Part shown: positions 1-64,000 of the stretch, piece after piece
Numbering within the stretch: position 1 is the stretch's first letter
How the letters are laid out: the number at the start of each line of letters is the position of its first letter
Source of the DNA: a phage
Length of the DNA: 64,000 nucleotides
Assembly (NCBI GenBank): GCA_018093385.1
Contig: GCA_018093385.1_4808.1
Reading direction: 5' to 3' (one strand)
Position numbers and translations under genes: made by a program
Notes under the pieces: model-generated
Database searches by the model: none
Told to the model about the DNA's origin: nothing
Seen by the model: only the letters and a program-made list of their open reading frames with translations

Positions 1-383
1 AAGAAAAATTTAAGCCAGCTTTCCGCAATCTCGCGGCCAGTAGCCAATCGGTCTGTCTTTTCCATAGGTCTGCACACGCCACAGGGTAATCCTTTCTGTA
101 GGCGTGTACTATTGCCAATTTTTACCCAAACTTGGCCAGCTTGGTCGACATAAGCTTGGCAACCCATGATTTCGAGTCGTTGTAGACACTGGCGAATCGT
201 TTTCAGCTTCTCACCGGACCGGATAGAGCGCGGTCGCGACCGCTGACCGTTTTTATTCACTGTACGCTTGGCGACCGGAATATCATTGGTGCGCTGCGGC
301 TTGGGTCGGTAATAAGCCTCTTCGCCAGGAGTCGCACCTGGCGTCAGTTCACGCTTAAGCGCCTTTTCAATGTCTATGATCAT
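1..383 (-). CDS. hypothetical protein, N-terminal fragment (gene runs off window start)
   Basis: ATG at 381-383 on minus strand; frame stayed open over the stretches re-checked by hand down to the window edge; absent from ORF track because no in-window stop. Confidence 0.3.
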   Translation of the reverse strand, partial: MIIDIEKALKRELTPGATPGEEAYYRPKPQRTNDIPVAKRTVNKNGQRSRPRSIRSGEKLKTIRQCLQRLEIMGCQAYVDQAGQVWVKIGNSTRLQKGLPCGVCRPMEKTDRLATGREIAESWLKFF

Positions 384-477
384 AATTTATGCCGCAGCAG
401 CATGAATTATTGCGTAAACAATTCCTAACAGGGCGACAACGCAAATCGTGCCCCAAAATGCAAAGCGCCGTGCCTCT

Positions 478-684
478 TTATCCATTGTCCACTGCTCCAA
501 TATCCGTTAAGAACTCGTGCAAAGCACCTTTCTTGTTGAGTTTTTGCATAGTCTTGATATCATCAAGTGATATACTTTGATCGCTTTGCTGTTTATCAAT
601 GCAAACAAGACTGCCTTTGGCCTTGATGGTCATGCCTTTGGCTTCGATACTTTTTACAAAATCTGACAACACTTTAATTTCCAT
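478..684 (-). CDS. hypothetical protein (68 aa)
   Basis: ORF in track, same strand and tightly packed with neighbours. Confidence 0.35.
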   Translation of the reverse strand: MEIKVLSDFVKSIEAKGMTIKAKGSLVCIDKQQSDQSISLDDIKTMQKLNKKGALHEFLTDIGAVDNG

Positions 685-964
685 TAGAGCCTTCTCCGCT
701 GTTAATGTTGTCCAGAATCAAGGTCGGAATTTCATCTTGAGTCCTGACTTTGTAATGAGAAGGCATCTTGCTTTCTAACAATGCCTGTTCGGCTTCTCCC
801 TTTGTCTCAAAGAGCGGGATGCACCAATCAACTGCGTTGCCATGTTCATTGCCTGTAACGGCTTTCAAAAAGACAAGGCGTTTGTCTGCAGGGTCGATGC
901 CGCAAATTAAGTATTTTGGAAGAGCCTTTGCTTTCTGAGCCTTATCAACATCTTCAAATTTCAT
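674..964 (-). CDS. hypothetical protein (96 aa)
   Basis: ORF in track, downstream of tail fibre gene on same strand. Confidence 0.45.
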   Translation of the reverse strand: MKFEDVDKAQKAKALPKYLICGIDPADKRLVFLKAVTGNEHGNAVDWCIPLFETKGEAEQALLESKMPSHYKVRTQDEIPTLILDNINSGEGSNGN

Positions 965-1045
965 AAATCACCTCACTTGTTAACGTATAATGAGTATAAC
1001 TTAATTGCGCATAAAGTAAAGGCGCTTTTCAGCGCCTTGAGTGAA

Positions 1046-3379
1046 TTATTTCGCTGATTTCAGCGCGGCTATCTCTGCCTCTAGTGATTCAACCTTTTTC
1101 ATCAACTCCTGCACCACGTGCATCGTGTCAAGAAGCATTGGAGTTGTGTCTAGTTGTTTTTGTTCAACCTCTACGCCTTCGCTCGGATAGAATTTCACCG
1201 TTTTTACATACAACGGGTCAATAATCTCTGCTTGTTGAGCGATGACACCCCTTCTTACCCTTTCCTTTTCATCATTGTTGTAAATAAATGTCACATATTC
1301 CAACGATGAAAGGTTGCTCCATGCTTTTTCAACCGTTCCTGGCTGTATGTCATGCTTCAAATTCTCATCAGAGATGGCATTCTTTTGAAGAGTATAAAAG
1401 CTATCTGATCCAAGAATTGATACAGAGAAAAACACATCATGAGAGTTAGGCTGTATGTTCATCCTTGTCTGGTACTGCGCATTATCATCTCCAACGACGA
1501 GCCAAGTGCCCTGCGCAAAACTTCCGTTATTGTTGTGGATCAAACCGTGGTGAAGCGTTGTGGCATAACCTGTATCAACCTGTTGACCGCCGCTAAAAAG
1601 ACTGTTGAAAGCATAGTTTTGACCCATTGACTGTCTCACCGTTGCATAGGTGCCGATTCTTGTTCCAGTCTCACTCCAAGACATTAAGCTTCCATATCTC
1701 GCGGCGAATCTGTCGCTGCTAAGAGTTCCTGCATCATCAAATGCAAGGTCTTTAGTCACCCCTTTTGTTTTATTGTACACAGACAGTATTGCATAATAAA
1801 ATCCATCCATGTATGCATCGCATCGCAATCCGGCATCAGCTTCAACAACAGTACCAATTTTGTATTGTGCCCTTACTTGCCCTGAAGACCCCTTAACCCC
1901 AGAGCCTGGTCGAACAGAATCCGCATTGATAACTGACCATTGCGTATTCGCGGCAACAAAGCCACCAGATGCACGAATCACCCAAACACCGACAAAGTTG
2001 CGCGGCACGATTTCAGCCGCTGATCTTCCGTATACAGGGCTTGATCGAGAAGCGTCAAAGTTTGTTTGTATGAATCTTGAACCAGAACCTGCTGCTGCTG
2101 GAGAGTCCCCAGAAGTGATCGACTGAAAAGCGCCATTAGTCGCCACCTGACTTGGCGCAGAAGCCAACGTGACCATTGTGCGCGGCGCGGAGTAAGTTAT
2201 ATTTGGTGCACCTGACTCAGAAACGACTCCATTTGATGATGGATTGCCTCCATCACCTCGACCGAACAGGGCCTGAATAGAACCCGTCTGCACGCCGTTT
2301 CGGTCCGGCACACGAAATGTTGTCGTTCCGTTACCTAAAGAGTATTTACCGCGTTTCGCTGGGTCCGCTAACCAATCTGCATCTGCAATAGGTGAAAGCA
2401 TTTGCGCATACGCCCAAAGTTCAGGCCAGTCAGCGCGGTTTAACAACTGCCCATCAGCAACGACTTCATACGGTTGAATATAAGCACGGCTGTCGCGTAA
2501 GTGGAAGTCACCGACGCCATAGTTCATAACGCCGTTCATACTTGGTCCAACGGTGCCTGTGTTTACTAAGTTCTCAACCCAACGCTTGGTCGCGGCATCA
2601 TGATCGTTTACTGGGTCACCAGCAAGCGGTGTTGCACCTTGTGGACGAATATTCAACCATGCTTGCGCATTGTCGGCTGACCCTGTGCCGCCCATAGAAG
2701 TCGGAACGATGTTTTGATCAGCGACTGTGCCAAATCCAAAAGCGGACTTCATACCCTGAATGGTAGTTTGGCCTGTGCCGCCGTTGGCGACTGGGATTAT
2801 GCTTGACTCGGAATAAATCATGACCCAAGGAGACCACGTGCTATTTTGAGCGTTGAATCTTCTTTGGTAAGTATTGTTAATGGAATATGATGTGTATTTT
2901 TGAATGCAACTTTCGGTCGATACTCCTGTTTGCAACACCTCTAAGACTCCTGCTTGTTCAACAGGATAGTTCAATCCAAAAGAGGCGGCGCCATCAGAGT
3001 TCTGATAATATTGCCCAAACCAGCTGCCGGTAAGAGCATTAAGATTCATGCCGGAAGGAACAGTGCCAAAATTTCGCAAGGTATTGGTCAAAGTCGCAGC
3101 AGTTGTTCGAATGGAAAGCATGTCACCAGCCGCCCATGCACGCGCTGCAGTTCCTTCCTGCGCACGCTGCACGGTTAGCACGTTTCCAACTACGGCTGTT
3201 ACTGTGACGATTTCAAATTGGAGGCCTGTTGCAGCGTCGACGATTGTCGCCACTACACGCTCGTTCGCGGCCAAGGTCGGAAAGCCCGACCCTGAGCGGA
3301 TTGTGATTGTGGTGTCTGAAGTCGTCGTTGGCTGGGCAAGCGCGACCTCAAAGTTGTTTTTGAATATTAGCCTTGGCAT
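1046..3379 (-). CDS. tail fibre/tailspike protein with C-terminal intramolecular chaperone (peptidase S74-like) domain
   Basis: 777 aa; C-terminal region SDENLKHDIQP...GVIAQQAEIIDPLYV...LEAEIAALK resembles auto-cleaving chaperone domains of phage fibres/endosialidases; Gly/Ser/Thr-rich central part. Confidence 0.6.
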   Translation of the reverse strand: MPRLIFKNNFEVALAQPTTTSDTTITIRSGSGFPTLAANERVVATIVDAATGLQFEIVTVTAVVGNVLTVQRAQEGTAARAWAAGDMLSIRTTAATLTNTLRNFGTVPSGMNLNALTGSWFGQYYQNSDGAASFGLNYPVEQAGVLEVLQTGVSTESCIQKYTSYSINNTYQRRFNAQNSTWSPWVMIYSESSIIPVANGGTGQTTIQGMKSAFGFGTVADQNIVPTSMGGTGSADNAQAWLNIRPQGATPLAGDPVNDHDAATKRWVENLVNTGTVGPSMNGVMNYGVGDFHLRDSRAYIQPYEVVADGQLLNRADWPELWAYAQMLSPIADADWLADPAKRGKYSLGNGTTTFRVPDRNGVQTGSIQALFGRGDGGNPSSNGVVSESGAPNITYSAPRTMVTLASAPSQVATNGAFQSITSGDSPAAAGSGSRFIQTNFDASRSSPVYGRSAAEIVPRNFVGVWVIRASGGFVAANTQWSVINADSVRPGSGVKGSSGQVRAQYKIGTVVEADAGLRCDAYMDGFYYAILSVYNKTKGVTKDLAFDDAGTLSSDRFAARYGSLMSWSETGTRIGTYATVRQSMGQNYAFNSLFSGGQQVDTGYATTLHHGLIHNNNGSFAQGTWLVVGDDNAQYQTRMNIQPNSHDVFFSVSILGSDSFYTLQKNAISDENLKHDIQPGTVEKAWSNLSSLEYVTFIYNNDEKERVRRGVIAQQAEIIDPLYVKTVKFYPSEGVEVEQKQLDTTPMLLDTMHVVQELMKKVESLEAEIAALKSAK

Positions 3380-3417
3380 TTTACGGTCCTCGTTTTGTCG
3401 ACAACCGTATTATAACC

Positions 3418-3759
3418 TTAATTTCTTTTGAGAGGAATATGACGGTGGCTGCCATTATTTGGTTTAATAATGAGCATAAAAACGATTAGAAAGATGATGG
3501 CTGATATACTTAATTCAATCAGCGCGGCTTGAGATATAGATTGATCTTCATGATACTGCTTTTGCATTTCTGCTTTCTTCTGAGCGCAAACTTCAGGTGA
3601 TATGTAATCGCCTTTTGAGTTGCCATAATAAATTTCGCCATTCTCAGAAATAAGCCTGCCGCAAATATCCGTTTCAGCCTGTGCGCTTGACATCATAATA
3701 ACAGTTCCGATGATAGCGGCGATAGTCCAGATTAACAGTTGTGATAAAGTGTTGTTCAT
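3418..3759 (-). CDS. small membrane protein (likely start at internal Met, MNNTLSQ...)
   Basis: Strong RBS AAGAGG 5 nt upstream of ATG at 3759; N-terminal hydrophobic segment plus C-terminal hydrophobic segment; track ORF extends to 3849. Confidence 0.45.
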   Translation of the reverse strand: MNNTLSQLLIWTIAAIIGTVIMMSSAQAETDICGRLISENGEIYYGNSKGDYISPEVCAQKKAEMQKQYHEDQSISQAALIELSISAIIFLIVFMLIIKPNNGSHRHIPLKRN

Positions 3760-3955
3760 AATAACCTCTTTAAATTCCCTTCCCATTTCGGGAAGGGTGA
3801 TAATTATTTTACGCGAAAGAATAGGCGCGTGCCACACAGCGAGTCCCAACGGCCCTCACCATCCCATATCGACCCAACACCAGCAGCGATTGGGCCAGCA
3901 GAATTGGCGGAATTGGCCCAGGCAAGACGTTTCAACTTCCAACTGCACCATCGAT

Positions 3956-4207
3956 TCACAGTTCATCTCCAGATTGCAAAATAAGACCCGCATAGAGGAT
4001 TGCCAAAGCCAAAGGTGCACCACCACCAGCCTCTCTATTCTCTTTGATTTGAAGAGTATCCTTAAGGAATTGCAACTGAACGTTGAATTCATTTTCAATT
4101 CCAAGAACTCCAGCCAATTCTTTTACAGAATCTGCATATGCCTTGTCTAGCAATTCTTTTGGTACTGTTAAAGTCAATTCATTTGCCATTTTCTTTCCAC
4201 TCCACAA
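3956..4207 (-). CDS. hypothetical protein (83 aa)
   Basis: ORF in track; co-oriented small-gene cluster. Confidence 0.4.
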   Translation of the reverse strand: MWSGKKMANELTLTVPKELLDKAYADSVKELAGVLGIENEFNVQLQFLKDTLQIKENREAGGGAPLALAILYAGLILQSGDEL

Positions 4208-4400
4208 ATGTGCTGCCGCTTGTTTCTCTATTTAGCAGGTATCTGCCGCGCATTCCATGAAGGCTGAATTCAACCGTCGATGGATTAGATTTTGAAAGCC
4301 ATATAGGCTGCCCGTCGAATGGACCGCCTACGCATGTATATTTCGCTTTTGGCTCACTCCTTTTGGGCTGTTTTGCCCGCTCTTTTATTGATAGTCTCAT
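4179..4400 (-). CDS. hypothetical protein (73 aa)
   Basis: ORF in track; overlaps neighbours by a few nt as in operons. Confidence 0.4.
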   Translation of the reverse strand: MRLSIKERAKQPKRSEPKAKYTCVGGPFDGQPIWLSKSNPSTVEFSLHGMRGRYLLNRETSGSTFVEWKENGK

Positions 4401-4615
4401 CAGTCTTCACCTTGAGATTCCAGACAAGTAAGGACAAGCCACGTCATCGGAAGAATCAAAACCAGAGAAATGAGGGACCAGATAGACCAGCACAAGATGA
4501 CAGACTTGAATGTGTGAACGTCGCCAAACGCAGCAGTAAAACAGAATCCCATTACAAATGCAATAGCTGTGGAATGGTTATCTATGGCTTTGATGGCACG
4601 GTCGATGAGTTTCAT
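4400..4615 (-). CDS. small membrane protein (71 aa)
   Basis: Two hydrophobic segments (FVMGFCFTAAF, ILCWSIWSLISLVLILP). Confidence 0.4.
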   Translation of the reverse strand: MKLIDRAIKAIDNHSTAIAFVMGFCFTAAFGDVHTFKSVILCWSIWSLISLVLILPMTWLVLTCLESQGED

Positions 4616-4792
4616 ATTACCTCCGGTTTTGAGTTAATATGATTATAACGCAGACTTTCAGAAAGGCAAACTTTTTGTGAATTTTAATCAAAAAAATGGC
4701 CAGAAAAAATCTGGCCGAAAGATCACCCTTTATCCACTACTAAGCTGGAATCATAATTTTACTTGATATAGCTTGTACAAGCAAACTATAAT

Positions 4793-6253
4793 ATGAATAA
4801 AATATTAACACATAATTGGAAATTCATGTACCAGTTGAATCCTGCTTTAAAAGAAGTCTGGAAGACAAAAGCGCGATACAAAGTGATATACGGCGGTCGT
4901 GCATCTTCCAAATCGCACGATGCCGCTGGTTTTGCTATTTATTTGGCGGCAAACTTCAAATTAAAATTCCTTTGCGTTCGACAATTCCAGAACAAGATTT
5001 CTGAATCTGTATATACTCTATTAAAAGACAAAATAGAGATTTCTGATTTTAAAGATGAGTTCAATTTATTAAAGAACTCTATCGAACACAAAAGAACTAA
5101 ATCTGAATTTCTATTTTATGGTATCGCACGTAACGTTGATGAAATCAAATCAACAGAAGGCGTTGATGTTCTTTGGCTGGAAGAAGCGCACGCGCTTACT
5201 GAAGAACAGTGGGACATTATTGAGCCGACAATACGTAAAGAAGGGTCCGAAATATGGATCATCTTTAACCCTGATGAAGAGGCCGATTTCGTATATCAAA
5301 ACTTTGTTATGCGACCGCCGAAGAATGCCATTGTTAAAAAGATAAACTGGCAAGACAATCCATTTTTGTCGCAAACGATGCTGGACGTTATTGCAGGCAT
5401 GTACGAGCGTGACCCGAAAAAGGCAGAGCACGTTTATGGCGGCGTGCCGAAGACTGGCGGCGACAAATCTGTAATCAACCGCGCATTCGTTAAGGCCGCG
5501 CTTAATCTACACAAGCACCCCACGCTGGGCTGGAGTTTGTCAGGGTCTAACCGTATAGGCTTTGACGTAGCGGACGATGGCGACGACCTTAACGCCACTG
5601 CATTCGTCACAGGAAACGTATTGCGCGGCATCAAGACGTGGGAAGGCCTGGAAGATGAATTGTTGAAATCGGCAAGCGGAGTTTGGAAAGATGCGCTTAC
5701 ATTCGGCGCTTCCATAACTTATGACGCCATCGGTGTCGGCGCTTTTGCTGGTTCAAAATTTGATGAACTAAACGAGTATGCAATACATGAAAATCCATCA
5801 TTTCCAAGAATCGAATTTAATGCGTTCAACGCGCAAGGGTCTGTTGATGATCCTGATGACGTTTTTCTTGAATTACCACACGTTGAAATACTCAATAAAG
5901 ACCATTTCGCAAACATAAAAGCGCAAAAATGGACTGAAATTGCAGAGAGATTCAGAAAGACATACGAATATGCAACTGGGCAAGCCGTATATCCGACTGA
6001 TGAATTGATTTCAATCGACACCGATGGTATACCGGAACTTGGGATTCCAGCTTGGACTACTGAAGAGATTGAGACGTTTCTTTTTGAGATGTCAGCGCCG
6101 CGCAAGGATACATCTGTTCTTGGTAAGTTCAAAGTTGAATCTAAAAAGGACATGGCAAAGCGCGGAGTCAAATCACCTAACAAAGCGGACGCAGCAATCA
6201 TGGCATTGATGAAACCAATCGTTGCAGCATCCGGCTTCTTCTCTAACCTTTAA
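4793..6253 (+). CDS. terL: terminase large subunit
   Basis: Walker A-like YGGRASSKS, Walker B-like VLWLEEAH, C-terminal nuclease-like region; 486 aa; precedes portal. Confidence 0.85.
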   Translation: MNKILTHNWKFMYQLNPALKEVWKTKARYKVIYGGRASSKSHDAAGFAIYLAANFKLKFLCVRQFQNKISESVYTLLKDKIEISDFKDEFNLLKNSIEHKRTKSEFLFYGIARNVDEIKSTEGVDVLWLEEAHALTEEQWDIIEPTIRKEGSEIWIIFNPDEEADFVYQNFVMRPPKNAIVKKINWQDNPFLSQTMLDVIAGMYERDPKKAEHVYGGVPKTGGDKSVINRAFVKAALNLHKHPTLGWSLSGSNRIGFDVADDGDDLNATAFVTGNVLRGIKTWEGLEDELLKSASGVWKDALTFGASITYDAIGVGAFAGSKFDELNEYAIHENPSFPRIEFNAFNAQGSVDDPDDVFLELPHVEILNKDHFANIKAQKWTEIAERFRKTYEYATGQAVYPTDELISIDTDGIPELGIPAWTTEEIETFLFEMSAPRKDTSVLGKFKVESKKDMAKRGVKSPNKADAAIMALMKPIVAASGFFSNL

Positions 6254-6256
6254 CAA

Positions 6257-6496
6257 TTAAAGCATTCCGTGCTGAAGGTCTAGTTTTCTTGCAGCAAATG
6301 ACCTGGCACGGAATCGCTTACCCGCTCTTACTGCCTGCCGAATCTTCTTTTGCATACACTTACGGTCAAAATCGTTGCGGTCAACGGCTTCGAGCAAATC
6401 CCGACGCAAAGCACCTAGTGTCGCCTTTTCGGATACTTCTATGCCCAGCGCGGCTGCAACGTCTTTCAAAACATCGAGTTCGGTTAATGTTCTCAT
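6257..6496 (-). CDS. small basic protein with HeH/SAP-like N-terminus
   Basis: TLTELDVLKDVAAALGIEVSEKATLGALRRDLL helix-extension-helix-like motif; Arg/Lys-rich C-terminus; opposite strand to flanking TerL and portal. Confidence 0.45.
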   Translation of the reverse strand: MRTLTELDVLKDVAAALGIEVSEKATLGALRRDLLEAVDRNDFDRKCMQKKIRQAVRAGKRFRARSFAARKLDLQHGML

Positions 6497-6909
6497 TTGA
6501 TAATCCCCTTGATGTCTGATTCAGCCATAAAAATGGGAGTGCCGTTTCCAGGAACGATTGAGCGGGTAATTTTGTCAAACAGATCGCCTTCCTCGACATG
6601 AATCTTGTAAAAGAGATTCTTGGAGTTCGAAGGGCACAAACCGATGAATTTGCCGATGCCGCGCACGCATTCATCTTCAAAGTATACCGTTTCACCTTCG
6701 AGAGATTCGATGCTCTGGACAGGGTATACTTTACGACCCATAAGCCATTCGTCAAGCGTCGCCTGCAACACGTTTCGCGAATCTAAAATCCATGGGTCAA
6801 TTTTCGCATCAGGGTATCGCGCGGCTGTCGCCTTTGCCAATTCTTCATATTCGCAGACGTTGACAACTTCGCCTTCGTGGATAACTACAAATACAATTGT
6901 TGTGCTCAT
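6493..6909 (-). CDS. hypothetical protein (138 aa)
   Basis: ORF in track, 4-nt overlap with downstream gene; no recognisable motif. Confidence 0.45.
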   Translation of the reverse strand: MSTTIVFVVIHEGEVVNVCEYEELAKATAARYPDAKIDPWILDSRNVLQATLDEWLMGRKVYPVQSIESLEGETVYFEDECVRGIGKFIGLCPSNSKNLFYKIHVEEGDLFDKITRSIVPGNGTPIFMAESDIKGIIK

Positions 6910-7004
6910 TTCAATCTCCTTTCATTTGGTTAAATAAAATATAACTCAAAATGATACAAAAGCAAAATATTTTATGAACTATTTATGATAACCATACATA
7001 TCAT

Positions 7005-7033
7005 TTGCTTACAAACACATGAATATTTATAAT
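7005..7033 (+). promoter_or_regulatory. sigma70-like promoter upstream of portal gene
   Basis: TTGCTT - 17 nt - TATAAT in AT-rich divergent intergenic region. Confidence 0.35.
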
Positions 7034-7070
7034 ATAGATTGATTCCCTTTCACTGTCAGGTGGCGTTACA

Positions 7071-9446
7071 ATGAAAATTCTTGGCATAAAACTCTGGGAG
7101 AAGACGCAACCAGAAGCCGAACCAGCGGAGATGCCGCCAGGCGACCCATTGGCACCGTTTGAACGCCTTGAAAGGCGCGGCAGCGGTCAACGCTGGGAAA
7201 AGACTGAAAGCAATCGACCGACCTTTAAAACGGTTGATGACTTCCCTTTATATGAGCCTGATATCAACGGGGACGGCGTTGCAATCATCAAAGGTCGCTC
7301 AGTAGATTCAGCAACCGTATCCAAAAAAGTTATGGATAATGCCTTAAAGAACATCAGTTCAGAAGGGCAGGTGAATCCATACACAGTGCCTATTCAGTTG
7401 CAAAACTGGTACTTGTCGCAGTCATTCATCGGCTATCAAGCTTGCGCCATCATCGCGCAGCACTGGCTGGTGAACAAGGCTTGTTCCATGGTAGGTCGCG
7501 ATGCGGTCCGTAAAGGCTGGGAAGTCAAATCCAGTTCTGAGTCGGAATTGTCAGTACAGGCCAGCGAACGCCTAAAGCAAATTGATAAAGAATTTAATAT
7601 CAAAGAGCACTTAGTTGAAGCCGAACGATTCAAGAATATTTTTGGCATCCGCGTCATCATATTTGATGTGCGCAGTGATGACCCAGAATATTATAGTAAA
7701 CCTTTTAACATCGATGGTGTGACAAAAGGGTCTTATAAGGGAATCATTCAGGTTGACCCTTATTGGATGATGCCATTCTTGACGTCTGAAAACACTGCAG
7801 ACCCTGCGTCACAGCATTTCTATGATCCAGAATACTGGGTTATCAGCGGACAGCGTTATCATCGCAGCCACCTAATCATCTTGCGCAACGATGAGCCAGC
7901 TGATATTCTCAAGCCGACTTATATCTACGGCGGCATTCCTCTGACTCAGCAGATTTATGAACGTATCTATGCCGCTGAACGTACCGCTAACGAAGCGCCA
8001 TTGCTGGCGATGTCTAAGCGTACAACCACGCTGCGGACCGACGTTGACAAGGCGATTGCCAATGAGCGGTCGTTTGCCGAACGTCTGATGATGTGGATTA
8101 AGTACCGCGACAACTATGCGGTAAAAGTGCTTGGTCAGAAAGAAGAGATGGACCAGTTTGACATCAACTTGTCAGACTTCGACAGCATCATCATGAACCA
8201 GTACCAGCTGGTGGCTGCAATCGCAAAAGTGCCGTCGACGAAGCTATTAGGGACGTCACCTAAAGGCTTTAACGCCACTGGTGAGTTCGAGATGGTCAGC
8301 TATCACGAAGAATTGGAAACTTGTCAGCAGCACGATTTGACGAAGATTCTGGACCGTCACTATAAAATCCTTTTGAAATCTGAAGGTGTTGAAGTCGACG
8401 TTAAAGTGGCATGGGAGCCAGTTGGTTCACTTACTGCTACTCAGCTTGCAGAGATTAACGACAAACGAGCGAATACTGGTAAGACTCTCATTGATGCTGG
8501 CGTCATCTCCCCTGATGAAGAGCGCGACCGCATCAAGGACGACAAAAACAGCGGCTACAACCGTTTGCCAGAAGATACAGCAGAAGAAACCCCAGGGATG
8601 TCTCCAGAGAATATGGCATTGCTTGGCAAGTCTGCTGGTGAAGTTCTGCAAGGTAAAGCCGATATTGAACAGGCCAAAGCTGATGTCGTCAAGATGGGCG
8701 GCCAGTTCTATAGTGAGACTGGTATCATGCCGGAAGGTGCCGCGCGCGGTGAGTTGGCAGAAAACCCTGACAGGGCGCCAGTTGAGATCAACATGGATGA
8801 TACCGATGACGAATCAAGCCATCAGGTTGATGTCCTAACGCAACTGAAAGAAGGTCTGGAGGGTATTGCTGACTATTACCTTAAAGAAGGTCAGGATGTG
8901 GATTTTGACCCTCAAAAAGACGCAAGGTCTGTGCAGCCGTCTACCCTTCCAAGCGTAAAAGGCAATGTAGTCAACTTGCGCCACAATGTAGGGAAGATGG
9001 ATGCCTCATCGCTGCCTAAGATGAAGTTGCACGGGATGATTCTTGGTATTGAGAATCCTCGCAACAGCATTCGCAGGGGCAACAGCCTTGATGGTGAATG
9101 GGCAGTTAAGATGCCGCACCATTACGGATTTATCAAAGGCACCAAGGGCGCTGATGGTGATGAAGTCGACTGCTTTGTTGGACCAAATATGAAGTCGCCT
9201 AAAGTATTCATCATTAACCAAAATGATAATTATTCTGGCGAATTTGATGAACACAAGTGTATGCTTGGATTTGATTCAGCAGAAGAAGCGAAAGAAGCTT
9301 ATCAAGCATCATTTGGTAACGGTTGGAATGGATTTGACTCAATCCACGAATTGGATGTAAACTCATTCAAGGAGTGGTTGAAGGGTGATTGCTCTCAAGC
9401 ATATGGAGCACTCAATAATCCTACTAATTCACCGAAGCAAGGTTGA
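7071..9446 (+). CDS. portal protein with C-terminal extension
   Basis: 791 aa ORF between TerL and MuF-like gene (synteny); C-terminal ~120 aa carry pyrophosphatase-like motifs (see findings). Confidence 0.55.
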   Translation: MKILGIKLWEKTQPEAEPAEMPPGDPLAPFERLERRGSGQRWEKTESNRPTFKTVDDFPLYEPDINGDGVAIIKGRSVDSATVSKKVMDNALKNISSEGQVNPYTVPIQLQNWYLSQSFIGYQACAIIAQHWLVNKACSMVGRDAVRKGWEVKSSSESELSVQASERLKQIDKEFNIKEHLVEAERFKNIFGIRVIIFDVRSDDPEYYSKPFNIDGVTKGSYKGIIQVDPYWMMPFLTSENTADPASQHFYDPEYWVISGQRYHRSHLIILRNDEPADILKPTYIYGGIPLTQQIYERIYAAERTANEAPLLAMSKRTTTLRTDVDKAIANERSFAERLMMWIKYRDNYAVKVLGQKEEMDQFDINLSDFDSIIMNQYQLVAAIAKVPSTKLLGTSPKGFNATGEFEMVSYHEELETCQQHDLTKILDRHYKILLKSEGVEVDVKVAWEPVGSLTATQLAEINDKRANTGKTLIDAGVISPDEERDRIKDDKNSGYNRLPEDTAEETPGMSPENMALLGKSAGEVLQGKADIEQAKADVVKMGGQFYSETGIMPEGAARGELAENPDRAPVEINMDDTDDESSHQVDVLTQLKEGLEGIADYYLKEGQDVDFDPQKDARSVQPSTLPSVKGNVVNLRHNVGKMDASSLPKMKLHGMILGIENPRNSIRRGNSLDGEWAVKMPHHYGFIKGTKGADGDEVDCFVGPNMKSPKVFIINQNDNYSGEFDEHKCMLGFDSAEEAKEAYQASFGNGWNGFDSIHELDVNSFKEWLKGDCSQAYGALNNPTNSPKQG

Positions 9447-9447
9447 T

Positions 9448-10299
9448 ATGGCTTTTAAAGCTTCGAAAAAACGTGAACGTCGCTCGCCCGATAGAATCGG
9501 GCGCGGCAGTCCGATAATCCCATCCAACGCTATTGCGATGGCCTATCGTCGTGAGATGAAAGGTCTTTGCTATGCGATGATTGACGACTATCAAGCAGGA
9601 ATTGCTGAGTGGCTTGAAAAGAAGCAGGTTAAAAAGTTCTTTGCGCAAGACTCTGCTGATTCAACTTTTCAGACCTTGATGAAGCGACTGCAACTGAAAT
9701 GGGCAAAAGCTTTCGCCCGTGTCGGGTCAAAGATTGCCGCAGATTTCATCAAGTCAGTTGAAAAGGGTGCCACTTCTGCTACATTTGCAAGTCTTAAATC
9801 TGCAGGAATAGAAGCGCCAAAAGCCACATATAATAAATTCGTTGAGAACACTCTTAAAACAAGCGAGACGTTCAACACGACTTTAGTGACTAAGGTTGGC
9901 GAAGATATTCACAACAGGGTGTACGAAGCGGTGATGCTTTCGCTTACTTCGCCAGACCCAGCGCAACAAGGCACGTCCGGCATTCAGGCGGCATTAAGGA
10001 ATGTAAAACACTTCTCTGCAAAACGCGTAGACCTTATTGCAAAAGACCAAACAAGCAAACTTTATTGCGTATTAAGTGATGAAAGGATGCGACAGAATGG
10101 CGTTGAGGAATTTGAGTGGGCGCATTCAGGAGCAGGAAAAGAGCCGCGAATATCGCATGAGCACGTCGACGGAATGAGATTTAAACTTGATGACAAGCGC
10201 CTATGGGAAGTTGGCGGCGAATTGAAGTTCAAAAAGGGTGACATCGGTCCTCCTGGATGGGCGATACACTGCAAGTGCAGAAAAATACCAATTATCTGA
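9448..10299 (+). CDS. head morphogenesis protein (Mu F / SPP1 gp7-like minor head protein)
   Basis: Position immediately after portal; ATG 9448 one nt after portal stop; size ~284 aa. Confidence 0.5.
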   Translation: MAFKASKKRERRSPDRIGRGSPIIPSNAIAMAYRREMKGLCYAMIDDYQAGIAEWLEKKQVKKFFAQDSADSTFQTLMKRLQLKWAKAFARVGSKIAADFIKSVEKGATSATFASLKSAGIEAPKATYNKFVENTLKTSETFNTTLVTKVGEDIHNRVYEAVMLSLTSPDPAQQGTSGIQAALRNVKHFSAKRVDLIAKDQTSKLYCVLSDERMRQNGVEEFEWAHSGAGKEPRISHEHVDGMRFKLDDKRLWEVGGELKFKKGDIGPPGWAIHCKCRKIPII

Positions 10300-10306
10300 G
10301 GTCATT

Positions 10307-11227
10307 ATGACGATACCAATCAACACATTCCCTCTATCTGGACAAACTCCAGTCTTGCCTGCGGTGTATGCTAATGGCTTGGCAATTGTCTCAGAATTCA
10401 CTTCTGATAAAAACTTGATTGTTCCACTGAGCCCGCCGCTTGCATCAGGGTATAACTCAGTAGGCCAATTCTTTATGATTGGCAATGATGGCGATTCGAC
10501 CAGCAAGCCTAATCTGACATTGTCTGTACCTAAGATGGACATCACAGACGTTCAAACTGGCTTGACTGCATCAACAATCACCATTGCTTTTGGAGAAGCG
10601 GTGATTATAGGAATGGAGTCTGGAGGGTCCAAGAATGCTGTCGCCGTTAAGGTAGTCAAATCCAGCGACAACCAATACACGTTACCAGCTGCGACGGCTT
10701 CCGTTCTCGGCGGCGTCAAAATAGGAAGCGGAATAAGCGTCGCAGGTGACGGTACAATTAGCGTCACTCAATACTCATTGCCGATTGCGTCAGCATCTAC
10801 TTTAGGCGGCGTAAAGGTCGGTACAACTCTATCAATTGATGGTTCCGGTGTGCTTAACGCAGCGGAAAGCACCGTCCAGAATGCCACGAACAGTGTTAGC
10901 AATCCTCCAACCACTTTGGTTAATCTGGCAACCTTAAACCTTCCTGCAGGAAAGTGGCTTGTGACGGCAAGTCAGTTGACTGTCGCGACAGCAGGAATTC
11001 AAGCGAACACCGGAATTACAGCCAAATTGTCAACAAGCGATTCAGATATTACGGATGATGCATTTACGATGTCAGCTGGCATTCGGGCTGCAGGTCGTTT
11101 CGGCGGCAATATTCCAACAAAGATAATTACTCTTGCCGCGCCTGGCGATGTGTATCTAAACTATCAATGCACAGATGCGTTGACATCTACCGTTTACGGA
11201 CAGATCACCGCAATCAAGCTGAACTAA
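10307..11227 (+). CDS. tail-fibre-repeat-containing protein
   Basis: Tandem motif YTLPAATASVLGGVKIGSGISV / YSLPIASASTLGGVKVGTTLSI typical of phage fibre repeats; ATG 10307 chosen over upstream track start. Confidence 0.5.
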   Translation: MTIPINTFPLSGQTPVLPAVYANGLAIVSEFTSDKNLIVPLSPPLASGYNSVGQFFMIGNDGDSTSKPNLTLSVPKMDITDVQTGLTASTITIAFGEAVIIGMESGGSKNAVAVKVVKSSDNQYTLPAATASVLGGVKIGSGISVAGDGTISVTQYSLPIASASTLGGVKVGTTLSIDGSGVLNAAESTVQNATNSVSNPPTTLVNLATLNLPAGKWLVTASQLTVATAGIQANTGITAKLSTSDSDITDDAFTMSAGIRAAGRFGGNIPTKIITLAAPGDVYLNYQCTDALTSTVYGQITAIKLN

Positions 11228-11237
11228 AGAGGAAGTT

Positions 11238-11375
11238 ATGCAAAAGATTATTCAGTCACGTTATGTTAAAGTGCGAAATATTAATTGCAACTCTTTGCTT
11301 TCTTGGAAATGGGCTGTTTACGACTCGATGTTAATTGGCGTTTTAGTTGCAGGAGTGCTATTTAATATTCACTGA
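11238..11375 (+). CDS. small hydrophobic protein (45 aa)
   Basis: RBS AGAGGAAG upstream of ATG; C-terminal hydrophobic stretch; below track size cutoff. Confidence 0.3.
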   Translation: MQKIIQSRYVKVRNINCNSLLSWKWAVYDSMLIGVLVAGVLFNIH

Positions 11376-11399
11376 ATTCATCGGCAAAGGATTGCCGCG

Positions 11400-11700
11400 A
11401 GTTTTATACGTATAATGACGTATCATCCGTATCAAGTAAGTTGTTGTTTTCAAAAGAATCTTACGGATGATACGGATGATACGCATTGCCGCCGTACTAT
11501 ATAGGAATTCAAATAAATTAATTTAAAATTATATATCTAATTTAATTTTATTTTTTTATAAACTCTTATATATGAAAAGTATCCGTATCATCCGTATCAT
11601 CCGTAGCACACCAGTGATAGCGCGGCTTATACACCGATACGGATAAAAATACGCCTCATTTTATCCGTATCATCCGTATCACACTAATAAAGGCGCGGCT
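11400..11700. repeat. iteron cluster flanking an AT-rich core
   Basis: 9-bp unit TACGGATGA / TCATCCGTA in 2-3 tandem copies at about 11421-11436, 11461-11482, 11581-11608, 11634-11643, 11662-11683 in both orientations around ~75 bp of nearly pure A/T (11500-11576); palindrome TATACGTATA at 11406-11415. Confidence 0.6.
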
Positions 11701-11790
11701 ATATCGGTCGTTATACATATTCAAACCATAATTATTGTTTGCCTAAGTTTTTTTCATTAGATATAATACACAATACTTATTTGAGGGTGG

Positions 11791-13209
11791 ATGCGAATGC
11801 AAACGGCACGCGAAATTGACAAAAATGGATTCTTGACGATTATGGGTTGTCCAATTTCGTCATTTGGCATTTTTGATTATTCTGCTGGTCAAGTTGGTCT
11901 TGATGGTGATCCGAATCGCATCGTAAAAGTCTATCGCCCTGAGTCAGCGGTGAAAGACCCCGAAGCGATAGATTCATTCAAAAATATCCCTTTCATCGAC
12001 AATCACGAAATGCTTTCTGGATTTGAAGGTGATGAGGATAACACAGCACCCGAAGAGTATGGAGTTGATGGCGTTCTGACTGGCAATGTTTATTATGACA
12101 AGCCATGGATGCGCGGCGACCTTAAAGTGTTTAGCCGTCGTCTGAAGAAGGCCATTGATTCTGGAAAGGTTGACTTGTCTTTGGGCTATGACTGTGAATT
12201 CATCATACAGTCTGGAGAGTTTGACGGGCAGCCGTATGAAGTGGTGCAGACAACTCTTCGCGGCAACCACATTGCTCTCGTGGACGTTGGTCGAGTACCA
12301 GGTGCACGGGTGCTGGATGGTCGTTGCTTTGACCATCTTTGTTTGACGACTGTAACACCATCCAACGAGGATTTAGACATGCCAAAACCGTTAAAAGGTA
12401 AAGCGCGTGATAATGCTGTTGAACAGCTGAAATCACTGATCCCTGCGCTCGAACAATTTCTGAATGAAGAGAGTACTGAAGCTGCTCATCAGGACGAAGT
12501 TGAAGTGAAAGCAGAAGAGAAGGACTCAACCGAAAATCGTGAAGAAGTAATGGTTGATCCAGAAGTCAAGGCAGAAGCAGAAGAAACCCCAGAAGGTGAA
12601 GAGAAGTTTGAAGTTGAAACTGAATCTCACGCCAGCGGCGAACTTCCGCAATTGATCAGCCAAATCGAAGCACTTATTGCAAAACTGAAAGGTGGCGCGG
12701 TAGGTGATGAAGAAGAAGTTGAAGCCGAAGTCAAAGACGAAGAAGTTGAAGTCAAGGCTGAAGATGTATCACCTTGCGACAAAGCTGAAGATGTGGTTAG
12801 CGGCCTGCAAAACAGCAACGTAAAGGGGGCTTCGGTCGAAAAAGATGACAAACCGACAAAAGCGGCGAAAGCGTCGCCAGGTCCAGCAAAAGGGGAACAC
12901 TCAATGGCATCTGATTCAGCAGTTGCTGCTTTCTACGCTGATTCTGCTCGTAAGAATAGCCTCTACCAGCGCCTGTCTAAAGTTGTTGGTGCCTTTGATC
13001 ATGCAACTATGGACTCCAAGTCCGTAGCGAAATATGGCGCTAAAAAGTTAGGCTTGAAGTGCGTTGATGGTGCTGAGTTTGACGTGGTGGATAATTATCT
13101 GCGCGGCGTTGAGCACGGTCAGAAACAGCGTGTAGTCGCAAAACAAAAGGCCGCTGCGGATTCTGCAGCAACTGACGAAGCATTTGAAGCTTGGTTGAAA
13201 GGGGAATAA
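11791..13209 (+). CDS. putative prohead protease/scaffolding protein
   Basis: Position before major capsid gene; long acidic low-complexity/coiled-coil middle (EVEVKAEEKD...); alternative start ATG 11797. Confidence 0.5.
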   Translation: MRMQTAREIDKNGFLTIMGCPISSFGIFDYSAGQVGLDGDPNRIVKVYRPESAVKDPEAIDSFKNIPFIDNHEMLSGFEGDEDNTAPEEYGVDGVLTGNVYYDKPWMRGDLKVFSRRLKKAIDSGKVDLSLGYDCEFIIQSGEFDGQPYEVVQTTLRGNHIALVDVGRVPGARVLDGRCFDHLCLTTVTPSNEDLDMPKPLKGKARDNAVEQLKSLIPALEQFLNEESTEAAHQDEVEVKAEEKDSTENREEVMVDPEVKAEAEETPEGEEKFEVETESHASGELPQLISQIEALIAKLKGGAVGDEEEVEAEVKDEEVEVKAEDVSPCDKAEDVVSGLQNSNVKGASVEKDDKPTKAAKASPGPAKGEHSMASDSAVAAFYADSARKNSLYQRLSKVVGAFDHATMDSKSVAKYGAKKLGLKCVDGAEFDVVDNYLRGVEHGQKQRVVAKQKAAADSAATDEAFEAWLKGE

Positions 13210-13211
13210 AC

Positions 13212-13829
13212 ATGACTTTCCAAACTAGTGTAGGCCGTCAATATACAACTGGCTTTCCTGGCGACATCGTTCGCGACGGCCCACAGCGTGGGAAGCCAGG
13301 CCGAATCGTTAGCGCCAACGACGGTGCAAACGTAAACGCCATCAGCCGTGTGTTTGGTTTTAAAGCTGACGTATCATTAATGGGTACTGGCCAAACCAAA
13401 ACCTTGGGCGCGCAGGACTTTGAAGTTGAACTGGGCGGCACCAATTACTATGGCATCCTTGGCAACAGCAAGCGTTACGCTCTGTATGGCAACTCTACTG
13501 GTCCTTTGGGCGCCAGCATGGTTCTGCCTCAATATAGCGAAGGCGAGTTCTACGATATGTGCACGGGCCTCGTAGTTGAAGTATTCAACCCAAGCACCAG
13601 TCCGCAGACGCTGAACTACGGCGACCTGCTCGCTTATGTACCTAAAGGCATTTCCAGCGGTAACAACCCGAACAACTTGCCTATCGGTGCAATTATCGCC
13701 TACACTGGCTCACTGCCAACTGGCATGGTTGCCATTCCAGGCGGTATCGTGATTGACCCGACTGCTATTGCCCTTTCCGGCCCAAGCGTCCAGTCTTCCA
13801 CTTATACCATTGTACAATTGACTCGTTAA
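13212..13829 (+). CDS. putative capsid accessory/decoration protein
   Basis: ATG 13212 just after scaffold stop; sits between scaffold and major capsid genes. Confidence 0.4.
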   Translation: MTFQTSVGRQYTTGFPGDIVRDGPQRGKPGRIVSANDGANVNAISRVFGFKADVSLMGTGQTKTLGAQDFEVELGGTNYYGILGNSKRYALYGNSTGPLGASMVLPQYSEGEFYDMCTGLVVEVFNPSTSPQTLNYGDLLAYVPKGISSGNNPNNLPIGAIIAYTGSLPTGMVAIPGGIVIDPTAIALSGPSVQSSTYTIVQLTR

Positions 13830-13843
13830 TAGGCAGGTGAATA

Positions 13844-14983
13844 ATGACTCGCATTAGCCAAACACACTCTCGCCTCCCAGCGAGCAAGGTGCGCCCTTTT
13901 GATATGCAATCCGTCACTGACGCGGCTGTTTCCCAGCTTGCTCGTATCGGTATTGTGTTTGATTCCGCGATTGTGCGTGATCAAATTGAGCACTTAAACC
14001 GTGCAGGCGCTTTTCGCGTAGGTGACGCCGCGTTTACTGCGCCGCAGACTACTCCGTCAATCCCGACCCCGTTGCAATTCCTGCAGCAATGGCTGCCTGG
14101 CTTCGTCAAAATCATGACCGCTGCTCGTAAAATCGACGAGCTGGTTGGTATTGATACCGTTGGTCAGTGGGAAGATGCGGAAATCGTTCAGGGTATCGTT
14201 GAACCAGCTGGCACCGCAGTTGAATATGGTGATTTCACCTCTATTCCTCTGGCAAGCTGGAACGTAAACTTTGAACGTCGTTCTATCGTTCGTGGCGAAA
14301 TGGGCATGGCAGTTGGTATGCTGGAAGAAGGCCGCGCGTCTGCTATGCGTCTGAACTCCGCAGAAACCAAGCGCCAGCAGGCTGCTGTATCTCTGGAAAT
14401 CATGCGTAACGCAATCGGCTTCTATGGTTGGTACAACGGGAACAACCGCACATTCGGCTTCCTGAATGATCCAAACCTGCCAGCAGCGATGACTTCCCAC
14501 ACCACTTCCGGCTGGGCTACTGCGACTTTCCAACAGGTAACTGCAGACATCCGTTTGATGGTTCGTCAAATTCGTGTGAACTCTCAGGACCAGATTGATC
14601 CAGAGAAAGTTGACATGACTCTGGCGCTGCCGACTAACTCTATCGATTGGCTGTCCAACACCACTGACTTCGGTATTTCTGTACGTGACTGGATCACCCA
14701 GACTTATCCGAAGATGAAGATCAAATCTGCACCGGAACTCAACGGCGCACTTGGCAGTGACCCGACTTTCTTGAACGTGGCATACCTGTACGCTGATCAC
14801 ATCGATTCCTCAATTGATGGTTCAAGCGATGATGGTTCCGTATTCAGTCAGCTGGTTCAAACCAAGTTCATGACTCTGGGCGTTGAAAAGCGTGCTAAGA
14901 GCTACGTTGAAGACTACGCAAACGCAACAGCAGGCGTTCTGCTCAAGCGTCCGTTCGCAGTCGTCCGTATGACTGGTATTTAA
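13844..14983 (+). CDS. major capsid protein
   Basis: 379 aa ORF with strong RBS GGCAGGTGA, directly downstream of scaffold genes, followed by stem-loop; size and synteny typical. Confidence 0.6.
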
Positions 14984-15008
14984 TTGCTGTGATTACACAG
15001 TAAAACAC

Positions 15009-15038
15009 ATGGGGCGTGGTCGAAAGGCTTCGCCCCAT
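15009..15038 (+). terminator. stem-loop downstream of capsid gene (weak terminator candidate)
   Basis: ATGGGGCG ... CGCCCCAT 8-bp stem; no clear U-tract. Confidence 0.3.
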
Positions 15039-15098
15039 ATCAATAGACCTCAAGGGCTGTAGGGGCTTATCTGAGGCTTATATAAATAGGACTACAAA

Positions 15099-15563
15099 AT
15101 GTCAAAATACATCGTTTCAACTATGTCTATGTCAGTTAACTACACTTTCTATACGGAAGTGAAAGAAAACCCGAATGCAAAAGCTGGTTCAGGCGCTCTT
15201 CCAAATATTCGCAAACAGATTCTAATCAAAGGCGGCGCTGGTCTTACTTCAGCAACTTCCGGCTTTGGTGAAATGGCAAAAGGCGCTGACGGTGCACCTT
15301 TGTGGACTCCTGAAGGAATCGTCACCGTTGTAAGCGATGCAGATTTTGAGCATCTGAAAGATCATCACGTGTTTAAGCAGCATCTTGAAAAAGGTTTGGT
15401 GAAAGTCGTAAATCACGACATTGTTGGCAATCACAAAGCCGTCGCCAAAGAAGTTCGCAGCATGTCAGACGACCCGTTTGCGCCTATGACGCGCGAAACT
15501 GCTGACAAGCGCATCAAGGTAAAATTGAGCGGCGACCAAGAAGATGATTTATTCCGCGTTTAA
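15099..15563 (+). CDS. hypothetical virion protein
   Basis: ORF in track within structural operon. Confidence 0.45.
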   Translation: MSKYIVSTMSMSVNYTFYTEVKENPNAKAGSGALPNIRKQILIKGGAGLTSATSGFGEMAKGADGAPLWTPEGIVTVVSDADFEHLKDHHVFKQHLEKGLVKVVNHDIVGNHKAVAKEVRSMSDDPFAPMTRETADKRIKVKLSGDQEDDLFRV

Positions 15564-15577
15564 ATAAGGTGAATGCC

Positions 15578-16033
15578 ATGTCATTAGATTACGAAAAGTT
15601 CAGAATTAAATTTCCACAGTTTGCTGATCAGGTTAAATTCCCTGACACAACACTTCAAGTATTCTATGACATGGCATGTGAATTTATTGAATCACAAGAC
15701 AGTCCTTGTCGTGTTTTAAATGGCAGTAAATTGGAGCTGGCATTGGAATATATGACGGCTCATCTTTTATGCATAGCCGCAGACCAACAAGTGTCTGTGT
15801 CTTCTGGTGACGGAGTTGAACAAGGCGGCTTCGTGACTGGCGCAACAATTGGTGACATCACAGTGAACAAAGTCGCGCCGCCTGCGAGTGATGGCTGGGA
15901 ATACTGGTTATCAAGCACTCCATATGGCATGGCGCTGTGGGCGCTTCTTCAAGCACTGGCCGTTGGCGGCTTGTCATTCGGCGGTCTTCCAGAGCGTGAA
16001 GGATTCCGTAAAATTGGTGGGGTATTCTGGTGA
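15578..16033 (+). CDS. putative head-tail connector/head completion protein
   Basis: Synteny after capsid; ATG 15578 with RBS AAGGTGA. Confidence 0.4.
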   Translation: MSLDYEKFRIKFPQFADQVKFPDTTLQVFYDMACEFIESQDSPCRVLNGSKLELALEYMTAHLLCIAADQQVSVSSGDGVEQGGFVTGATIGDITVNKVAPPASDGWEYWLSSTPYGMALWALLQALAVGGLSFGGLPEREGFRKIGGVFW

Positions 16034-16416
16034 GGATTCCTGGCGTAAACTTATATCGAGTTGCGACAAAGGTTATCGGTCGCCAACCGATTCAATATTA
16101 CATGTACAAGGGGCGCACCCTTGATAAGATGCGCAACTATGTCACTACATATGAAGAACCAATCACCTTACTTGCTTCGGTGCAGGCTGTACTTCGAAAC
16201 CAATACGTTGAGCTTGGTTTAGAGCTTCAAAAGAACTATGTCAAAATCTGGGTGGACAAAGACATTGTTGACCTTGACCGCGACGCTTCCGGCGACTATT
16301 TTGTGTTTGGTGGCAAAACGTACAAGATGGAAGATGAAACGACATGGTTTGACCAAGATGGTTGGACGTCTTGCCTTGCCGTGGAAGTAAAACAAAGCTT
16401 TCCAGTGTCTACTTGA
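16030..16416 (+). CDS. hypothetical neck protein
   Basis: ORF in track, overlaps upstream stop, probable GTG start. Confidence 0.4.
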   Translation: MRIPGVNLYRVATKVIGRQPIQYYMYKGRTLDKMRNYVTTYEEPITLLASVQAVLRNQYVELGLELQKNYVKIWVDKDIVDLDRDASGDYFVFGGKTYKMEDETTWFDQDGWTSCLAVEVKQSFPVST

Positions 16417-16417
16417 G

Positions 16418-16999
16418 GTGTATATGACAGATGTCGACCTGATTGACATGCTGGCAACGCGAATTGAAGAAGGTCTGTCGGCGTATAGTCGTGCAGACCT
16501 TTCTGCTGTTCCGGTCCAGAAAAAATACCAACCGACTCAACAGGGAATTCCGACTGGTGATCAGATTTGGTTTAACCTTTTATTCTCAGTCCCATTCGGT
16601 TGGTCAATGAGAAAGAATGAATTTGTCAATGATGAATCTCAATTCGTTAATGGCAAATTTAAAGATATTGAAGATCAGATATACGCAACACGTTTTCAAA
16701 TTAGCGGCTTATTCCCAGAAGTCCCTGGCAATCCAGAAAAGCCTACGGCTAATGACGTTTTGACTTATTTGGCAAGATTCATAACCCACAAGGCTAATTT
16801 AAGGGATTGGTTTAAAAAGCATCAGGCTTCAGTATATAGAGTCGACATGAACAACAATGAAAAGTTCTATGACGACATGTCGCAGTTTGAATCATTCCCT
16901 TCTTTTGATTTGGTAATCCTTCACAGAAACGCAATTTCAATTGACACGCCTGCTGTTGCAAGAGCTGTTAATAACGATTTAGGCGATATTCCGGTGTGA
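16418..16999 (+). CDS. hypothetical neck/tail completion protein
   Basis: ORF in track, structural operon. Confidence 0.45.
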   Translation: MYMTDVDLIDMLATRIEEGLSAYSRADLSAVPVQKKYQPTQQGIPTGDQIWFNLLFSVPFGWSMRKNEFVNDESQFVNGKFKDIEDQIYATRFQISGLFPEVPGNPEKPTANDVLTYLARFITHKANLRDWFKKHQASVYRVDMNNNEKFYDDMSQFESFPSFDLVILHRNAISIDTPAVARAVNNDLGDIPV

Positions 17000-17000
17000 T

Positions 17001-17486
17001 ATGACAAAATCAAAAATGATAGAAAAACAGATAAAGGCGCTTCAATCAATGAAGGGTCTTACTGTTGAGGCAGGATGGTTCGACTCTACCAGATACCCTT
17101 CAGAAACTGGTGGAGAAGGTATTCTGGTGTCAGAAGTTGCGCGGCTTAATGAGTTTGGTCACATAGCCGTTTTGAACTTTGGACAAGGACCAGTCAGGGT
17201 AGAAGTTCCACCCAGACCATTCATGAGATACGCCTATGAATTATTCGTTAGTGAGCGCAGTGAAATAGAGAATAAAATTGCTAAAAAGATTTTTTCCGGT
17301 AAAATAGACGCTAGACAGGCATTGGGTCAAATTGGGCTTGCGATGGAAGCAAAGATTGTCGAATCAATTAAAAACGGACCGTGGCAGCCAAACGCCAGAT
17401 ATACTGTACGTGTGAAGGGATTCGACAAACCTTTGATTCACACCAGCCTCATGTGGCAATCTGTCAGCAGCCAAGTCATTAAATAA
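17001..17486 (+). CDS. hypothetical neck/tail terminator protein
   Basis: ORF in track immediately before sheath gene. Confidence 0.45.
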   Translation: MTKSKMIEKQIKALQSMKGLTVEAGWFDSTRYPSETGGEGILVSEVARLNEFGHIAVLNFGQGPVRVEVPPRPFMRYAYELFVSERSEIENKIAKKIFSGKIDARQALGQIGLAMEAKIVESIKNGPWQPNARYTVRVKGFDKPLIHTSLMWQSVSSQVIK

Positions 17487-17498
17487 GAGGACACCGAC

Positions 17499-19037
17499 GT
17501 GATCAGTCAATCTCGTTATATTAAAATTGTATCAGGGGTCGGAGCAGGCGCGGCTGTTGCAGTTCGCAAACTGTCGCTTCGCATCATGACTTCCAATACA
17601 GTTCTGCCGCCAGGCATTGTAGCAGAATTTTCAACTGCTGATGCCGTTGGATCATATTTTGGTTTTTCTTCCGAAGAATACAAGCGCGCAGCACTGTATT
17701 TTGGATTCATCAGCAAGCAAATCAACTCGCCTGATTCAATCAGCTTTTCTCGCGTTGTATCCACGGCGATTCCTGCAATGGTTATCGGCGACACTGAGCC
17801 TAAAACGCTTGCTACTTTCCAGGCATTCACTGGCGCTATCTTAAGCATCACTTATGACGGCACAGACTACCTGACTGACGCCATCAACCTTTCAGCGGCA
17901 ACAAGTCTTGCCAACGTAGCGGAACTCTTGGAAACGGCAATCAACACCAAGTTTGCAGCAGAAGGTGGCACGTCGGTGCCTGCACTTGCTGATGCGGAAG
18001 TGTATTGGAATGCCAACACCCAGCAGTTCACTTTGGAAGCCGCTCCGTCGACCGCTGGTGCTGGAAACCTTTCGATTAACGTCACAGGTCAACCGACAGA
18101 CCCATCTCAGGCGCTTGGTTGGACGACTACTGGCACCGTTACGGTTGCTGGACAGGGTGTAGCAAGTCCGGTAGAAGCCATCGCGGCATCTGTGGAGATT
18201 TCCAACAACTTTGGCTCATTCCTTTTCGCTGGAGCAGACCGAACGCTGGAAGAAATCACAGCCGTTGCAGCTTGGACTCACTCGCAGAACAACATGTACA
18301 TGTATCTGTTCTCGACTGCATTCGCCAACATCGGCTCATACTATACCGCGTTGAAAGGTTACTCAGGCGTTGGTATGATGATCCGTGCAACTAACCTCGC
18401 GAATGATTACATCGACCAGGCACCTGCTGAAATTCTTGCGGCGACAAACTATAACACTGTAAATGCAACTCAAAACTATATGTATTATCAGTTTGAAACG
18501 CGAAATGTAACCGTATCGACTGATTCACGCGCAGATACTGCTGATCAAAACCGTGCAAACTATATCGGTGCGACTCAGCAAGCTGGTCAAACTCTCGCGT
18601 TCTTCCAGCGTGGTGTTCTGATGGGCGGGTCTACCGCAGCAGTTGACATGAACACTTATGCCAACGAGATGTGGCTTAAATCTGCTATCACTTCTCAGCT
18701 GTTCAGCATGTTCTTGAATCTTGGTCGCGTGCCTGCAAACGAAGAAGGCAAAGCGACTGTCCAAGCCATGATTCAAGTTGCTGTTGACAATGCGAAGGTT
18801 AACGGCACCATCTCTGTCGGTAAGGCGCTGACGGAAATTCAGAAACAGTACATCACGCAAACCTCCGGTGACAACACTGCTTGGCGGCAGGTTGAGACTA
18901 TCGGTTATTGGTTGACTGTCGATTTTGACACTGAAACCACTTCCGATAACCGCACCGAATACTATGCAACATACACGCTAATCTACTCTAAAGATGATGC
19001 TGTGCGTCGCGTTGAAGGTCGTGACGTTCTTATTTAA
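17499..19037 (+). CDS. tail sheath protein
   Basis: 512 aa ORF directly upstream of tube gene; RBS AAGAGGA with GTG start; size and order typical of contractile tails. Confidence 0.55.
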   Translation: MISQSRYIKIVSGVGAGAAVAVRKLSLRIMTSNTVLPPGIVAEFSTADAVGSYFGFSSEEYKRAALYFGFISKQINSPDSISFSRVVSTAIPAMVIGDTEPKTLATFQAFTGAILSITYDGTDYLTDAINLSAATSLANVAELLETAINTKFAAEGGTSVPALADAEVYWNANTQQFTLEAAPSTAGAGNLSINVTGQPTDPSQALGWTTTGTVTVAGQGVASPVEAIAASVEISNNFGSFLFAGADRTLEEITAVAAWTHSQNNMYMYLFSTAFANIGSYYTALKGYSGVGMMIRATNLANDYIDQAPAEILAATNYNTVNATQNYMYYQFETRNVTVSTDSRADTADQNRANYIGATQQAGQTLAFFQRGVLMGGSTAAVDMNTYANEMWLKSAITSQLFSMFLNLGRVPANEEGKATVQAMIQVAVDNAKVNGTISVGKALTEIQKQYITQTSGDNTAWRQVETIGYWLTVDFDTETTSDNRTEYYATYTLIYSKDDAVRRVEGRDVLI

Positions 19038-19084
19038 ATAATTGCCGCCGTAACTGGCGGCCATCTCTCTGAGAGGAATCTGTA

Positions 19085-19552
19085 ATGATTAACGTTTCCG
19101 GTTTTGGCGCTTCGATTCGTTTGGTAGCATCAAACACTTTTCCTAATGGTGTGACACTTTCTGATTTTGCAGATGATGCTGATCCGATTGACGCGCCGGA
19201 CCTGCAAATCTCTGAGGCTGCAATGGGCCTTAACGGTGACTTAGTAGTGTGGAACCGTGCAAACCCGCTTGAAGTAGGTGTGAACATCATCCCTACTTCT
19301 GAAAGTGATGTCAACTTGGACGTTCTTGCAGCTGCAAACCGCGTAGGCAAGCGCAAGAACTCCGCAAAAGATGTGATCACACTTGTGCTGACTTATCCTT
19401 CTGGAATGGTTATCACGCTAAACAAAGGCACCTTGACAACTGGTTCCGTAATTCCTGGCATCCAGTCTCAAGGTCGTGTGAAAACACGTCAATATCGCTT
19501 CAAGTTTGAGAACGTAGTCAAAACTGGCGTGAGCAACCAAGAGATTTTATAA
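19085..19552 (+). CDS. tail tube protein
   Basis: 155 aa immediately after sheath; paralog of 20503-21000. Confidence 0.5.
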   Translation: MINVSGFGASIRLVASNTFPNGVTLSDFADDADPIDAPDLQISEAAMGLNGDLVVWNRANPLEVGVNIIPTSESDVNLDVLAAANRVGKRKNSAKDVITLVLTYPSGMVITLNKGTLTTGSVIPGIQSQGRVKTRQYRFKFENVVKTGVSNQEIL

Positions 19553-19881
19553 TGTATCAAATACCACTTGACAGCGTACCTAACCAGAATATCAGCTTTA
19601 ACGTTGACGGTGCATATTGGCAGTTGCACATTTTTGCCGCTATCGAGCACATGTGTGCCGACGTATATCGCAATGGTGAACTTTTGATTCAAGGGGTGCG
19701 CTGTTTTGGTGGTATCCCAATGGTGCCTTATAAGTATCTCATGATTGGGTACGGTAATTTCATTTTCGACAGCGTACCTGATTATGAAAGTTTTAACTCT
19801 GGCGGCTGTAATCTATATTACATGTCAGAATCTGAGTTGGCTGAATTCCAGGCCACTGCTGAAGCGGAGTTTGCAATTTGA
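19552..19881 (+). CDS. hypothetical protein
   Basis: ORF in track. Confidence 0.4.
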   Translation: MYQIPLDSVPNQNISFNVDGAYWQLHIFAAIEHMCADVYRNGELLIQGVRCFGGIPMVPYKYLMIGYGNFIFDSVPDYESFNSGGCNLYYMSESELAEFQATAEAEFAI

Positions 19882-20234
19882 CAACTCTAACCATTGAAGT
19901 GAACGAAAATAATGACCTTTTTCTACCTGATGGAAGAAACTTAAATATTCTTTCAGGAGAAAAAGCGATGGTGCAAGTAATCAAGGCCGCGCATCAGATG
20001 CGACTTGGTGAAGACTTGTACGATATAGAAAACGGGGTCGATTATTTGGGGACCGTTTTCAAGTCGCCCGTTGACGAAGACGGTGCGCGAAAGTCGATTG
20101 CAGATGCTATTCTGAAGAAAGCAGACGTTGCCGGAATCGACTCATTGACTGTCACCATCCAAAACGGTATCCTTGGATTCACTGCAGAAGTGGTGACTAT
20201 TTATGGCGAACGTATAAAGGTGAGTAATCAATAA
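19878..20234 (+). CDS. hypothetical protein
   Basis: ORF in track, probable TTG start. Confidence 0.4.
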   Translation: MTTLTIEVNENNDLFLPDGRNLNILSGEKAMVQVIKAAHQMRLGEDLYDIENGVDYLGTVFKSPVDEDGARKSIADAILKKADVAGIDSLTVTIQNGILGFTAEVVTIYGERIKVSNQ

Positions 20235-20500
20235 TGGCACAAGTAATTCATTTTGCAAATGGCGTCATGAAATTTGGCGAAAAATTTGAAGACGCATCAG
20301 AGCTGTTTAATAAGAAGGTTGAGCCTGTTACAGAAATCAAAGAGCAGGTCGAAGAAAAGTCCGTTGAACAAAAACTCGATTTTGATTCCATGAGCGTTTC
20401 AGAATTGAAGTCTTACGCCAAAGAAAATGGCATCGACATCAAGGGTCTTTCTTATAAGGATGAAATTCTTGCTGCAGTTAAATCTGCATCTGCGGAGTAA
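20234..20500 (+). CDS. hypothetical protein with C-terminal HeH/Rho-N-like motif
   Basis: SVSELKSYAKENGIDIKGLSYKDEILAAV. Confidence 0.45.
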   Translation: MAQVIHFANGVMKFGEKFEDASELFNKKVEPVTEIKEQVEEKSVEQKLDFDSMSVSELKSYAKENGIDIKGLSYKDEILAAVKSASAE

Positions 20501-20502
20501 AC

Positions 20503-21000
20503 ATGGTCAATATTAGTGGATTTGGCACAAGCATTAGAATTGTCGCTCTTCAATCTTTTCCTGTTGGGCTGAATATCAGTTCTTTGTCTGATGACCAGGA
20601 TTCGCTAATTATTGAGGAAGTTGAATCAGTAGGTTATCAACTTACTTATGACGGCGGCATTTGCATATACGACAAAGCCGCCGTCGTTCGCGTATCCATT
20701 GCGGTCATTCCAAACACTGAAGATGACATAAATCTTAAGCTTTTATTATCTGCCCGTAAAGGTGGATTCAAGTGGTTGCCAATTCAGGATGTGACATCGA
20801 TGCTCATTACATATCCTGACGGTGGAAGGGTGGCATTCTCTAACGGAACGATAATCAGCGGTCCGCTTGGTGACTCCATAGAGCAATCAGGCCGTCGCAA
20901 GACAAACCGATACACATTTGTGTTTGCCAGCTACGGTGGCGCACAGAGCACGTCTCAAGTTGCCAAGGGCGTGGTGCAGAGCATATTGGGGTCCATTTAA
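20503..21000 (+). CDS. tail tube-like paralog
   Basis: N-terminus MVNISGFGTSIRIVA parallels MINVSGFGASIRLVA of 19085 gene; similar length. Confidence 0.5.
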   Translation: MVNISGFGTSIRIVALQSFPVGLNISSLSDDQDSLIIEEVESVGYQLTYDGGICIYDKAAVVRVSIAVIPNTEDDINLKLLLSARKGGFKWLPIQDVTSMLITYPDGGRVAFSNGTIISGPLGDSIEQSGRRKTNRYTFVFASYGGAQSTSQVAKGVVQSILGSI

Positions 21001-21533
21001 TGGCTATCGATTTACTGTCATATAGTCTATCAAACAGAAGCTTCACGATAAAGAGCTTCAACCTTGGAGAAGTATCCACGCTTGGATGGGCCATAGTCAA
21101 CGTCAAAATAAGACTCCAAGCGAAGATATTCAAAAACCAAAGGGAAGACGGCAGCTATATTGTCGATGGCAGAGTAAAGATGCCGCGAATACTCACTGTC
21201 ACCGTGATAGCTCAGACGAAAAGCGCATCAGATGCAATAGCTAAGATGTTGCAAAACAGGTCGACTATATACACAATTAATTCCCGTGGTTTAATATTCG
21301 AACGTATGGTGCTGCAAAATAACAACTTCAGCCAGGACGCTGACAATATAACGTCTCAGCCCATACAATTGGTCTTCCATGAGATATTAACACAGCAGGA
21401 TGTGTCTATTCAAACAGCGCAGGCAGGCGACTCAACAGTAATAGAGCGCGGCATTGCATACATAAAAGAAACTTCTGCCAGCGTCACTGGCGTCGCTACA
21501 AAGGTGATGAATGGTATCAAGGGGATGTTCTGA
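21000..21533 (+). CDS. hypothetical tail protein
   Basis: ORF in track. Confidence 0.4.
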   Translation: MAIDLLSYSLSNRSFTIKSFNLGEVSTLGWAIVNVKIRLQAKIFKNQREDGSYIVDGRVKMPRILTVTVIAQTKSASDAIAKMLQNRSTIYTINSRGLIFERMVLQNNNFSQDADNITSQPIQLVFHEILTQQDVSIQTAQAGDSTVIERGIAYIKETSASVTGVATKVMNGIKGMF

Positions 21534-22093
21534 TGGACTTCGTTTCGATTCTGCTTTCTGGTCAATCTTTGACCATAACGAATGAGTCAACAGGTCTTCC
21601 TGTCTGGACAAGGCTTTCACCTGTTTCTGCAGAAATAACATCCCCAGCAGAAACAACTCAATTCCCTCTTGCTGGTACAGCCATGCAGGTTGTCGAAGTA
21701 TCAAGCACGTCATCAGTAAGCAATTTACAGGCTGCAAAGGTTGTAATGCCAGCCCATATGGCGTTAAACGTAATTTGCAATGACCAGTCTACAATTGAAA
21801 ATATCATAAATTCATTTGATGATGACGAAGTCACATTTTCAATAACTTCACGAAGCATCATTGCCAGTAAAATGTCGATGTCCGACGTTGAAATAACCCA
21901 GTCAGAAGAAAACTTGAATGGAGTCTCAATAGTAATAACCTTCGAGCAAACGTCATTTAGCATTCAAGGAAGCTTCGACCCTAAACAATCTGCAGACGAA
22001 TCATCAAATGGTGTTGCTATTAAAGAACCAGTCAGTTTGACTACAACTGTGAGTTCGTTATATAATAAAATAAAATCAACAGTAGGAATATAA
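21533..22093 (+). CDS. hypothetical tail protein
   Basis: ORF in track. Confidence 0.4.
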   Translation: MDFVSILLSGQSLTITNESTGLPVWTRLSPVSAEITSPAETTQFPLAGTAMQVVEVSSTSSVSNLQAAKVVMPAHMALNVICNDQSTIENIINSFDDDEVTFSITSRSIIASKMSMSDVEITQSEENLNGVSIVITFEQTSFSIQGSFDPKQSADESSNGVAIKEPVSLTTTVSSLYNKIKSTVGI

Positions 22094-22094
22094 A

Positions 22095-22511
22095 ATGAAG
22101 ATCACCAACAAACAAACTGGTCGTACAGTAGAAATTAAAATCAGCAAAATGACTGCGATGGAAGGATGGAATATTCAGCGTCGCTTTGTCGAATTTGCAA
22201 TGTCGAAAGACCCTGCGTTCCGTTCAGAGTATACGATGGAAGTGTTGAGCTTCGCAAAAGTCGAGCTTGATGTGGGCCAAGAAATCCCATTAAGCACTGG
22301 TGCACTAATTGACAACCATCTTGGTGACTGGGAAAACCTTAAAGAAGTCTTCGAAGCAGTCCTCATGGAGAACGGTATAAACCCAGATACTCACGCCGAG
22401 CGTGAAGGCTACTGGGAACAAGCTGGCGGCGAAATGGCTGCAGCATTCATCGGCGAATCGATGCGATTAATCGCGCCATTCCTCAGCGGCGAGACTCCAA
22501 ACAAGGGGTAA
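22095..22511 (+). CDS. putative tail assembly chaperone
   Basis: Position immediately upstream of tape measure gene. Confidence 0.4.
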   Translation: MKITNKQTGRTVEIKISKMTAMEGWNIQRRFVEFAMSKDPAFRSEYTMEVLSFAKVELDVGQEIPLSTGALIDNHLGDWENLKEVFEAVLMENGINPDTHAEREGYWEQAGGEMAAAFIGESMRLIAPFLSGETPNKG

Positions 22512-22514
22512 ACT

Positions 22515-24695
22515 GTGTCTGACTCATTAGAAAAATTTGTGCTTCAATATACGGTGGACTTGAAAGAGTCCATCAATCGTCTTGAGCAATTGCAAGATAA
22601 AGTTGATCAGACAAACAAAAAGGCGAAATCCGCTGGAAAAGATTTCTCTGGAGCATTCAAAGATGTTTTTGGCGAGCTAAAGCCGCTTACTGGTGAGCTA
22701 GGGTCAATTGACGGAATACTTGCGCGGCTGACATATCGTTTTGCCGCGCTTGTTCCTGTGGTAGCAGGATTGGCTGTCGTCGTCAAATCCATCGTTGATG
22801 TTCGAAAAGAATACGAAGCGCAAAGAAAGCTTGGTTTTGAAGCCGGACTGTCTCCAATGGGTGTCGAACAACTACAACGACAGTTGAATGAAAGTTCAGG
22901 TGGCATCCTTGGCGCACAGGGGTCGCGCGATTTAATCAGCAAAGCTTCTAATCTGGCATTCAATGCATACACCAACCCCGATGTGATGAACAAGGACAAC
23001 TTGTTGTTGAACAAGATGGGGACAAGTCCTTTCAACAGTAACGGCGGCATCAAAGACACGAATCAGCTGCTTGATGAAATTGGAACAAAGCTGAGAAGTG
23101 TTAATGAGCAAACCGCTCGTGCCATTGGTGCTTTGGCAGGATTCACGGCTGATGAAGTCCGCGCCCTTCGTGAGCGCAACCAGTCTGTGAAAGAAAGCAC
23201 CCGTATAAGCGACGAAGAAACCGCGAAGCTGCAAAGACAGCAAGCTGCTCTTGAGACTATACGAAATAGTATGGGGCAAATTCAAGAAGATTGGCGGCGT
23301 ATTGAGTTGGTAATTGGTGAAAATGTCATGCCTGCATTCTCGACTCTTGTCAGCAAAACTGCTGATACAGTCGAAGGATTCCAGATGATGTTTCAGAGAA
23401 TGTCTGACGGATGGAGCGAATTTGTCGACAACTTCATCGCTGACTTGAAACATCCGTTTGACAAGCAGGCCGCTGTCAACGAACGTCACGAAAGAGCGGT
23501 TGACCGATGGATCACCCAAATGGCTGATGGCGATGTTAAACGCCAAAGGAATCAAGAACAGAACGCTGCTGAACAACGTTCTGCACAGGCTCTTTTTACT
23601 CGTGATATAAATCTTTTTTCAAGTGCTGTGTCAACCTTTGCTGGCGTGATTGATGAGCGTCAAGCTTGGGCGGCATGGGCAGGTGAAATCGGGCGCAGCG
23701 CAGGGCAATCCGCGATGCCTGGAACACCAGCATTGAATACTGGCGCGACCGTAGGGAATAATCTTGGGTCAGGGAATCCGACAGCATATGACTCAATATA
23801 TGAGGAAGCTTCAAAACGCTATGGCATACCTGTAGCGATGATGAAGGCTGTAACTGAAGTCGAATCTGGATTCAATCCAAATGCTGTGAGCGGAGCAGGC
23901 GCGACTGGTTTGATGCAAATCATGCCTTCTAACTTCAAGGGTCTTGGAATAACAGATGGTAATGATCCTCGACAAAACATTATGGGCGGCGCTCAACTTT
24001 TGAAAGAGTATCTTAACGCCGCCAACGGCGATTGGAATCTTGCGCTGACGATGTATCACGGCGGCTACGACCGAAGCGGCTGGGGCAAGAACACACGCGC
24101 GTATCCTGGAAAGGTGATGGCCGCTCTCGACCGACAATCCAATGGCGAGTATGCCACGGCAGCGCCGCAAGGTGCACCAGTTACTCCAGTACTTAGCGGT
24201 AGCGGAGCGGAAGCGCCAAAGGGCCGTTATGCACCAGTACAAGGTCAATCGCGCCAAACGGTGCAATACAGGCAATTGCAAGAAGCCATTGCAGGATACC
24301 TGAACGTACCAGTTGAGCAGTTGATGCAGGGACAAGTCAACAAAGGTGATATTGACTTTGCTCAAACTTACCTTAAGCTTGGCACGCAAAGGGATTATAT
24401 TAAAAACATGCAACTGGCTTCAACTCCAGGTGTAAGACCGAACATTCAAGCCGAAGCTATGAAAAACGCTCGTCTTGCTGCATTCCAACTTGAAGCATTT
24501 CAGAAATACGGCGGCGACCTTTCCGCGAATAGTCGACCTGGTGGGCGTGATATTACTATGGGTCAGAAAAACGTTGTCATCAACGTCAACGGCGCTCAAG
24601 ACCCACGCAGCACGGCATTCGAAACGAAACGAGTGCTTGAACAAGATGATATAAACGACATAAACAACCTTACTGCTACACCTTTGAAGTGGTGA
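22515..24695 (+). CDS. tape measure protein with soluble lytic transglycosylase domain
   Basis: 726 aa; SLT motif EVESGFNPNAVSGAGATGLMQIMP ... YHGGY; helical N-terminal part. Confidence 0.75.
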   Translation: MSDSLEKFVLQYTVDLKESINRLEQLQDKVDQTNKKAKSAGKDFSGAFKDVFGELKPLTGELGSIDGILARLTYRFAALVPVVAGLAVVVKSIVDVRKEYEAQRKLGFEAGLSPMGVEQLQRQLNESSGGILGAQGSRDLISKASNLAFNAYTNPDVMNKDNLLLNKMGTSPFNSNGGIKDTNQLLDEIGTKLRSVNEQTARAIGALAGFTADEVRALRERNQSVKESTRISDEETAKLQRQQAALETIRNSMGQIQEDWRRIELVIGENVMPAFSTLVSKTADTVEGFQMMFQRMSDGWSEFVDNFIADLKHPFDKQAAVNERHERAVDRWITQMADGDVKRQRNQEQNAAEQRSAQALFTRDINLFSSAVSTFAGVIDERQAWAAWAGEIGRSAGQSAMPGTPALNTGATVGNNLGSGNPTAYDSIYEEASKRYGIPVAMMKAVTEVESGFNPNAVSGAGATGLMQIMPSNFKGLGITDGNDPRQNIMGGAQLLKEYLNAANGDWNLALTMYHGGYDRSGWGKNTRAYPGKVMAALDRQSNGEYATAAPQGAPVTPVLSGSGAEAPKGRYAPVQGQSRQTVQYRQLQEAIAGYLNVPVEQLMQGQVNKGDIDFAQTYLKLGTQRDYIKNMQLASTPGVRPNIQAEAMKNARLAAFQLEAFQKYGGDLSANSRPGGRDITMGQKNVVINVNGAQDPRSTAFETKRVLEQDDINDINNLTATPLKW

Positions 24696-24699
24696 TAAT

Positions 24700-25572
24700 T
24701 TGAAAAAGAGAATCCTTAAAGTCACCTTATCTATGCCGGATGGCACAAGCCAAGTGCTTGATGAAGGATTGATGCTTAGATGCCGAATCAAAAAGGCAGC
24801 ACTTTCCGTGCAAAATAAGGCCACAATCGAAGTCGCAGGATTGACAGGGTACTTGAGAGAGTACCTGCTTTCCAACTTCACCGCATTCAACAAACGTCTG
24901 CGTGATCAAGGCCAATTGGCGGCGAATTATGTCAACGTAACAATTGAAGCTGGATATAGAGAAGGCAACGTTGTTAGTAGCAACTTAGTCTACAAGGGGC
25001 AAGTCACAACGGTCGAGATAACAGCGCCGCCGCCGAACATCGTCATACGCATCACTTGCTACACCAACCAGATAAACAGGACTAAGTTTATCACTCAAGC
25101 TGCACCGTCAAACCCAACATTCAAAGAGTTTGTGGAGTGGTCGGCAAAGCAAATGGATATTGATACTGTTATATGCGATACTTCGATTAACAATCAGCGC
25201 CTTGTTAACCCAGGCCGCACAACATATGTTGCAGCCGCCTTGCTGCTTGAGATTCAGAACTATCAAAGGAACTCTATTGCGGCATATATCGATGATGATA
25301 CGCTCATCGTCAAGGATAAAGACAAAATTCTGAATCCAGAACAGATAACGGTGATTGAGGAATTTGTCGGAATACCGATGTGGAACGAGTGGGGCGCTGA
25401 CTTCACTTGCATGTATAACGCGGATTTGAAGCTTGCCCAAGGTGTGAAATTCAAATCAGTCTTAAACCCAAGCTTGAACGACACCACATTTGTCATCATG
25501 CAACTTGAATATGATTTAGCAAGTCGTGATGATATATTTACGGTGACGGGCGGCGTTGCACCATCGGCCTGA
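24700..25572 (+). CDS. putative baseplate/distal tail protein
   Basis: ORF after tape measure; probable TTG start. Confidence 0.4.
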   Translation: MKKRILKVTLSMPDGTSQVLDEGLMLRCRIKKAALSVQNKATIEVAGLTGYLREYLLSNFTAFNKRLRDQGQLAANYVNVTIEAGYREGNVVSSNLVYKGQVTTVEITAPPPNIVIRITCYTNQINRTKFITQAAPSNPTFKEFVEWSAKQMDIDTVICDTSINNQRLVNPGRTTYVAAALLLEIQNYQRNSIAAYIDDDTLIVKDKDKILNPEQITVIEEFVGIPMWNEWGADFTCMYNADLKLAQGVKFKSVLNPSLNDTTFVIMQLEYDLASRDDIFTVTGGVAPSA

Positions 25573-25574
25573 AT

Positions 25575-26096
25575 ATGAGAAAGAATAAAGTAATTGAGCT
25601 GTTTGGAGTTACTTATGAAATACACCAATTCAGCGCAATAGACGCGTTTGAAATGGTTGATGCGATAAGCATATTAACTCCACTTGAATTATTAAGTGAA
25701 TGTCATGTTATTAAATATGACGGAACTAAAGTCAGATTAAACTCTGAGAAGGCCATCAGTGAAGAAGTGAAAAGTGTGCCAAATCACTTGCCGCCCAACC
25801 TTGTATTGAAAGTTCTAATGGAAGCGGTAAAGAAGCACAATTTTGGATTCCTCAGTGATTGGAAAGGCACTAAGATTCCAAATAGATTCTTGGCTGACGT
25901 CCCGACCGTAGAGCCTAATTATCTTGAGCCGATGGTTGCAAGCCTAATAAACAATGGTCTTGCTTCGTTAAAAGAATTGGAAGAATATTATTCATTGCGT
26001 GATGCATTCGCTATGTTTGATGGACTAATAGCAAAATCACTTAATGAAGCCTACTCAAACGAAGCTGCCATTAAAGAATCAAAGTCAAATCGCTAA
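25575..26096 (+). CDS. hypothetical baseplate protein
   Basis: ORF in track. Confidence 0.4.
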   Translation: MRKNKVIELFGVTYEIHQFSAIDAFEMVDAISILTPLELLSECHVIKYDGTKVRLNSEKAISEEVKSVPNHLPPNLVLKVLMEAVKKHNFGFLSDWKGTKIPNRFLADVPTVEPNYLEPMVASLINNGLASLKELEEYYSLRDAFAMFDGLIAKSLNEAYSNEAAIKESKSNR

Positions 26097-26153
26097 AATA
26101 TTGCTTATAGACTCCTTATAGATTATAATTTGTTGATCAGATATAAGGAGTCT

Positions 26154-26882
26154 ATGATGGCAGAGAAGTTAACTCAACTTACAAGCCCCAACCAAACTGA
26201 CAAATCAAGTATGTTTGCCGCGCTGCAGGGAATGCTGGACCGTGGCAAGTATACCACTGACGGCATGATTCCTGCACAAGTAATATCTTATGACCGCAAA
26301 CAGAATTTAGCAGTCATAAAGCCTGTTATTCATTTCGTAAGTCTTGATGATAAACCAGTGGAGCGTCAACCTCTGGTGTCAATTCCTGTATTGGCAATCG
26401 GCGGCGGCGGCTTTGTAATCAACTTTCCTTTGAAAGAAGGTGATTTGGGCTGGATATTCGCTGGCGACCGCGAGTTGTCGACATTCCTTGAAGAATTGAA
26501 GCCGACCGCGCCCACCAATGGTCGCGCGAAAACTTTCGCTGATGGACTGTTCATACCGGATGTATTTCGAAAATACACCATAAGCGGAGAGGATGCAGGC
26601 TCAATGGTAATTCAGTCCCTCAGCGGCGCTGTACGAATTGCATTAAGTGATGACTCGATAAACATAACCGCATCAGCTGGGGTAAACGTGAAAACACCAA
26701 TCACCACTATCGACCAACAACTGATAGTGAATGGAAAGGCAACATTCAATGGTGGTATAGAAGGGAAAGAAGGAACGACGGCAACGCTTCCGACTGGCAC
26801 CACAATCGGCGGCACAAATGTATCCACTCACGGGCACATAGGTAACGGACCTGGAAACAGAACTGGGGATATGATAGAATGA
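26154..26882 (+). CDS. putative baseplate central spike protein
   Basis: OB-fold-like region with GGGG motif (VLAIGGGGFVINFPLKEGDLGWIF); C-terminal STHGHIGNGPGN; RBS AAGGAG before ATG 26154. Confidence 0.45.
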   Translation: MMAEKLTQLTSPNQTDKSSMFAALQGMLDRGKYTTDGMIPAQVISYDRKQNLAVIKPVIHFVSLDDKPVERQPLVSIPVLAIGGGGFVINFPLKEGDLGWIFAGDRELSTFLEELKPTAPTNGRAKTFADGLFIPDVFRKYTISGEDAGSMVIQSLSGAVRIALSDDSINITASAGVNVKTPITTIDQQLIVNGKATFNGGIEGKEGTTATLPTGTTIGGTNVSTHGHIGNGPGNRTGDMIE

Positions 26883-28150
26883 GTGCACAATATTCTTACA
26901 TAGTAAGCACTGGTGTAATAACCATCGACACAGCCGATTTGCTGGCTGACGTTCAAAGTGAATGGATTGAGTCATTAGGGGTCGGGCTTGACGTTGATGC
27001 ATCGACACCGCAAGGCACCCTAATCGCGACAGAGACTTTGGCAAGAACTTCAGTCATGAAGAACAACGCCGAGCTGGGAAGTCTCATCAACCCTAATTAT
27101 TCATATGGCGTATACCTTGATGCCATCGCGGCATTGCTTGGTATTGAGCGAACGAAAAACATCAGCACGATGTTGAAAGGAATTACCGCAGAAGGAACGC
27201 CGCTGTTGGAAATTCCTGCTGGAAGTTTGCTGACGGATTCAAACGGCACATACTGGTATGTTCTTGAAGACGTTCAAATCACTTCGACTGGCAAGACAAG
27301 CAACATGACTCTTGCATCAAAAGATTATGGCTCATTTACTGTTGCCCCTGATGAAGAGTTTACAGTGGTGCAAGGTTATGACGTCATCGGATGGTCAAGA
27401 ACGTATTCAACATCATCAACGACGACTGTGCCAGGGACGCAATACATGGGCGACGGAGCGTTAAAGGCCGCACGCGTTAAGCGTCTTTACCAGCAGGGCA
27501 TTGCATCGCTTGGTGCCATTCGCGCTCGCGCCATGTCTGTCGACGGCGTGGAATCTGTGATGGTCGTGGAGAACGACACGGGATTGCCTGGAACGGTACG
27601 CGGCATCACCTTTTCAACGCCTAACGGTGTTTGGGTGTGCGCAAGCGGAACTTTCGATAAGCAAGTTTTTGCTGAGACCATTTTCAAAGCGAAAATGGGC
27701 GGCCAGCCGTGGGACTTTGGTGCTGACAACCAGGGCAATCCAGTCAACTCTCCTGATGGAATAGAAGTTGTCGACGAAGAATCACAACTGTCTTATTTTG
27801 TGAAGTTCAACACTGCAGTAATATATGACTTGTATGTCGATATTACTGTTTCAAGAGGCACCGCAACCGCCGATGCGGAATCTATTATTGCCGCTGTGTT
27901 GAATTACGGCAATGGCAATTTTAACGGTGAGCAAGGGTATACAGTAGGTCAATCTCAATCTTCTTTTGAAATTGCTTCAGCAGTGTCTTGCGAGTATCCA
28001 GGCTTGTATATTAAAGATTGCAAAATTGCAGCAGTTAAAAGCGGACAGGCAGCGCCAAATTATCCATCCGATTACGGCAGCGAGTGGATTGCAAATCCTT
28101 GGGATAAGGCGAATACTATGCGCGGCTTCATCAACGTTAAATTTGTGTGA
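26879..28150 (+). CDS. baseplate J-like protein
   Basis: 423 aa after spike gene; order typical of baseplate wedge. Confidence 0.45.
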   Translation: MSAQYSYIVSTGVITIDTADLLADVQSEWIESLGVGLDVDASTPQGTLIATETLARTSVMKNNAELGSLINPNYSYGVYLDAIAALLGIERTKNISTMLKGITAEGTPLLEIPAGSLLTDSNGTYWYVLEDVQITSTGKTSNMTLASKDYGSFTVAPDEEFTVVQGYDVIGWSRTYSTSSTTTVPGTQYMGDGALKAARVKRLYQQGIASLGAIRARAMSVDGVESVMVVENDTGLPGTVRGITFSTPNGVWVCASGTFDKQVFAETIFKAKMGGQPWDFGADNQGNPVNSPDGIEVVDEESQLSYFVKFNTAVIYDLYVDITVSRGTATADAESIIAAVLNYGNGNFNGEQGYTVGQSQSSFEIASAVSCEYPGLYIKDCKIAAVKSGQAAPNYPSDYGSEWIANPWDKANTMRGFINVKFV

Positions 28151-28156
28151 GGAACT

Positions 28157-30895
28157 ATGCAAAAGTTTGACACAAACCTGTTGCAAAACCTTAAGTGGAT
28201 GCAGAACAATGCACCAAACATTACGTCTTTGGTGCAAAAGAAAAGTGACTGGTATGAAAGATACCAAGATCAGTTTTGGGCTGACTGGTACAATAACATT
28301 TTTAACATTGACACTTGTGATGCAATGGGCATTTATATTTGGTGCGACATTCTTTGCATACCAAGAGACTTTGTGGACTTAAGCAATTATGAGCACAACT
28401 GGGCGTTTGGACCGACGCGCGACAACTTTGAAGGTGCGGACAACATCGGCGGCAACTTCTTTGGTGCTGGCGGGAAGGTTGTCAAGAATATCGAAGAAGC
28501 GCGCATACTTCTTAAGCTTCGTTATCTGACGCTTACAAGTGATGGCCGCATCGAAAGTATCAACCGCATGCTTAAGTGGATTTTCAACCGTGGAGAGGCT
28601 TGGGATTACTCTTCATCACGCTACGCATATGTGACCGACAATACTCAAGGCGCGGTGTCTTCGTCTGAATCAACCAATGGCTCATTCCTTCTGTACGACT
28701 GGCAAGGGTCAACTGAGATTCAGCATGATTATAAGCAGATACTTTTAAGCCATGGCAACAACGCCGGACTGACCATCAGCGGAGTGTCAGGCACCGTGTC
28801 ACGGATGGCGCACCCAGATTGGTACTCATGGGGAAATGGTTCCGGCACAGGGCTTGTCGGCGGCGACACCAGACAGTATGGTGGGCCTGATTACTATGGG
28901 CAGTTGTGTGGTGATTACCCAGGCGAGGCCATAGAGAATTTTGCCAACGCAGTAAGGGTCATCAAGACGGCTTCAAGCGGTGAGCCTGTGTATTCTTTGG
29001 CCAATAATCCAAGTGCCAAATCAATTTCGCTTCCTTCGCAGGCTGGCGTCAACGTTTGCTATAGCTTCTACATAAAGGTGCTTTCTGAAAACGTCGCTTC
29101 TGTTTCTGTTACAGAGAATAGTGATGCATCGAGTAATGGAAAGCTGTTTGACCCCGTCACTGGCCAGTTCAACTTGGACCCGTCATTGAGCTATTTCATC
29201 AAAGGCAAATTCGATGGAGTAAGAAGGGAATCAAACCGTGGTGGCATAAAAGCAATTGGCGGCGATTGGTATCGAATCTGGATTGTAGAGCAGACGGCAA
29301 CCGCTGCTTCTGGAGTAAGTACCAGCTTTTCAATAGAGTTGAAGGCGACTGCCGCTGGATCAACTCAAACTCGTGAATTGCCTGAAGGGTCTGATGCTCT
29401 TTTGTTTGGATACTCGATTTGCGTCTGCGACCCTGTTCAGAATCCAAATGGACCTGAGCCTTATTTTTATGGAACGCAAAACCCTCCTTCTGACGGAACA
29501 GCAATCCTGTCTGTAACGGCGGGAACACTCAATAACATCTCCTGTGCAAACGGACCGCTGACGACAAGAAACGGTGTAGTTGGCGAGTCATTCATGCAAC
29601 CTGGCTCATCACTTGCATACTCTGGCTCAATCGGCGGCCACCCGTACCCAGGGAACGCCACGCTGATTGCAGAGACTGATGGAATCAGACGCTCATGGAA
29701 CGTTAGCAGGCTGGATGGAGTACCGCCGCCGCCGACCGCCGACTATTACATGGAATACGTCATCGGACCTTATTTCGCCAACAACCTGTCTGACAACTTT
29801 AAGACGCTAGTTGGTGACAGGAATGAAGGATTCTTGCCAGCAAATGCCGGAATACGCTGGCAGCTTTACCAAGAAGTCGCAGACTTATCTGATATTGATT
29901 TGACTGTCAGCGACATAACAGACACGCGCGTAGGATTTGAAACGGAAGGTGTTGCGTGGATTAACACTGACGGTATCATCAGAGTTGGCGGCATCAACGA
30001 GTGGCCGCTGAACAACTTCAACGGTGTGATACGCCAGCTTGAATCTTTGAAAGGTGTAAACCAGGTCGTCGACGGCGCGCTTGTCAACGACTATTCAATC
30101 TCAAAAGCATCAAGAGATGACTTTGGTCGTGAAATACCACGCGCGGCAATCACTAACTATTGGCGCTACACACAGCCAAATGACGGTACATCTTTTGGCA
30201 ATATCATTGAGGATGGCGCAAACACTGTCACAGCGACGCCAATCAGCGGTGTGCCCAACCAGTTCCCATCATTCAAGCTTTCCGCTACAATAGGGACTGT
30301 GCCAACGTCCGGTTATGCACGCGCTGTACTTGCTACTAAATACACTGGCACCCTGACTGGCCCTTTGTCATTTATCGCAATAGTCAAAAACAACACGGTT
30401 AACGGTCAAAAACTTTTTGTAACTGTACCGGATGGGATGGGTGGCTATATCCCTAAATTCTACAACATAGGCGCAGGTGATTTGCAACGTATCGAAATTG
30501 ACCTTGCCGCTGAGATTGTTGAAGGCGCTACCTGGGATGGATCAACAGGCGGCATCAGCATCGGTTTGATATCAGGGAAAGACTTGCCGACCGAAGTTGG
30601 TACGACTCTTGAACTTGATATTTTAAGCTTGATGCTTGTGTCTGGTAGTACGATGAATGCGCTTGCAATTTCAACAAGCGAAGATTTCGCAAAGAAAACT
30701 GCGACTTCTATATACATCAAAAACCCAGGATCACTTGCCACTGGAGTTCAATTGATTGCTTCTAATGGTGATGTTGTAGCAACAGTAAACTTTCCGAGAA
30801 GTGCTGCTGGCGGTTATGTTTCAAGCATGAACATAACTGACTTAACTGGTGATTGGGCATCGACCCTTTTATCAAAAATTAAATACATCGTGTAG
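28157..30895 (+). CDS. large baseplate/tail fibre-associated structural protein
   Basis: 912 aa between baseplate J-like gene and tail fibre gene. Confidence 0.45.
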   Translation: MQKFDTNLLQNLKWMQNNAPNITSLVQKKSDWYERYQDQFWADWYNNIFNIDTCDAMGIYIWCDILCIPRDFVDLSNYEHNWAFGPTRDNFEGADNIGGNFFGAGGKVVKNIEEARILLKLRYLTLTSDGRIESINRMLKWIFNRGEAWDYSSSRYAYVTDNTQGAVSSSESTNGSFLLYDWQGSTEIQHDYKQILLSHGNNAGLTISGVSGTVSRMAHPDWYSWGNGSGTGLVGGDTRQYGGPDYYGQLCGDYPGEAIENFANAVRVIKTASSGEPVYSLANNPSAKSISLPSQAGVNVCYSFYIKVLSENVASVSVTENSDASSNGKLFDPVTGQFNLDPSLSYFIKGKFDGVRRESNRGGIKAIGGDWYRIWIVEQTATAASGVSTSFSIELKATAAGSTQTRELPEGSDALLFGYSICVCDPVQNPNGPEPYFYGTQNPPSDGTAILSVTAGTLNNISCANGPLTTRNGVVGESFMQPGSSLAYSGSIGGHPYPGNATLIAETDGIRRSWNVSRLDGVPPPPTADYYMEYVIGPYFANNLSDNFKTLVGDRNEGFLPANAGIRWQLYQEVADLSDIDLTVSDITDTRVGFETEGVAWINTDGIIRVGGINEWPLNNFNGVIRQLESLKGVNQVVDGALVNDYSISKASRDDFGREIPRAAITNYWRYTQPNDGTSFGNIIEDGANTVTATPISGVPNQFPSFKLSATIGTVPTSGYARAVLATKYTGTLTGPLSFIAIVKNNTVNGQKLFVTVPDGMGGYIPKFYNIGAGDLQRIEIDLAAEIVEGATWDGSTGGISIGLISGKDLPTEVGTTLELDILSLMLVSGSTMNALAISTSEDFAKKTATSIYIKNPGSLATGVQLIASNGDVVATVNFPRSAAGGYVSSMNITDLTGDWASTLLSKIKYIV

Positions 30896-30905
30896 AGGAA
30901 CGGCA

Positions 30906-32693
30906 ATGCCAACACTTATTAACAGACCTTTCGCGCAAAGCGGTGATGTATCCGTGGTGCCGGATGCAAGTCCAAGCGGTTATGTGAACTTCCAGCGCGG
31001 CTACACCCCTGACTATGCACTTGCGCTAGAAGCCGGAAACGTAGCCGCGAAAGCAGTTGAACGTGAGTCGATGAACTGGTTGCTGAATCTGATCACCGAC
31101 AACCTTATGTTCATACAGGACCACGGCGCTCAACAGTATTTCTCGTCTGACTTGAAGCCAGATGGATACCCGAAAAATGCCATCGTTGTCAGCAACTCTG
31201 GCACCCCTTCAGCGCCTGAATGGCGCATTTTCCAGAGTGTGGTAGACGGCAACACCAGCGCAGTCCCAGCTAACGGCGAAACGGAATCTTGGCAGGAATT
31301 GACGCTGCCTAGCGAAGCGAGAAAATATATTCCTATGCCTGCTGGCGGCGATGCGCAAAACCCGTATTTTGTTCGCGGACTGATTTCAAACTTTGTGGAC
31401 TTTGATAATATCACGACTTCCACAACTATTGTCATTCAATCTGATGCCGTTGCCGCTCTCTGCTCTAACATCCCGAATGCGGTTGGTGCGACGAAGGTTG
31501 CAGGACGTCTCCAGGTTTGCGCTTGGCAGGTTGATGCGCAGACTTTCGCCCTGCAACAATACACGTCAATGAACGGATATGTTTTCACCCGCTCTTATAC
31601 GTCTGGTGCTTGGAGTGCTTGGATTCAAAATGCAACTGTTCAAGACGTGCAAATCGGCACGCCGAATCTTGCATCAGGTAAAGGCGCACAAGATATAATC
31701 CTTACCGTTCCGGCAGGTTATGCATGGCCGCCGTCAGCAGGTAGTCGCCTGACAATTGTCAATGATGTAACGACTACCGGACCTGTTACCGTGACCATTG
31801 GTGCAAACAAAGTTGCAGTCCTTGGATTCGACGGCGGCGAGCTGCCAGCAGGGTCCATCGTCGGCCTTCTTCCTTTTACTATTATTTATGACGGCACCGT
31901 TTGGCGTCTTCTTCAAGCATTCGGCGCGGCGCAAATCGGTGTCGATGCTAGTGAGCCGCAACAGTTTGTTACAAAGCGCCAACTCGATGCTTTGGCCGCG
32001 AAGTTGATCACTATGGGTGATGTGTTCGAAGTCGGTGAGACTCGATTCTTGACTAATGGCACCAACCCAAATACTAAACTGGGCGCTTACGGTCAGGTAT
32101 GGACCAGATTGCCTGATAACATGGTCATCAGGACGTCTGGCACGGCAAGAAACGGTCTTGACACTGGAGGTGCAGACTCTGTTACTCTTACTGCCGCCAT
32201 GCTTCCTCTGCACAATCACAGCGTTAACATAACTACGCGACAAAGTGGTCCATGGTCCAATACCACTGGAGACGCAGGCAACCATAACCACACAGGCGAT
32301 ACCAGTCAAAACGGTGCTCACGTGCACGGAATGGATTCGGCAGGCAACCACCACCATGACAGTAGCTGGGGTGAGGCGAATACGAATGATGCGCGGTATG
32401 GCGTGTATGATGGGACGCACAACAACTTCGGAAGTCGAAAGGGCGGCGACTGGGACAACTATAAATACAACACCTCAACTAACGGCAACCACGTTCACAA
32501 TATTCAATCTTCTGGGTCACACACTCATGGGTTGAATATAAATTACGCTGGCAATCACAGCCATGGATATACCCTCCCCGCTCACACTCACGATGTGGTC
32601 GGTAACACTGGCGATGCAGGGCAGTCCGTCCCAACGGCTGTTTCAACTCTGCCGCGATATGTCGTCTTGAACGGCTGGTACAGAAGCGCATAA
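30906..32693 (+). CDS. tail fibre protein with His-rich C-terminal region
   Basis: N-terminus MPTLINRPFAQSGD typical of tail fibre N-domains; C-terminus has repeated H-x-H units (NHNHTGD, HVHGMD, NHHHDSS, HVHNIQ, HTHGLN, HSHGYT, HTHDVV). Confidence 0.6.
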   Translation: MPTLINRPFAQSGDVSVVPDASPSGYVNFQRGYTPDYALALEAGNVAAKAVERESMNWLLNLITDNLMFIQDHGAQQYFSSDLKPDGYPKNAIVVSNSGTPSAPEWRIFQSVVDGNTSAVPANGETESWQELTLPSEARKYIPMPAGGDAQNPYFVRGLISNFVDFDNITTSTTIVIQSDAVAALCSNIPNAVGATKVAGRLQVCAWQVDAQTFALQQYTSMNGYVFTRSYTSGAWSAWIQNATVQDVQIGTPNLASGKGAQDIILTVPAGYAWPPSAGSRLTIVNDVTTTGPVTVTIGANKVAVLGFDGGELPAGSIVGLLPFTIIYDGTVWRLLQAFGAAQIGVDASEPQQFVTKRQLDALAAKLITMGDVFEVGETRFLTNGTNPNTKLGAYGQVWTRLPDNMVIRTSGTARNGLDTGGADSVTLTAAMLPLHNHSVNITTRQSGPWSNTTGDAGNHNHTGDTSQNGAHVHGMDSAGNHHHDSSWGEANTNDARYGVYDGTHNNFGSRKGGDWDNYKYNTSTNGNHVHNIQSSGSHTHGLNINYAGNHSHGYTLPAHTHDVVGNTGDAGQSVPTAVSTLPRYVVLNGWYRSA

Positions 32694-32701
32694 GGTGATT
32701 T

Positions 32702-33346
32702 ATGATTAATGCAAACGTAATATCTAAAGGGACCGGATGCAGCATGGATGTTGCTGAAAAATGGGTCGACCCCTTCAAGCAGGCTTGTGAGCACTACGGA
32801 ATCAAAAGCAAGAATGCCATCGCGGCGCTGCTTGCAAACGTAGGAGTGGAAACAGGCAGTCTGAAGACCTTTGTGGAAAACCTGAATTATTCCGCTCAAG
32901 GTCTTGCTAATACGTGGCCTAGCCGTTACAGCGCCAGCGGTCGTTTCGGTGGCGCACCAAACTCCTTGGCATTGTCGATTGCCCGTAAACCAATGGAAAT
33001 CGCCAATAATACATATGCAAACCGAATGGGAAATGGTTCGGTAGCATCTGGCGACGGTTGGAAGTACCGTGGCCGTGGTGCCATTCAGCTGACTGGAAAG
33101 GACAACTATGCAGAGTATTCAAAGCAATCAGGGTATGACGCATTGAATAACCCTGACATTTTGACTGAGCCGAAATACATTGCTGACAGCGCGGCATGGT
33201 TCTTCAAGAACAGCGGTTGCATTCCACTTGCCGATGCGGGCGCATTTGATTCGACCGTGAAGCGGATTAACGGGGCCGCGCCAAATACGGCTAACCATGG
33301 GGATTTGCGACGGAAGCGTTACAAGGGAGCACTAGCAGTTATGTAA
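32702..33346 (+). CDS. endolysin, glycoside hydrolase family 19-like
   Basis: YRGRGAIQLTGKDNYAEY motif characteristic of GH19; RBS AAGGTGA. Confidence 0.75.
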   Translation: MINANVISKGTGCSMDVAEKWVDPFKQACEHYGIKSKNAIAALLANVGVETGSLKTFVENLNYSAQGLANTWPSRYSASGRFGGAPNSLALSIARKPMEIANNTYANRMGNGSVASGDGWKYRGRGAIQLTGKDNYAEYSKQSGYDALNNPDILTEPKYIADSAAWFFKNSGCIPLADAGAFDSTVKRINGAAPNTANHGDLRRKRYKGALAVM

Positions 33347-33380
33347 GAAAAAGGCCCATATGGGCCTTTGTTTATTTTAC
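33346..33380. terminator. bidirectional rho-independent terminator
   Basis: GGCCCATATGGGCC hairpin flanked by A-run and TTTGTTTATTTT between convergent genes. Confidence 0.65.
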
Positions 33381-33602
33381 GGCTTCAACCTGGACGGGCG
33401 GCGCGGAACTTGTATCAATGTCTGGCAAGTCGAAGTAATACCCCGCCATGCCAATCACGCCAACAATCGCGGCCCGTGCCACCTTGTTGCTAATTGACTC
33501 CCCAATAAGCTTTACCAACAGGGACAAGATTTGAGACGTCAAAGCCTTTTTCAGCCTTTTGTTTTCTTCCAAATCTTTCTGCATAACTACCACCCATGTC
33601 AA
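33372..33602 (-). CDS. small membrane protein (holin candidate, unproven)
   Basis: 76 aa with one hydrophobic helix (AAIVGVIGMAGYYF); adjacent and convergent to endolysin. Confidence 0.35.
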   Translation of the reverse strand: MTWVVVMQKDLEENKRLKKALTSQILSLLVKLIGESISNKVARAAIVGVIGMAGYYFDLPDIDTSSAPPVQVEAVK

Positions 33603-34141
33603 CGCACATCCTGTGTCTTAACATTACCTGAAGCATCTCTTAAGGGCAGTGGATAGTAGGCCATTTGGTAGTCTGATACGCCTTCAACATGATAAAACAC
33701 GATTACGTCTTTGCTGTTGATGAGCATGTTAACGACATCTGATTTATCTTCTGGAGTGAGTATGAGTGCGCCGCCTGTCCTGCTGTCTACTGCAACAGGG
33801 TATGTCTTGTCGACAAGGCCGCTGTCCAATGTATTATACCTGACAACGATTTCAGGGGCATCAACTTTTGCAATTGACATTCCGAACACAAACGACACGA
33901 CTTGGCGACCGCGATCATTCATTACGCACATCTTTTCCTTGTCAAACCTTTCCTTTATCACATCGTATTTGTTCCAGCAAAATTCGAACGATTGACCGTT
34001 GTTAAAATATCTCGTTAACACTTTGGCATTACTATTTGGCGGCGTAAACATACTTTCAGCCGCTGCACTTTTGGTGAAGAACAAAACTGTCAGCATAGCC
34101 ATGATGATGATCAAAACGATCTTTAAATTTTTCGATTTCAT
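33599..34141 (-). CDS. secreted/periplasmic protein
   Basis: N-terminal signal peptide-like MKSKNLKIVLIIIMAMLTVLFFTKSAAA. Confidence 0.5.
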   Translation of the reverse strand: MKSKNLKIVLIIIMAMLTVLFFTKSAAAESMFTPPNSNAKVLTRYFNNGQSFEFCWNKYDVIKERFDKEKMCVMNDRGRQVVSFVFGMSIAKVDAPEIVVRYNTLDSGLVDKTYPVAVDSRTGGALILTPEDKSDVVNMLINSKDVIVFYHVEGVSDYQMAYYPLPLRDASGNVKTQDVR

Positions 34142-34219
34142 TATAATTCACCTTTTGATTACGAATATTAATAGTATAGGCCGAAGGTTTTGAAAGTAAA
34201 TAAGGCGAAAGGTAAATAA

Positions 34220-34247
34220 AAGAAAAGCCGGAGATTTCCGGCTTTAT
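34220..34247. terminator. rho-independent terminator (bidirectional)
   Basis: GCCGGAGATTTCCGGC hairpin flanked by A-run and T-run. Confidence 0.6.
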
Positions 34248-34317
34248 GTATACACTGTATGTTAAATTCTATAAAACGACGCGATAGATTATCCGCACCA
34301 ATTATTTATCTAGTGTC

Positions 34318-35295
34318 TTAAAAATACTCCATATCGGTAATATCACGGAAGCATTTATACAAAGCAGAGCGCGGCACATCAACAATGCCAAAGTTAAAGA
34401 ATTTATACGTTAGATATTTATCGCGATAGTTCTCGCGATTCTCCCAAAGCATTTTTCTCTCTGCCATAGGCATTGAACCAGCGGATACGCGGAAAGGAAT
34501 CATCTCACCTTTTTCATCCACATATTTTGGATTGACGACTACGAATGAGCCAAGGTGTCCTTTCGCAACTAAACCTTCAGCCTCTTTTGAACGCTTGGTG
34601 CGACCCAATTCGTCAATGAATGCTTCGTTGTTGTTCTCCATCATCTCAACGAAGTCTATGATCAATCCTTCTTCATCGGTCCACGGCTTGTCCTTCCACA
34701 CATCACGTGACTTCGGCGTCGCGCGGCCATGCTTGTATTTGCCCGTCCAAGACTTGCCATACAAGCCTTCATATCCAAGCTGGTCTGCTTCGATTTGCAT
34801 CGCCGCGTACTGTTCCATATTTTCGATGTTTCGATATTCGAGAGCGCGAAGGAATGGGCGTCGACCATGGTTGATGAGATGTTGATTAACTTCAGCAACT
34901 CTAGCTCGATAGTTTGCATAACGCTTTTCAAAAGGCAGATCAGGTTCGCTAAAGTCATCAAACACCCACCATGTAAAGTTAGTGATTGCATCAGTGTTCA
35001 TGCATGCAGTATAGGCCTGTTGCATGACGTTCTTGTCATTTGGATTGCCGTCGATTAGCTCTCCATCAAGTCCGTGAATTAATTCACCCAAGAAGAGGAA
35101 CTCTTTTTTGATTTGAATGTTGCGCAGCGCCATGCCGGACGTGCCCATTGGCAAGTTGTCATACGCCATTGCGCGTATGCCATCGACCTTGAATGACAAT
35201 CCGCAAGGCAGCGGCACGTCTTCGCCGCGCTCGATTATTTGCTTACGCTGGCAACCCTTCATTGGTTTTAATGCTTTGATTTCTCCTGCCATCAC
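34318..35295 (-). CDS. ATP-dependent DNA ligase
   Basis: Adenylation motif I FKVDGIRA (K-x-D-G-x-R); 325 aa. Confidence 0.8.
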   Translation of the reverse strand: MMAGEIKALKPMKGCQRKQIIERGEDVPLPCGLSFKVDGIRAMAYDNLPMGTSGMALRNIQIKKEFLFLGELIHGLDGELIDGNPNDKNVMQQAYTACMNTDAITNFTWWVFDDFSEPDLPFEKRYANYRARVAEVNQHLINHGRRPFLRALEYRNIENMEQYAAMQIEADQLGYEGLYGKSWTGKYKHGRATPKSRDVWKDKPWTDEEGLIIDFVEMMENNNEAFIDELGRTKRSKEAEGLVAKGHLGSFVVVNPKYVDEKGEMIPFRVSAGSMPMAERKMLWENRENYRDKYLTYKFFNFGIVDVPRSALYKCFRDITDMEYF

Positions 35296-35885
35296 TCAAA
35301 CTCCTTATTCATCACTTGTTCCAGCGCATAGGCGTAAGCCTGATCAGTCGATTTGATAAACGTGCCGTTGTACATGACGCCTTTGCGGTCTTTGATGTCT
35401 TCGTAGGCAGCTTGCGCACAGTCGGATAAGCGAAGGCCATAATCATGAGCTACGCCGGAAAGGTAATCGACTGCGGCCATGATGGTGACGTCAATATCCA
35501 TGGTTTGATTCTTGGCAATAGCATCACCAAGTCGTCCAAGGGTCTTTGCCAGGCGAAGGATAAATGAATGAGGGTGAGCGCCTTTATCAGCGCAACCGCC
35601 GCCATTAATGTTTTCGATTTCAGCACCGTTTTGCGCTGCCAGGATGGTCAACACGACAAGGCAATCGCCAATGTCGTCCTTAATTGCGGCTTGCAAGTCA
35701 CAGATGGCCTGCTCTGTATATCCAATTTCGGGGTCGAAGAACACAAGGTCATGGAGTTGATCAACGTGGTCGGTCAACTCCCCAAACTCGCTGATAAGCT
35801 TCGGGTATTGGTCCTTAAGGTCGCAACCTTGGATGATGTTACGGTCAGAAGCCCACTGGCGAATGTTTGCATAAATCTGGTTCAT
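35292..35885 (-). CDS. MazG-like nucleotide pyrophosphohydrolase
   Basis: KLISEFGELTDHV and IGDCLVVLTILAAQNG resemble the MazG EExxE / GD-x-L helix motifs. Confidence 0.45.
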   Translation of the reverse strand: MNQIYANIRQWASDRNIIQGCDLKDQYPKLISEFGELTDHVDQLHDLVFFDPEIGYTEQAICDLQAAIKDDIGDCLVVLTILAAQNGAEIENINGGGCADKGAHPHSFILRLAKTLGRLGDAIAKNQTMDIDVTIMAAVDYLSGVAHDYGLRLSDCAQAAYEDIKDRKGVMYNGTFIKSTDQAYAYALEQVMNKEFE

Positions 35886-36400
35886 TTATTTTCCTTTGAT
35901 GCATTGAATTGATCGATTTTTATTTTAGCCTGATTATAAGTATCAATCAAGCTATTAACTTTCTCTTTTAATCGGCTTGTTTCTGCGGCGAACTGAACAA
36001 GAAATCTGACATCTCCTTCTGATAGTCCACAGTTTCCTTCTGGGATAGAGAGGCGTCCAGTGGTCGCAGAGTCGGGCATACTCCTGAGTAACTCACGGGA
36101 GCAGCTGAGTTGCGCGCGCAGCTTGATATTCCCAGACTTGTAACGAGCAATAGTGTCATCAGCAACCAGTTGCGCTTCCTGGCGACCTTTCTCATATGCC
36201 GATGCCGATTCAACCTGTAAAGATGCAATTTGCTCTTCGAGTGCATTTATCTTGTCCTTACGCTCATTCAGCGATGTCAGATATTGGTTATCCTTGGCCA
36301 GTGATGCGTTGGTTTGCTGCAGGTCTTCAACGTATGATCCAGCGGCAAACGCGCCAACAAGGGCCAGAATCTTCAGGAGCGGTACAATTCTTTCTATCAT
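35882..36400 (-). CDS. i-spanin (Rz-like)
   Basis: N-terminal TM helix (IVPLLKILALVGAFAAGSYV) followed by coiled-coil-rich periplasmic domain; contains an embedded lipoprotein ORF. Confidence 0.5.
   Translation of the reverse strand: MIERIVPLLKILALVGAFAAGSYVEDLQQTNASLAKDNQYLTSLNERKDKINALEEQIASLQVESASAYEKGRQEAQLVADDTIARYKSGNIKLRAQLSCSRELLRSMPDSATTGRLSIPEGNCGLSEGDVRFLVQFAAETSRLKEKVNSLIDTYNQAKIKIDQFNASKENK
35968..36195 (-). CDS. o-spanin (Rz1-like) embedded in i-spanin gene
   Basis: Alternative frame entirely within 35882-36400; MRKVARKRNWLLMTLLLVTSLGISSC lipoprotein signal with lipobox; Pro-containing short mature part with a second Cys. Confidence 0.5.
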   Translation of the reverse strand: MRKVARKRNWLLMTLLLVTSLGISSCARNSAAPVSYSGVCPTLRPLDASLSQKETVDYQKEMSDFLFSSPQKQAD

Positions 36401-36410
36401 GATGCACCAG

Positions 36411-36440
36411 ATAAATAAAAGGCCGCCAATCGGCAGCCTT
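36411..36440 (-). terminator. rho-independent terminator
   Basis: Minus-strand hairpin GGCUGCC-GAUU-GGCGGCC followed by U-run. Confidence 0.5.
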
Positions 36441-36457
36441 GTTGATTTGATTGTCGA

Positions 36458-37318
36458 TTAAAACTCTTCTGCGTCGGCAGGAGTTTCATTGACAGGACCA
36501 GCGGCACCGCTTGCTTCTTCCTGCTTGCTGCGGTCGATGTTAACGTTGCCGCCCACTACGTCATTGTGGAATGCCTTGGCGACTTCGTACAGACCTTTGT
36601 CCTGCACCAGACCTTCCAGCTCAAACTTCAGAACGGACCAGGTGTTGCCGTCTTTGGACTGGGATGCAGTACCCATGCGAACGATGTTCATAAAGGTCGG
36701 CGGCGTTTTCAAACCTTGCGGAGTTTGAACTTTCTTCTGCTGCAGCGCGGTCATCAGCATACGAGACGGCTTGATCATCGAAGAAGTCAAAGACAGCATG
36801 GCGCTGCCAAATTCACCCGTTTCTTCGTTCAACAGAATCACGAAGTGGTTACGTGTATCTGCATAGTAAGGAGATTTCTTCTCGTGCACTTTGCCGTTTT
36901 CGTCCGGCACAAATACCTTACCGTTGATCTCAACAGCGCGGCCTGCCGCGACTTCTGCATCAACGTGCTCTTTGGTGAATTCACCTTTAAAGCCTTTGTC
37001 GTCGGACTCGCGACCGCCCCAAAGAATGAAGGTACGTTTGAATGCGCAAGGGATGATCTGCACGCCTTTCTTACCGTCATACAACTCACCAGTAACGGTG
37101 TTGTAAAGCATGCCAGCTTTTGCGCCAGGAACGTGTTTTGGATCATCTTCGTCGACCATAGGAGACATCTTCTGCAGTACGACGATAAAAGGAATGGCAT
37201 ATGCATCGGCATCGGCACCTTCAAAACCAGCGCCAAAATCGGTCATGTCGACAAAATCAGCCATAGCGGACATCTGGGTGTTTTTCACTGCAACTTCGGT
37301 AGTTTCTTTCTTAGACAT
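36458..37318 (-). CDS. putative ssDNA-binding protein (T7 gp2.5-like)
   Basis: Acidic C-terminal tail ending in Phe (ETPADAEEF); location in replication operon. Confidence 0.4.
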   Translation of the reverse strand: MSKKETTEVAVKNTQMSAMADFVDMTDFGAGFEGADADAYAIPFIVVLQKMSPMVDEDDPKHVPGAKAGMLYNTVTGELYDGKKGVQIIPCAFKRTFILWGGRESDDKGFKGEFTKEHVDAEVAAGRAVEINGKVFVPDENGKVHEKKSPYYADTRNHFVILLNEETGEFGSAMLSLTSSMIKPSRMLMTALQQKKVQTPQGLKTPPTFMNIVRMGTASQSKDGNTWSVLKFELEGLVQDKGLYEVAKAFHNDVVGGNVNIDRSKQEEASGAAGPVNETPADAEEF

Positions 37319-37377
37319 TTGATATTTTCCTATAGTATCAAGTTTCGTGGCAACCTGATTTCAAGATAAAGGTTAAA

Positions 37378-37935
37378 TTACTTTTTGCTTTTAGGCAAGG
37401 TTATTTTAGCTTCTTTGTATTCAAAAACGCTAATATCTTCACTAACTGGATTGCCTGCTTCCAGCTGTTCTTTTACAAATGACTTCAGTGTAGCAGAATG
37501 AACGCCTTGTTTCAATGTGGCTTCAACACCATCTTCACGCAGCGCGGCAACAATCTCTTGCGCCTGTTCGATTTCTTCGCGACCGAACTCAGCCGTGACG
37601 CTGGACTTGATCAGGCCGCCGTAACCGTTGTTGACAAGCCAATCGAAAACTTTTAATTCGTTTTCTTTCTTGATCGAAGCATTCACCTTGGACTCGACCT
37701 TGATTTTGGTCTTGTCCTCAAGCTTGATCTCAGACACGCCAAGCTCATCCATAACGCCAGGAAGCAGAACAGTTTTGATTTCACTGATTCGCTGCTTTTG
37801 CATATCAGCTTCATCTTCAAGCTCTGTCAAAGCTTCTTGGCGTTCTGCCAGTTCAGATACTAAGCGCGCAAGGCGCTCTTGAATGCTCTCAGGAGCGACC
37901 TGCGGCAAATCATCTTCCCAATTAATATTGCTCAT
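37378..37935 (-). CDS. hypothetical protein, coiled-coil N-terminus
   Basis: ORF in track; possibly recombination-associated, not assignable. Confidence 0.4.
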   Translation of the reverse strand: MSNINWEDDLPQVAPESIQERLARLVSELAERQEALTELEDEADMQKQRISEIKTVLLPGVMDELGVSEIKLEDKTKIKVESKVNASIKKENELKVFDWLVNNGYGGLIKSSVTAEFGREEIEQAQEIVAALREDGVEATLKQGVHSATLKSFVKEQLEAGNPVSEDISVFEYKEAKITLPKSKK

Positions 37936-38195
37936 ATTTTACCTTCTTGCATTAGCCCTTCAACACGGGTCATTTGATAACGTTCAGGTTTCCAAGCCGC
38001 CAAAGCCTTCTCAGCGCCTTTCAAGGTTTTATATGCCTTGATGCCAGGCATAATAACGGTATTCACCCCAGCACCGTTGCCATAATCAAACTCTTTAACA
38101 ACGCGGAACATCCCGTCAATTTCTTTGACCAAAAGACGTTTGAAAGCGATTGCGCCAGTAGCTTCATTTTTGTAACGTTCAAGGATGCGTACCAT
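37932..38195 (-). CDS. hypothetical protein (87 aa)
   Basis: ORF in track. Confidence 0.4.
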   Translation of the reverse strand: MVRILERYKNEATGAIAFKRLLVKEIDGMFRVVKEFDYGNGAGVNTVIMPGIKAYKTLKGAEKALAAWKPERYQMTRVEGLMQEGKI

Positions 38196-38269
38196 TTTGT
38201 ATTCCTCTGTTTCGTTTCGATGAAGTAATTATGACTCATCTTCCGTGACAAGTCAAATTATTTTTGATA

Positions 38270-39793
38270 TTAATTCATCTTTTTGCCGTCGAGGATGTGA
38301 TCAGCAAGCATAGATTTCATGCTCAGTGAACGCTGAATTTCTTCGTCGATGGTATCAACACCAATAAAATCAACATACAGCACGCTTGATTTGGTGCCGA
38401 TGCGGTGATTTCGGTCTTCGGATTGTTTGCGCAACTCGTTGTCATAGTTGCAAGAATAATAGATTGCCAAGTCGGCGGCGGTAAGCGTGATTCCGATGCC
38501 TGCCGCTGCAGCGTGACAAACCAAGACTTGCGTTCCACCGTTCTCGACTGTGTTTTTCTGGAAGTCATCAATCAAGAACTCGCGCTGCTCTTTTGATGTT
38601 TCACCGTTGTACACACCAGTGACCACGCCTTCAGACTCAAGCCAATCCTTAATCTGGTTCATCTCTTCCTTAAAGATGGCCCACACAATGAATTTGCGCT
38701 CTGGGTCGTCTTCCAGCACCCCTTCCACATAGTCCTTAAAGGCCGTGAATCGTGGGTTGTCTTCCATGTAGACCATCTCATCATACACCTTAACAAAGCC
38801 TGATGTCACCTGCTTCATCTTAGTGCGAGATGCGATCATCTCAAACTTAACGTTTTCTTCTTCGCCTTTGTACTCCATCAGATAGTTGTACTCATTCTTG
38901 AGTTCATCGTAAACATCGCGTTGTTTAGGCGACAACTCGAAGTCAATAAACTTGTACACCTTCTCTGGAAGGTCCGGCAAGTATTCCGCTTTTGTCGCAC
39001 GAAAATAGTGCGGTTCCATCAGCCGGATAAGCTTGTCAAGGTTCTTGTACATCGGTCGGCCAAACTGGTCTTTGCGCGGCACTTGCGGAATCCCATAGCC
39101 ATTGCCGCCGATTTTCTTGAGAATGGCCTGCATCTCTGGGTCGTGCGCTTCAAGTAGCACTGTGAATTCAGAGTTGAATGCACGGAACGATTTGGTGCCA
39201 AGCAAGCCAGCTTCAAGGAAGTGGTATTGCATGTAAATATCAGCAGGCGAGCGTGGCAGCGGCGTACCAGAAAGGATTCGACGGGCCTTTGCCAGCCGTC
39301 CCAATTCCACAACCTTGATGGAGCGTTTGGCTGTGTTATTTTTGATACGCGTCGATTCATCAATGATCATCAAACAGCGGTATTTCTTCAAGACCGACTC
39401 AATGTGTTGATAACCGACTGGTGTGTTGACGGTGTCAATGTTGAATGAGAAGATGCGCGCAGGCACTTCGCCTTCAGGGTAGTGATCAGCAAACATCTTC
39501 TCCCAAAGCGCCTTGCCCTTTTTAGTCTTCATCTTGTCATTGCCGCGCCAGTAATGACCAATCCATTTAATGGAAAGGTGCTCTGGTGCTTCACGACGAA
39601 TCCAGTTTGAGTGTACACCGTTAGGAGCGATTACAACCATGGCATCAAACGCGCCAGCAGTGAAATGCTTTTCAAACTCTGCCAAAGCAGTCCAGGTTTT
39701 GCCAAGACCCTGTTCCATGAAATAGGCAAAGTATTTTCTGCGGCCTGCTTTATCAAGCGCCAATAATTGGTGGCGCATTCCTTGTGTTTTCAT
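38270..39793 (-). CDS. SNF2-family helicase/ATPase
   Basis: Motif I GLGKT, motif II LMIIDESTRIKN (DExx box), SGTPL, C-terminal helicase domain motifs. Confidence 0.85.
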   Translation of the reverse strand: MKTQGMRHQLLALDKAGRRKYFAYFMEQGLGKTWTALAEFEKHFTAGAFDAMVVIAPNGVHSNWIRREAPEHLSIKWIGHYWRGNDKMKTKKGKALWEKMFADHYPEGEVPARIFSFNIDTVNTPVGYQHIESVLKKYRCLMIIDESTRIKNNTAKRSIKVVELGRLAKARRILSGTPLPRSPADIYMQYHFLEAGLLGTKSFRAFNSEFTVLLEAHDPEMQAILKKIGGNGYGIPQVPRKDQFGRPMYKNLDKLIRLMEPHYFRATKAEYLPDLPEKVYKFIDFELSPKQRDVYDELKNEYNYLMEYKGEEENVKFEMIASRTKMKQVTSGFVKVYDEMVYMEDNPRFTAFKDYVEGVLEDDPERKFIVWAIFKEEMNQIKDWLESEGVVTGVYNGETSKEQREFLIDDFQKNTVENGGTQVLVCHAAAAGIGITLTAADLAIYYSCNYDNELRKQSEDRNHRIGTKSSVLYVDFIGVDTIDEEIQRSLSMKSMLADHILDGKKMN

Positions 39794-40212
39794 TACAATT
39801 CCTCTAAATACTTGATGATGTGATGAATAGTTCCCTTCACGATTATCTCACGTTGAACGTCTGCAGTATTATAACGCTTTAATTCAATAGAAGGGTGGAC
39901 TAAATAAAACATCTTCTCAGAATCAACCTTAAGCAGAACAAATGATGGGTATTTCCAATCATTCCACGAAGAAAGAAAGCTGCATTGGCCTTTCTCAAAT
40001 GCATTTCTGAAAGGTGCAGTGGTGGCCCTTGCAGGCCACGATTCAAAGAACTTCATTTCAAGCCAAAAGCCGCGCCCTTTCCGGTTGGTGCCGATTACGT
40101 CCGGCACGCCATCGCCCGTCATTGACTCGATTCGTTGAAGCTTCAATACCGATTCTGAATGCTTCTTCAAAGGCACGAATATGTATTTCTGCTCACGGTT
40201 ATTTGTTGCCAT
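39793..40212 (-). CDS. VRR-NUC-like PD-(D/E)xK nuclease
   Basis: GVPDVIG ... GRGFWLEMK pattern; immediately downstream of the SNF2 helicase. Confidence 0.55.
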   Translation of the reverse strand: MATNNREQKYIFVPLKKHSESVLKLQRIESMTGDGVPDVIGTNRKGRGFWLEMKFFESWPARATTAPFRNAFEKGQCSFLSSWNDWKYPSFVLLKVDSEKMFYLVHPSIELKRYNTADVQREIIVKGTIHHIIKYLEEL

Positions 40213-43096
40213 CTGGATACACCTGTTTGATCACGTCAACGATGAACATATCAATGCCTTCAAGCTTGCGACCTTTCATCAGGAAGAATGCGCCGTTCCC
40301 GACGTTTTCAGCGATGTACTTCCCGTACTTCTGGAACTTCTCTGGACGAATCCTGAAGCGCATTGGCGAGTCGGTCGAGTCGTCTTTGCACATAAGGTCG
40401 ATGAACTGAGTCTCAAGCTTGTTCCCGTACTGGTCAAACTCTGCGTAGCGGCCATCAGCTTGAAGACCCTTTTTAAGCTTGCCGTGCTTTGTATAGATGC
40501 CGCGCTCAAGTCGTTTACGGATGCGTGTTGCTTCGTTCTCGTCCGCAAGCACTTTCTTTGTCAACTTGCCGATTACTATTGCGCGCTCGTCATCACCGAC
40601 TTCCTTCATCTGGCGTATTGAAGCGCCGGACGTCACACCAATCAGATACGGGTCATTATACGCCCAGCCGAACTTTGTGTGCATCTCTGTAAGGTCGCCG
40701 TATTTTACTTCAGCATTGGCCAATGCGTCCTTTTGCTTCTGCGTTAAGGTTCCGGCTTCACGCGCTTCGATATACTTCATCGCTTTCACCATGCCGTACC
40801 CTTTCGCATTCATGATGCCGCCGATTAGCTTTCCGTTCGCGATGGTCCAGTTCATTGAAGAGTGATCAGGGTCGATTGGCACATAATCCACACCTTCCTT
40901 CGCAAGTTCACGTAATATCGCAATCGTCTGGTCTTCGTCCTTAGCAGCGCGTAAGCAGGCTGCGGCAAATTCCAACGGGTAGTGTCGCTTAAGCCACAAG
41001 GTCCAGTAGGTCACGACCGCGTATGACACGGAGTGTGACTTGTTAAAGCCCCATGACCCGAACGTGGCCATCGCTTGCCAAAGCTTTCTTGCATCCGCTT
41101 CCGGTACGCCGTTATTGATTGCGCCTGCAACAAAGTCCTCGCCAAGCTTGTTAAAGTATTCTTCACCCTTACGGCCTGACATCGCCTTACGCACAGCTGA
41201 CGTTTTCGCCCAGTCAAATGAACCAATCTCTTTAACCACGGCCATGATTTGCTCTTGGTAAAGAAACACGCCGTAAGTCTCTTTCAAGTACGGCTCAAGC
41301 TGCGGCACGTCGTACTCAATCGGCGCACGTCCTGCCGCGCGTTCAATGTATTTCTGGGCCATACCGGATGACAACGGGCCAGGTCGACCCAAAGCTGTCA
41401 GGTTGTCGATTTTGTTAAAGTTGTCGACGTGCACAAAGTTTGTTACTGAGCGTACAGCATCACCTTCAAACTGGAAGATGCCTGACATCTTGTTTTCGTT
41501 AAGAATGTCAAGGACGCTTTGATCATCAAGTTTGATTCCGTAGAGCGTTTCAGCATCAATAACGCCTGTATCAGAAATAATGCCGAGAGTACGAAGGCCC
41601 AGCGCATCAAGCTTCAAAAGGTTGAGGTATTCACTGTCAGGCTTATCGATTTGCGCAATCCCTTCTGCAGTTACAGTACAGTAATCAGAGATTGGGTCAT
41701 TACACACAATGATGCCCGCTGCGTGAACACCTGTGTGAGACGGGTGAATCTCAAGGTCACCCATGCAACGCGCGGCGTCAGGATATTTCGCCACGAACTC
41801 TTGGCCCGTGGTCGTTGTTGCAAAGGTATCCTCCAGGCCGTGACCATAACGGGCGTCACCGGATGAGTATTCAAGCAATGCGTTTTTAATGTTGGCCGTT
41901 TCGTGGTATCCAATGTTGAACTTCTTACCAACCTGCGCCATTACTGAGTTGGCCTTAAGAGTGTTGATGTTGCCAAGCTTCGCAACGTTCATTTCGCCGT
42001 ATTTCTCTTTAAGATAATCAAACACCATATAGCGTTTGGTATCTTCAAAGTCGATGTCGATGTCAGGAAGGTCGGCGCGGCTTACGTCGATGAATCGGGC
42101 AAACAGCAGCTTATACGGGATTGGGTCCACTTCCGTGATGCCGAGGCAATAGCAAACAAGTGAACCGGCCGATGAGCCGCGAGCAGGACCGACGAGCATT
42201 TTTGTTTTTGCGAATCGTACAAGGTCCGCTACTACCAGAAAGTATGAGTCGAAATCTTTCAGCTGAATCTGGTGAATTTCTTCGTTGAAGCGGTCCTCGT
42301 ATTCCTGAGTCCATTCTTTGATGTGACCTGCTTTTAGACGGTACTCCATGCCCTCGCGAGCAAGCTTTACCATGTCACCAGCAAGTTGAATAATCGGTGC
42401 CTTACGCAATTTCAGGTCAAGTCCGACTATGCCGTTTGCTATGTCAACAGCATTGGCCGTTGCCTGATTGAGCTCGTCTTCAGTCAAGATGCCTTTAAGC
42501 TGTTTGCGCAAGTCTTCCGAGTCAACGATGCAGTGCGGCTTGACCGTGTCGCGCACTTCCCAAGCATAAGCGAAGTCAACGTGCTCAGGAGAAGGCATGT
42601 GATTGTATCCGGTTAAAACCAGCGGCCTTCCGTTGCTGCGGTGAGCCAACACCTGGCGCTTAGCCAAAAGGAACGACGATGGGTTGACGTCTATATAGTC
42701 GTAGTCCTCTGGCCGCAGCAGCTCCACGGCACCGCCACAGAATTTAACGACGCCATCAAGCGCACCGAACTCTGCACGGGTAAGCCCACCGCGCTGCGTT
42801 GAAAGTGTTGTAGCGTTGTAAAAAGATTTTAAGTCAAGGGCCAATATCCAAGCCTTCGGTTTGAATCCCTTTTTAGGGTCCGCATCAGGGTCGATGATTG
42901 GAATCTCCATTCCAAACATAGGCTTAATATCATTTTTCTGGCATTCCTTTTCCCAGCGAACGTGACCCCATGTGTTGTTATCAACTAATGCCGCGACTTC
43001 GCAGCCCAACTCTTTGAGCCGTGCTATAATTTCAGGATGCCGTCCATAAACTTCTTTGAACGTGTAACCGCTGCGAACTCTCAATTGTGGAAACAT
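40199..43096 (-). CDS. DNA polymerase III alpha-like replicative polymerase
   Basis: 965 aa; N-terminal PHP-like region; LKLDALGLRTLG resembles the conserved DnaE motif. Confidence 0.85.
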   Translation of the reverse strand: MFPQLRVRSGYTFKEVYGRHPEIIARLKELGCEVAALVDNNTWGHVRWEKECQKNDIKPMFGMEIPIIDPDADPKKGFKPKAWILALDLKSFYNATTLSTQRGGLTRAEFGALDGVVKFCGGAVELLRPEDYDYIDVNPSSFLLAKRQVLAHRSNGRPLVLTGYNHMPSPEHVDFAYAWEVRDTVKPHCIVDSEDLRKQLKGILTEDELNQATANAVDIANGIVGLDLKLRKAPIIQLAGDMVKLAREGMEYRLKAGHIKEWTQEYEDRFNEEIHQIQLKDFDSYFLVVADLVRFAKTKMLVGPARGSSAGSLVCYCLGITEVDPIPYKLLFARFIDVSRADLPDIDIDFEDTKRYMVFDYLKEKYGEMNVAKLGNINTLKANSVMAQVGKKFNIGYHETANIKNALLEYSSGDARYGHGLEDTFATTTTGQEFVAKYPDAARCMGDLEIHPSHTGVHAAGIIVCNDPISDYCTVTAEGIAQIDKPDSEYLNLLKLDALGLRTLGIISDTGVIDAETLYGIKLDDQSVLDILNENKMSGIFQFEGDAVRSVTNFVHVDNFNKIDNLTALGRPGPLSSGMAQKYIERAAGRAPIEYDVPQLEPYLKETYGVFLYQEQIMAVVKEIGSFDWAKTSAVRKAMSGRKGEEYFNKLGEDFVAGAINNGVPEADARKLWQAMATFGSWGFNKSHSVSYAVVTYWTLWLKRHYPLEFAAACLRAAKDEDQTIAILRELAKEGVDYVPIDPDHSSMNWTIANGKLIGGIMNAKGYGMVKAMKYIEAREAGTLTQKQKDALANAEVKYGDLTEMHTKFGWAYNDPYLIGVTSGASIRQMKEVGDDERAIVIGKLTKKVLADENEATRIRKRLERGIYTKHGKLKKGLQADGRYAEFDQYGNKLETQFIDLMCKDDSTDSPMRFRIRPEKFQKYGKYIAENVGNGAFFLMKGRKLEGIDMFIVDVIKQVYPDGNK

Positions 43097-43638
43097 TATT
43101 TACTCCAGATGTCATATACGCCAATTTGTTGGCAGACTTTGTGCAGTAATATTACGTCGTCTAATGCACGGTGCTTCTGTTCATATTTTCCGAAATATAA
43201 TTCATACAGCTCTTGAAGCTTAACTCTTCGGCCAAAAATAGGCAAGGTTTGCTCAACTGTACATATGTTTATTTCTGGAAAATTAACATCATCAAGCGTA
43301 AGTCCTTCGCGCTGTAGTGCATAATCAAGAATGTTTTTATCGAACGCATGGTTGTGCGCGATAGTTGCATCAGTCTTCTTGAAGATTTCTTTTAGCTGCG
43401 GGACGAAATTGATGAACGGTGGATTGCACTCAAGGTCTTCATTTGTTAATCCGGTAATCTTTGTGATGATTTCTTCGATCACGATTTCAGGATTAATTAT
43501 GAATTCAAACGTTTCAAGAATCTCTTTGCCGTCTGTCAGCAAGCCTGCAAATTCAATAGGGCGCGGCTGCATTCCAAGCGGCGCTTTCGGGTGCACGGTT
43601 AATCCGGTTGTTTCGAAGTCATAAGGGAGAAATAACAC
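43096..43638 (-). CDS. DnaQ-like 3'-5' exonuclease
   Basis: Exo motifs DFETTGL, AHNHAFD, HRALDD. Confidence 0.85.
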   Translation of the reverse strand: MLFLPYDFETTGLTVHPKAPLGMQPRPIEFAGLLTDGKEILETFEFIINPEIVIEEIITKITGLTNEDLECNPPFINFVPQLKEIFKKTDATIAHNHAFDKNILDYALQREGLTLDDVNFPEINICTVEQTLPIFGRRVKLQELYELYFGKYEQKHRALDDVILLHKVCQQIGVYDIWSK

Positions 43639-43651
43639 ATTGGCCTCCTAC

Positions 43652-43678
43652 AAAAAGGCCGCCCATTAGGACGGCCAC
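43652..43678 (-). terminator. candidate rho-independent terminator
   Basis: Imperfect hairpin GGCCGUCC-UAAU-GGGCGGCC followed by U-run on minus strand. Confidence 0.4.
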
Positions 43679-43692
43679 AGATTCACGATTCG

Positions 43693-44244
43693 TTATACAG
43701 TGTACGGAGTACCGTCTTGATTTAAGCGCACGATAAACTTCAAATCAACGCCGATGATTTCACGCGTATCAAAGATCACATAGTTGTAACGACGTTGACC
43801 AGCAATGTTCGGGTTGGTATGAGAGTCAGTTACAACTTCCTGTGCAACCTGAATACCTTCTTCGCTAAAGAACTTACGCCATTCAGCAAGTTCAGCGGCA
43901 GTCACGTGCATACCAAGGTGGCTGACCTGATTGTCATGCGCATCGATATATTCGATGTTTTCGTTAATCCAGTTGCAGCCCATTGTGTAGTCAAGGATTT
44001 CAAGCTCAAGAGGCTTACCAGCGCCGCCATCAGTACCGTTGCCAGCCTGATAGTTGAAGCGCAAGTCAGCTTCATTGGTGCAATCGTCGCGACGACCTTT
44101 AAAGTCATCAGCTTCAAATACGCGACCAGTAGCAACAACATGATCATGGAACCATTCTGTCAGGCCGATTTTAGCCAAGAAATCCTGTGCGCGCTGAGCA
44201 TCTGGAATTGACAGGGCGATTTGTTCAATTTTAAAATGTGGCAT
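43693..44244 (-). CDS. hypothetical protein, possible VOC/glyoxalase-like fold
   Basis: 183 aa; weak resemblance only (HLGMHV); assignment tentative. Confidence 0.3.
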   Translation of the reverse strand: MPHFKIEQIALSIPDAQRAQDFLAKIGLTEWFHDHVVATGRVFEADDFKGRRDDCTNEADLRFNYQAGNGTDGGAGKPLELEILDYTMGCNWINENIEYIDAHDNQVSHLGMHVTAAELAEWRKFFSEEGIQVAQEVVTDSHTNPNIAGQRRYNYVIFDTREIIGVDLKFIVRLNQDGTPYTV

Positions 44245-44340
44245 TTTGTTTCCTTAATTAAATATTATTGATTAATTACTGTGTTGTCTTCGTCCTGTTT
44301 CTTTTCAGGAGCGGGTGTGACAACTTCAAATGTTCGTGAT

Positions 44341-45024
44341 TTATTTACCAAATGGAATATCAGTACCAGACATAAAGCGCCATGCGCCTGTAATTAAGAT
44401 ATGGCGAATGAAGTCAGCAATTACTTGCGGCTCAGTCTCCAATCCATTCATCAATGCCTTTTTCTGGTATTCAGCGGCGTATTCAGGAGTCCAGCCGCGA
44501 GTCGCGCAAACTGCATCTTCAATCTGTTTAGACATGCCAGTGCCGCGCAACTTGTTAGGACTAATAGAGAATACCGTGATGCCGTACTTAGGCGTAAGTT
44601 CGTGAGCCATCTGCTTGCTGATCATAAGCGCAGCGGCCTTGGATGCATTATAACACAAGCTGGACGTCATAGGAATATGCGCAGCGTTGGAAACGATGTT
44701 GATCACAAAGCCTTTGTTGTCGATAAGACTTTTCAGCGCAGCCTGAGTCGTGTTAACGAAAGAGAATGCGTTGGTGTGCATAACGCGGTTAAACTCTTCA
44801 TAGTTTACATCTTCAAACCAATTGTTAGAGTTGACACCAGCACAGTTGATCAAGCCTTCAACATCATATGGGCTTAAAATTTCTTTCATCTGTTTAGCAT
44901 CGCGGACGTCATATCCGTATGCTGAATCGATGCCAAGCACGTTATGACCGTAAGCGCCAAGGGTGTCAAAAATAGATTTACCAAGACCGGAATTGGAACC
45001 TGTTACAACAATTACTTTTTTCAT
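44341..45024 (-). CDS. short-chain dehydrogenase/reductase (SDR)
   Basis: N-terminal TGSNSGLG dinucleotide-binding motif; catalytic Y-x-x-x-K (YNASK). Confidence 0.75.
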   Translation of the reverse strand: MKKVIVVTGSNSGLGKSIFDTLGAYGHNVLGIDSAYGYDVRDAKQMKEILSPYDVEGLINCAGVNSNNWFEDVNYEEFNRVMHTNAFSFVNTTQAALKSLIDNKGFVINIVSNAAHIPMTSSLCYNASKAAALMISKQMAHELTPKYGITVFSISPNKLRGTGMSKQIEDAVCATRGWTPEYAAEYQKKALMNGLETEPQVIADFIRHILITGAWRFMSGTDIPFGK

Positions 45025-45089
45025 TTATTTATCCTTTTTGGACTTCGTTTCGATGAGGTAAATATAACTCATCGAAACGCACAAGTAAA

Positions 45090-45965
45090 CTATTTATTGA
45101 AATTAATATTATGGGTGTTTACAAGACGTTCACACATGGCGCTATAAACACCATCGTCGTGTATTGAGTCTTCGTGCTTCAGGCCGCTGATTGCGAAGCG
45201 TGTAAGCTTGACAATCTTAAGCTCGAACAGATGCCACATGTGGTAGTCTTCCGGTGTTTTCAGCGTCACGCCATTAGGGAACAGTACCTGCATAACCTGA
45301 CCTACCATCACAGCGTTATCGCCATAGACAGCGTTGCGCTCACGGAAGGTCGCGGCCATCGCATCAAGAATATCGGCGGCGGTTGCTGGGCCTTGTGGTT
45401 CAACTTCAACAACTTTAGTCTCTTCTTTCCCTGTTGCGCTTGGATCAACTGCTAATTGCTGCACCATTTCACCTGCCTTGCAAAGATTAAATGTAAAAGC
45501 GATTTTATTTTGAGCAACGGAATTATAATACAAGGCTTCATCTTGCATCGCCGCGAGTACGTCTTGTCGGTCGTCGAATACATTAATGATTCGATAATCG
45601 CCGTGCCGCAAAGCGTGCGATAGCCATCCAGATTTCATAATAGTTGATGGACGTTTGTCGCCAGAGTCTCTCATCTTGATTGTAAATTCATCAAAAGGGA
45701 AAACATTGTCCAGACGTTCAAAAGTCACTTGTCTGTATTTTTCTGGCCTTGCAGTCCAATATTCAACCGCCTCACCGCGAAGAGATGCCGACTCTACTGC
45801 TGATGCAATGTGAGGATAGAACTGATCATAACCAATACCGCTGTGATAGTCATCATAGTCTGACAACGGACCTGCCACCTTGATGCGGTCTAAGCGCCAA
45901 CGGTCATCAAACAGCGTTCCGTCAAGGTCGAATACGTTTAAGATTTCGCTGTTTTTAATGCTCAT
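45090..45965 (-). CDS. HAD-family phosphatase fused to a C-terminal nucleotide-metabolism-associated domain
   Basis: HAD motif I FDLDGTLFD near N-terminus; C-terminal FRERNAVYGDNAVMVGQ ... EDSIHDDGVY resembles MazG-like/DUF1599-type helical domains (from memory). Confidence 0.5.
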   Translation of the reverse strand: MSIKNSEILNVFDLDGTLFDDRWRLDRIKVAGPLSDYDDYHSGIGYDQFYPHIASAVESASLRGEAVEYWTARPEKYRQVTFERLDNVFPFDEFTIKMRDSGDKRPSTIMKSGWLSHALRHGDYRIINVFDDRQDVLAAMQDEALYYNSVAQNKIAFTFNLCKAGEMVQQLAVDPSATGKEETKVVEVEPQGPATAADILDAMAATFRERNAVYGDNAVMVGQVMQVLFPNGVTLKTPEDYHMWHLFELKIVKLTRFAISGLKHEDSIHDDGVYSAMCERLVNTHNINFNK

Positions 45966-46765
45966 CCTTTTGATACTCCATCTTTAGCAACTGGATTGTT
46001 GGTGATTGGCATTGCACTCCAAAACTGGATGCGCAACTCTTCTTGCTGTGCCGTGGTATCCATCCAATCACGATACCAAGGGCAATGGGCTTTGCCATGA
46101 CGAGGAAACGCGCACTTACCCATACCGATGCACTGGGGCTGTAGTAAAGGATTGGCCCACGGGTGCACCTTAAGGACTTCCGCAACCATTGCACGGAATA
46201 CTTCTTGATACTCGCCTTGAGTACGCGTGCACAAGCGGTTAGAGGCCATTTGTTGCAGAGTGCGCAAGTTGAACTTTGCCATGATATGCGTTTGCATATT
46301 AGAAGGCAACACGGCACGTGCATCTTGAATCTCTGCGCCAGCCGCGCGAAGTTCTTGGTATAGGGCGTCAATGGTTGCCATTGCATCATCCCATTTCTCT
46401 GCCAGTTCAGCAGCCTTCTCGTCATGACGAGTCCATCCCTTTGGATCATCCTCTGGGTAAGTAAATTTGGCAGGACGAATCGCATCAAATGCTGACGACT
46501 CCTGAGCGCGGCTTGTGCGTTCTTGATATGCACCTGTGCGTGTGCGCACCATCTGATGAGTCATATTCTTTGATACATCAGTGATGTCAAAGATATAGTC
46601 CACAAAGTCAAAAGGCGACTTGATTGTATCAAGCATGTAGCGCCAGTGCTCTTGCTTCTCTGATTCTGTCATCTCAGAGACTGGCTTACCAGTCATGCGC
46701 GTGTTCTTTGTTTCCAGCAAAAGGTCAAGTGCATCTTGGGTGTATCGAATTAATTCAACTTTCAT
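45962..46765 (-). CDS. ThyX-like flavin-dependent thymidylate synthase homolog (divergent)
   Basis: THQMVRTRTGAYQERTS parallels the ThyX motif RHR-x7/8-S but with RTR; 267 aa. Confidence 0.55.
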   Translation of the reverse strand: MKVELIRYTQDALDLLLETKNTRMTGKPVSEMTESEKQEHWRYMLDTIKSPFDFVDYIFDITDVSKNMTHQMVRTRTGAYQERTSRAQESSAFDAIRPAKFTYPEDDPKGWTRHDEKAAELAEKWDDAMATIDALYQELRAAGAEIQDARAVLPSNMQTHIMAKFNLRTLQQMASNRLCTRTQGEYQEVFRAMVAEVLKVHPWANPLLQPQCIGMGKCAFPRHGKAHCPWYRDWMDTTAQQEELRIQFWSAMPITNNPVAKDGVSKG

Positions 46766-46778
46766 TTTAATTATCCTA

Positions 46779-47225
46779 TTAACGGTAATTCACTAGTTGC
46801 TGATCACCAGAGAAGGTGCAATGATAAACGAATTGTGCGTTATAAAGCAACTGAAAACTTTTCTTTGGTTCATTATTAGAACTCATTGATGTAAAGATTT
46901 CTGCACCAGAACGGTTTTCACCAATCAGGTTAATAAAGCCGCCAGTTGAACGAGGCTGAACGAAAGTGAAACGCTGCATCCACGGAGTCCGGTTGGCACC
47001 TTTTCCGGTGAATCCCTGAATCTGAATATTCAGACCTTCTTGCTCGTTCACACCGATGTAAGTGGTAATTGTTGCGCCAGTCGTCGCTGCGGTCTTGCCG
47101 TCCATCGCTTCGCAATCGTAAACAGCGATTGAATCGGAAGTACGGACAGCGGCTTCAGTCGCTTCCATATACATGGTTCCGAGAATAGCAGTCGCGGCAA
47201 GCGCGATTCCAGTGATGCGTTTCAT
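46779..47225 (-). CDS. secreted/periplasmic protein
   Basis: Signal peptide-like MKRITGIALAATAILGTMYMEATEAA. Confidence 0.45.
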   Translation of the reverse strand: MKRITGIALAATAILGTMYMEATEAAVRTSDSIAVYDCEAMDGKTAATTGATITTYIGVNEQEGLNIQIQGFTGKGANRTPWMQRFTFVQPRSTGGFINLIGENRSGAEIFTSMSSNNEPKKSFQLLYNAQFVYHCTFSGDQQLVNYR

Positions 47226-47290
47226 TTTCGTTTCCTCTATGAGTTCTGCTTCAATGATTAAAGTATACGCCCATTGAAGCAGAAAGCAAA

Positions 47291-48286
47291 TTATTTATTA
47301 GCAATATAAGCAAATTTTTGATAGTTATTTGCTTTGATGAGTTTTTCAACTTCAGCAAGGTCATGAGCGACGTCATCAAGCAAAATGTTTCGCCAAGTAG
47401 CGAATCGACCGACACTAAATACGTTCAAATCCATAGTCAACTGGAGCAGTAAGGCGTGGCGCAAGTCTTTCGGAATGTCGACAATTTTGCCATACTTCTG
47501 GTCAACCTTTTCAACTTCTTCCAAAGAGATGTCATTCCATGAAAGACCAAAAGCGGTAAGAACTTCATCCACTTCTGCACGCAGCTTCATGTCGCGATAA
47601 CGGGTAATGCCGCCAGCGGCTTCAACTGCTGCCGCGCTGACGCTTACCAATGGAATTGTTTCAATGATCAGCGTGTCACCAGTGATTGATGCGCGGTAAG
47701 TCCTTACAGAATAGTCAGGGAAGTAAATTGTTTGATAAAGTTCACACTTGCGCTTAATCTTAAAACGATAAACGCGAATATTTGCCTTATCAAACGAGAA
47801 GTCGAGCTTTTGATCAATACCAGCAAGCTTCATCATGACTGGCAGCGGCGATGTGTTGATGATTGGCGTCTCGCTATAGCCGCAAAGCGTGTCGACCGGA
47901 GTATTAAAGAATATACGGTCACCCAGTTTATCGACAAGTTGATCATAAAAGTCATCCGGCGCTATGTAGCGCGTAGCAGTTTGAAGCTTCATGATTGAGC
48001 GGCTGCCAAACTGGTTGGTGACTTTCATAGAGTACATATTGGCAAGGTTAATCGGGCAGTGGCCGTGATAGTAGTTGCCACGAAAATACACAGCCTTATC
48101 GACTGTCACGGCCTTAAAGGGGATTCCGGTAATACGGCTTACTTCTTCGCCGCGAAATCGTAGCAGCGCCTTGTGCTGCGCGACGCGTTCGCCTGCTTCG
48201 TACACAATAGAGTTCGGAAAGTGACAAGCCGTGATAAGTCCTGCCAGTCCGCCGCCGATAATCATTACAGGTTGTTTCATGTTCAT
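47291..48286 (-). CDS. FAD/NAD(P)-binding oxidoreductase
   Basis: N-terminal Rossmann motif VMIIGGGLAGLITA (GxGxxG). Confidence 0.55.
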   Translation of the reverse strand: MNMKQPVMIIGGGLAGLITACHFPNSIVYEAGERVAQHKALLRFRGEEVSRITGIPFKAVTVDKAVYFRGNYYHGHCPINLANMYSMKVTNQFGSRSIMKLQTATRYIAPDDFYDQLVDKLGDRIFFNTPVDTLCGYSETPIINTSPLPVMMKLAGIDQKLDFSFDKANIRVYRFKIKRKCELYQTIYFPDYSVRTYRASITGDTLIIETIPLVSVSAAAVEAAGGITRYRDMKLRAEVDEVLTAFGLSWNDISLEEVEKVDQKYGKIVDIPKDLRHALLLQLTMDLNVFSVGRFATWRNILLDDVAHDLAEVEKLIKANNYQKFAYIANK

Positions 48287-48364
48287 TTGTCCTTTGTGGG
48301 TGATATGATAAGTATAATAGCTAAATTATCTTACAGCAACAAGTCATTTTATTTAGTACAGACG

Positions 48365-48391
48365 AAAAAAGACCCACAACTAGTGTGGGTC
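48365..48391 (-). terminator. rho-independent terminator
   Basis: GACCCACA-ACTAGT-TGTGGGTC hairpin with U-run on minus strand. Confidence 0.6.
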
Positions 48392-48419
48392 AATTACCGC
48401 TACATAACCGTCCTAGAGG

Positions 48420-49268
48420 TTATTCTGCTTGATCGTCGTGCTCTTCGGCATCTGCTTCGGATTCAACATCGATGAACTCGATGTGGCCCATCTCTTCCAG
48501 TTTGCTCAGGTAAGAGCGAACTGAAGCGCCAAACAGCTGATCTTTAACTTTTTCACCCAGCTCGTCGATAGACTGCGGCTGACCGATTTCACCTTCTTTG
48601 ATCGCAGCCAGTACGCGACCACGGGTGGAATGTTCTTGCGGCTGGCTCAGGCCGTTTCCGGTGTAAACAAAGTGAGTTGCTTTAGCGCGACGCTGACCAT
48701 TAGCTTTCTTGGCGGCTTTACGCTCTGCAATCGCTTTGCGACGCTCTTCAGCTTCTTTCTTACGCTGTTCTTTCTGTTGTTCTGCAGCTTCTTTCGCCGC
48801 GATCTTAGCAGCTTCACGCTCTGCCTTGCGTTTCGCTTTCGCTTCTTCTTTAGCCTTTTCTTTTTCGGCTTTCGCTTCTGCACGGGCCTGATCACGTTCA
48901 GCCTTTTTCGCCGCAGCTTGTTCAGCTTTCAGGCGCTTGGCTTCTTCTTTCGCCTTTGCCTTTTCAATTTCTTTAGCGGCTTTAGCGGCTTCACGCTCTG
49001 CCTTCTTAGCAGCAGCCTTTTCAGCACGCTCTGCAGCCTTCTTAGCGGCTTCTTCAGCACGCTTCTGAGCCTTCTCGTCAGCAGCCTGCTTGCGTTTCAG
49101 CGCAGCTTCTTCACGCTTGGCTTGTTTTTCCTGCTCACGCTTCTGGCGTTTTTCTTCGGCTTCTTTCTTTTTAGCCAGGCGTTTTTCTTCAGCCACGCGA
49201 CGACGTTCTGCTGCGGCTGCTTGTTTTTCTTCTTTAGATAATACTTTGATTGCTTCGGCCATATTCAC
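48420..49268 (-). CDS. Lys/Ala/Glu-rich low-complexity protein with globular C-terminal domain
   Basis: ~200 aa of KAAEKAAKE-type repeats followed by a non-repetitive ~80 aa C-terminus. Confidence 0.5.
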   Translation of the reverse strand: MNMAEAIKVLSKEEKQAAAAERRRVAEEKRLAKKKEAEEKRQKREQEKQAKREEAALKRKQAADEKAQKRAEEAAKKAAERAEKAAAKKAEREAAKAAKEIEKAKAKEEAKRLKAEQAAAKKAERDQARAEAKAEKEKAKEEAKAKRKAEREAAKIAAKEAAEQQKEQRKKEAEERRKAIAERKAAKKANGQRRAKATHFVYTGNGLSQPQEHSTRGRVLAAIKEGEIGQPQSIDELGEKVKDQLFGASVRSYLSKLEEMGHIEFIDVESEADAEEHDDQAE

Positions 49269-49421
49269 AGTCCTTAAATAAATTAGTTTATTTTATATTC
49301 CCCGTTTGGGATAACTTAATTATGCCTTCAGTCGCCGCCAGTAGCAACTAAAAACTATGGCGGCAATGCCACTTTAATTAAACTGATTTTCAGTTTTATT
49401 TTTCGTAAATTTACGTCAACA

Positions 49422-50606
49422 TTAACGCGCTTTCAAATCACGGTACACGGTCAGATTCTTCTTAGCACGGGTGATAGCGGTGTACATCATCTTGGAGTAC
49501 GGAACGCCGCGCAAGATTTCTTCCAGCACGCACACATTGTCCCACTCGCTGCCTTGCGATTTGTGCACCGTGATGACATAGCCATAATCCATCCCGCCAA
49601 CAGCGCGTTGGGCCTCTTTGCGCACTTCCTGATCAGTAGAGAAGGAAAGAGGATTAATCTTAACCTTTATATCTTTGCCATCGGTAAGCGAGCGCAAATT
49701 GACATACATGATTTCATTGGACTCGTCTTCGTCCCTTTCAAAGTCCGGCACTGGCTCATAGCTAATAACAATCCCTTGCTCGCCATTACAGAATCCTGGC
49801 CCGTGCTGGTTGAAGGTGCAAATAACTTTCTCGCCGATTCCTGGCATTGGCGTTATACGTCCGCTCACTTGCCGTAATAATGAATTCCATTTATCTTTGG
49901 TGCTATTATAGGAGCAAATAATTTGATCATCTTCGCCCATGAATTTCTTCAATGCAGTAACGCGCGGCGATTCTGCCAATACTTTGACGTCATCGTATTC
50001 ACGCGGAGGAAGGCGGTTGCCTTGGCGCACGAAGAAGGAGGCGCGGATTATATTGGACTCTTTCCCTTGCCGCATGATTTCTGTTAACAGTACGTCAACG
50101 GCTTCTTCGGTAAAGTAGGCGGCGGCTTTTACCGGAGGGACTTGTCCAATGTCGCCTAATGCCAGCACAGGGATGCGGTGATCAAGAAGGCGCTCTGTGT
50201 CCCACTCGCCAACCATCGACGCTTCATCGAGTACAACAAGGTGCGGCCTTTCGTCCAGTTTTGACTTTCTCGAAAAGATTGGCTCATTGTCGTCATTTAC
50301 GCCGCGCACGTTATAGATGAACTGGTGAAGGGTCTTAGCGCCACGACAGCCTTTTTGCTTTAATCGGCTTGCAGCCTTTCCGGTCGGCGCAATATAGATA
50401 GCGCCGTACTCACCGACACAGCGGCGCACAATCTCGCGAGCAATAGAGGTTTTACCAGTCCCTGCATAGCCAGCGATGAAAAACACGCGCTTCGTCGTTT
50501 TACCGTCCTGCAATCGCTTGTACCATGCAACGGCTTTCTCGATGGCGTCGATTTGTTGCGCGTTAAACTGAATCACTGGCTCATCATTAAATTCTGGAAT
50601 GTTCAT
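49422..50606 (-). CDS. Dda/RecD-like SF1 helicase
   Basis: Walker A GYAGTGKT, Walker B VLDEASMV, C-terminal ITVHKSQGSE. Confidence 0.85.
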   Translation of the reverse strand: MNIPEFNDEPVIQFNAQQIDAIEKAVAWYKRLQDGKTTKRVFFIAGYAGTGKTSIAREIVRRCVGEYGAIYIAPTGKAASRLKQKGCRGAKTLHQFIYNVRGVNDDNEPIFSRKSKLDERPHLVVLDEASMVGEWDTERLLDHRIPVLALGDIGQVPPVKAAAYFTEEAVDVLLTEIMRQGKESNIIRASFFVRQGNRLPPREYDDVKVLAESPRVTALKKFMGEDDQIICSYNSTKDKWNSLLRQVSGRITPMPGIGEKVICTFNQHGPGFCNGEQGIVISYEPVPDFERDEDESNEIMYVNLRSLTDGKDIKVKINPLSFSTDQEVRKEAQRAVGGMDYGYVITVHKSQGSEWDNVCVLEEILRGVPYSKMMYTAITRAKKNLTVYRDLKAR

Positions 50607-50932
50607 TATAACTCCACTACGCTTTCAAGGTCCAGATATACTGGAATAAAATGGCAATCTTCTTTTCGTTCAAACATCTCACCATCAACATGGCTGAAGA
50701 AAACAGTTGTGTTTGGTATCTTCCATCCTTTCTCGTCGCGCACTAAGTACGCCATGGATTCAACAGGGATGTACAGCGATACCGGATTTGCGGCAAAAAT
50801 AAATTTGATTCTGTCTGGTTGACCCAGGAATCGCATGATTGTCAGGCTTGAATTCAATCTTGTATTAAGGAAGGACTCAACGATTCCGACGTGTGTTGCA
50901 CGTTCGCGTTGCTTCGTCTCTTTTTCGTTCAT
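50606..50932 (-). CDS. hypothetical protein (108 aa)
   Basis: First gene of minus-strand operon. Confidence 0.45.
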   Translation of the reverse strand: MNEKETKQRERATHVGIVESFLNTRLNSSLTIMRFLGQPDRIKFIFAANPVSLYIPVESMAYLVRDEKGWKIPNTTVFFSHVDGEMFERKEDCHFIPVYLDLESVVEL

Positions 50933-51035
50933 TTCAGGCGACCTTTGTTAGTGCGGAAATATTTTCTGATAGTATAATTGCAGATATAGTATAAAGCAAA
51001 GTAAATCGAAATTGTGAACTAAATGGTAAATATTG

Positions 51036-51063
51036 TTGACTTTGTATCACTCAATATTATACT
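51036..51063 (+). promoter_or_regulatory. sigma70-like promoter for early region
   Basis: TTGACT - 16 nt - TATACT in divergent intergenic region upstream of 51093. Confidence 0.35.
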
Positions 51064-51092
51064 GCAGGTATTGATCACCGAAGGAAAGAAAG

Positions 51093-52175
51093 ATGGCTAG
51101 TTTAAGAGAAGAAGCAAAAATAATTGAAGAGTTTTTAACAGAACTCCAAAGAGGCATCCCAGAAGATGAGCGCGTCATGACGGTGTTTGCTCCTGAAGCA
51201 ACGGTGCAGACTGATGAGCGCGGCAAGAAGATCAACAGCAGCTTCTGGCCTAAGCCTTGGAAGTTGGGCAAGCCGCTCATGCAGCACCAAAACGGCTATG
51301 CGTGCATCAGTTCAATGCGTAAGGCTCCCAACCCAAAGACGGGTGAGATGCGATACTGGCGTACAGAGTCAGCCTTTGGTCACGGCATGGCGATGATGGT
51401 CGACGACATCGGTCACGGTAAAGGGTCCAAAGGCGATTTAGATTTGGAATTCTTTTTTGAGCGACTGAAGCCGACTGTCATCGTCGAGACTTCACCGAAC
51501 AATCACCAGCTTTGGTACTTCTTTAAAGAACCGATTGACCATCTTATTCAGTTCAAAGCGTTCCTTGGGTCTTTCGTTAACATGGTACTCAAGAAGGGCG
51601 GCGACAACACGATTAAAGACGTAACGCGCGTGGGTCGTGTTCCTGGGTGCATCAACAACAAGCGTGTGACTCACGACGGCCCCTATAAATATGTCGATGA
51701 GAACGGCGACCCGTTCCGCTGCCGACTTGTCCATGCAGACTACTCATTGCGCTACACCATCGAAGACATTTGTCAGGCATTTGGCTTTCACGTCGTCATG
51801 CCGCAAAAGCGTGAAATTCAAATTGACGTTGATGAATACAAATACGACGCTGTTTGGTATAAGATAGCCCAGCAAATCCTTGCGCGCAATAAGATGGGCG
51901 AGGGGTCTGATGGCGATGTTGTTGAAAACATGTCGGGCAAGTGCCGCATCATCTGTCCTTGGGGTGAAGAGCATACCAACGGCGACCCGTATGGCGCTTA
52001 CTTTCGCGGCCCTATCCCTGGTGCAGAACATGAGTTTGTGTTCGGTTGCGCTCACGACTGTCACCGGAAAGGGGAAGGCAAGAAAGGTTGGACTGCTTTT
52101 GTTGAAGCAATCGTCATGCCTTATATTGAGAATCAACTTGACATGATAAATCGTCGTGCAGGTGGCATAAAATAG
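51093..52175 (+). CDS. putative primase/replication initiation protein
   Basis: ETSPNNHQLWYFF resembles RepB-prime/Prim-Pol type motifs; C-terminal Cys/His cluster (CRIICPWGEEH ... CAHDCH). Confidence 0.4.
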   Translation: MASLREEAKIIEEFLTELQRGIPEDERVMTVFAPEATVQTDERGKKINSSFWPKPWKLGKPLMQHQNGYACISSMRKAPNPKTGEMRYWRTESAFGHGMAMMVDDIGHGKGSKGDLDLEFFFERLKPTVIVETSPNNHQLWYFFKEPIDHLIQFKAFLGSFVNMVLKKGGDNTIKDVTRVGRVPGCINNKRVTHDGPYKYVDENGDPFRCRLVHADYSLRYTIEDICQAFGFHVVMPQKREIQIDVDEYKYDAVWYKIAQQILARNKMGEGSDGDVVENMSGKCRIICPWGEEHTNGDPYGAYFRGPIPGAEHEFVFGCAHDCHRKGEGKKGWTAFVEAIVMPYIENQLDMINRRAGGIK

Positions 52176-52233
52176 TTTGCTTTTATTTTCATAGCAACTA
52201 TAATCATTTTATGAACTGAAGCAGAGGTGATTC

Positions 52234-52380
52234 ATGCAAAGCGAAGAATTGAACATCGAGGTTGAATGTCTGTTAAAGTCGTTAGAACCTAAACCAGCAG
52301 AGCTTCCGACCCTTCAAGGCGTCATGGCTCACCATCAAGCGGCTGCGGCCAAACACTACTCTGAATTTGTTAAGGAATAA
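52234..52380 (+). CDS. small ORF (48 aa)
   Basis: RBS AGAGGTGA before ATG; below track cutoff. Confidence 0.3.
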   Translation: MQSEELNIEVECLLKSLEPKPAELPTLQGVMAHHQAAAAKHYSEFVKE

Positions 52381-52383
52381 AAG

Positions 52384-52674
52384 ATGAACGAACCAAAAAT
52401 GATGACCGTTGAAGAAGCGCAAAAGCTTCGTGTTGAAAACGAGCTTAAGCTTGTCAACCAGATTCTCCCCTTGTTTGCAGGATACGCAGTGGAGGAAGTT
52501 GTTGGTGCAATCCTTAACGTATCCACGCATGTAGCTATGAATCTTCAGGCCGAGCGATTCAACACGCTGCTGACTATTAAAGACCTTACAGTCAGTGCAA
52601 CGTTCACAGTTGAGCCAGTCAATTTTGACGAAGCTTCAGCCGCGATTCAACAGCAAAGAGATCAAGAGGTGTAG
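52384..52674 (+). CDS. hypothetical protein
   Basis: ORF in track. Confidence 0.45.
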   Translation: MNEPKMMTVEEAQKLRVENELKLVNQILPLFAGYAVEEVVGAILNVSTHVAMNLQAERFNTLLTIKDLTVSATFTVEPVNFDEASAAIQQQRDQEV

Positions 52675-52675
52675 C

Positions 52676-52939
52676 ATGGGTGCTTTCCGTAACGAGTTCA
52701 TCTGGAACGTTACCAGCAATCTCTCGACTTGTCCTAACTGTGCGAGCGATGTTATCAAGGTGCGGCAGCATCGCAACGCGGAGGAAGGTGCCTGGGAAGA
52801 TGGCGACCTTGTAGAGTGCCAGTGCTGCTCTCATGAAGGTGTTGTGGAACTTCACGCTGGCGAAGGTTGTCCACCAGCAGAACGTACAGCACGCGTTGAA
52901 TGGGATGCAACAGACTCCATTGGTGATCCTCAACAGTAA
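52676..52939 (+). CDS. small zinc-ribbon-like protein
   Basis: C-P-N-C ... C-Q-C-C cysteine pairs; RBS AAGAGG; ATG 52676. Confidence 0.4.
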   Translation: MGAFRNEFIWNVTSNLSTCPNCASDVIKVRQHRNAEEGAWEDGDLVECQCCSHEGVVELHAGEGCPPAERTARVEWDATDSIGDPQQ

Positions 52940-52957
52940 ATTTAGGTATAGATACTT

Positions 52958-53062
52958 ATGAAAGCCGTAAAGAAATACACATTAATCATTTCCCTTGTCA
53001 TCATCCTGGGGCTATTATATGTATTGGATATGGCATATTATTTGGCAGGGGTGAGTGGATGA
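52958..53062 (+). CDS. small hydrophobic peptide (34 aa)
   Basis: MKAVKKYTLIISLVIILGLLYVL single TM-like; ATGA overlap with next gene. Confidence 0.3.
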   Translation: MKAVKKYTLIISLVIILGLLYVLDMAYYLAGVSG

Positions 53063-53349
53063 ATATTGTAATTCTTTATGGTGAAAATATCAGCGATGAC
53101 GACATCGAAGTTGCCGTTGATGTTTACGGTATCGATGAGGTGAAACGTGTTGAAGAAATTAGTGGCGCAAATCTCAATGAGATTGTCAAAGAGGCTGGCT
53201 GTCCTTCGGAAGAGATTCTGGTGGTTACTAACGATGACCTGTCTTCTATGGATCATTTGCGCCGCATCTTCACCGATTGCCAATACCTTCATGCTGTTCA
53301 ATCAGTAAACAAATTGAGAAAGGCATACGCCAACCAATTTCCTTGCTGA
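53059..53349 (+). CDS. hypothetical acidic protein
   Basis: ORF in track. Confidence 0.45.
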   Translation: MNIVILYGENISDDDIEVAVDVYGIDEVKRVEEISGANLNEIVKEAGCPSEEILVVTNDDLSSMDHLRRIFTDCQYLHAVQSVNKLRKAYANQFPC

Positions 53350-53398
53350 TAGTTCACCAGTTATATTGCTTTAAATTGAGTTTTACTATATTAATATA

Positions 53399-53425
53399 CA
53401 ACGCCAGATTTCTGGCGTTTATTTA
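53399..53425 (+). terminator. rho-independent terminator
   Basis: AACGCCAGA-TTTC-TGGCGTT hairpin followed by TATTTA. Confidence 0.5.
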
Positions 53426-53485
53426 CCGCACCCTGAAAGGATATATCCATGCAACAATATAACAAAGCCGTATCAGGAGGATTAA

Positions 53486-55156
53486 ATGTCAATTAATAAT
53501 GACAATCTTCCAGAGGATACAGGTGATGAATTTGGTGCAATCTTTGACGAAATTCAAGATGCAGGCGTTTCGGAAGAAATGCAGGCAGCAGAGCAGCAAG
53601 GCACCAGAGCTAAAATCAGCCTTCAACATAAAGCTGTTGAAAAAGATTCAGAGCGCATGGAATGCTACGGTGAAGAAGACTTGGTTGAAAGAGCACGCTT
53701 GCTCGCCTCACTTCAGGTAATCAAGTTCCCTCACTACAAGCCTACCAAAGATGACTTCGTTCTACAGGCAGACCGGACGAGTGACATGAACCGTTATGCG
53801 GTGTTCGACGCGTTGTTTGATAAGGGAAGTGGCGTCGTTCCATTCCCTCACAAAGATACTTTTCGTGGGCGCTTAGTCGACCATCGCGGCGAAACATTCA
53901 CCGACCGTACTTTGGAAGTCACAGAGATAGTTGCCGCTGTCGACGCAGCAGGATTGTCCAACCCAAACTCACGTCAGGTCGCTCAATCCTATAAGGAATG
54001 GGCCATGCGTTATCAGCGCGACGACCTGATGGACTTCTTCTACAAGAAGCTGCCTGAATGGGACGGTACTGCGCGCATCGAGAAATACCTTATCGAGCTA
54101 TTCCGACCGTTCGATACAGAGTTAAACCGACAAATCGGTGTGTATTTTTGGCTATCGCTCTACAACCGCCTGACCAACCCTGGCTGTCAAGCGCCAATCT
54201 CCATCGCGCTCATCGGCGGCCAGAATGCAGGGAAGAGTTATTTTAGCAAGCTGCTTTGCGAAGCTATTATGAACGACCGCCACGCAACACCGATTCCGTT
54301 GAACTTAGCCGCGCAAAACTTCAACCCGTTCTTGCGAGCTATTACGGGTCGCTCAATTATCGCGAACGTTGGCGAGATGACAGGCTTTAAAAAGGCCGAC
54401 ATCGAAAACATGAAAGCATTCCTGACTAAGACGGAAGATGACCTGGACTTCAAATTTGAAGATACGCAGGTTAAACCACGCCAGTGGATTGCTATCATGG
54501 ACGGCAACGAATACGCAGGCATGCAGCGTGATGACACGGGCAACCGTCGTGTGTACCCTATCTTTGTTGGCCAACTCGCCGACAAGGACGGGCAACCGAA
54601 CTGGTCGAAAGATTTCCAAGCTGACCTTTCCACTTTGAAAGAAGACGTTTGGCAGTTGATGGCTGAGTGCGCTGCATGGATGGAGAAGCACGGCGAAGCA
54701 GGTTACAATGCATTTGTTGGTGAAACATCTCGCATGCTTACTGAGTTTAGTAAGAACGAAATGGAACGTGCGCGCGGCGTTATTCGTGATGAGATGGTGG
54801 ACAACGACCTTGTTGAAGTCGTCATCACCGCGCCTTATGACCGACATCACAGCGGACGCTGGCACATCACCAGTGGTGCTATTGCTATGGGATTCAGAGC
54901 GAAGTGTGGCAAGTCGCCTTTCTCTCGTACCCTTGCGCCGCACATGTCGAAGCTTGGTTTTGAGCCTGCAACCTATCGCAACCAGCGCGGGTACTTTACG
55001 CCGCTGATTAAGAATGAAGCAGGAGAATACATTTCTGATTTGATGACCATCTTAGCGTATCTTATCCGCGATGAGTCTGACCCTGAAGATATTGAATTCT
55101 TGAAGAAGGTTATTGAGCGTAAACGTTCTTTGGGAAGAGATAAGGATGAATTCTGA
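53486..55156 (+). CDS. P-loop NTPase, VirE/primase-associated helicase-like
   Basis: Walker A GGQNAGKS; 556 aa; location next to primase-like gene. Confidence 0.5.
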   Translation: MSINNDNLPEDTGDEFGAIFDEIQDAGVSEEMQAAEQQGTRAKISLQHKAVEKDSERMECYGEEDLVERARLLASLQVIKFPHYKPTKDDFVLQADRTSDMNRYAVFDALFDKGSGVVPFPHKDTFRGRLVDHRGETFTDRTLEVTEIVAAVDAAGLSNPNSRQVAQSYKEWAMRYQRDDLMDFFYKKLPEWDGTARIEKYLIELFRPFDTELNRQIGVYFWLSLYNRLTNPGCQAPISIALIGGQNAGKSYFSKLLCEAIMNDRHATPIPLNLAAQNFNPFLRAITGRSIIANVGEMTGFKKADIENMKAFLTKTEDDLDFKFEDTQVKPRQWIAIMDGNEYAGMQRDDTGNRRVYPIFVGQLADKDGQPNWSKDFQADLSTLKEDVWQLMAECAAWMEKHGEAGYNAFVGETSRMLTEFSKNEMERARGVIRDEMVDNDLVEVVITAPYDRHHSGRWHITSGAIAMGFRAKCGKSPFSRTLAPHMSKLGFEPATYRNQRGYFTPLIKNEAGEYISDLMTILAYLIRDESDPEDIEFLKKVIERKRSLGRDKDEF

Positions 55157-55803
55157 TGAATAAAGCAATCAACATCGCTAAATTCTTTCAACATCTTGGT
55201 GAACTGAACAAAGAAAGTGACGTTCACGGCGAAGAAATGAACCGAATGATCTCAACCGTGTTGCGCGGCTTTGGTTATGATAAGGACTCAATCACTTGCA
55301 AGCGCACAAAGCTTGTCGATGAGTCTTATCTTTACTACGTAGAGCTGCGCATTGGGAAAGATGTGATGATCATTGACCCTAAACTGGAAGGGGCGCACTG
55401 TTTTGGCGCTCACCCTCGTGCGAGTGAATTCAAGGGTCGCGGTCGCAACCGAATCCAGAAGCTTGATGATGCAGGCGACTTGAACATTGCAATGTTCCTC
55501 AAAGAGTTCCTTGCTCTTCCAAAGGTTGCATCATCCACGGGCCGCGATGACCCTTGCAAGATTGGCTTCAGAACTAAAGATTTGCGCAATGCGCTACGCA
55601 AGAAGGGATTTGTGCCTTCTTATGACAACGTCGCCGCGCTGATGGCTTCAATGGAGGAAGCTGAAGCGATGGACAAGGTGCGCGGCTATTTCCTGAATAC
55701 AGGCTTCACCATGTATGAATGGCACACGAAGGGATTGACTGTCGCCGACTTCATCTATTCATTAGAGCAGAAGTATGTACGCAATATGCAGGCCACAGGA
55801 TAA
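55156..55803 (+). CDS. hypothetical protein
   Basis: ORF in track. Confidence 0.45.
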   Translation: MNKAINIAKFFQHLGELNKESDVHGEEMNRMISTVLRGFGYDKDSITCKRTKLVDESYLYYVELRIGKDVMIIDPKLEGAHCFGAHPRASEFKGRGRNRIQKLDDAGDLNIAMFLKEFLALPKVASSTGRDDPCKIGFRTKDLRNALRKKGFVPSYDNVAALMASMEEAEAMDKVRGYFLNTGFTMYEWHTKGLTVADFIYSLEQKYVRNMQATG

Positions 55804-55842
55804 TCATCATCAAAATATTTGCTTTTCTGACGAGGTGATATT

Positions 55843-56067
55843 ATGATTAATTTAGACAGGATTGAGTTAGCACTTAGTACCTTAATCAAATATTACCAGT
55901 TTGCTTTTAAGGCTAGTTTGTTCGGCTTGTTCAATCCTCATCAAGCAGCAAAGGCGCGAAGCAATGCTAACCGCCTGCGCTGTACTGGTATAGTTATCCA
56001 CGACCGGATATTGACAGAGGGTAGATTCAGCCATGAATACACAAGGGAGAATAACAAAGCAACGTAG
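55843..56067 (+). CDS. hypothetical protein
   Basis: RBS GAGGTGA; overlaps the next ORF in another frame. Confidence 0.3.
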   Translation: MINLDRIELALSTLIKYYQFAFKASLFGLFNPHQAAKARSNANRLRCTGIVIHDRILTEGRFSHEYTRENNKAT

Positions 56068-56242
56068 GGCTTTACAAGTCCTCATCCACTACCTGTCACG
56101 CCTTTATCCAACGGCGCACGAGCAGAATCCATCAACGGGTCACCTGTTTAAGCGCCGTAACCTTTCATTGAAGACATTCGCTTTAATCCAATACGACCGC
56201 TACCTGGACGGGCGCTACTGCGGCCCGAAGGACTCGCTATGA
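56033..56242 (+). CDS. hypothetical protein
   Basis: ORF in track; weak RBS. Confidence 0.3.
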   Translation: MNTQGRITKQRRALQVLIHYLSRLYPTAHEQNPSTGHLFKRRNLSLKTFALIQYDRYLDGRYCGPKDSL

Positions 56243-56517
56243 TTACTACATACAAAGTGTTCTTTGTCAAGTGCACATCATCTATTGATGACCAATTTAC
56301 TGCTGGTAAAAACTATTGCGTGATTTCCAATCCAAATATCGATATAATCTTGAACGATTATGACATCTATGAACCTATGCCAGCGACTGCGTTTGAGGTC
56401 GTCGGTCATGTGCGACTCAAGACCAATGTCGAAAATATGCACGACCCGTTGTTTAAGAAGCACATTAAGAATGCCATGCAAGACTTCTGCGCGGCAATGT
56501 TTAAATATTATAAGTGA
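56239..56517 (+). CDS. hypothetical protein
   Basis: ORF in track. Confidence 0.45.
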   Translation: MITTYKVFFVKCTSSIDDQFTAGKNYCVISNPNIDIILNDYDIYEPMPATAFEVVGHVRLKTNVENMHDPLFKKHIKNAMQDFCAAMFKYYK

Positions 56518-56524
56518 GTTGAAG

Positions 56525-56746
56525 ATGAGCAAGAAAACCCTTAAGGCTGGCGACCGTATCCGTTGGGTGTCAGGACAGCACATGCGTGCGGGCACCATCC
56601 TTGAGCTGGATGAATACCTTACCGATTCTCGCGGTCGCAATCATTACCGTGTAAGAATCGATACAGTAAAAGAAGATGACAAGTCAATGGTTGGTGAAGT
56701 GGTCATCGTTACTCCACGTCAAATTAAGGCGGCTTGTGAAGCATGA
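56525..56746 (+). CDS. hypothetical protein
   Basis: ATG 56525 inside longer track ORF. Confidence 0.4.
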   Translation: MSKKTLKAGDRIRWVSGQHMRAGTILELDEYLTDSRGRNHYRVRIDTVKEDDKSMVGEVVIVTPRQIKAACEA

Positions 56747-56898
56747 ATAAATATCAATTTAGCGATAATAAAATCAGTAAGGCGGATGCAATCAAGCAGC
56801 TTCGTCGCGTACTTGAAGCCAGCGGCCATACGAAAGAGCGTGCACGCGTCCTAGCCAAAGAACATTATAAACGTTTTGTGTCACAAATCAGAGGTTAA
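56743..56898 (+). CDS. small ORF (51 aa)
   Basis: ATGA overlap with upstream gene; below track cutoff. Confidence 0.3.
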   Translation: MNKYQFSDNKISKADAIKQLRRVLEASGHTKERARVLAKEHYKRFVSQIRG

Positions 56899-56900
56899 TT

Positions 56901-57395
56901 ATGATCATCCATCGCCCTTTAATGTTAAAGAAAGAAGAAGCTAAAGAAATTTTACACGCATTGAGACGTGCAGAAGCAGATGTTAAACTTCGCGTAAAGG
57001 TAAGAGGCTTCATTATGAAGCAGTTCGAAAGTGATGATGTTGACTATGCCATTGATGAATTGCTGAAGCGCAACGTCAAGGGTGCAACAAGACCTATTTA
57101 CCATCAATCTCGTTGCGTACAAGCTCCTATCAAGACTTATGTTGATAAAAAGCCGCGCCTTAAGCCTGTTCCGGCTGATAAAATAGAAGTCGGTGATGTT
57201 ATCGTCTGCGTCTATTACGGCAGTCAGATTTTCAATGCTGTTGTAGTAAGACGATACAGTATAAACGGCTGCCAATACATGGAAGTGACAAACGCAAAGA
57301 AAGAACCTGGCAGCTTGAACGTGGCTTACGCATTAAGGGAATTCAACAGTCCTTCTTGCACTCTTTATAAGGTACTCGACCATGGCTCATGTTAA
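56901..57395 (+). CDS. hypothetical protein
   Basis: ORF in track, RBS AGAGGT. Confidence 0.45.
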   Translation: MIIHRPLMLKKEEAKEILHALRRAEADVKLRVKVRGFIMKQFESDDVDYAIDELLKRNVKGATRPIYHQSRCVQAPIKTYVDKKPRLKPVPADKIEVGDVIVCVYYGSQIFNAVVVRRYSINGCQYMEVTNAKKEPGSLNVAYALREFNSPSCTLYKVLDHGSC

Positions 57396-57729
57396 AGACG
57401 AAGTGTTGTTTGGCGCAGAGATTAAGAAACGTGTCAGAGAAATGGCAGGAGAAGAAAGAGTGAAGTCGCTGCGAAAAGGTTTTGATCACATCAACGGCGT
57501 ATCCGGCACGAAGGAGATGGGCGTGTTGGTAAAAGACATTCGCATTGGCGATGTCATGGTCATCGACCGACAAGCGCGCGTCGTTATCCAGGTACAACCG
57601 AACGATGATGAAGGATGTGTCCTATTGAAGCTGAAGAAACTTTCATCCAGCCCAGCGAAAGCCGTGATCAAGAAGGTATGGCCCGAAGGATTACGCAAAC
57701 TCATCCGTCGACCCGTGGAGAATGTATGA
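57382..57729 (+). CDS. hypothetical protein
   Basis: ORF in track. Confidence 0.45.
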   Translation: MAHVKDEVLFGAEIKKRVREMAGEERVKSLRKGFDHINGVSGTKEMGVLVKDIRIGDVMVIDRQARVVIQVQPNDDEGCVLLKLKKLSSSPAKAVIKKVWPEGLRKLIRRPVENV

Positions 57730-57965
57730 TGGAAGATTATATCAACGCTATGTATATGGCATTCTATGTCGTGCAACTTCCGAATGGCGCGGTATTCTAT
57801 GGCGAGTATACCTTTGACGTTCAATATGACGTTTCAGAGCGTACAGTGTTAACAAGGGAGTTGATTTCTGACCTTAAGGACGACATCAAACGCGTCGCGC
57901 GGCAGCAGTTCAATTTGGATGACACCGTCATCGTTCGAATTACCGGAATAACAGAGGTGCAGTGA
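57726..57965 (+). CDS. hypothetical protein
   Basis: ATG 57726 overlapping upstream stop. Confidence 0.4.
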   Translation: MMEDYINAMYMAFYVVQLPNGAVFYGEYTFDVQYDVSERTVLTRELISDLKDDIKRVARQQFNLDDTVIVRITGITEVQ

Positions 57966-58294
57966 TGACCCGTGATCAGATACTCGCCGCGCATGAGCGT
58001 GGATTAATAAAAGAAGTGTGGAAGAAGGCCAATGCTTTTGCTGATTCTTATTACTTCTTAAAGAAGTGCATAAAAGAAAATGCAAGAATGGGCAACACAG
58101 TATTGACTTTTAATCTTCTGTCTTATGGCGAAAAGCTTAATGCAATATATGCTTGTCGACTAGCCAGCATGAAGTTCGATAGAGGAAATTACGGAGAGTT
58201 GACCATCTATCGATTCTCTCACCGGACGGGTGATACAAAGATAACAAGGACGCGTGACCAGATAGAGATTGACCTACTCCACTATGTAAAATGA
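57962..58294 (+). CDS. hypothetical protein
   Basis: ORF in track. Confidence 0.45.
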   Translation: MMTRDQILAAHERGLIKEVWKKANAFADSYYFLKKCIKENARMGNTVLTFNLLSYGEKLNAIYACRLASMKFDRGNYGELTIYRFSHRTGDTKITRTRDQIEIDLLHYVK

Positions 58295-58300
58295 ATATCA

Positions 58301-58333
58301 AAAAGGTGAGCTAAATGCTTGCCTTTTCTTTTA
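58301..58333 (+). terminator. rho-independent terminator (copy 1 of repeated cassette)
   Basis: AAGGUGAGC-UAAAU-GCUUGCCUU hairpin (two G-U pairs) plus U-run. Confidence 0.5.
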
Positions 58334-58379
58334 TCAATACTTATACTCTTTTCATCAAGACTAACAAGTGAGGTGAATT

Positions 58380-58697
58380 ATGATTTACTTAGGAATGGAC
58401 GAGGGTGCTTACAAAGACCTTTCAAGGGTGCCAAACGTTAAGTTGGACACAGCTGTACACATCAAGCCTTGGCCAATCGCCCACCCAGACGTTGTTGTCC
58501 CAGTCGCTCCTGGCACGCGTTACGTGGCCATTGATGACGACGGAGTCATTCACTGTTATTCGGAAAAACCAAAGTATATAGAGCAATATCACGGTTGGTT
58601 TTTGGACGAGCGTGCAATGGCGCGTTACTGCGGCGAAGTCGGTCTGGAAGGCTGGAGCTTCGAGGCTAGTGAATCGTGTGTCGAGGTGCAATTATGA
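58380..58697 (+). CDS. hypothetical protein (paralog of 62176-62667 N-terminal region)
   Basis: VAIDDDGVIHCYSEKPKYIEQYHGWFLDE vs VARDSNGSIWVYEEKPAWEERRGQWLYE. Confidence 0.45.
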   Translation: MIYLGMDEGAYKDLSRVPNVKLDTAVHIKPWPIAHPDVVVPVAPGTRYVAIDDDGVIHCYSEKPKYIEQYHGWFLDERAMARYCGEVGLEGWSFEASESCVEVQL

Positions 58698-58912
58698 ACG
58701 CCGCGCTGGGTAAGTTGCCATTCAATAAGCGTAATGAGTTGCGCATGGTATCGCGCTTTCAACAAACGCATTTATCACTAATCAAGATTGCAAACAAGGC
58801 ATACTCTCTAAATTGTCCTGAAGAAGAATGGAAAGAATTGAATGAGCGTCGTAAACAATTACAACATGCTGCATTCAAGCTGCAGCAATATGCTATGGAG
58901 TATGCAAAATGA
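58694..58912 (+). CDS. hypothetical protein
   Basis: ATG 58694 inside longer track ORF. Confidence 0.4.
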   Translation: MNAALGKLPFNKRNELRMVSRFQQTHLSLIKIANKAYSLNCPEEEWKELNERRKQLQHAAFKLQQYAMEYAK

Positions 58913-59193
58913 AGATGCAAAGATGTCCCCATTGCTTGTCCACGATGCGGCTTACTGCTGAAGAATATTTACATCACGTTAACGTTTGTGATGCTAATCC
59001 TGAAAACTCGACACGTTACTATTATCATTATCATGCGGAAGCAGAAGACGGCTCAGGCGCAACAGGCATCGTCACTACGAAAGAAATGGTGATCACAAAA
59101 AAGGCGTATGAAAGCCTGCTGGATACAATCAAGGAAGTGTCTGGCAAAGAAATAGTCTGCATTAAATCTTTATCTTTCTTGCACGAGGTGTGA
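58909..59193 (+). CDS. small Cys/His zinc-finger-like protein (paralog A1)
   Basis: MKMQRCPHCLSTMRL...HHVNVCDANPENS. Confidence 0.45.
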   Translation: MKMQRCPHCLSTMRLTAEEYLHHVNVCDANPENSTRYYYHYHAEAEDGSGATGIVTTKEMVITKKAYESLLDTIKEVSGKEIVCIKSLSFLHEV

Positions 59194-59194
59194 A

Positions 59195-59578
59195 ATGAGA
59201 ATGAAGCGTTGCCCTTACTGCCACGATGTGATGCACCTTCCACACGAAGAGTTTGTGCAGCACATGACTAACTGTGATAAGAATCCTAATAGCGAAAGCC
59301 AACTTGAAGAAAGAATGTTCTTGGTGTCATTCAAAGCTTCTGCTTATGAAGTGCAACGTTCTTACGGCGCACCAAGTACGATTTACTGTCCAACAACATT
59401 GAGAAGCGACATCGACTCAATTCAGCTTGCGGCTTGGATTAACGTTAAGGAAGGAATCACGCCGCACTTTATTGCGCGCATCCAATCTCAGATTCTACAA
59501 ATCAAGCGCGAATACAACCGTGACATCACTGAAGTGAAGGTGTTGTCTATCACACCGATGAATAAGGAGTTGCCGTGA
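59195..59578 (+). CDS. small Cys/His zinc-finger-like protein (paralog A2)
   Basis: MRMKRCPYCHDVMHL...QHMTNCDKNPNSES, tandem to A1. Confidence 0.45.
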   Translation: MRMKRCPYCHDVMHLPHEEFVQHMTNCDKNPNSESQLEERMFLVSFKASAYEVQRSYGAPSTIYCPTTLRSDIDSIQLAAWINVKEGITPHFIARIQSQILQIKREYNRDITEVKVLSITPMNKELP

Positions 59579-59835
59579 ACAAGGGTCCGATGACTAAGTT
59601 AGCCGTTGCCGCGCGGAAGCTTCGACAAGCCGTTAATGGGTCGCGGCCCGTGGTGTTAACACTCGACGACGCAAAGGCACTGGTAGAGCTACTCGACGAG
59701 CACAACCGACGCAAGAATCTGGAGAACACATTACGCTGGCGCGTTACTCCGAAAGGGCGGGAGAGCGAAAAGAAAGCTTACTTGCGGCGCAAACTAAGGT
59801 CGGTCGGCCTTCACGAAGAGGCGAAGAATATTTAA
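59575..59835 (+). CDS. hypothetical basic protein
   Basis: ORF in track, probable GTG start. Confidence 0.4.
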   Translation: MNKGPMTKLAVAARKLRQAVNGSRPVVLTLDDAKALVELLDEHNRRKNLENTLRWRVTPKGRESEKKAYLRRKLRSVGLHEEAKNI

Positions 59836-59839
59836 TTCA

Positions 59840-59873
59840 AAAAGGTGAGCTAAATGCTTGCCTTTTTATTTGC
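59840..59873 (+). terminator. rho-independent terminator (copy 2 of repeated cassette)
   Basis: 30-bp identity with 58301-58330 including hairpin and U-run. Confidence 0.5.
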
Positions 59874-59907
59874 CTGCATTATACTTAGTTCATCAAGCAA
59901 AGGAGAA

Positions 59908-60216
59908 ATGATTATGAGTTACGACGAAAGGTTTGGCAGAAGCGGATTATTTCATGACGCTGTACACAAAGACAGCAAAGATGTTGTCTGCGCATTCAAG
60001 GTTGATTCTTACGGTACGCTGAAACCTTTTAAGGTCGGCGAAACATACAAGCTGTTTCACGGCTGGTTGACGCGTCGCAACAACTTGCCTGACATGGAAG
60101 TCTGGTGGATAGAATACAAGGGTCAGGCTCATCGGTGCAAGGTTGTAGAGGTGCGCGGCGTGAACTACTATCAATCTGTTATCAGCGGATTTGTTTTTAA
60201 AGAGGGTGAGCTATGA
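59908..60216 (+). CDS. hypothetical protein (KVGETYKLF family)
   Basis: RBS AAGGAG; shares FKVG-x-TY-x-L motif with 61439-61780; start may be ATG 59914. Confidence 0.45.
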   Translation: MIMSYDERFGRSGLFHDAVHKDSKDVVCAFKVDSYGTLKPFKVGETYKLFHGWLTRRNNLPDMEVWWIEYKGQAHRCKVVEVRGVNYYQSVISGFVFKEGEL

Positions 60217-60518
60217 GTACCGAAGCAATGAAGAAAAAGATTTTGAACACTTTGCAAGAAGCCGTGAACTGTGGTGCCATTAAAGAGTTCAAGGAGACTC
60301 AAGAAGGCGGTGAGCCAGTATTCTTCTTTAAGAATAAAAAGGACGGTGTAGCGGCAATCATGCTATTAAAGAATAGTGATGATACATTTATTCTTTGCGT
60401 CGGCGGTTACGACCTTGTCGCTGATGATGCATTCATCACTTGTGCCGACGGCCTTAATCCTATGTTGGCATTTGAGCGTCGCGCCATCCGTGTTGCAACG
60501 TTTGGAGGGAATTTATGA
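60213..60518 (+). CDS. hypothetical protein
   Basis: RBS AGAGGGTGA; N-terminus similar to 60930 gene. Confidence 0.45.
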   Translation: MSTEAMKKKILNTLQEAVNCGAIKEFKETQEGGEPVFFFKNKKDGVAAIMLLKNSDDTFILCVGGYDLVADDAFITCADGLNPMLAFERRAIRVATFGGNL

Positions 60519-60700
60519 GTACCGAAGTCCATAACGCTTCAGCAATGGTAAGCTTTTACCGTAACAAAGGCGTGTCTCTCGTTAAAACGCCGCAAGGCAT
60601 GCTGTTCTTTGGCACGCGCTTCCTTAAGGCTTCGGAGCGTGAAACGCTGTCCAAGTTTGACCAGAAAACATTACATGCAGTTTGGAGAAGACAGCAATGA
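60515..60700 (+). CDS. hypothetical protein (61 aa)
   Basis: RBS GGAGGG. Confidence 0.4.
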   Translation: MSTEVHNASAMVSFYRNKGVSLVKTPQGMLFFGTRFLKASERETLSKFDQKTLHAVWRRQQ

Positions 60701-60933
60701 CATCCAACCTTAAAGCCCGTTTATTATTCATCAAGCCGCATGTGCCGTATAAGATTAGTAAGCGCACCTGGCTTAACATTTACAACCGCAGCGGCGACCG
60801 TTGTTTGTACAAGGCGAAGCGACGCAAGAAGGTATATTTAAAGGCTGTGATGTCGCAACCCGTCGATGCATTCAACATCGGCGAAAATGAACTGTCAATC
60901 GGCTATCAAATTGAACTCGGAGTAAAGAAATGA
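60697..60933 (+). CDS. hypothetical basic protein
   Basis: ATGA overlap with upstream stop. Confidence 0.4.
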   Translation: MTSNLKARLLFIKPHVPYKISKRTWLNIYNRSGDRCLYKAKRRKKVYLKAVMSQPVDAFNIGENELSIGYQIELGVKK

Positions 60934-61439
60934 AAATCGAACAACTCGAAGCAGTATTGGAAATGGCTGTAAAGGCAGGCGCAATCAGAAGCTATAGCCG
61001 CGAGAAGTCTGATGATGCTGCACACTTTTGTCGCAACTTCTATATTGTCGGCAACCTTAACGACCACTACACCATCGAGTGGTATACTAATATGATGACG
61101 CTTAAGTCGCGCACCATGGAGCTTTGGTTTGATGACGTTTGCCTTTCTCATAGCCACCCGTGCTACGACGTTGCGCTTGGATTCTTTTACAAAAGCAACC
61201 AACCAATCGCCCACATCGGTGAGAAGCATGAGCATTTGAAGGATAAACAAAAGACTGCTGACGGTTGGATTGATTGGGATGGTGGAGACTTGAATCCAGT
61301 CCCAGGTAAGAAGGTGCTTTACGTGCTGCGCGACGGCGCTACAGCAACAAAGCCGATTGCATCAGATGAATTGCGCTGGGAGAAGATTGAACGCCACCGC
61401 GATGGCGATGTCATCAAATACAAAGTCGTGGAGGAATAA
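60930..61439 (+). CDS. hypothetical protein with C-terminal GGD-NPVPG domain
   Basis: C-terminus WDGGDLNPVPGKKVLYVLRDG paralogous to 62664 gene C-terminus. Confidence 0.45.
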   Translation: MKIEQLEAVLEMAVKAGAIRSYSREKSDDAAHFCRNFYIVGNLNDHYTIEWYTNMMTLKSRTMELWFDDVCLSHSHPCYDVALGFFYKSNQPIAHIGEKHEHLKDKQKTADGWIDWDGGDLNPVPGKKVLYVLRDGATATKPIASDELRWEKIERHRDGDVIKYKVVEE

Positions 61440-61780
61440 TGGAAGAGCAAGAAGGCCGTGAGCTAACGTTCGACGAGCAGATGCAAGAGCTTCAGCGCAC
61501 ATCGCCGCTGCACGGTAAGATTGTTGACATAGAGGCGAGCGAATCCAACCTCACCCAATGGCGGCTCAAGTGCACCAGCACAAGCAAAGAGCTTTCAAGC
61601 TTCAAAGTCGGTCAGACCTATTTGCTTTATGAGGCAAAAGGACTTATTATTGATGGAAGGCAAATTGTCTTCACGGTAGTCAGCGGAATGCGTTGGTTTG
61701 TGAAGCGTGATGTCGAGGGCCGTGACATGTTTGTCGCAGGCTTTCCAGAAACAAGATTCCAATTGGAGAAGGTTAAATGA
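61439..61780 (+). CDS. hypothetical protein (KVGQTYLLY family)
   Basis: Motif shared with 59908 gene. Confidence 0.45.
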   Translation: MEEQEGRELTFDEQMQELQRTSPLHGKIVDIEASESNLTQWRLKCTSTSKELSSFKVGQTYLLYEAKGLIIDGRQIVFTVVSGMRWFVKRDVEGRDMFVAGFPETRFQLEKVK

Positions 61781-62118
61781 ATCAACATAAAGAACGTTTA
61801 GAAGAACTGGTGCGCGGTGAGCTTTACGGCGGCGATGACTCACTGTTCAAGTTAAGCGATGCGGTTGTCAACGAGTACATTCACGGGCTGGTCGACGCGC
61901 AAGGTCGTTTTCCTTATCCGCGAGACTATTGCAACGACATCACAGCAGCGTGGCCCGTGATGCTTGCTAATGATGTCAGCGTCGTGCGAAACTGCGGCAA
62001 CAAAGAACCGAACTGTGACTACTCGGCTTACGTCGCGTTGGACGGCATGGACATTGCATCATTTAAGTGCAGCGGCAATCACGACAACCCGTTGCGCCGC
62101 GATGCACGTAATCATTAA
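61777..62118 (+). CDS. hypothetical Cys-containing protein
   Basis: ORF in track. Confidence 0.45.
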   Translation: MNQHKERLEELVRGELYGGDDSLFKLSDAVVNEYIHGLVDAQGRFPYPRDYCNDITAAWPVMLANDVSVVRNCGNKEPNCDYSAYVALDGMDIASFKCSGNHDNPLRRDARNH

Positions 62119-62175
62119 GCTGCACGCCAACAAAGGCGAAGGCTCAGTGGCAACCGTTTATGAGAAGGTGACAGC

Positions 62176-62667
62176 ATGACTAACAAAACGCAACGCATCA
62201 ATTTTGAAGGAAAAGAATACAAAATAGACGTTCGTGCACGATTCGTTGCGCGCGATTCCAATGGCAGCATCTGGGTGTATGAAGAGAAGCCTGCATGGGA
62301 AGAACGGCGCGGCCAGTGGTTGTACGAAACCTGTGGTTCAGTTTGGTGCGAGCGCATCGACCAAGTGAAGACGTTTGAAAAGAACAGACCAGCATCACGC
62401 GATTCATTGAAGGAAGTGGCAGAAATCAAAATCCAGGACCCAACGCCGTCGACCGATAAACAATACGCAGTCGGGCAACGTGACATCGAGCAACTCGACG
62501 AGGGCGGCTATTATACGCGCCACATCTATGCCATGACTCATGAAGGACTTTACAGCAAGTCGGACATCGCCGCTGAATTAGCCCATCGTGACTTGCAACT
62601 TGACTTGCTTAAGATAGAAATCCAAAACTTACGCAACACCATTTTAAATACCTGGAGCTTAAAATGA
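62176..62667 (+). CDS. hypothetical protein
   Basis: RBS AAGGTGA; N-terminal region paralogous to 58380 gene. Confidence 0.45.
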   Translation: MTNKTQRINFEGKEYKIDVRARFVARDSNGSIWVYEEKPAWEERRGQWLYETCGSVWCERIDQVKTFEKNRPASRDSLKEVAEIKIQDPTPSTDKQYAVGQRDIEQLDEGGYYTRHIYAMTHEGLYSKSDIAAELAHRDLQLDLLKIEIQNLRNTILNTWSLK

Positions 62668-63089
62668 TACAACGTTACGACCTGACATATGATGTGGTAT
62701 CAGAAGATTGCTCCATCACTCCCGTTCCAGAGAGTCATGAAGGACGTTTTGTTGCATATGAGGACTATGAATCATTGCTCAAACTTAATGAGTCGCTAAC
62801 AAAAGAGATTGAGCAATACTGCGAGCGCATCAAAGCCGCTGAAGATGTTATCAAGCTTTTTAGCGAGGCTGTCGATAAATACAAGGAGTGCAACGTACCG
62901 ATTAAGGAGGAAGCGTGGACCGTGTGGCTTGGCGGCGATAATCCGGTGCCTGGTGAGATTGTTGAATACAAGCTGCGCAATGGAGGTGATAAAGTACTGT
63001 CGAGACTTTCTGACCATCTTCACTGGGGTCATATAGGAGCACTCAAAGGCAGCGACATTATTGCTTATCGGGTTGCTAAGGAGGGGTGA
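62664..63089 (+). CDS. hypothetical protein with C-terminal GGD-NPVPG domain
   Basis: WLGGDNPVPGEIVEYKLRNG. Confidence 0.45.
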   Translation: MIQRYDLTYDVVSEDCSITPVPESHEGRFVAYEDYESLLKLNESLTKEIEQYCERIKAAEDVIKLFSEAVDKYKECNVPIKEEAWTVWLGGDNPVPGEIVEYKLRNGGDKVLSRLSDHLHWGHIGALKGSDIIAYRVAKEG

Positions 63090-63538
63090 TGGGCAAACGG
63101 CTTATCGCCGCTGGTTGGGCCATACCGAAGTGGGGCCATCGTGCGCATTACTTTGACGAAGGAGAAGTGCAAAGCCTTTGCGGTCGCGCAACGTATTTCG
63201 GTGATGAGCGCGTCAGCGGCGATTATATCGACTCGCTTTTAGGCAAAGGTGATTGCAAGAAGTGCCAGAATATATTAAGGGATATTCTCACGCAAAAAGG
63301 ATTGCTTGAGCTTGATGAATCGGAAGAAGTAATTGAGCTTAAGCTGGAAGCCAATCACCTTATTAATATGTTCAAGAACTATTACGCAACTAATATGCGA
63401 TCAAAGATGCGTAAGAAAGTAATAGAAGAGGTACTTACTTACAATCCGTTAAGGATGAATAAAACTAAATTGAAGAAATTTAACATAATGGTAAGGAAAG
63501 AATTTAAAAGGCTAGGAGTGAAGAATTTTATATTTTAA
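63086..63538 (+). CDS. hypothetical protein
   Basis: ORF in track, probable GTG start; last gene before noncoding region. Confidence 0.4.
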   Translation: MMGKRLIAAGWAIPKWGHRAHYFDEGEVQSLCGRATYFGDERVSGDYIDSLLGKGDCKKCQNILRDILTQKGLLELDESEEVIELKLEANHLINMFKNYYATNMRSKMRKKVIEEVLTYNPLRMNKTKLKKFNIMVRKEFKRLGVKNFIF

Positions 63539-63554
63539 TAGTGATTAATGTTAA

Positions 63555-63580
63555 GAGGGCCGAATGGCCCTTTTGTTTGC
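63555..63580 (+). terminator. rho-independent terminator
   Basis: GGGCC-GAAT-GGCCC hairpin followed by TTTTGTTTG. Confidence 0.65.
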
Positions 63581-63599
63581 CTGTTGTTTGTGAGGCTTT

Positions 63600-63830
63600 A
63601 TTATCGGATAAAGCGATTGATTTGTGTAAATCTATTAGAGGGTCGTGGGCAGTGAGTATTGTGACGTGAATTTTGTGTCTTGAATATGTGTGCGAATCTG
63701 GAAGATTATTGTACTGTGGTGCTGTGGGATTGGAGAGGGAATCACTAGGAATTGGAGCGTGTACCGTGGTGTGTGGTCCTGTAGGCTGCGCCGTCTATGG
63801 GATTGCCGCTTGAAATTAAAAAGGAGATAT
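63600..63830. other. noncoding G+T-rich, C-depleted tract
   Basis: Long stretch dominated by GTG/TGT/TGG words with very few C on plus strand; no ORF. Confidence 0.4.
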
Positions 63831-63859
63831 AGTTAGCTGGCTAACCTTACGCATAGAAT

Positions 63860-63975
63860 TTAAGCGTATAATGACGTAAGATTTGGACCTATCCGTAGTT
63901 CACTCCACACACTTCTATGGTGCGCCGCGACTGGTTTCAGTGGTACATCTTACGGATGATACGGATGATACGCGT
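63860..63975. repeat. second copy of iteron/promoter-like module
   Basis: GCGTATAATGACGTA and 27-bp ATCTTACGGATGATACGGATGATACGC identical to 11458-11484; palindrome GTTAGC-TG-GCTAAC at about 63831-63846. Confidence 0.55.
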
Positions 63976-64000
63976 CGCCGCTATACTTTATACAACTTTG

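Follow-up and report, generated by a model that had tools for sequence, protein, structure and literature searches.

Recurrent sub-gene modules among the plastic accessory genes of a Wifcevirus

Several small proteins encoded close together in one phage genome have short motifs in common, which raises the question of whether their genes are duplicates of one another, carriers of shared domains or chance look-alikes. The DNA analysed here (the window, 64,000 nucleotides) belongs to a Wifcevirus, i.e. an Escherichia coli myovirus, with 85-97 % identity to Wifcevirus genomes. Positions 58380-63089 hold a (+)-strand train of small, tightly packed genes, most neighbours overlapping by 4 nt, with the primase gene on one side and the right terminal repeat on the other. 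The block lies downstream of primase, on the strand that also encodes that enzyme and within the replication half of the genome, and ends about 0.6 kb short of the terminal repeat as placed with the relatives' coordinates of the WFC repeat, which is about 3.7 kb long (PMC6563267). Rfam and tRNA scans of the whole window were empty. An initial annotation had named eight ORFs and four motifs in this block, all of which were found where it placed them, and had read them as four recurring, independent families of paralogous small proteins.

Relatedness was assessed by BLASTP against all 478 ORFs of the window, by Smith-Waterman alignment against shuffled sequences and by hhalign profile comparison of 231 pairs. 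This all-against-all comparison gave significant alignments for three of the four proposed pairs (A, B and D), which are solid as shared modules, and the fourth (C, at 59908 and 61439) fails the pairwise tests. The independence of the families was borne out, cross-family hhalign scores being at noise level. Paralogy of whole genes was not: within the A, B and D pairs similarity is limited to one module, and the remainder of the proteins is unrelated. HMM searches of the window retrieved exactly two members for each of A, B and D; the B-module HMM contained C-terminal columns of the 62176 protein, and only its window count is used here.

The A module opens two adjacent (+)-strand genes, A1 (58909..59193, 94 aa; finger residues 1-36, 58909-59016) and A2 (59195..59578, 127 aa; finger 59195-59302), whose C-termini are unrelated. 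Identity over residues 1-36 is 42 % (BLASTP E=2e-8; hhalign E=1.4e-10), and the Smith-Waterman score of 98 compares with a shuffle maximum of 56 (p~1e-9). A is a predicted 36-aa CCHC finger of beta-beta-alpha type: the ligands C6, C9, H23 and C27 are invariant across all A1 and A2 orthologs, the spacing C-x2-C-x13-H-x3-C and the hydrophobic residues at the usual core positions are those of such fingers, and F/Y20 and M/V13 are conserved in all orthologs, with M in all but one A2 ortholog. No Pfam zinc-finger model matched at E<=1, the single hit being DUF7501 (E=0.0056, below its cut-off), and nothing was significant against PDB profiles (best E ~0.17-0.4). The best of these non-significant PDB matches, the CCHFV Gn-tail fingers (2l7x) and the CEP104 C2HC fingers (5lpi), aligned ligand for ligand; module A differs from them in standing alone, as one finger at the very N-terminus of a small phage protein.

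A2 is present in all relatives examined and A1 in 5/11. This is the only pair that looks like a local tandem duplication, and it is the pair that best fits an alternative in which whole small genes were duplicated in place and then diverged until one motif segment remained recognisable. A1 and A2 are adjacent, in the same orientation and with the same 36-residue start; the patchy presence of A1 fits a lineage-specific tandem duplicate, and each module occurs in exactly two copies, as duplication would give. No residual similarity outside the module was found, even by profile, and the B and D modules also speak against this alternative.

B1 (58380..58697, +, 105 aa) carries the B module at about residues 45-104. 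B2 (62176..62667, +, 163 aa) is a fusion of a B module (residues ~16-93, 62221-62454) with a phrog_34533 module (residues 93-163, 62452-62664). The two are 37 % identical over 41 aa (BLASTP E=0.004; shuffle p~1e-5; hhalign E=2.8e-6), and their homology is independently supported since both match the same two PHROGs of unknown function, phrog_1972 (1.5e-17 for 58380, 2.1e-12 for 62176) and phrog_11307 (1.8e-3 and 4.8e-6, respectively). The AF2 model of B1 shows the ~60-aa module as all-beta, with seven strands; the quality of the model is moderate (pLDDT 70, pTM 0.63). The homologs that word-based searches retrieved for 62664, 62176 and 58380 were almost all Wifcevirus orthologs. The B module occurs in unrelated phages: it has homologs in Queuovirinae, and its fold is matched by many small phage proteins. 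Among the relatives, 62176 includes the B module in only 3/11, its C-terminal half standing alone as a gene in 7/11.

The third module, D, forms the C-terminus of D1 (60930..61439, +, 169 aa; module residues 109-169, 61254-61436), behind an N-domain matching phrog_21861 (residues 1-104), and of D2 (62664..63089, +, 141 aa; module residues 83-141, 62910-63086), behind a variable N-module and a coiled-coil helix (residues 33-76, 62760-62891). D1 and D2 are 42 % identical over their C-terminal 59 aa (BLASTP E=2e-9; p~7e-11; hhalign E=5e-22), and each matches phrog_9174, phrog_11995, phrog_16943 and phrog_26870. The module is Trp-rich, about 58 aa long, and bears the signature W-x2-W-x-GG-x-NPVPG ... 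W ... AYRVV, of which the consensus of 143 distant homologs keeps W-x2-W-x-GG-x2-PV ... W ... DI-x-AYR. D lacks a Pfam or NCBIfam model and is abundant across phages of Proteobacteria: the profile search returned 2,539 cluster representatives at E<=1e-3, and the module was present in 138 GenBank phage records of many genera. Top hits carry one, two, three or four tandem copies (53, 70, 14 and 6 proteins), and 109 of the 148 partner segments are singletons. In some distant family members D adjoins dGTP_diPhyd_N, on one side or the other, or precedes DUF3310; a look-up of cluster members gave no informative names for distant D-module proteins. An SH3/Tudor-like five-stranded barrel was considered, and the AF2 model of D has three clear strands only and is of moderate quality (pLDDT ~70). 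Foldseek found no PDB match for this model, a PDB sequence-profile search with the D2 alignment gave nothing significant, and two distant members had weak Tudor_Coilin matches below the cut-off.

Since B and D are both widespread in unrelated phages, independent acquisition or domain shuffling explains these pairs at least as well as in-place duplication, a reading further weakened by the hundreds of unrelated partners that carry the two modules. At the DNA level D1 and D2 have only short strings in common; repeats this short do not suggest recent duplication of the paralogous modules, and the two copies are old.

Only the fourth pair lends support to a chance or convergent origin of short motifs, in which the shared strings would be coincidences among many small ORFs and carry no evolutionary meaning. 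C1 (59908..60216, +, 102 aa; FKVGETYKL) and C2 (61439..61780, +, 113 aa; FKVGQTYLL) resemble each other over a 13-residue motif only, 7 of 2000 shuffles being as good (p~0.003). The pair was absent at E<1 from the window-wide BLAST, tblastn against 25-27 phage records failed to recover it at E<=1, and the first hhalign comparison aligned it over 16 columns at E=3e-3, a value that loses significance once 231 pair tests are allowed for. Against chance, the match improved when distant Kagunavirus homologs of 59908 were added: it then spanned 41 columns (probability 41 %, E=2.8e-4) and scored 27.2, compared with a column-shuffled null maximum of 19.2 (0/300) and 17.2 for the next-best of the 21 families. 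We regard C1 and C2 as no more than a tentative homologous pair, supported by the enriched profile. As a general account of the recurring strings, chance is very improbable: for A, B and D every test was passed with a margin of many orders of magnitude, and PHROG matches back B and D independently. C1 is present in 6/11 relatives, and C2 is confined to Wifcevirus, where it is 90-98 % conserved. In Kagunavirus the C1 homologs are located between head and structural genes, so at least this family is not tied to an early region. A fifth family, missed by the initial annotation, may unite the 101-aa protein at 60213..60518 (+) with the N-terminal domain of 60930: hhalign aligned 85 collinear columns at E=6.5e-4, and the score of 26.9 exceeds the highest shuffled score, 20.1.

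The behaviour of the block among relatives was followed in 12 genomes, i.e. the window genome and 11 relatives, using GenBank loci; an IMG/VR locus search gave 4 loci. The diversification that had been proposed for the block was confirmed and is fast, ortholog identity ranging from 100 % down to 26-36 % among genomes of the same size (~68 kb). Genes and modules are present or absent, alleles are swapped, and modules move between loci or are tandemly duplicated or fused. For instance, 60515 and 61777 are each found in 4/11 relatives, the 60930 orthologs of two relatives (L007 and L008) are without the D module, and 62664 orthologs draw on three different N-modules, vary by coiled-coil insertions and carry D once or twice. 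Within Wifcevirus the D centre is hypervariable, the central 28 residues having an entropy of 1.57 bits versus ~0.5 bits for the flanks, with six allele classes. In ECML-117 the sequence jumps from the window equivalent of 61331 to 62909, the two sides overlapping at the junction by ~70 nt, within the conserved 5' portion of D; judged by this junction, 1.6 kb was deleted through recombination between both D modules.

What recurs is thus a module of 36-60 aa on unrelated partners, and the picture of repeated duplication of small proteins has to be replaced accordingly. Since modules attach to and detach from partners even within the genus, in-place duplication of whole genes is unlikely. Very probably, these proteins are chimeras of small, independently folding modules (A, B and D), each present twice in the genome with unrelated partners. 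Homologous and illegitimate recombination reshuffles the modules between co-circulating relatives and between paralogous copies, and exchange between D copies can delete the genes in between. The region is, in these terms, a plastic accessory-gene block of the Wifcevirus genome and an ordinary phage accessory region.

Regulatory signals punctuate the gene train. A terminator-promoter cassette at 58296..58350 (+) consists of a hairpin (58301-58327) with a T-run and a promoter (-35 TTGCCT, -10 TATACT) whose -35 box is overlapped by the 3' arm of the hairpin. It is repeated at 59836..59888 (+), the copies forming a 33-nt direct repeat of 94 % identity (second copy at 59839). At the end of the train, a hairpin with T-run (GGGCC-GAAT-GGCCC-TTTT, 63556..63604, +) overlaps a third promoter-like site, TTGCCT-N16-TATTAT. 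The sigma-70-like motif TTGCCT-N16/17-TATWMT was found 5 times versus 0.1 expected and sits at each intergenic gap; a generic promoter scan showed no overall enrichment (21 found, 21.2 expected). With such cassettes as boundaries, the block would comprise at least two units of transcription (58380-59835 and 59908-63538). A candidate ORF start at 59854 was rejected as an artefact, the promoter cassette read as protein, since its first 24 'codons' are conserved upstream of different genes in relatives; the true start is 59908, as in the initial annotation. The recurring promoter type, recognised by consensus-type matches, the primase strand and the position beside the terminal repeat suggest that these may be early genes.

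What such proteins may do was approached through family searches. Scans of the 22 block proteins against Pfam, NCBIfam and PHROGs gave either nothing or PHROGs of unknown function; no family with an assigned function was matched in these databases, and thus none annotated for anti-defence or host takeover. A MazG-like assignment for window proteins was dropped for want of a match. The host-takeover or anti-defence role put forward for the block is plausible as a proposed function; its variability could also come from relaxed constraint and recombination instead of an arms race.

Alternatively, the block could provide accessory proteins that serve DNA metabolism or replication of the phage itself, e.g. 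nucleotide-pool or replisome regulators or adaptors. Its co-direction with primase in the replication half would suit this role, as would the CCHC finger, a typical nucleic-acid- or protein-binding element, and the repeated fusion of D to dATP/dGTP diphosphohydrolase-type domains. Such fusions, however, make up only about one-tenth of the top D-module proteins, Pfam detected no nucleotide-hydrolase domain in any window protein, and core replication factors are normally conserved, whereas few genes of the genus vary as much, or are as dispensable, as those of the block. We consider a role in the phage's own DNA metabolism rather improbable.

Our preferred reading, module shuffling in an accessory block, extends to function more cautiously. 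The modules may be binding or adaptor domains by which variable partners are anchored, early in infection, to targets in host or phage, with the hypervariable D centre as the target-contacting surface, and the proteins would be strain-specific accessories that the phage can do without, acting in host takeover, counter-defence or nucleotide-pool manipulation and not in core functions. This functional part is tentative and may well not hold; taken as a whole, module shuffling together with its functional extension is likely. More speculatively, D could be an undescribed and very widespread phage repeat that binds ligands, its centre serving as a swappable specificity cassette that directs early effectors to host targets which vary, defence components among them. 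It would be used singly or in tandem, mounted on coiled-coil stalks, or joined to SaV-like or dNTP-hydrolase domains; we hold this reading to be doubtful.

Virulent phages have plastic or hyperplastic accessory regions, e.g. the 'plastic periphery' of the T4 superfamily and regions in which counter-defence genes have been sought. The Wifcevirus block resembles these in its small packed ORFs of unknown function between conserved genes, its variation in presence and alleles among close relatives and its putative host-type promoters. It differs in what recurs, namely modules of 36-60 aa, smaller than a gene, which can be followed through 12 genomes as they are gained, lost, swapped and fused. Lambda Ea22 and P22 Ead-like proteins are modular coiled-coil proteins with a variable N-module, a central coiled coil, a C-terminal globular module and mosaic alleles. 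The 62664 protein has the same general design; its assignment as Ea22-like was rejected, no Pfam family matching at E<=1, Ead_Ea22 included. Distant D-family members are fused to SaV-like (DUF3310) proteins and to phage dATP/dGTP diphosphohydrolases (PF11753, PF18909, PF04447), whereas the window D proteins are without either domain, D1 having a phrog_21861 domain as its partner and D2 a coiled coil preceded by a variable N-module. SaV itself is an early host-toxic lactococcal phage protein with DUF3310 (PMC8306868).

Mosaic accessory genes are already well known, and the general significance of these results is modest. Wifceviruses are reported to be unusually fast-replicating and considerably restriction-resistant in E. 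coli K-12 (PMC11990801); they are poorly studied, and their accessory genes are entirely unannotated. The module map now defines autonomous units, variable segments and recombination sites in this block. Together with the links of D, by fusion, to early toxic (SaV-like) and nucleotide-pool domains, it supplies constructs with set boundaries for toxicity and anti-defence screens and for pull-downs.

The region between positions 58000 and 63600 matched Wifcevirus genomes at 85-97 % DNA identity. These ~68-kb genomes belong to myoviruses of E. coli and Shigella, among them TH35, Bas98-101, FEC19, WFC and ECML-117, and all genes under the match are annotated there as 'hypothetical protein'. The region is part of a train of small plus-strand genes, ~22 in number and mostly with 4-nt start/stop overlaps, which begins shortly downstream of the DNA primase gene (53486-55156) and ends at 63538, ~0.6 kb before the right terminal repeat when mapped onto the WFC record; the terminal repeat of WFC is ~3.7 kb long (PMC6563267). 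Searches of the block proteins against Pfam, NCBIfam and PHROGs gave no match to a family of known function. In the BASEL paper, Wifceviruses are presented as under-studied, distant Pbunavirus relatives with considerable restriction resistance in K-12; this gene block is not mentioned there (PMC11990801).

The initial annotation had proposed at least four paralog families among these genes (named here by start coordinate), and the positions of all its ORFs and motifs were confirmed in the sequence. Pairs were compared by BLASTP against all 478 ORFs of the window, by Smith-Waterman with 2000 shuffles as null, and by hhalign of ortholog alignments (window plus 11 related loci; 231 pairs among 22 genes), with column-shuffled alignments as a second hhalign null. 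Three families proved solid by BLASTP, shuffles and hhalign alike: D (60930/62664, C-terminal 59 aa; BLASTP E=2e-9, shuffle p 7e-11, hhalign E 5e-22), A (58909/59195, N-terminal 36 aa; E=2e-8, p 1e-9 and E 1.4e-10, respectively) and B (58380/62176; E=0.004, p 1e-5 and E 2.8e-6). Independent support came from PHROGs, phrog_1972 and phrog_11307 being matched by both B proteins and phrog_9174, 11995, 16943 and 26870 by both D proteins. In the multiple alignment the B similarity reaches ~60 residues, with a common C-terminal S-x-[ED]-S-x2-EV motif. HMM searches found exactly two members per module within the window.

The FKVG pair 59908/61439, counted here as the fourth family, is only tentative. 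It consists of a 13-residue match that 7 of 2000 shuffles score equally well, with no match at E<1 in BLASTP over the window ORFs and a first hhalign E value of 3e-3, i.e. the chance expectation for 231 tests; neither protein, used as tblastn query against 50,697 phage records (E<=1), recovered the locus of the other. Distant homologs of 59908 were found in Kagunavirus at 36-39 % identity (295-576 of the CR01 locus, 187-576 of the 22664BS2 locus), on the strand opposite to both neighbours. When they join the 59908 alignment the motif FKIGRKYWLHHGW stays conserved, and hhalign then aligned 41 columns of the pair (probability 41 %, E=2.8e-4) with a score of 27.2 that none of 300 shuffles reached (null mean 10.8, maximum 19.2), the next-best real family scoring 17.2. 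By the same yardstick, equally good support was obtained for a pair absent from the initial list: 60213 (60213-60518; 101 aa) against residues 1-99 of 60930 scored 26.9 over 85 collinear columns (null maximum 20.1), the single-sequence similarity being weak (shuffle p=0.036). The 60213 product is thus tentatively homologous to the N-terminal domain of 60930 (phrog_21861, 60930-61241); if true, the pair would form a fifth family and 60930 would carry a 60213-like domain joined to its D module.

Among the solid families, the A module is a putative C-x2-C-x13-H-x3-C zinc finger whose four ligands are invariant in every ortholog, and whose positions 13 and 20 are hydrophobic and conserved across all of them. 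A PDB sequence search gave nearest entries that were not significant (E=0.2-0.4); they include the CCHC fingers of the CCHFV Gn tail and CEP104, whose ligands align one for one with those of A. Most relatives encode the C-terminal half of 62176 (62452-62664; phrog_34533) as a gene by itself. Over 45 aa this half is 38 % identical to the N-terminal part of the endolysin of the same phage (32702-33346; phrog_181). With E=6e-6 pairwise and 0.003 window-wide, this similarity could reflect either a captured fragment or a chance helical likeness.

The D module, the most promising lead of the region, belongs to a large repeat family that has no name. In the structural model of 62664, a variable N-module precedes a coiled-coil helix predicted with confidence (pLDDT >90 over residues 33-76), and a small beta module follows at pLDDT ~70; Foldseek found no match to this model in the PDB. 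No Pfam model covers the D module. A profile built from 12 module alleles, searched exhaustively against 1.84 billion cluster representatives, matched 2,539 proteins at E<=1e-3, of which 191 also passed E<=1e-10. Among the top matches, 53 proteins carry one copy, 70 two, 14 three and 6 four in tandem, with the module at either terminus or alone, and the segments it is joined to show extreme diversity, 109 of 148 being singletons. Recurring Pfam partners are dGTP_diPhyd_N (6, with D on either side), DUF3310 (5, with D before it), DUF6378 (4) and dATP-dGTP_PPHyd (1); DUF3310 is the SaV-like domain, and SaV, a lactococcal phage protein, is transcribed early, is toxic to the host and determines sensitivity to AbiV (PMC8306868). 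A tblastn search located the module in 138 GenBank phage records; phages of Klebsiella, Escherichia, Pseudomonas, Sinorhizobium and Burkholderia are among them, and every match is annotated as hypothetical.

Module shuffling is demonstrable among the 11 relatives. The D module of 60930 is missing from two of them, and 62176 bears the B module in three and is reduced to its C-terminal half, a 72-130-aa gene, in seven; 58909 is present in 5, 59908 in 6, and 60515 and 61777 in 4 each. Three N-modules occur among the orthologs of 62664, in combination with coiled-coil insertions and either one or two D modules. Some have a coiled-coil insertion of 50-66 aa (P0040, P0062, P0087, P0091), and others two tandem D modules of differing allele classes (P0048, P0053, P0086, P0092). 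In a set of 79 unique Wifcevirus D modules, the flanks hardly vary (~0.5 bits), and the central 28 residues, at 1.57 bits, are ~3 times as variable and fall into six discrete classes. Some alleles of 56901, 62664 and 63086 are merely 26-40 % identical though the genomes are otherwise collinear, which for 56901 and 63086 points to allelic replacement over the whole block. Overall, these two flanking genes, 56901 (56901-57395) and 63086 (63086-63538; phrog_2358), show 39-95 % and 26-97 % identity to their orthologs, respectively.

ECML-117 retains the trace of one such event. Segment 3404-4700 of its locus matches window positions 60697-61331 and then 62909-63689, and the two matches overlap by ~70 nt within the conserved 5' part of the D module, which indicates recombination between two paralogous D modules. 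The 60930 N-domain is there fused to a 62664-type module, with the loss of ~1.6 kb comprising the 61439, 61777 and 62176 orthologs and the front of 62664. The two D copies of the window are old, as they have only short DNA strings in common.

Two intergenic gaps (58295-58379 and 59836-59907) share a 94%-identical element of 33 nt, part of a terminator-promoter cassette: at 58296-58350, the 3' arm of a hairpin with T-run overlaps a TTGCCT -35 and a TATACT -10 comes next, and the copy at 59836-59888 has the same design and -10. A third such cassette, with TATTAT as -10, lies after the last gene (63556-63604). The window has five sites of the pattern TTGCCT-N16/17-TATWMT where 0.1 would be expected, the remaining two being at 4642 (minus strand) and 11739 (plus strand); a generic promoter scan of the window showed no enrichment. 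These putative promoters suggest transcription of the block by the host polymerase in at least two units. The ORF start at 59854 (MLAFLFACIILSSSSKGE...) is an artefact, since its 'codons' are also conserved in relatives, where they precede different genes: 59854-59907 is the promoter cassette read as protein, and the true start is 59908 or 59914.

The initial observation is therefore partly confirmed, with three solid families, one tentative family and one additional tentative pair. Members are indeed similar, but what recurs is shared modules rather than whole paralogous genes. As for repeated duplication, the adjacent zinc-finger pair alone has the look of a local tandem event; for B and D, acquisition of module-bearing genes explains the data equally well, because these modules are widespread in unrelated phages. 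The initial interpretation as a whole is partly supported. The type of promoter, the block's position, its dispensability and allele diversity, and the D fusion partners make a host-directed early role plausible. Against extending an early-block link to every family, 59908 adjoins structural genes in Kagunavirus, where its homologs are moron-like inserts of the late region, outside any early block. The genes flanking them there encode a head protein and a '62 kDa structural protein'. The best-supported view is that of an ordinary but well-resolved phage accessory region, whose proteins would be chimeras assembled from small autonomous modules that recombination keeps reshuffling.

Follow-up and report, generated by a model that had tools for sequence, protein, structure and literature searches.

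A conserved, strongly strand-skewed noncoding tract as a candidate arm of the end-recognition region of Wifcevirus phages

The stretch of phage DNA that was analysed (the window; 64,000 nucleotides, read on one strand) ends in a noncoding region that follows the last gene of an operon of small genes. The last 600 nt of the window were compared with 13 records of E. coli myoviruses resembling FEC19, ECML-117 and WFH, to which they are 92 to 97% identical. Judged by its sequence, the source phage belongs to the genus Wifcevirus and is an E. coli myovirus of ∼68 kb with a direct terminal repeat (DTR) of 3.7 kb. The last gene of the operon varies among relatives as coding sequence does (15/5/46 variable columns at the three codon positions) and is followed by a terminator that is also annotated as such in phage WFH, in which the counterpart of the locus is an unannotated gap of ∼650 nt after that terminator. 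An earlier reading of the window from its letters (the sequence-only reading) had singled out 63600 to 63830 as a G+T-rich, C-poor noncoding tract. The parts of the locus are, from left to right:

63086 to 63538, + strand: last gene of the small-gene operon, 150 aa, no assigned function (PHROG 2358, E = 4e-65)
63552 to 63582, + strand: intrinsic terminator, a GC-rich hairpin (63552 to 63575) followed by UUUUGUUUG (-15.2 kcal/mol, z = -4.07)
63583 to 63600, unstranded: hypervariable start of the G+T-rich tract (pi 0.18)
63601 to 63640, unstranded: strongly conserved block with two palindromes (pi 0.017)
63601 to 63611, unstranded: palindrome TTATCGGATAA, which includes the iteron-like TCGGATAA, inside the conserved block
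63619 to 63632, unstranded: palindrome GATTTGTGTAAATC, inside the same block
63641 to 63700, unstranded: near-neutral spacer, still G+T-rich and C-poor (pi 0.125)
63710 to 63728, + strand: first heptamer site, TGTACTGTGGTGCTGTGGG, near-invariant in 11 clade A genomes
63758 to 63778, + strand: tandem-heptamer site CGTGTAC-CGTGGTG-TGTGGTC (CGTG-N3-CGTGGT), invariant in clade A
63784 to 63809, unstranded: conserved island GGCTGCGCCGTCTATGGGATTGCCGC, from the cross-clade alignment
63813 to 63830, unstranded: A-rich end of the tract, invariant in clade A
63832 to 64000, unstranded: right neighbour, outside the skewed tract, with palindrome GTTAGCTGGCTAAC, TATAAT (63867) and iterons TTACGGATGATACGGATGATACG (63950 to 63972) (pi 0.0085)

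The right neighbour runs on past the window end into an AT-rich element and the boundary of the DTR. Both borders given by the sequence-only reading hold, a strong terminator on the left and a module of palindrome, promoter-like element and iterons (63832 to 63972) on the right.

The 231 nt from 63600 to 63830 contain 55 A, 26 C, 76 G and 74 T (C 11.3%, G+T 64.9%, GC skew +0.49), and over 63583 to 63830 (C 11%, G 33%, T 33%) the strand skew is the strongest anywhere in the 64 kb. When a 231-nt frame was slid along the window, 134 of 63,770 frames were as skewed as the tract, and every one of them overlaps the tract locus. The peak (+0.57) belongs to the frame that starts at 63510, the next independent frame reaches +0.43, and the rest do not exceed +0.33. 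The true limits of the skew are the end of the terminator (∼63583) and ∼63830, past which composition is normal (C 23%). No other intergenic gap in the window exceeds +0.26, and at fourfold-degenerate sites of the flanking + strand genes C makes up 26 to 27% and G 19% (skew, -0.14 to -0.17). The earlier description of a strong bias that is atypical of coding and intergenic DNA was thus borne out, the fourfold sites being skewed the opposite way. A regional mutational bias was rejected as the cause of the tract, as the fourfold sites of the neighbouring genes are C-rich rather than C-poor; because these sites lack the bias, the skew is local and does not reflect a regional equilibrium.

YGTGG and TGTG words occur in the tract at 2 to 3 times the frequency found in dinucleotide shuffles (p ∼0.01), and internal repeats are of marginal significance against shuffles (p = 0.01 to 0.12). 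In the window's clade the YGTG words are spaced by 7 nt and lack the helical periodicity of ∼20 nt that is seen in phages JG024, F8 and WFC. Known signals were also sought. The T7-type primase pentamers GGGTC, GTGTC and TGGTC all occur in the tract, with no enrichment of GTC. A Chi-type RecBCD attenuator was rejected, as the three copies of Chi (GCTGGTGG) in the window lie at 4023, 8207 and 52871 and none is in the tract, and so were G-quadruplexes and R-loop initiation clusters, as runs of GGG come in pairs and never three or four close together. A check of the tract by eye gave no full fit to the CRP, DnaA-box, Ter or IHF consensus, the nearest match being an IHF-like AATCAATCGCTTT on the - strand at ∼63610 to 63622 with one mismatch. 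Literature searches found no description of the tract and no Wifcevirus transcriptome, and a scan of IMG/VR with the boundary sequence returned ECML-117 and FEC19 themselves and nothing else.

It was also claimed from the letters that the tract holds no ORF. Three short ORFs of 42 to 48 aa do exist; what stands is that none of them behaves as coding sequence. It is extremely improbable that the longest (63690 to 63836, 48 aa, annotated in Bas101) encodes a small protein. This ORF is open in 11 of 11 clade A genomes, and small ORFs have been annotated at the locus in Bas101 and kaset, but the two annotations pick different ORFs and the sequence is lacking from clades B and C. Moreover, the 48-aa ORF starts with GTG, lacks a ribosome-binding site and has 8/5/11 variable columns at the three codon positions, versus the 15/5/46 of the neighbouring gene. 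The 42-aa ORF is frameshifted in most of the 11 clade A genomes, and the 46-aa ORF is interrupted by stop codons in 3 of them. None of the tract ORFs has a significant PHROG match. Coding ORFs were rejected on these frameshifts and stops, the non-codon pattern of variation, and the want of a ribosome-binding site and of a PHROG match. A Shine-Dalgarno-like AAGGAG at 63821 has no start codon after it.

A structured noncoding RNA, which was among the functions first proposed, fared no better. A discrete structured small RNA made from the tract could be started at a weak promoter-like match that overlaps the tract start (TTGCCT-16-TATTAT, 63577 to 63604, 9 of 12 positions), and the + strand is able to form G-U-rich stems. 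However, the two strands fold no better than shuffled sequence (z = +0.41 and +0.20), and no Rfam match had E < 0.2 and none lay inside the tract. There is also no 3' terminator, the palindrome at 63832 being worth only -3 kcal/mol, so that beyond the 9/12 match no discrete promoter-terminator unit was found in the tract. When structure was compared across relatives, no covariation was seen; the longest predicted stem, which depends on G-U pairs, is broken by their substitutions and not compensated. It is very unlikely that the tract functions in this way.

Diversity was measured in an alignment of 11 clade A genomes, which also served for the ORF and stem comparisons, with the value at third codon positions (pi 0.10) as the near-neutral yardstick. 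After the hypervariable start and the conserved palindromic block, the spacer at 63641 to 63700 drifts at a near-neutral rate. It contains a degenerate 14-nt tandem repeat (TTGTGACGTGAATT), and in the clade A alignment its substitutions are among G, T and A and seldom involve C, so that each of the genomes is poor in C here. Diversity falls to 0.055 at 63701 to 63755, which includes the first heptamer site and short repeats, and to 0.047 at 63756 to 63830, which includes the conserved motif, the conserved island and the A-rich end; the lowest value of the locus (0.0085) is that of 63831 to 64019, with the palindrome, TATAAT and iteron module. The first heptamer site TGTACTGTGGTGCTGTGGG repeats the site at 63758 in degenerate form and in the same orientation, 50 nt upstream of it, and clade C has the same duplication. 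Of the 15 occurrences of [AT]CGGAT[GA]A in the window, 12 lie at the two iteron modules or in the block at 63601 to 63640, and GGATTGCCGC, part of the island at 63784 to 63809, recurs just upstream of a paralogous iteron core at ∼11410, although in a two-sequence alignment of both iteron modules its copies are out of register. The tract can be read from its sequence as a mosaic, in which a few constrained sites are set in drifting sequence of kept composition. Such patchy constraint (pi 0.017, 0.125, 0.055 and 0.047 from left to right) is as expected for binding sites in a compositional matrix.

Outside clade A, comparisons covered clade B (Bas98 and Bas99), clade C (the group of WFC, Ro157lw, CWP003, TH32 and F13) and RCIP0319, which stands separately. 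By BLAST, the spacers of clade B, clade C and RCIP0319 are not alignable with that of the window. Spacer composition was measured in clades B and C. Over the 300 nt that follow the last gene, both clades have 9 to 11% C and a skew of +0.31 to +0.50, and in both the last 190 nt before the boundary are of normal composition; the tracts of clade C are 39 to 41% T and 5 to 10% C. The spacer is 477 to 499 nt long in clades A and C. Thus, at the position of the tract, composition is conserved without conservation of sequence in all lineages measured. The sequence-only reading had turned on whether related genomes keep the skewed tract, and where the skew was measured it is conserved. As a noncoding feature, the tract is genuine, out of the ordinary and conserved.

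The position of the tract relative to the physical end of the genome was obtained from deposited records. Comparison of the WFH record with itself revealed an exact repeat of 3701 bp, both copies of the DTR having been deposited, and Korf et al. gave the terminal repeat as ∼3.7 kb (PMC6563267). The first base of the WFH repeat is equivalent to window position 64019, 19 nt past the window end. In the case of Mansfield, the record had been opened where PhageTerm predicted the boundary, and it ends on the base identical to the WFH boundary, so two independent studies put the left DTR boundary on one identical base. There the Mansfield sequence reads AATTAACTCC up to the boundary and ATTTTGAA from it. 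The deposited record of WFC, of clade C, starts at the same boundary motif. The tract therefore lies 189 to 419 nt upstream of the physical left end and 549 to 779 nt upstream of the start of terS, the first gene of the DTR, which starts 361 nt inside the repeat. The product of this gene is similar to a small terminase of solved structure (PDB 7uxe, E = 7e-34) and is annotated as TerS in Mansfield. A bidirectional terminator separates terS from the leftward genes of the DTR.

The right DTR boundary, GGGTCTTT followed by TGGTGCGT, is identical in WFH and Mansfield. It falls inside an 86-nt patch in which the + strand is again poor in C (13%) and rich in G (33%) and T (38%), and an inverted CGTGAATCGTGG lies ∼175 nt past it. 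Words of 8 or 9 bases are common to the two boundary regions at chance level.

In the cross-clade alignment some islands are common to all lineages, among them CGTG-N3-CGTGGTG (63758 to 63771) and GGC.GCGCCG...TGG(G)ATT (63784 to 63809), and the first has a partner on the other side of the boundary. In clades A and C, a + strand copy of CGTG-N3-CGTGGT precedes the boundary by 253 to 261 nt (261 in the window), and an inverted copy, on the - strand, is found ∼220 nt inside the DTR. The two copies are 472 to 480 bp apart in clades A and C and point toward one another over the iteron and AT-rich core, with the cut no more than 15 nt from the midpoint of the pair. Clade B lacks the exact tandem site, and in RCIP0319 the site is 349 nt from the boundary versus ∼255. 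The motifs of the tract were picked by inspection, after the fact, and CGTG-N3-CGTG is enriched genome-wide (9 copies versus 1.8 expected), so that it does not single out the ends. Inside the Wifcevirus DTR, the mirrored arm has a weak skew (-0.16).

The same arrangement is present in the Pbunavirus (PB1-like) phages, hundreds of which encode TerS homologues of 41% identity. In F8 and JG024 a primase gene and a terminator are followed by a G+T-rich tract, an AT-rich ATTAAT element, a mirrored A+C-rich tract and, last, terS. The skew of the G+T-rich tract reaches +0.68 and that of the mirrored tract -0.71, and in each flank the G+T-rich strand runs 5' to 3' toward the cut. The fractions of A, C, G and T are.24,.12,.33 and.31 in the JG024 tract and.24,.11,.33 and.32 in the window tract, near-identical compositions although the genomes are 56 and 46% G+C, respectively. 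CGTG occurs once per 20 to 22 nt in JG024. In more distant relatives (BcepF1 and FoX7) a faint positive and then negative skew is all that is found upstream of terS.

The genome of JG024 was reported by Ipoutcha et al. to be circularly permuted, with a putative pac site at which 36 of 161 long reads start (59,376 ± 5) and an XbaI pac fragment of ∼15 kb (PMC10913387). The frames with the top positive and top negative skew of that genome start at 59,060 and 59,663 and flank 59,376. From this site the next XbaI site is 14,628 bp away rightward and 20,953 bp leftward. Because the fragment of ∼15 kb fits 14,628 bp, packaging in JG024 proceeds rightward, in the direction of terS, and leaves the G+T-rich tract behind.

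These compositions bear on whether the tract has a function of its own. It could be a mutational footprint, left where a single-stranded + strand to the left of a recurrent cut loses C by deamination, with a few true sites embedded. Several observations fit. The left half of the tract is approximately neutral (pi 0.125 to 0.18 versus 0.10), the high T and low C of clade C (39 to 41% and 5 to 10%) are as C-to-T change would give, and in the mirrored Pbunavirus tract the same strand is poor in G and rich in A, matching the symmetry. However, G stands at 33 to 36% versus genome means of 23.5% (window) and 27.8% (JG024), C in the mirrored Pbunavirus tract stands at 42% versus 27.9%, the G+C content of the window tract (44 to 45%) is not lowered, and the window and JG024 tracts are near-identical in composition despite genomes of 46 and 56% G+C. 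Pure C-to-T deamination was therefore rejected as the sole cause, since it cannot lift G, or in the mirrored arm C, so far over the genome mean. A footprint without function seems unlikely, though it deserves some weight.

A role in replication, also proposed from the letters, would make the tract the flank of an origin, either as a strand-specific loading zone for helicase or primase or as an R-loop primer zone, in which the hybrid made by a rightward G-rich transcript would prime synthesis into the repeat. The iterons at 63950 to 63972 and inverted copies past the AT-rich element adjoin the tract, so that direct and inverted iterons flank that element. R-loops are favoured by high positive GC skew downstream of + strand transcription; the weak promoter-like site follows the terminator, and the TATAAT at 63867 points rightward. 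The window contains an internal control. A paralogous module at 11380 to 11700, in the cluster of head genes, has iterons, an AT-rich element and a TATAAT-bearing segment, but it is not a mapped terminus, its flank is hardly skewed (+0.03), and it has no CGTG pair. Because this module lacks the tract, the skewed tract is tied to the context of the terminus and terS and not to the iteron core. Thus, the adjoining core speaks for the replication claim, and the paralogous core without a tract speaks against it. Further objections are the efficient terminator upstream of the tract, the lack of any run of at least three GGG clusters as used for R-loop initiation prediction, and the sign of the Pbunavirus skew, which changes from positive to negative across the centre, the opposite of the change at bidirectional origins. 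An origin flank is possible but rather doubtful.

Transcription could also account for depletion of C on one strand. The tract might be a Rho-loading (rut) insulator read on the - strand, at which host Rho ends leftward transcripts from the DTR before they run antisense into the small-gene operon. The - strand of 63600 to 63830 is 33% C and 11% G over 231 nt (the criterion being at least 80 nt) and is the stretch with the highest excess of C over G in the window. Its RNA is weakly structured (-27 kcal/mol for 268 nt versus -63.5 for the + strand), the - strand side of the terminator hairpin has a poor T-run, and the property conserved across clades is depletion of C rather than sequence. However, in a consensus scan of the 1.3 kb to the right, no leftward sigma-70 promoter match on the - strand was better than 9/12, and the leftward DTR genes are already separated from terS by the bidirectional terminator. 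A rut site would also leave unexplained the enrichment of G to 33%, the conserved oriented motifs and the association with the terminus rather than the paralogous module. A role as insulator seems unlikely.

The third of the original proposals, a packaging recognition region, is favoured. The tract ends 189 nt before the DTR boundary and 549 nt before terS, its skew is conserved, and mirrored skewed tracts flank the mapped packaging start of JG024; against this stand the marginal internal repeats and a report that TerS of the related phage E217 had no appreciable DNA binding in vitro (PMC9611059). On balance, it is tentatively suggested from sequence and position, at somewhat less than even confidence, that the tract is the noncoding upstream arm, in unique sequence, of the region in which a DTR phage initiates packaging and forms its termini. 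In the mechanism envisaged, a multimeric DNA-binding protein, most likely the decameric, ring-shaped small terminase, would engage low-specificity GTG-type words in the same orientation on both arms. Once bound, this protein would bend or loop the intervening ∼480 bp so that the large terminase is offered the boundary for its first cut, after which packaging would proceed rightward, away from the tract. The strand bias would then be the footprint of many degenerate binding words in the same orientation, which would explain why composition is kept where sequence drifts.

A different use of the same arms is improbable but can be formulated. The oppositely skewed tracts might be a polar signal for an enzyme that translocates or processes ends, rather than static binding sites, in which case they would indicate the direction of travel and the stopping point, either to the terminase motor or to a nuclease or polymerase by which the repeat is duplicated. 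In Wifcevirus, both the left flank and the right DTR boundary have a + strand rich in G+T.

Some features of the proposed packaging arm have counterparts in well-studied phages. The pac region of SPP1 (pacL-pacC-pacR) has the same order of upstream arm, cut site, downstream arm and small terminase gene, and packaging there is toward terS, as inferred for JG024. According to the summary in PMC9611059, the SPP1 contacts lie on both sides of the cut. In contrast, SPP1 is a headful packager that lacks a long, fixed terminal repeat, and no strand skew is described for its arms. TerS is documented to bind there and is a candidate binder here, and the two loci have no sequence similarity. The putative pac site of JG024 (59,376) is closer, as it shares the virus family, the gene order, a homologous TerS (41% identity) and a G+T-rich tract of the same composition that follows a terminator and lies ∼100 to 300 nt upstream of the mapped end. 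However, JG024 is a headful, circularly permuted phage, whereas the window phage has fixed ends and a 3.7 kb repeat, and the mirrored A+C-rich arm that precedes terS is strong in JG024 but weak in Wifcevirus, where it consists mainly of one inverted motif. The published work on JG024 mapped the position of the read starts and did not describe the skewed tracts (PMC10913387).

Likenesses to lambda and T7 are looser. The tract and its partner flank the cut, and a small terminase gene lies just downstream, as in lambda, but the lambda genome has 12-nt cohesive ends and its sites are short and defined, versus a skewed tract of 250 nt. The lambda cos site consists of cosQ, cosN and cosB followed by Nu1, so that the cut has recognition elements to either side, and the arriving motor meets the upstream element in one polarity. 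At the T7 concatemer junction short repeat arrays flank the terminal repeat, beside an origin-like promoter and an AT-rich element. T7 resembles the window phage in its direct terminal repeats, in repeat-bearing noncoding DNA just outside them and in a promoter-like and AT-rich element that points in. Its repeat, however, is 160 bp and depends on a phage RNA polymerase, whereas the window phage has a repeat of 3.7 kb with terS inside it and no phage-type promoters, and the two loci lack sequence similarity. As far as sequence can indicate, the tract is best classed with the regions by which phages recognize their ends, as a putative member in which the arms are skewed unusually strongly and in opposite directions; its likeness to the SPP1 and lambda packaging sites is one of layout and not of established membership.

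How ends are chosen and duplicated in phages with long DTRs is little understood beyond T7. The same arrangement is found in a genus with a fixed 3.7 kb repeat and in a genus of headful packagers, so that terminase recognition is directly testable within the family. If the arms do act as a polar signal, they would offer a shared explanation for the switch between headful packaging and a fixed 3.7 kb terminal repeat in this family. In the PB1-like phages, which are relevant to therapy, the tract and its mirrored partner are a concrete and conserved candidate substrate for TerS. There are also practical uses. Several deposited records carry spurious ORFs over the tract, which annotation can now avoid, and knowledge of the tract helps in deciding where to open or engineer these genomes.

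Annotated reading frames run across the skewed tract in two Wifcevirus records and across its counterpart in two Pbunavirus records, in which the AT-rich element is covered as well.

L002 (Bas101) 4148-4631: hypothetical ORFs across the skewed tract
L010 (kaset) 1473-1956: hypothetical ORFs across the skewed tract
L024 (Pbunavirus F8) 944-1462: ORF075, covering the G+T-rich tract and AT-rich element
L025 (Pbunavirus JG024) 906-1487: gp77, covering the G+T-rich tract and AT-rich element

All of these look like over-calls.

At the right edge of the tract, a Shine-Dalgarno-like motif that lacks a start codon downstream is followed by a perfect palindrome.

63821: AAGGAG, Shine-Dalgarno-like
63832-63845: palindrome GTTAGCTGGCTAAC

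The centre of the palindrome lies ∼40 nt upstream of the transcription start predicted from the TATAAT at 63867, for which there is no -35 element. The layout of 63821-63872 is as expected for a promoter that would depend on a dimeric activator.

Words present in the tract recur in the window. CGTGNNNCGTG occurs nine times, compared to 1.8 expected (0 of 100 shuffles reached nine), and CGTGTACCGTG, the 11-mer as it stands in the tract, is repeated exactly on the - strand at 49439. CCGTGGTG has six copies, all of them + strand, and is absent from the - strand (two-sided p ∼0.03); this bias may mark a polar oligomer or may be due to chance.

1117, 3163, 24604, 38744, 49439, 51629, 61949, 62914, 63758: copies of CGTGNNNCGTG
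1545, 29236, 30952, 33073, 59648, 63764, + strand: copies of CCGTGGTG

The clade A tract was not matched by OZ035737.1, a record titled 'Wifcevirus WFH', in which the query match was limited to the 46-nt iteron segment. At the tract locus OZ035737.1, its name notwithstanding, is a different phage from the WFH of MK373776.

The right boundary of the direct terminal repeat (DTR) common to WFH and Mansfield is GGGTCTTT|TGGTGCGT. The deposited repeat of WFC (L018/L019) is 3784 bp, with its right end 80 nt past that boundary, which reflects either a true boundary difference or an imprecise assembly-based estimate. Inside the DTR, to the left of its right boundary, WFH has ∼400 nt of noncoding DNA (L003 3250-3640), located 3' of a + strand terminator. 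On the + strand this segment is mostly C-rich and G-poor (GC skew mostly -0.2 to -0.35), the reverse of the composition of the skewed tract at 63583-63830.

The small terminase gene, which is past the end of the window, is located within the 3.7-kb terminal repeat and is therefore present in two copies per virion DNA. The large terminase gene (4793-6253) is ∼60 kb away, measured along the deposited record.

L002 (Bas101) 4981-5454 and L017 (Mansfield) 361-834: small terminase gene
DTR 280-326: two tandem sigma-70-like promoters (10/12 matches), immediately upstream of that gene

The module of iterons, AT-rich element and inverted iterons occurs a second time within the window, where it also includes a segment with a TATAAT.

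11380-11700: second iteron module, between genes for head morphogenesis and the gene for the head protease

This module is a paralogue of the DTR-boundary core, and the skewed flank is absent from it. A replication origin is one possible role for the module, a regulated promoter region another.

Follow-up and report, generated by a model that had tools for sequence, protein, structure and literature searches.

The window analysed here is a stretch of 64,000 nt of phage DNA, and the phage is a Wifcevirus myophage infecting E. coli. Two related non-coding modules lie within it, subsequently named M1 and M2. M1 (11376-11790, no strand assigned) is the entire non-coding gap between a 45-codon open reading frame (ORF, 11238-11375) and the head protease gene. 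M2 begins at about 63860 and is cut by the window end, past which it continues for about 250 nt; it follows the last small early gene (the last convincing gene, ending at 63538) and a G/T-rich non-coding tract (63580-63830, plus strand). The 45-codon ORF upstream of M1 is conserved, with equivalents of 48–51 codons in other lineages; it has no Pfam or PHROG match and is followed by a terminator-like hairpin (11382-11397). The G/T-rich tract to the left of M2 (∼250 nt) differs in sequence between the Wifcevirus subgroups and is mirrored by a C/A-rich tract on the right, outside the window (for example 5960-6130 in the Bas101 record L001). The same pattern of G/T and C/A tracts is found in the phages Pa193 and Hera, and none surrounds M1. 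The small ORFs 0089-0091 annotated in this tract in Bas101 are probably spurious.

A sequence-only reading of the window had described the two regions as diverged copies of one module about 52.5 kb apart, with related flanks carrying an indel, and had taken them for a duplicate rather than an assembly repeat. These claims held up throughout. The sequence ATCTTACGGATGATACGGATGATACGC at 63947-63973 matches 11458-11484 at 27 of 27 positions, as had been noted, and the match grows to 46 nt at 89% identity (repeat family D2). The shorter match reported at about 63864-63878 and 11408-11422 sits in a 20-nt block, TTTA(T/A)(A/G)CGTATAATGACGTA, at 11403-11422 and 63859-63878, which is 90% identical (repeat family D17). 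The spacings between copies are 52,456 and 52,489 nt. The two blocks are separated by 55 nt in copy 1 but by 88 nt in copy 2, which confirms the indel of 33 nt as real. Allowing at most one mismatch, GGATGATACGG occurs nine times in the 64-kb window against 0.57 expected, a number reached in none of 100 shuffles, and eight of the nine copies fall within 11418-11675 or 63954-63973. When M1 was searched against the rest of the window, M2 was the sole match (E = 1.4e-9). We supplied the missing half of M2 from the relative Bas101, since this phage is 97.6% identical across the last 421 nt of the window. The homology continues past the window end, a point that the earlier reading had proposed to check: M1 and the completed M2 align with 68% identity over 193 nt (E = 3e-21). 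Owing to the quasi-palindromic structure of each module, a second alignment is obtained with one copy inverted (67% over 205 nt, E = 2e-19). An identity of only ∼68% over ∼200 nt argues against an assembly duplication, and a long exact duplication derived from a terminally redundant genome was ruled out, as the alignment contains indels and M1 is internal, 16 kb from the terminal repeat (DTR). Both regions are present at fixed syntenic positions in 29 of 29 matching phage records, all of them Wifcevirus. The M1/M2 repeat is real, ancient, under selection and paired.

Both modules carry 9-mers of the sequence GATGATACG or CGTATCATC in outer and inner arrays, which are in opposite orientation on either side of an AT-rich centre, so that the inner arrays face each other. 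The 9-mers flank the locally most AT-rich ∼80–100 bp of each module (centres of 80–110 bp with 84–91% A+T), and M1 and M2 both show the layout of SaPI-type origins with at least two opposed iterons per side of the centre. In M1, the outer-left iterons CGTATAATG, CGTATCATC and CGTATCAAG occupy 11409-11436 (minus orientation) and the inner-left iterons 11458-11484 (plus), with GATGATACG at 11466 and 11475. They are followed by the AT-rich centre at 11499-11578, which with 91% A+T is the most AT-rich 80 nt of the window, and by the inner-right iterons at 11578-11607 (minus), with CGTATCATC at 11584 and 11593. GCCGC boxes lie on the left at 11394-11398 and 11488-11492. The right flank (11622-11699) bears GCGGC at 11622-11626 and 11695-11699, a copy of GATACGGAT at 11636-11644 and outer-right iterons at 11666 and 11675. 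The inner-right iterons form a 25-nt inverted repeat of 96% identity with 11462-11486 (repeat family I3), and the single strand of M1 folds into a long hairpin (z = -5.2). Searches for known RNA families gave only sub-threshold chance matches, those to miRNA precursors arising because of the long hairpin. When the 9-mers and the centre were read by eye as DnaA boxes or an IHF site, the best match was 7 of 9, to TTATCCACA.

The visible half of M2 is built in the same way. Degenerate outer-left iterons occupy 63859-63898 (minus) and consist of CGTATAATG-ACGTAAGAT and, at 63889-63898, CTATCCGTAG. The inner-left array at 63947-63973 (plus) reads ATCT-TACGGATGA-TACGGATGA-TACGC, with GATGATACG at 63955 and 63964, and none of the three sequence variants of the M2 left half has lost it. 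Positions 63974-64000 hold a GCCGC box (63977-63981) and the first part of the AT-rich centre, which contains 84% A+T; the inferred terminus is 19 nt beyond the end of the window. Further GCCGC boxes on the left side are found at 63805-63809 and 63924-63928. The name ‘iteron/promoter module’ given by the sequence-only reading was apt in its first half, as the short repeats behave like iterons. Its second half, which referred to the CGTATAATG-ACGTAAGAT unit, was rejected: GCGTATAATGACGTA is not called at 11408-11422 or 63864-63878 as a sigma-70 promoter, which would require conserved -35 and -10 hexamers spaced by 16–18 nt. The site reads CGTATCATGACGTATCAT in the Wifcevirus subgroup of Bas98, where the ‘TATAAT’ box is CGTATCATG (TATAAT changed to TATCAT), and it is further diverged in the WFC subgroup; it is therefore a degenerate pair of the 9-mer. 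Strong sigma-70-like promoters for the next gene lie ∼130–300 nt downstream of each module. The promoter downstream of M1, TTGCCT-17-TATAAT at 11739-11767 (plus), precedes the protease-scaffold-capsid genes and is invariant across the genomes compared; the one ahead of terS on the M2 side is a near-consensus TTGAAT-17-TATAAT.

The GCCGC and GCGGC boxes follow a mirrored layout. In 12 modules from 6 lineages we counted 23 GCCGC and 1 GCGGC on the left, but 0 and 32, respectively, on the right (Fisher 8e-15, a value that is indicative only because the modules are related to one another). This layout holds whatever the lineage-specific iteron. In Pbunavirus the boxes are located in the loop of inverted hairpins, AAGCCT-N9-AGGCTT, and a clear hairpin context is found there only. 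The boxes may be priming sites for a RepB-type primase, which is described below.

Comparison across relatives showed which parts of the modules are kept. Over about 420 nt, M1 hardly varies among six genomes that represent both Wifcevirus subgroups. The right half of M2 is conserved within Wifcevirus, and the left half exists in three sequence variants, each with 9-mer copies, a GCCGCG box and an invariant AATTAACTCC/ATTTT (here and below, the slash marks the DTR boundary). In five lineages (Wifcevirus, two metagenomic lineages, Pbunavirus and Myosmarvirus) the modules occur as a pair at the same two syntenic sites, one ahead of terS and the other ahead of the head protease gene. Every paired lineage has its own repeat, common to both copies. 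Within Wifcevirus this is GATGATACG, in the window M1 and the Bas101 M2 as well as in Bas98, whose M1 and M2 are 69% identical over 235 nt (E = 1e-24). The metagenomic lineages carry ATGATACGT (records L023/L025; 62% over 216 nt, E = 1e-11) and TCTTGCGGAT (L024/L026; 72% over 243 nt, E = 6e-30). The repeat is GGTAATTTGG in Pbunavirus Pa193 (66% over 355 nt, E = 3e-33) and ACTTTTCG in Myosmarvirus Hera (70% over 263 nt, E = 1e-30). In Luteibacter phage Pluto a single module, whose repeat is TTTAGTACG, directly follows the helicase gene, and a search of this genome for a second (M1) paralogue found none. Lineages that differ in their iterons conserve the AT-rich core that contains the cut motif. 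A conserved core combined with iterons that turn over fits a model with two readers, in which the initiator would read the iterons and the end-forming machinery would read the core.

The position of the virion end in relatives places it inside M2. Four Wifcevirus records (WFH, WFC, Mansfield and Ro157lw) start with ATTTT(G/A)A, at ends that are reported or apparent. A terminal repeat of about 3.7 kb has been described for WFH and WFC (PMC6563267), and a DTR of 3,673 bp was determined for Mansfield by PhageTerm (PMC6753283). In the right-hand copy of WFH and WFC, ATTTT(G/A)A is preceded by AATTAACTCC. Taken from these relatives, the left boundary of the DTR is AATTAACTCC/ATTTTGAA, 19 nt past the window end, in M2 and just upstream of terS. 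In the Myosmarvirus phages MTx and MyoSmar (DTRs of 3,566 and 3,559 bp) the boundary falls in the M2 equivalent, at the left edge of the AT-rich core. As in pac/cos-type sites, a virion end thus lies within the site itself in four Wifcevirus and two Myosmarvirus records, and since the DTR boundaries of relatives lie inside M2, this module appears also to be the end-forming site. The cut motif is absent from M1 in every lineage examined. The earlier suggestion of packaging or terminal-repeat-related sequences is consequently borne out for M2, through the DTR boundary of its relatives, and not for M1. At the other end of the repeat, WFH and Mansfield have the same right boundary, GGGTCTTT/TGGTGCG. 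No third module is present there, and the site has neither 9-mers nor similarity to the left boundary. Because the right and left boundaries are unrelated in sequence, the two ends of the DTR are probably made by different signals. The right boundary is G/T-rich (GGGCATGGGTCTTT/TGGTGCG) and lies at 3701/3702 in WFH (L004) and 3673/3674 in Mansfield (L013), two phages that were analysed independently. Pbunavirus has been reported as circularly permuted, and a fixed end may therefore not be general.

The first gene to the right of M2 encodes TerS, as judged by a phmmer match to the E217 TerS structure 7UXE (7e-34); it is annotated as TerS in Mansfield too. A Pfam search with this protein gave no match, and the TerS PHROG has no assigned function. 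We also observed that Chi sites cluster just right of M2, and that their orientation (CCACCAGC) makes them active against RecBCD travelling rightward from an entry point at the M2 centre. WFH, Bas98, Bas101 and ECML-117 contain exactly one Chi each, about 1,005 nt into the DTR (position 1008 in WFH, L004; 10037 in Bas98, L006; 6851 in Bas101, L001). The metagenomic record L024 has six within 1.2 kb (13236-14439) versus one in the other 20 kb, Hera has four within 1.1 kb (L020, 19737-20833) and none elsewhere in 35 kb, and Pa193 has two within 40 nt (L017, 340 and 379). There is no Chi beside M1. The oriented cluster suggests a protected double-strand end at M2, beside which such sites would be expected.

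Two replication genes are located on the plus strand of the window. The gene at 51093-52175 encodes a RepB-type DNA primase (Pfam RepB primase, 1e-36) and lies upstream of a gene for a VapE-like SF3 helicase (53486-55156), a SaPI Rep-like protein that is our candidate for the iteron-binding initiator. The helicase contains the Pfam VapE-like domain PF05272 (1.6e-28). Its AlphaFold (AF2) model has a pLDDT of 86, and the best fold match in Foldseek is SaPI1 Rep (7PDS, E = 2e-16 over 480 columns). The C-terminus is predicted to be a winged helix on the basis of a helix-strand-helix-helix-strand-strand unit that the model shows at about residues 436–505. The phage thus encodes a candidate cognate initiator of the SaPI type, in which an SF3 ATPase is joined to a C-terminal winged helix, the latter by predicted topology only. 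About 190 homologues of the helicase were found. The C-terminal domain, at about residues 430–556, diverges much faster than the ATPase domain, with identities of 55 versus 84%, 33 versus 65% and 15 versus 59% in three comparisons, and this fast divergence parallels the turnover of the iterons. TerS diverges evenly along its length and has no fast-evolving segment. M2 is found directly downstream of the helicase gene in Pa193 (Pbunavirus), Hera (Myosmarvirus) and Pluto. Wifcevirus differs in that an insert of about 25 small ORFs (8.7 kb) parts M2 from the helicase gene, which in the window ends at 55156. M1 adjoins neither the helicase gene nor terS. Two further features were observed in this region. 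A 215-aa ORF (55156-55803) that overlaps the helicase stop codon with its own start gave no Pfam match; it is shared by L023 and L024 but has no counterpart after the helicase gene of Pa193, Hera or Pluto, and it may encode an accessory replication protein. Among the early small genes there is a 35-nt direct repeat of 94% identity (TCAAAAAGGTGAGCTAAATGCTTGCCTTTT..., 58298-58332 and 59837-59871), possibly a terminator or regulatory element present twice.

We favour, with moderate confidence and by analogy to known origins, the interpretation that M1 and M2 are paralogous paired replication origins for the Rep-like helicase and that M2 doubles as an end-forming site. This reading is based on the fact that the phage encodes a RepB-type primase and a SaPI-Rep-like helicase and that M2 directly follows the helicase gene in three genera. 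The self-loading SF3 helicase would read the iterons via its C-terminal winged helix, load on both sides of the AT-rich centre and then melt it; the RepB-type primase would then prime, possibly at the GCGGC boxes. In its second role M2 would supply the left end of the virion DNA, the start of the ∼3.7 kb DTR, by a cut at AATTAACTCC/ATTTTGAA in the AT-rich centre. M1 is probably an origin only, because the iterons are kept and the cut motif is absent. The sequence-only reading had offered paired origins, one regulator coordinating distant operons, and packaging or terminal-repeat-related sequences; of these, paired origins appear best supported for both copies, a judgement about which we are evenly balanced, and one regulator is possible but without specific support.

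A close parallel is provided by the origins of SaPIs, which follow a rule of pri, rep and then ori immediately downstream of rep; the iterons are divided equally between the two flanks of an AT-rich centre, with opposed orientations, and are recognised by the C-terminal winged helix (PMC9371898). The phage shares with them a primase gene upstream of the helicase gene, the combination of SF3 ATPase and (predicted here) C-terminal winged helix, and short iterons in two opposed sets around an AT-rich centre; in Pbunavirus, Myosmarvirus and Pluto the putative origin also comes right after the helicase gene. However, the phage iterons comprise 9–11 nt rather than the 5–6 nt of SaPIs, there are two copies per genome, neither Wifcevirus copy abuts the helicase gene, and the mirrored GCCGC/GCGGC boxes as well as the virion end in one copy are additional features. 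Two distant iteron-bearing loci served by one initiator are known from phage P4 (ori and crr, with the alpha primase-helicase) and from SPP1 (oriL and oriR, with G38P), where oriR is located among late genes; these loci resemble the arrangement described here but have no sequence relationship to M1 and M2. In the RSF1010 oriV the RepB′ primase acts at the strand-specific sites ssiA and ssiB, which are in mirror orientation around the origin. The phage primase belongs to the RepB family and the mirrored strand-specific elements are like ssiA/ssiB, although the GCGGC boxes are pentamers or hexamers with clear hairpin context in Pbunavirus only. Cumulative GC-skew in the Pbunavirus phage Banzai has its minima in the replication-gene region and not at the M1/M2 equivalents (PMC12390725). 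This objection is weak because the skew here follows the direction of transcription. We rejected GC skew as an origin marker: it is uninformative, as it tracks gene orientation and shows no inflection at M1.

The terminus in M2 and the adjacent terS fit the 9-mers as terminase recognition elements equally well, which counts against the origin reading. Both modules could then be TerS recognition arrays of the pac/cos type, in which 9-mers to the left and right of the cleavage region would bind a decameric TerS ring. The active site would be M2, and M1 would be a cleavage-incompetent paralogue that acts as decoy, as loading site or in regulating the head genes. This is the principal alternative, and we consider it unlikely. 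It would account for the DTR boundary between the inner 9-mer arrays, for terS as the next gene in Wifcevirus, Pbunavirus and Myosmarvirus, for the difference between M1 and M2 exactly at the cut motif and for the Chi clusters that mark M2 as a DNA end. Repeats around a central cut recall P1 pac and the pacL-pacC-pacR sites of SPP1, and these sites, like the R sites of lambda cosB, are bound by TerS or PacA. Like M2, they present short repeats on both sides of the end cut beside the small-terminase gene; unlike the modules described here, with their uncut second copy and a phage that makes a 3.7 kb exact DTR, they are single-copy. We know of no precedent for a second, invariant and uncut pac site. 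In Pluto the single module abuts the helicase gene and is 3.3 kb (7 ORFs) away from terS, and the right boundary of the DTR has nothing in common with the left. TerS also lacks a fast-evolving segment that could match the turnover of the iterons, whereas the C-terminal domain of the helicase has one. Furthermore, the nearest studied TerS, that of E217 and a homologue of the protein encoded here, showed no appreciable DNA binding in vitro (review PMC9611059).

Very improbable, in our judgement, is a role of the modules as arrays of operators through which a phage transcription factor would co-regulate the terS and the protease-scaffold-capsid promoters, the position of the terminus being coincidental. 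The near-consensus sigma-70 promoters 130–300 nt after each module would suit such operators, and lineage-specific repeats imply a phage-encoded binding protein. However, other late operons (terL, portal, tail) have no module, and M1 matches nothing else in the window apart from M2. The repeats lie far upstream of the promoters, around the AT-rich core and not at the -35 and -10 boxes, no candidate regulator was found, and the mirrored GCCGC/GCGGC boxes and the terminus would be left unexplained. Hardly credible, and from the sequence comparison apparently refuted in effect, is an origin of the similarity solely in gene conversion of functionless intergenic regions or in an assembly artefact: within-genome paralogues are indeed more alike than orthologues across genera, a pattern expected from conversion, but the copies are only 62–72% identical with many indels, M1 is nearly invariant in a genus whose genomes differ by about 6–10%, motifs are retained while the surrounding sequence turns over, and the pair is found in all 29 Wifcevirus records plus four further lineages, with M1 16 kb away from the DTR.

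Returning to the paired origins, it is conceivable, though quite doubtful, that origin and genome end are one mechanism, in which M2 firing in concatemers would re-replicate 3.7 kb rightward to a stop signal at GGGTCTTT/TGGTGCG. Re-replication from M2 would thereby duplicate the terminal repeat, the left end would be set by the point of origin opening or priming instead of a symmetric terminase cut, and M1 would be an identical origin that lacks the end-forming core. If true, this would explain why the DTR boundaries have no common sequence and why, in two genera, the boundary falls within the AT-rich centre of M2 or at its edge.

An earlier description of the M1/M2 modules was not found in the searchable literature, most subscription literature being outside this search, and existing annotation consists only of DTR coordinates in some records. 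Therapy with Pbunavirus-like myophages (Pbunavirus, Wifcevirus, Myosmarvirus and many uncultured relatives) is widely practised or proposed; in these phages the replication origins are unmapped and the packaging mode is disputed. The iteron pair, together with a named candidate initiator and a defined cut motif, offers directly testable origin and end-forming sites for this group. Such candidate sites may be of use in genome rebooting and engineering, for example in deciding where not to split or insert, and the lineage-specific iterons provide a natural series for assigning residues of the predicted winged helix to the repeats.
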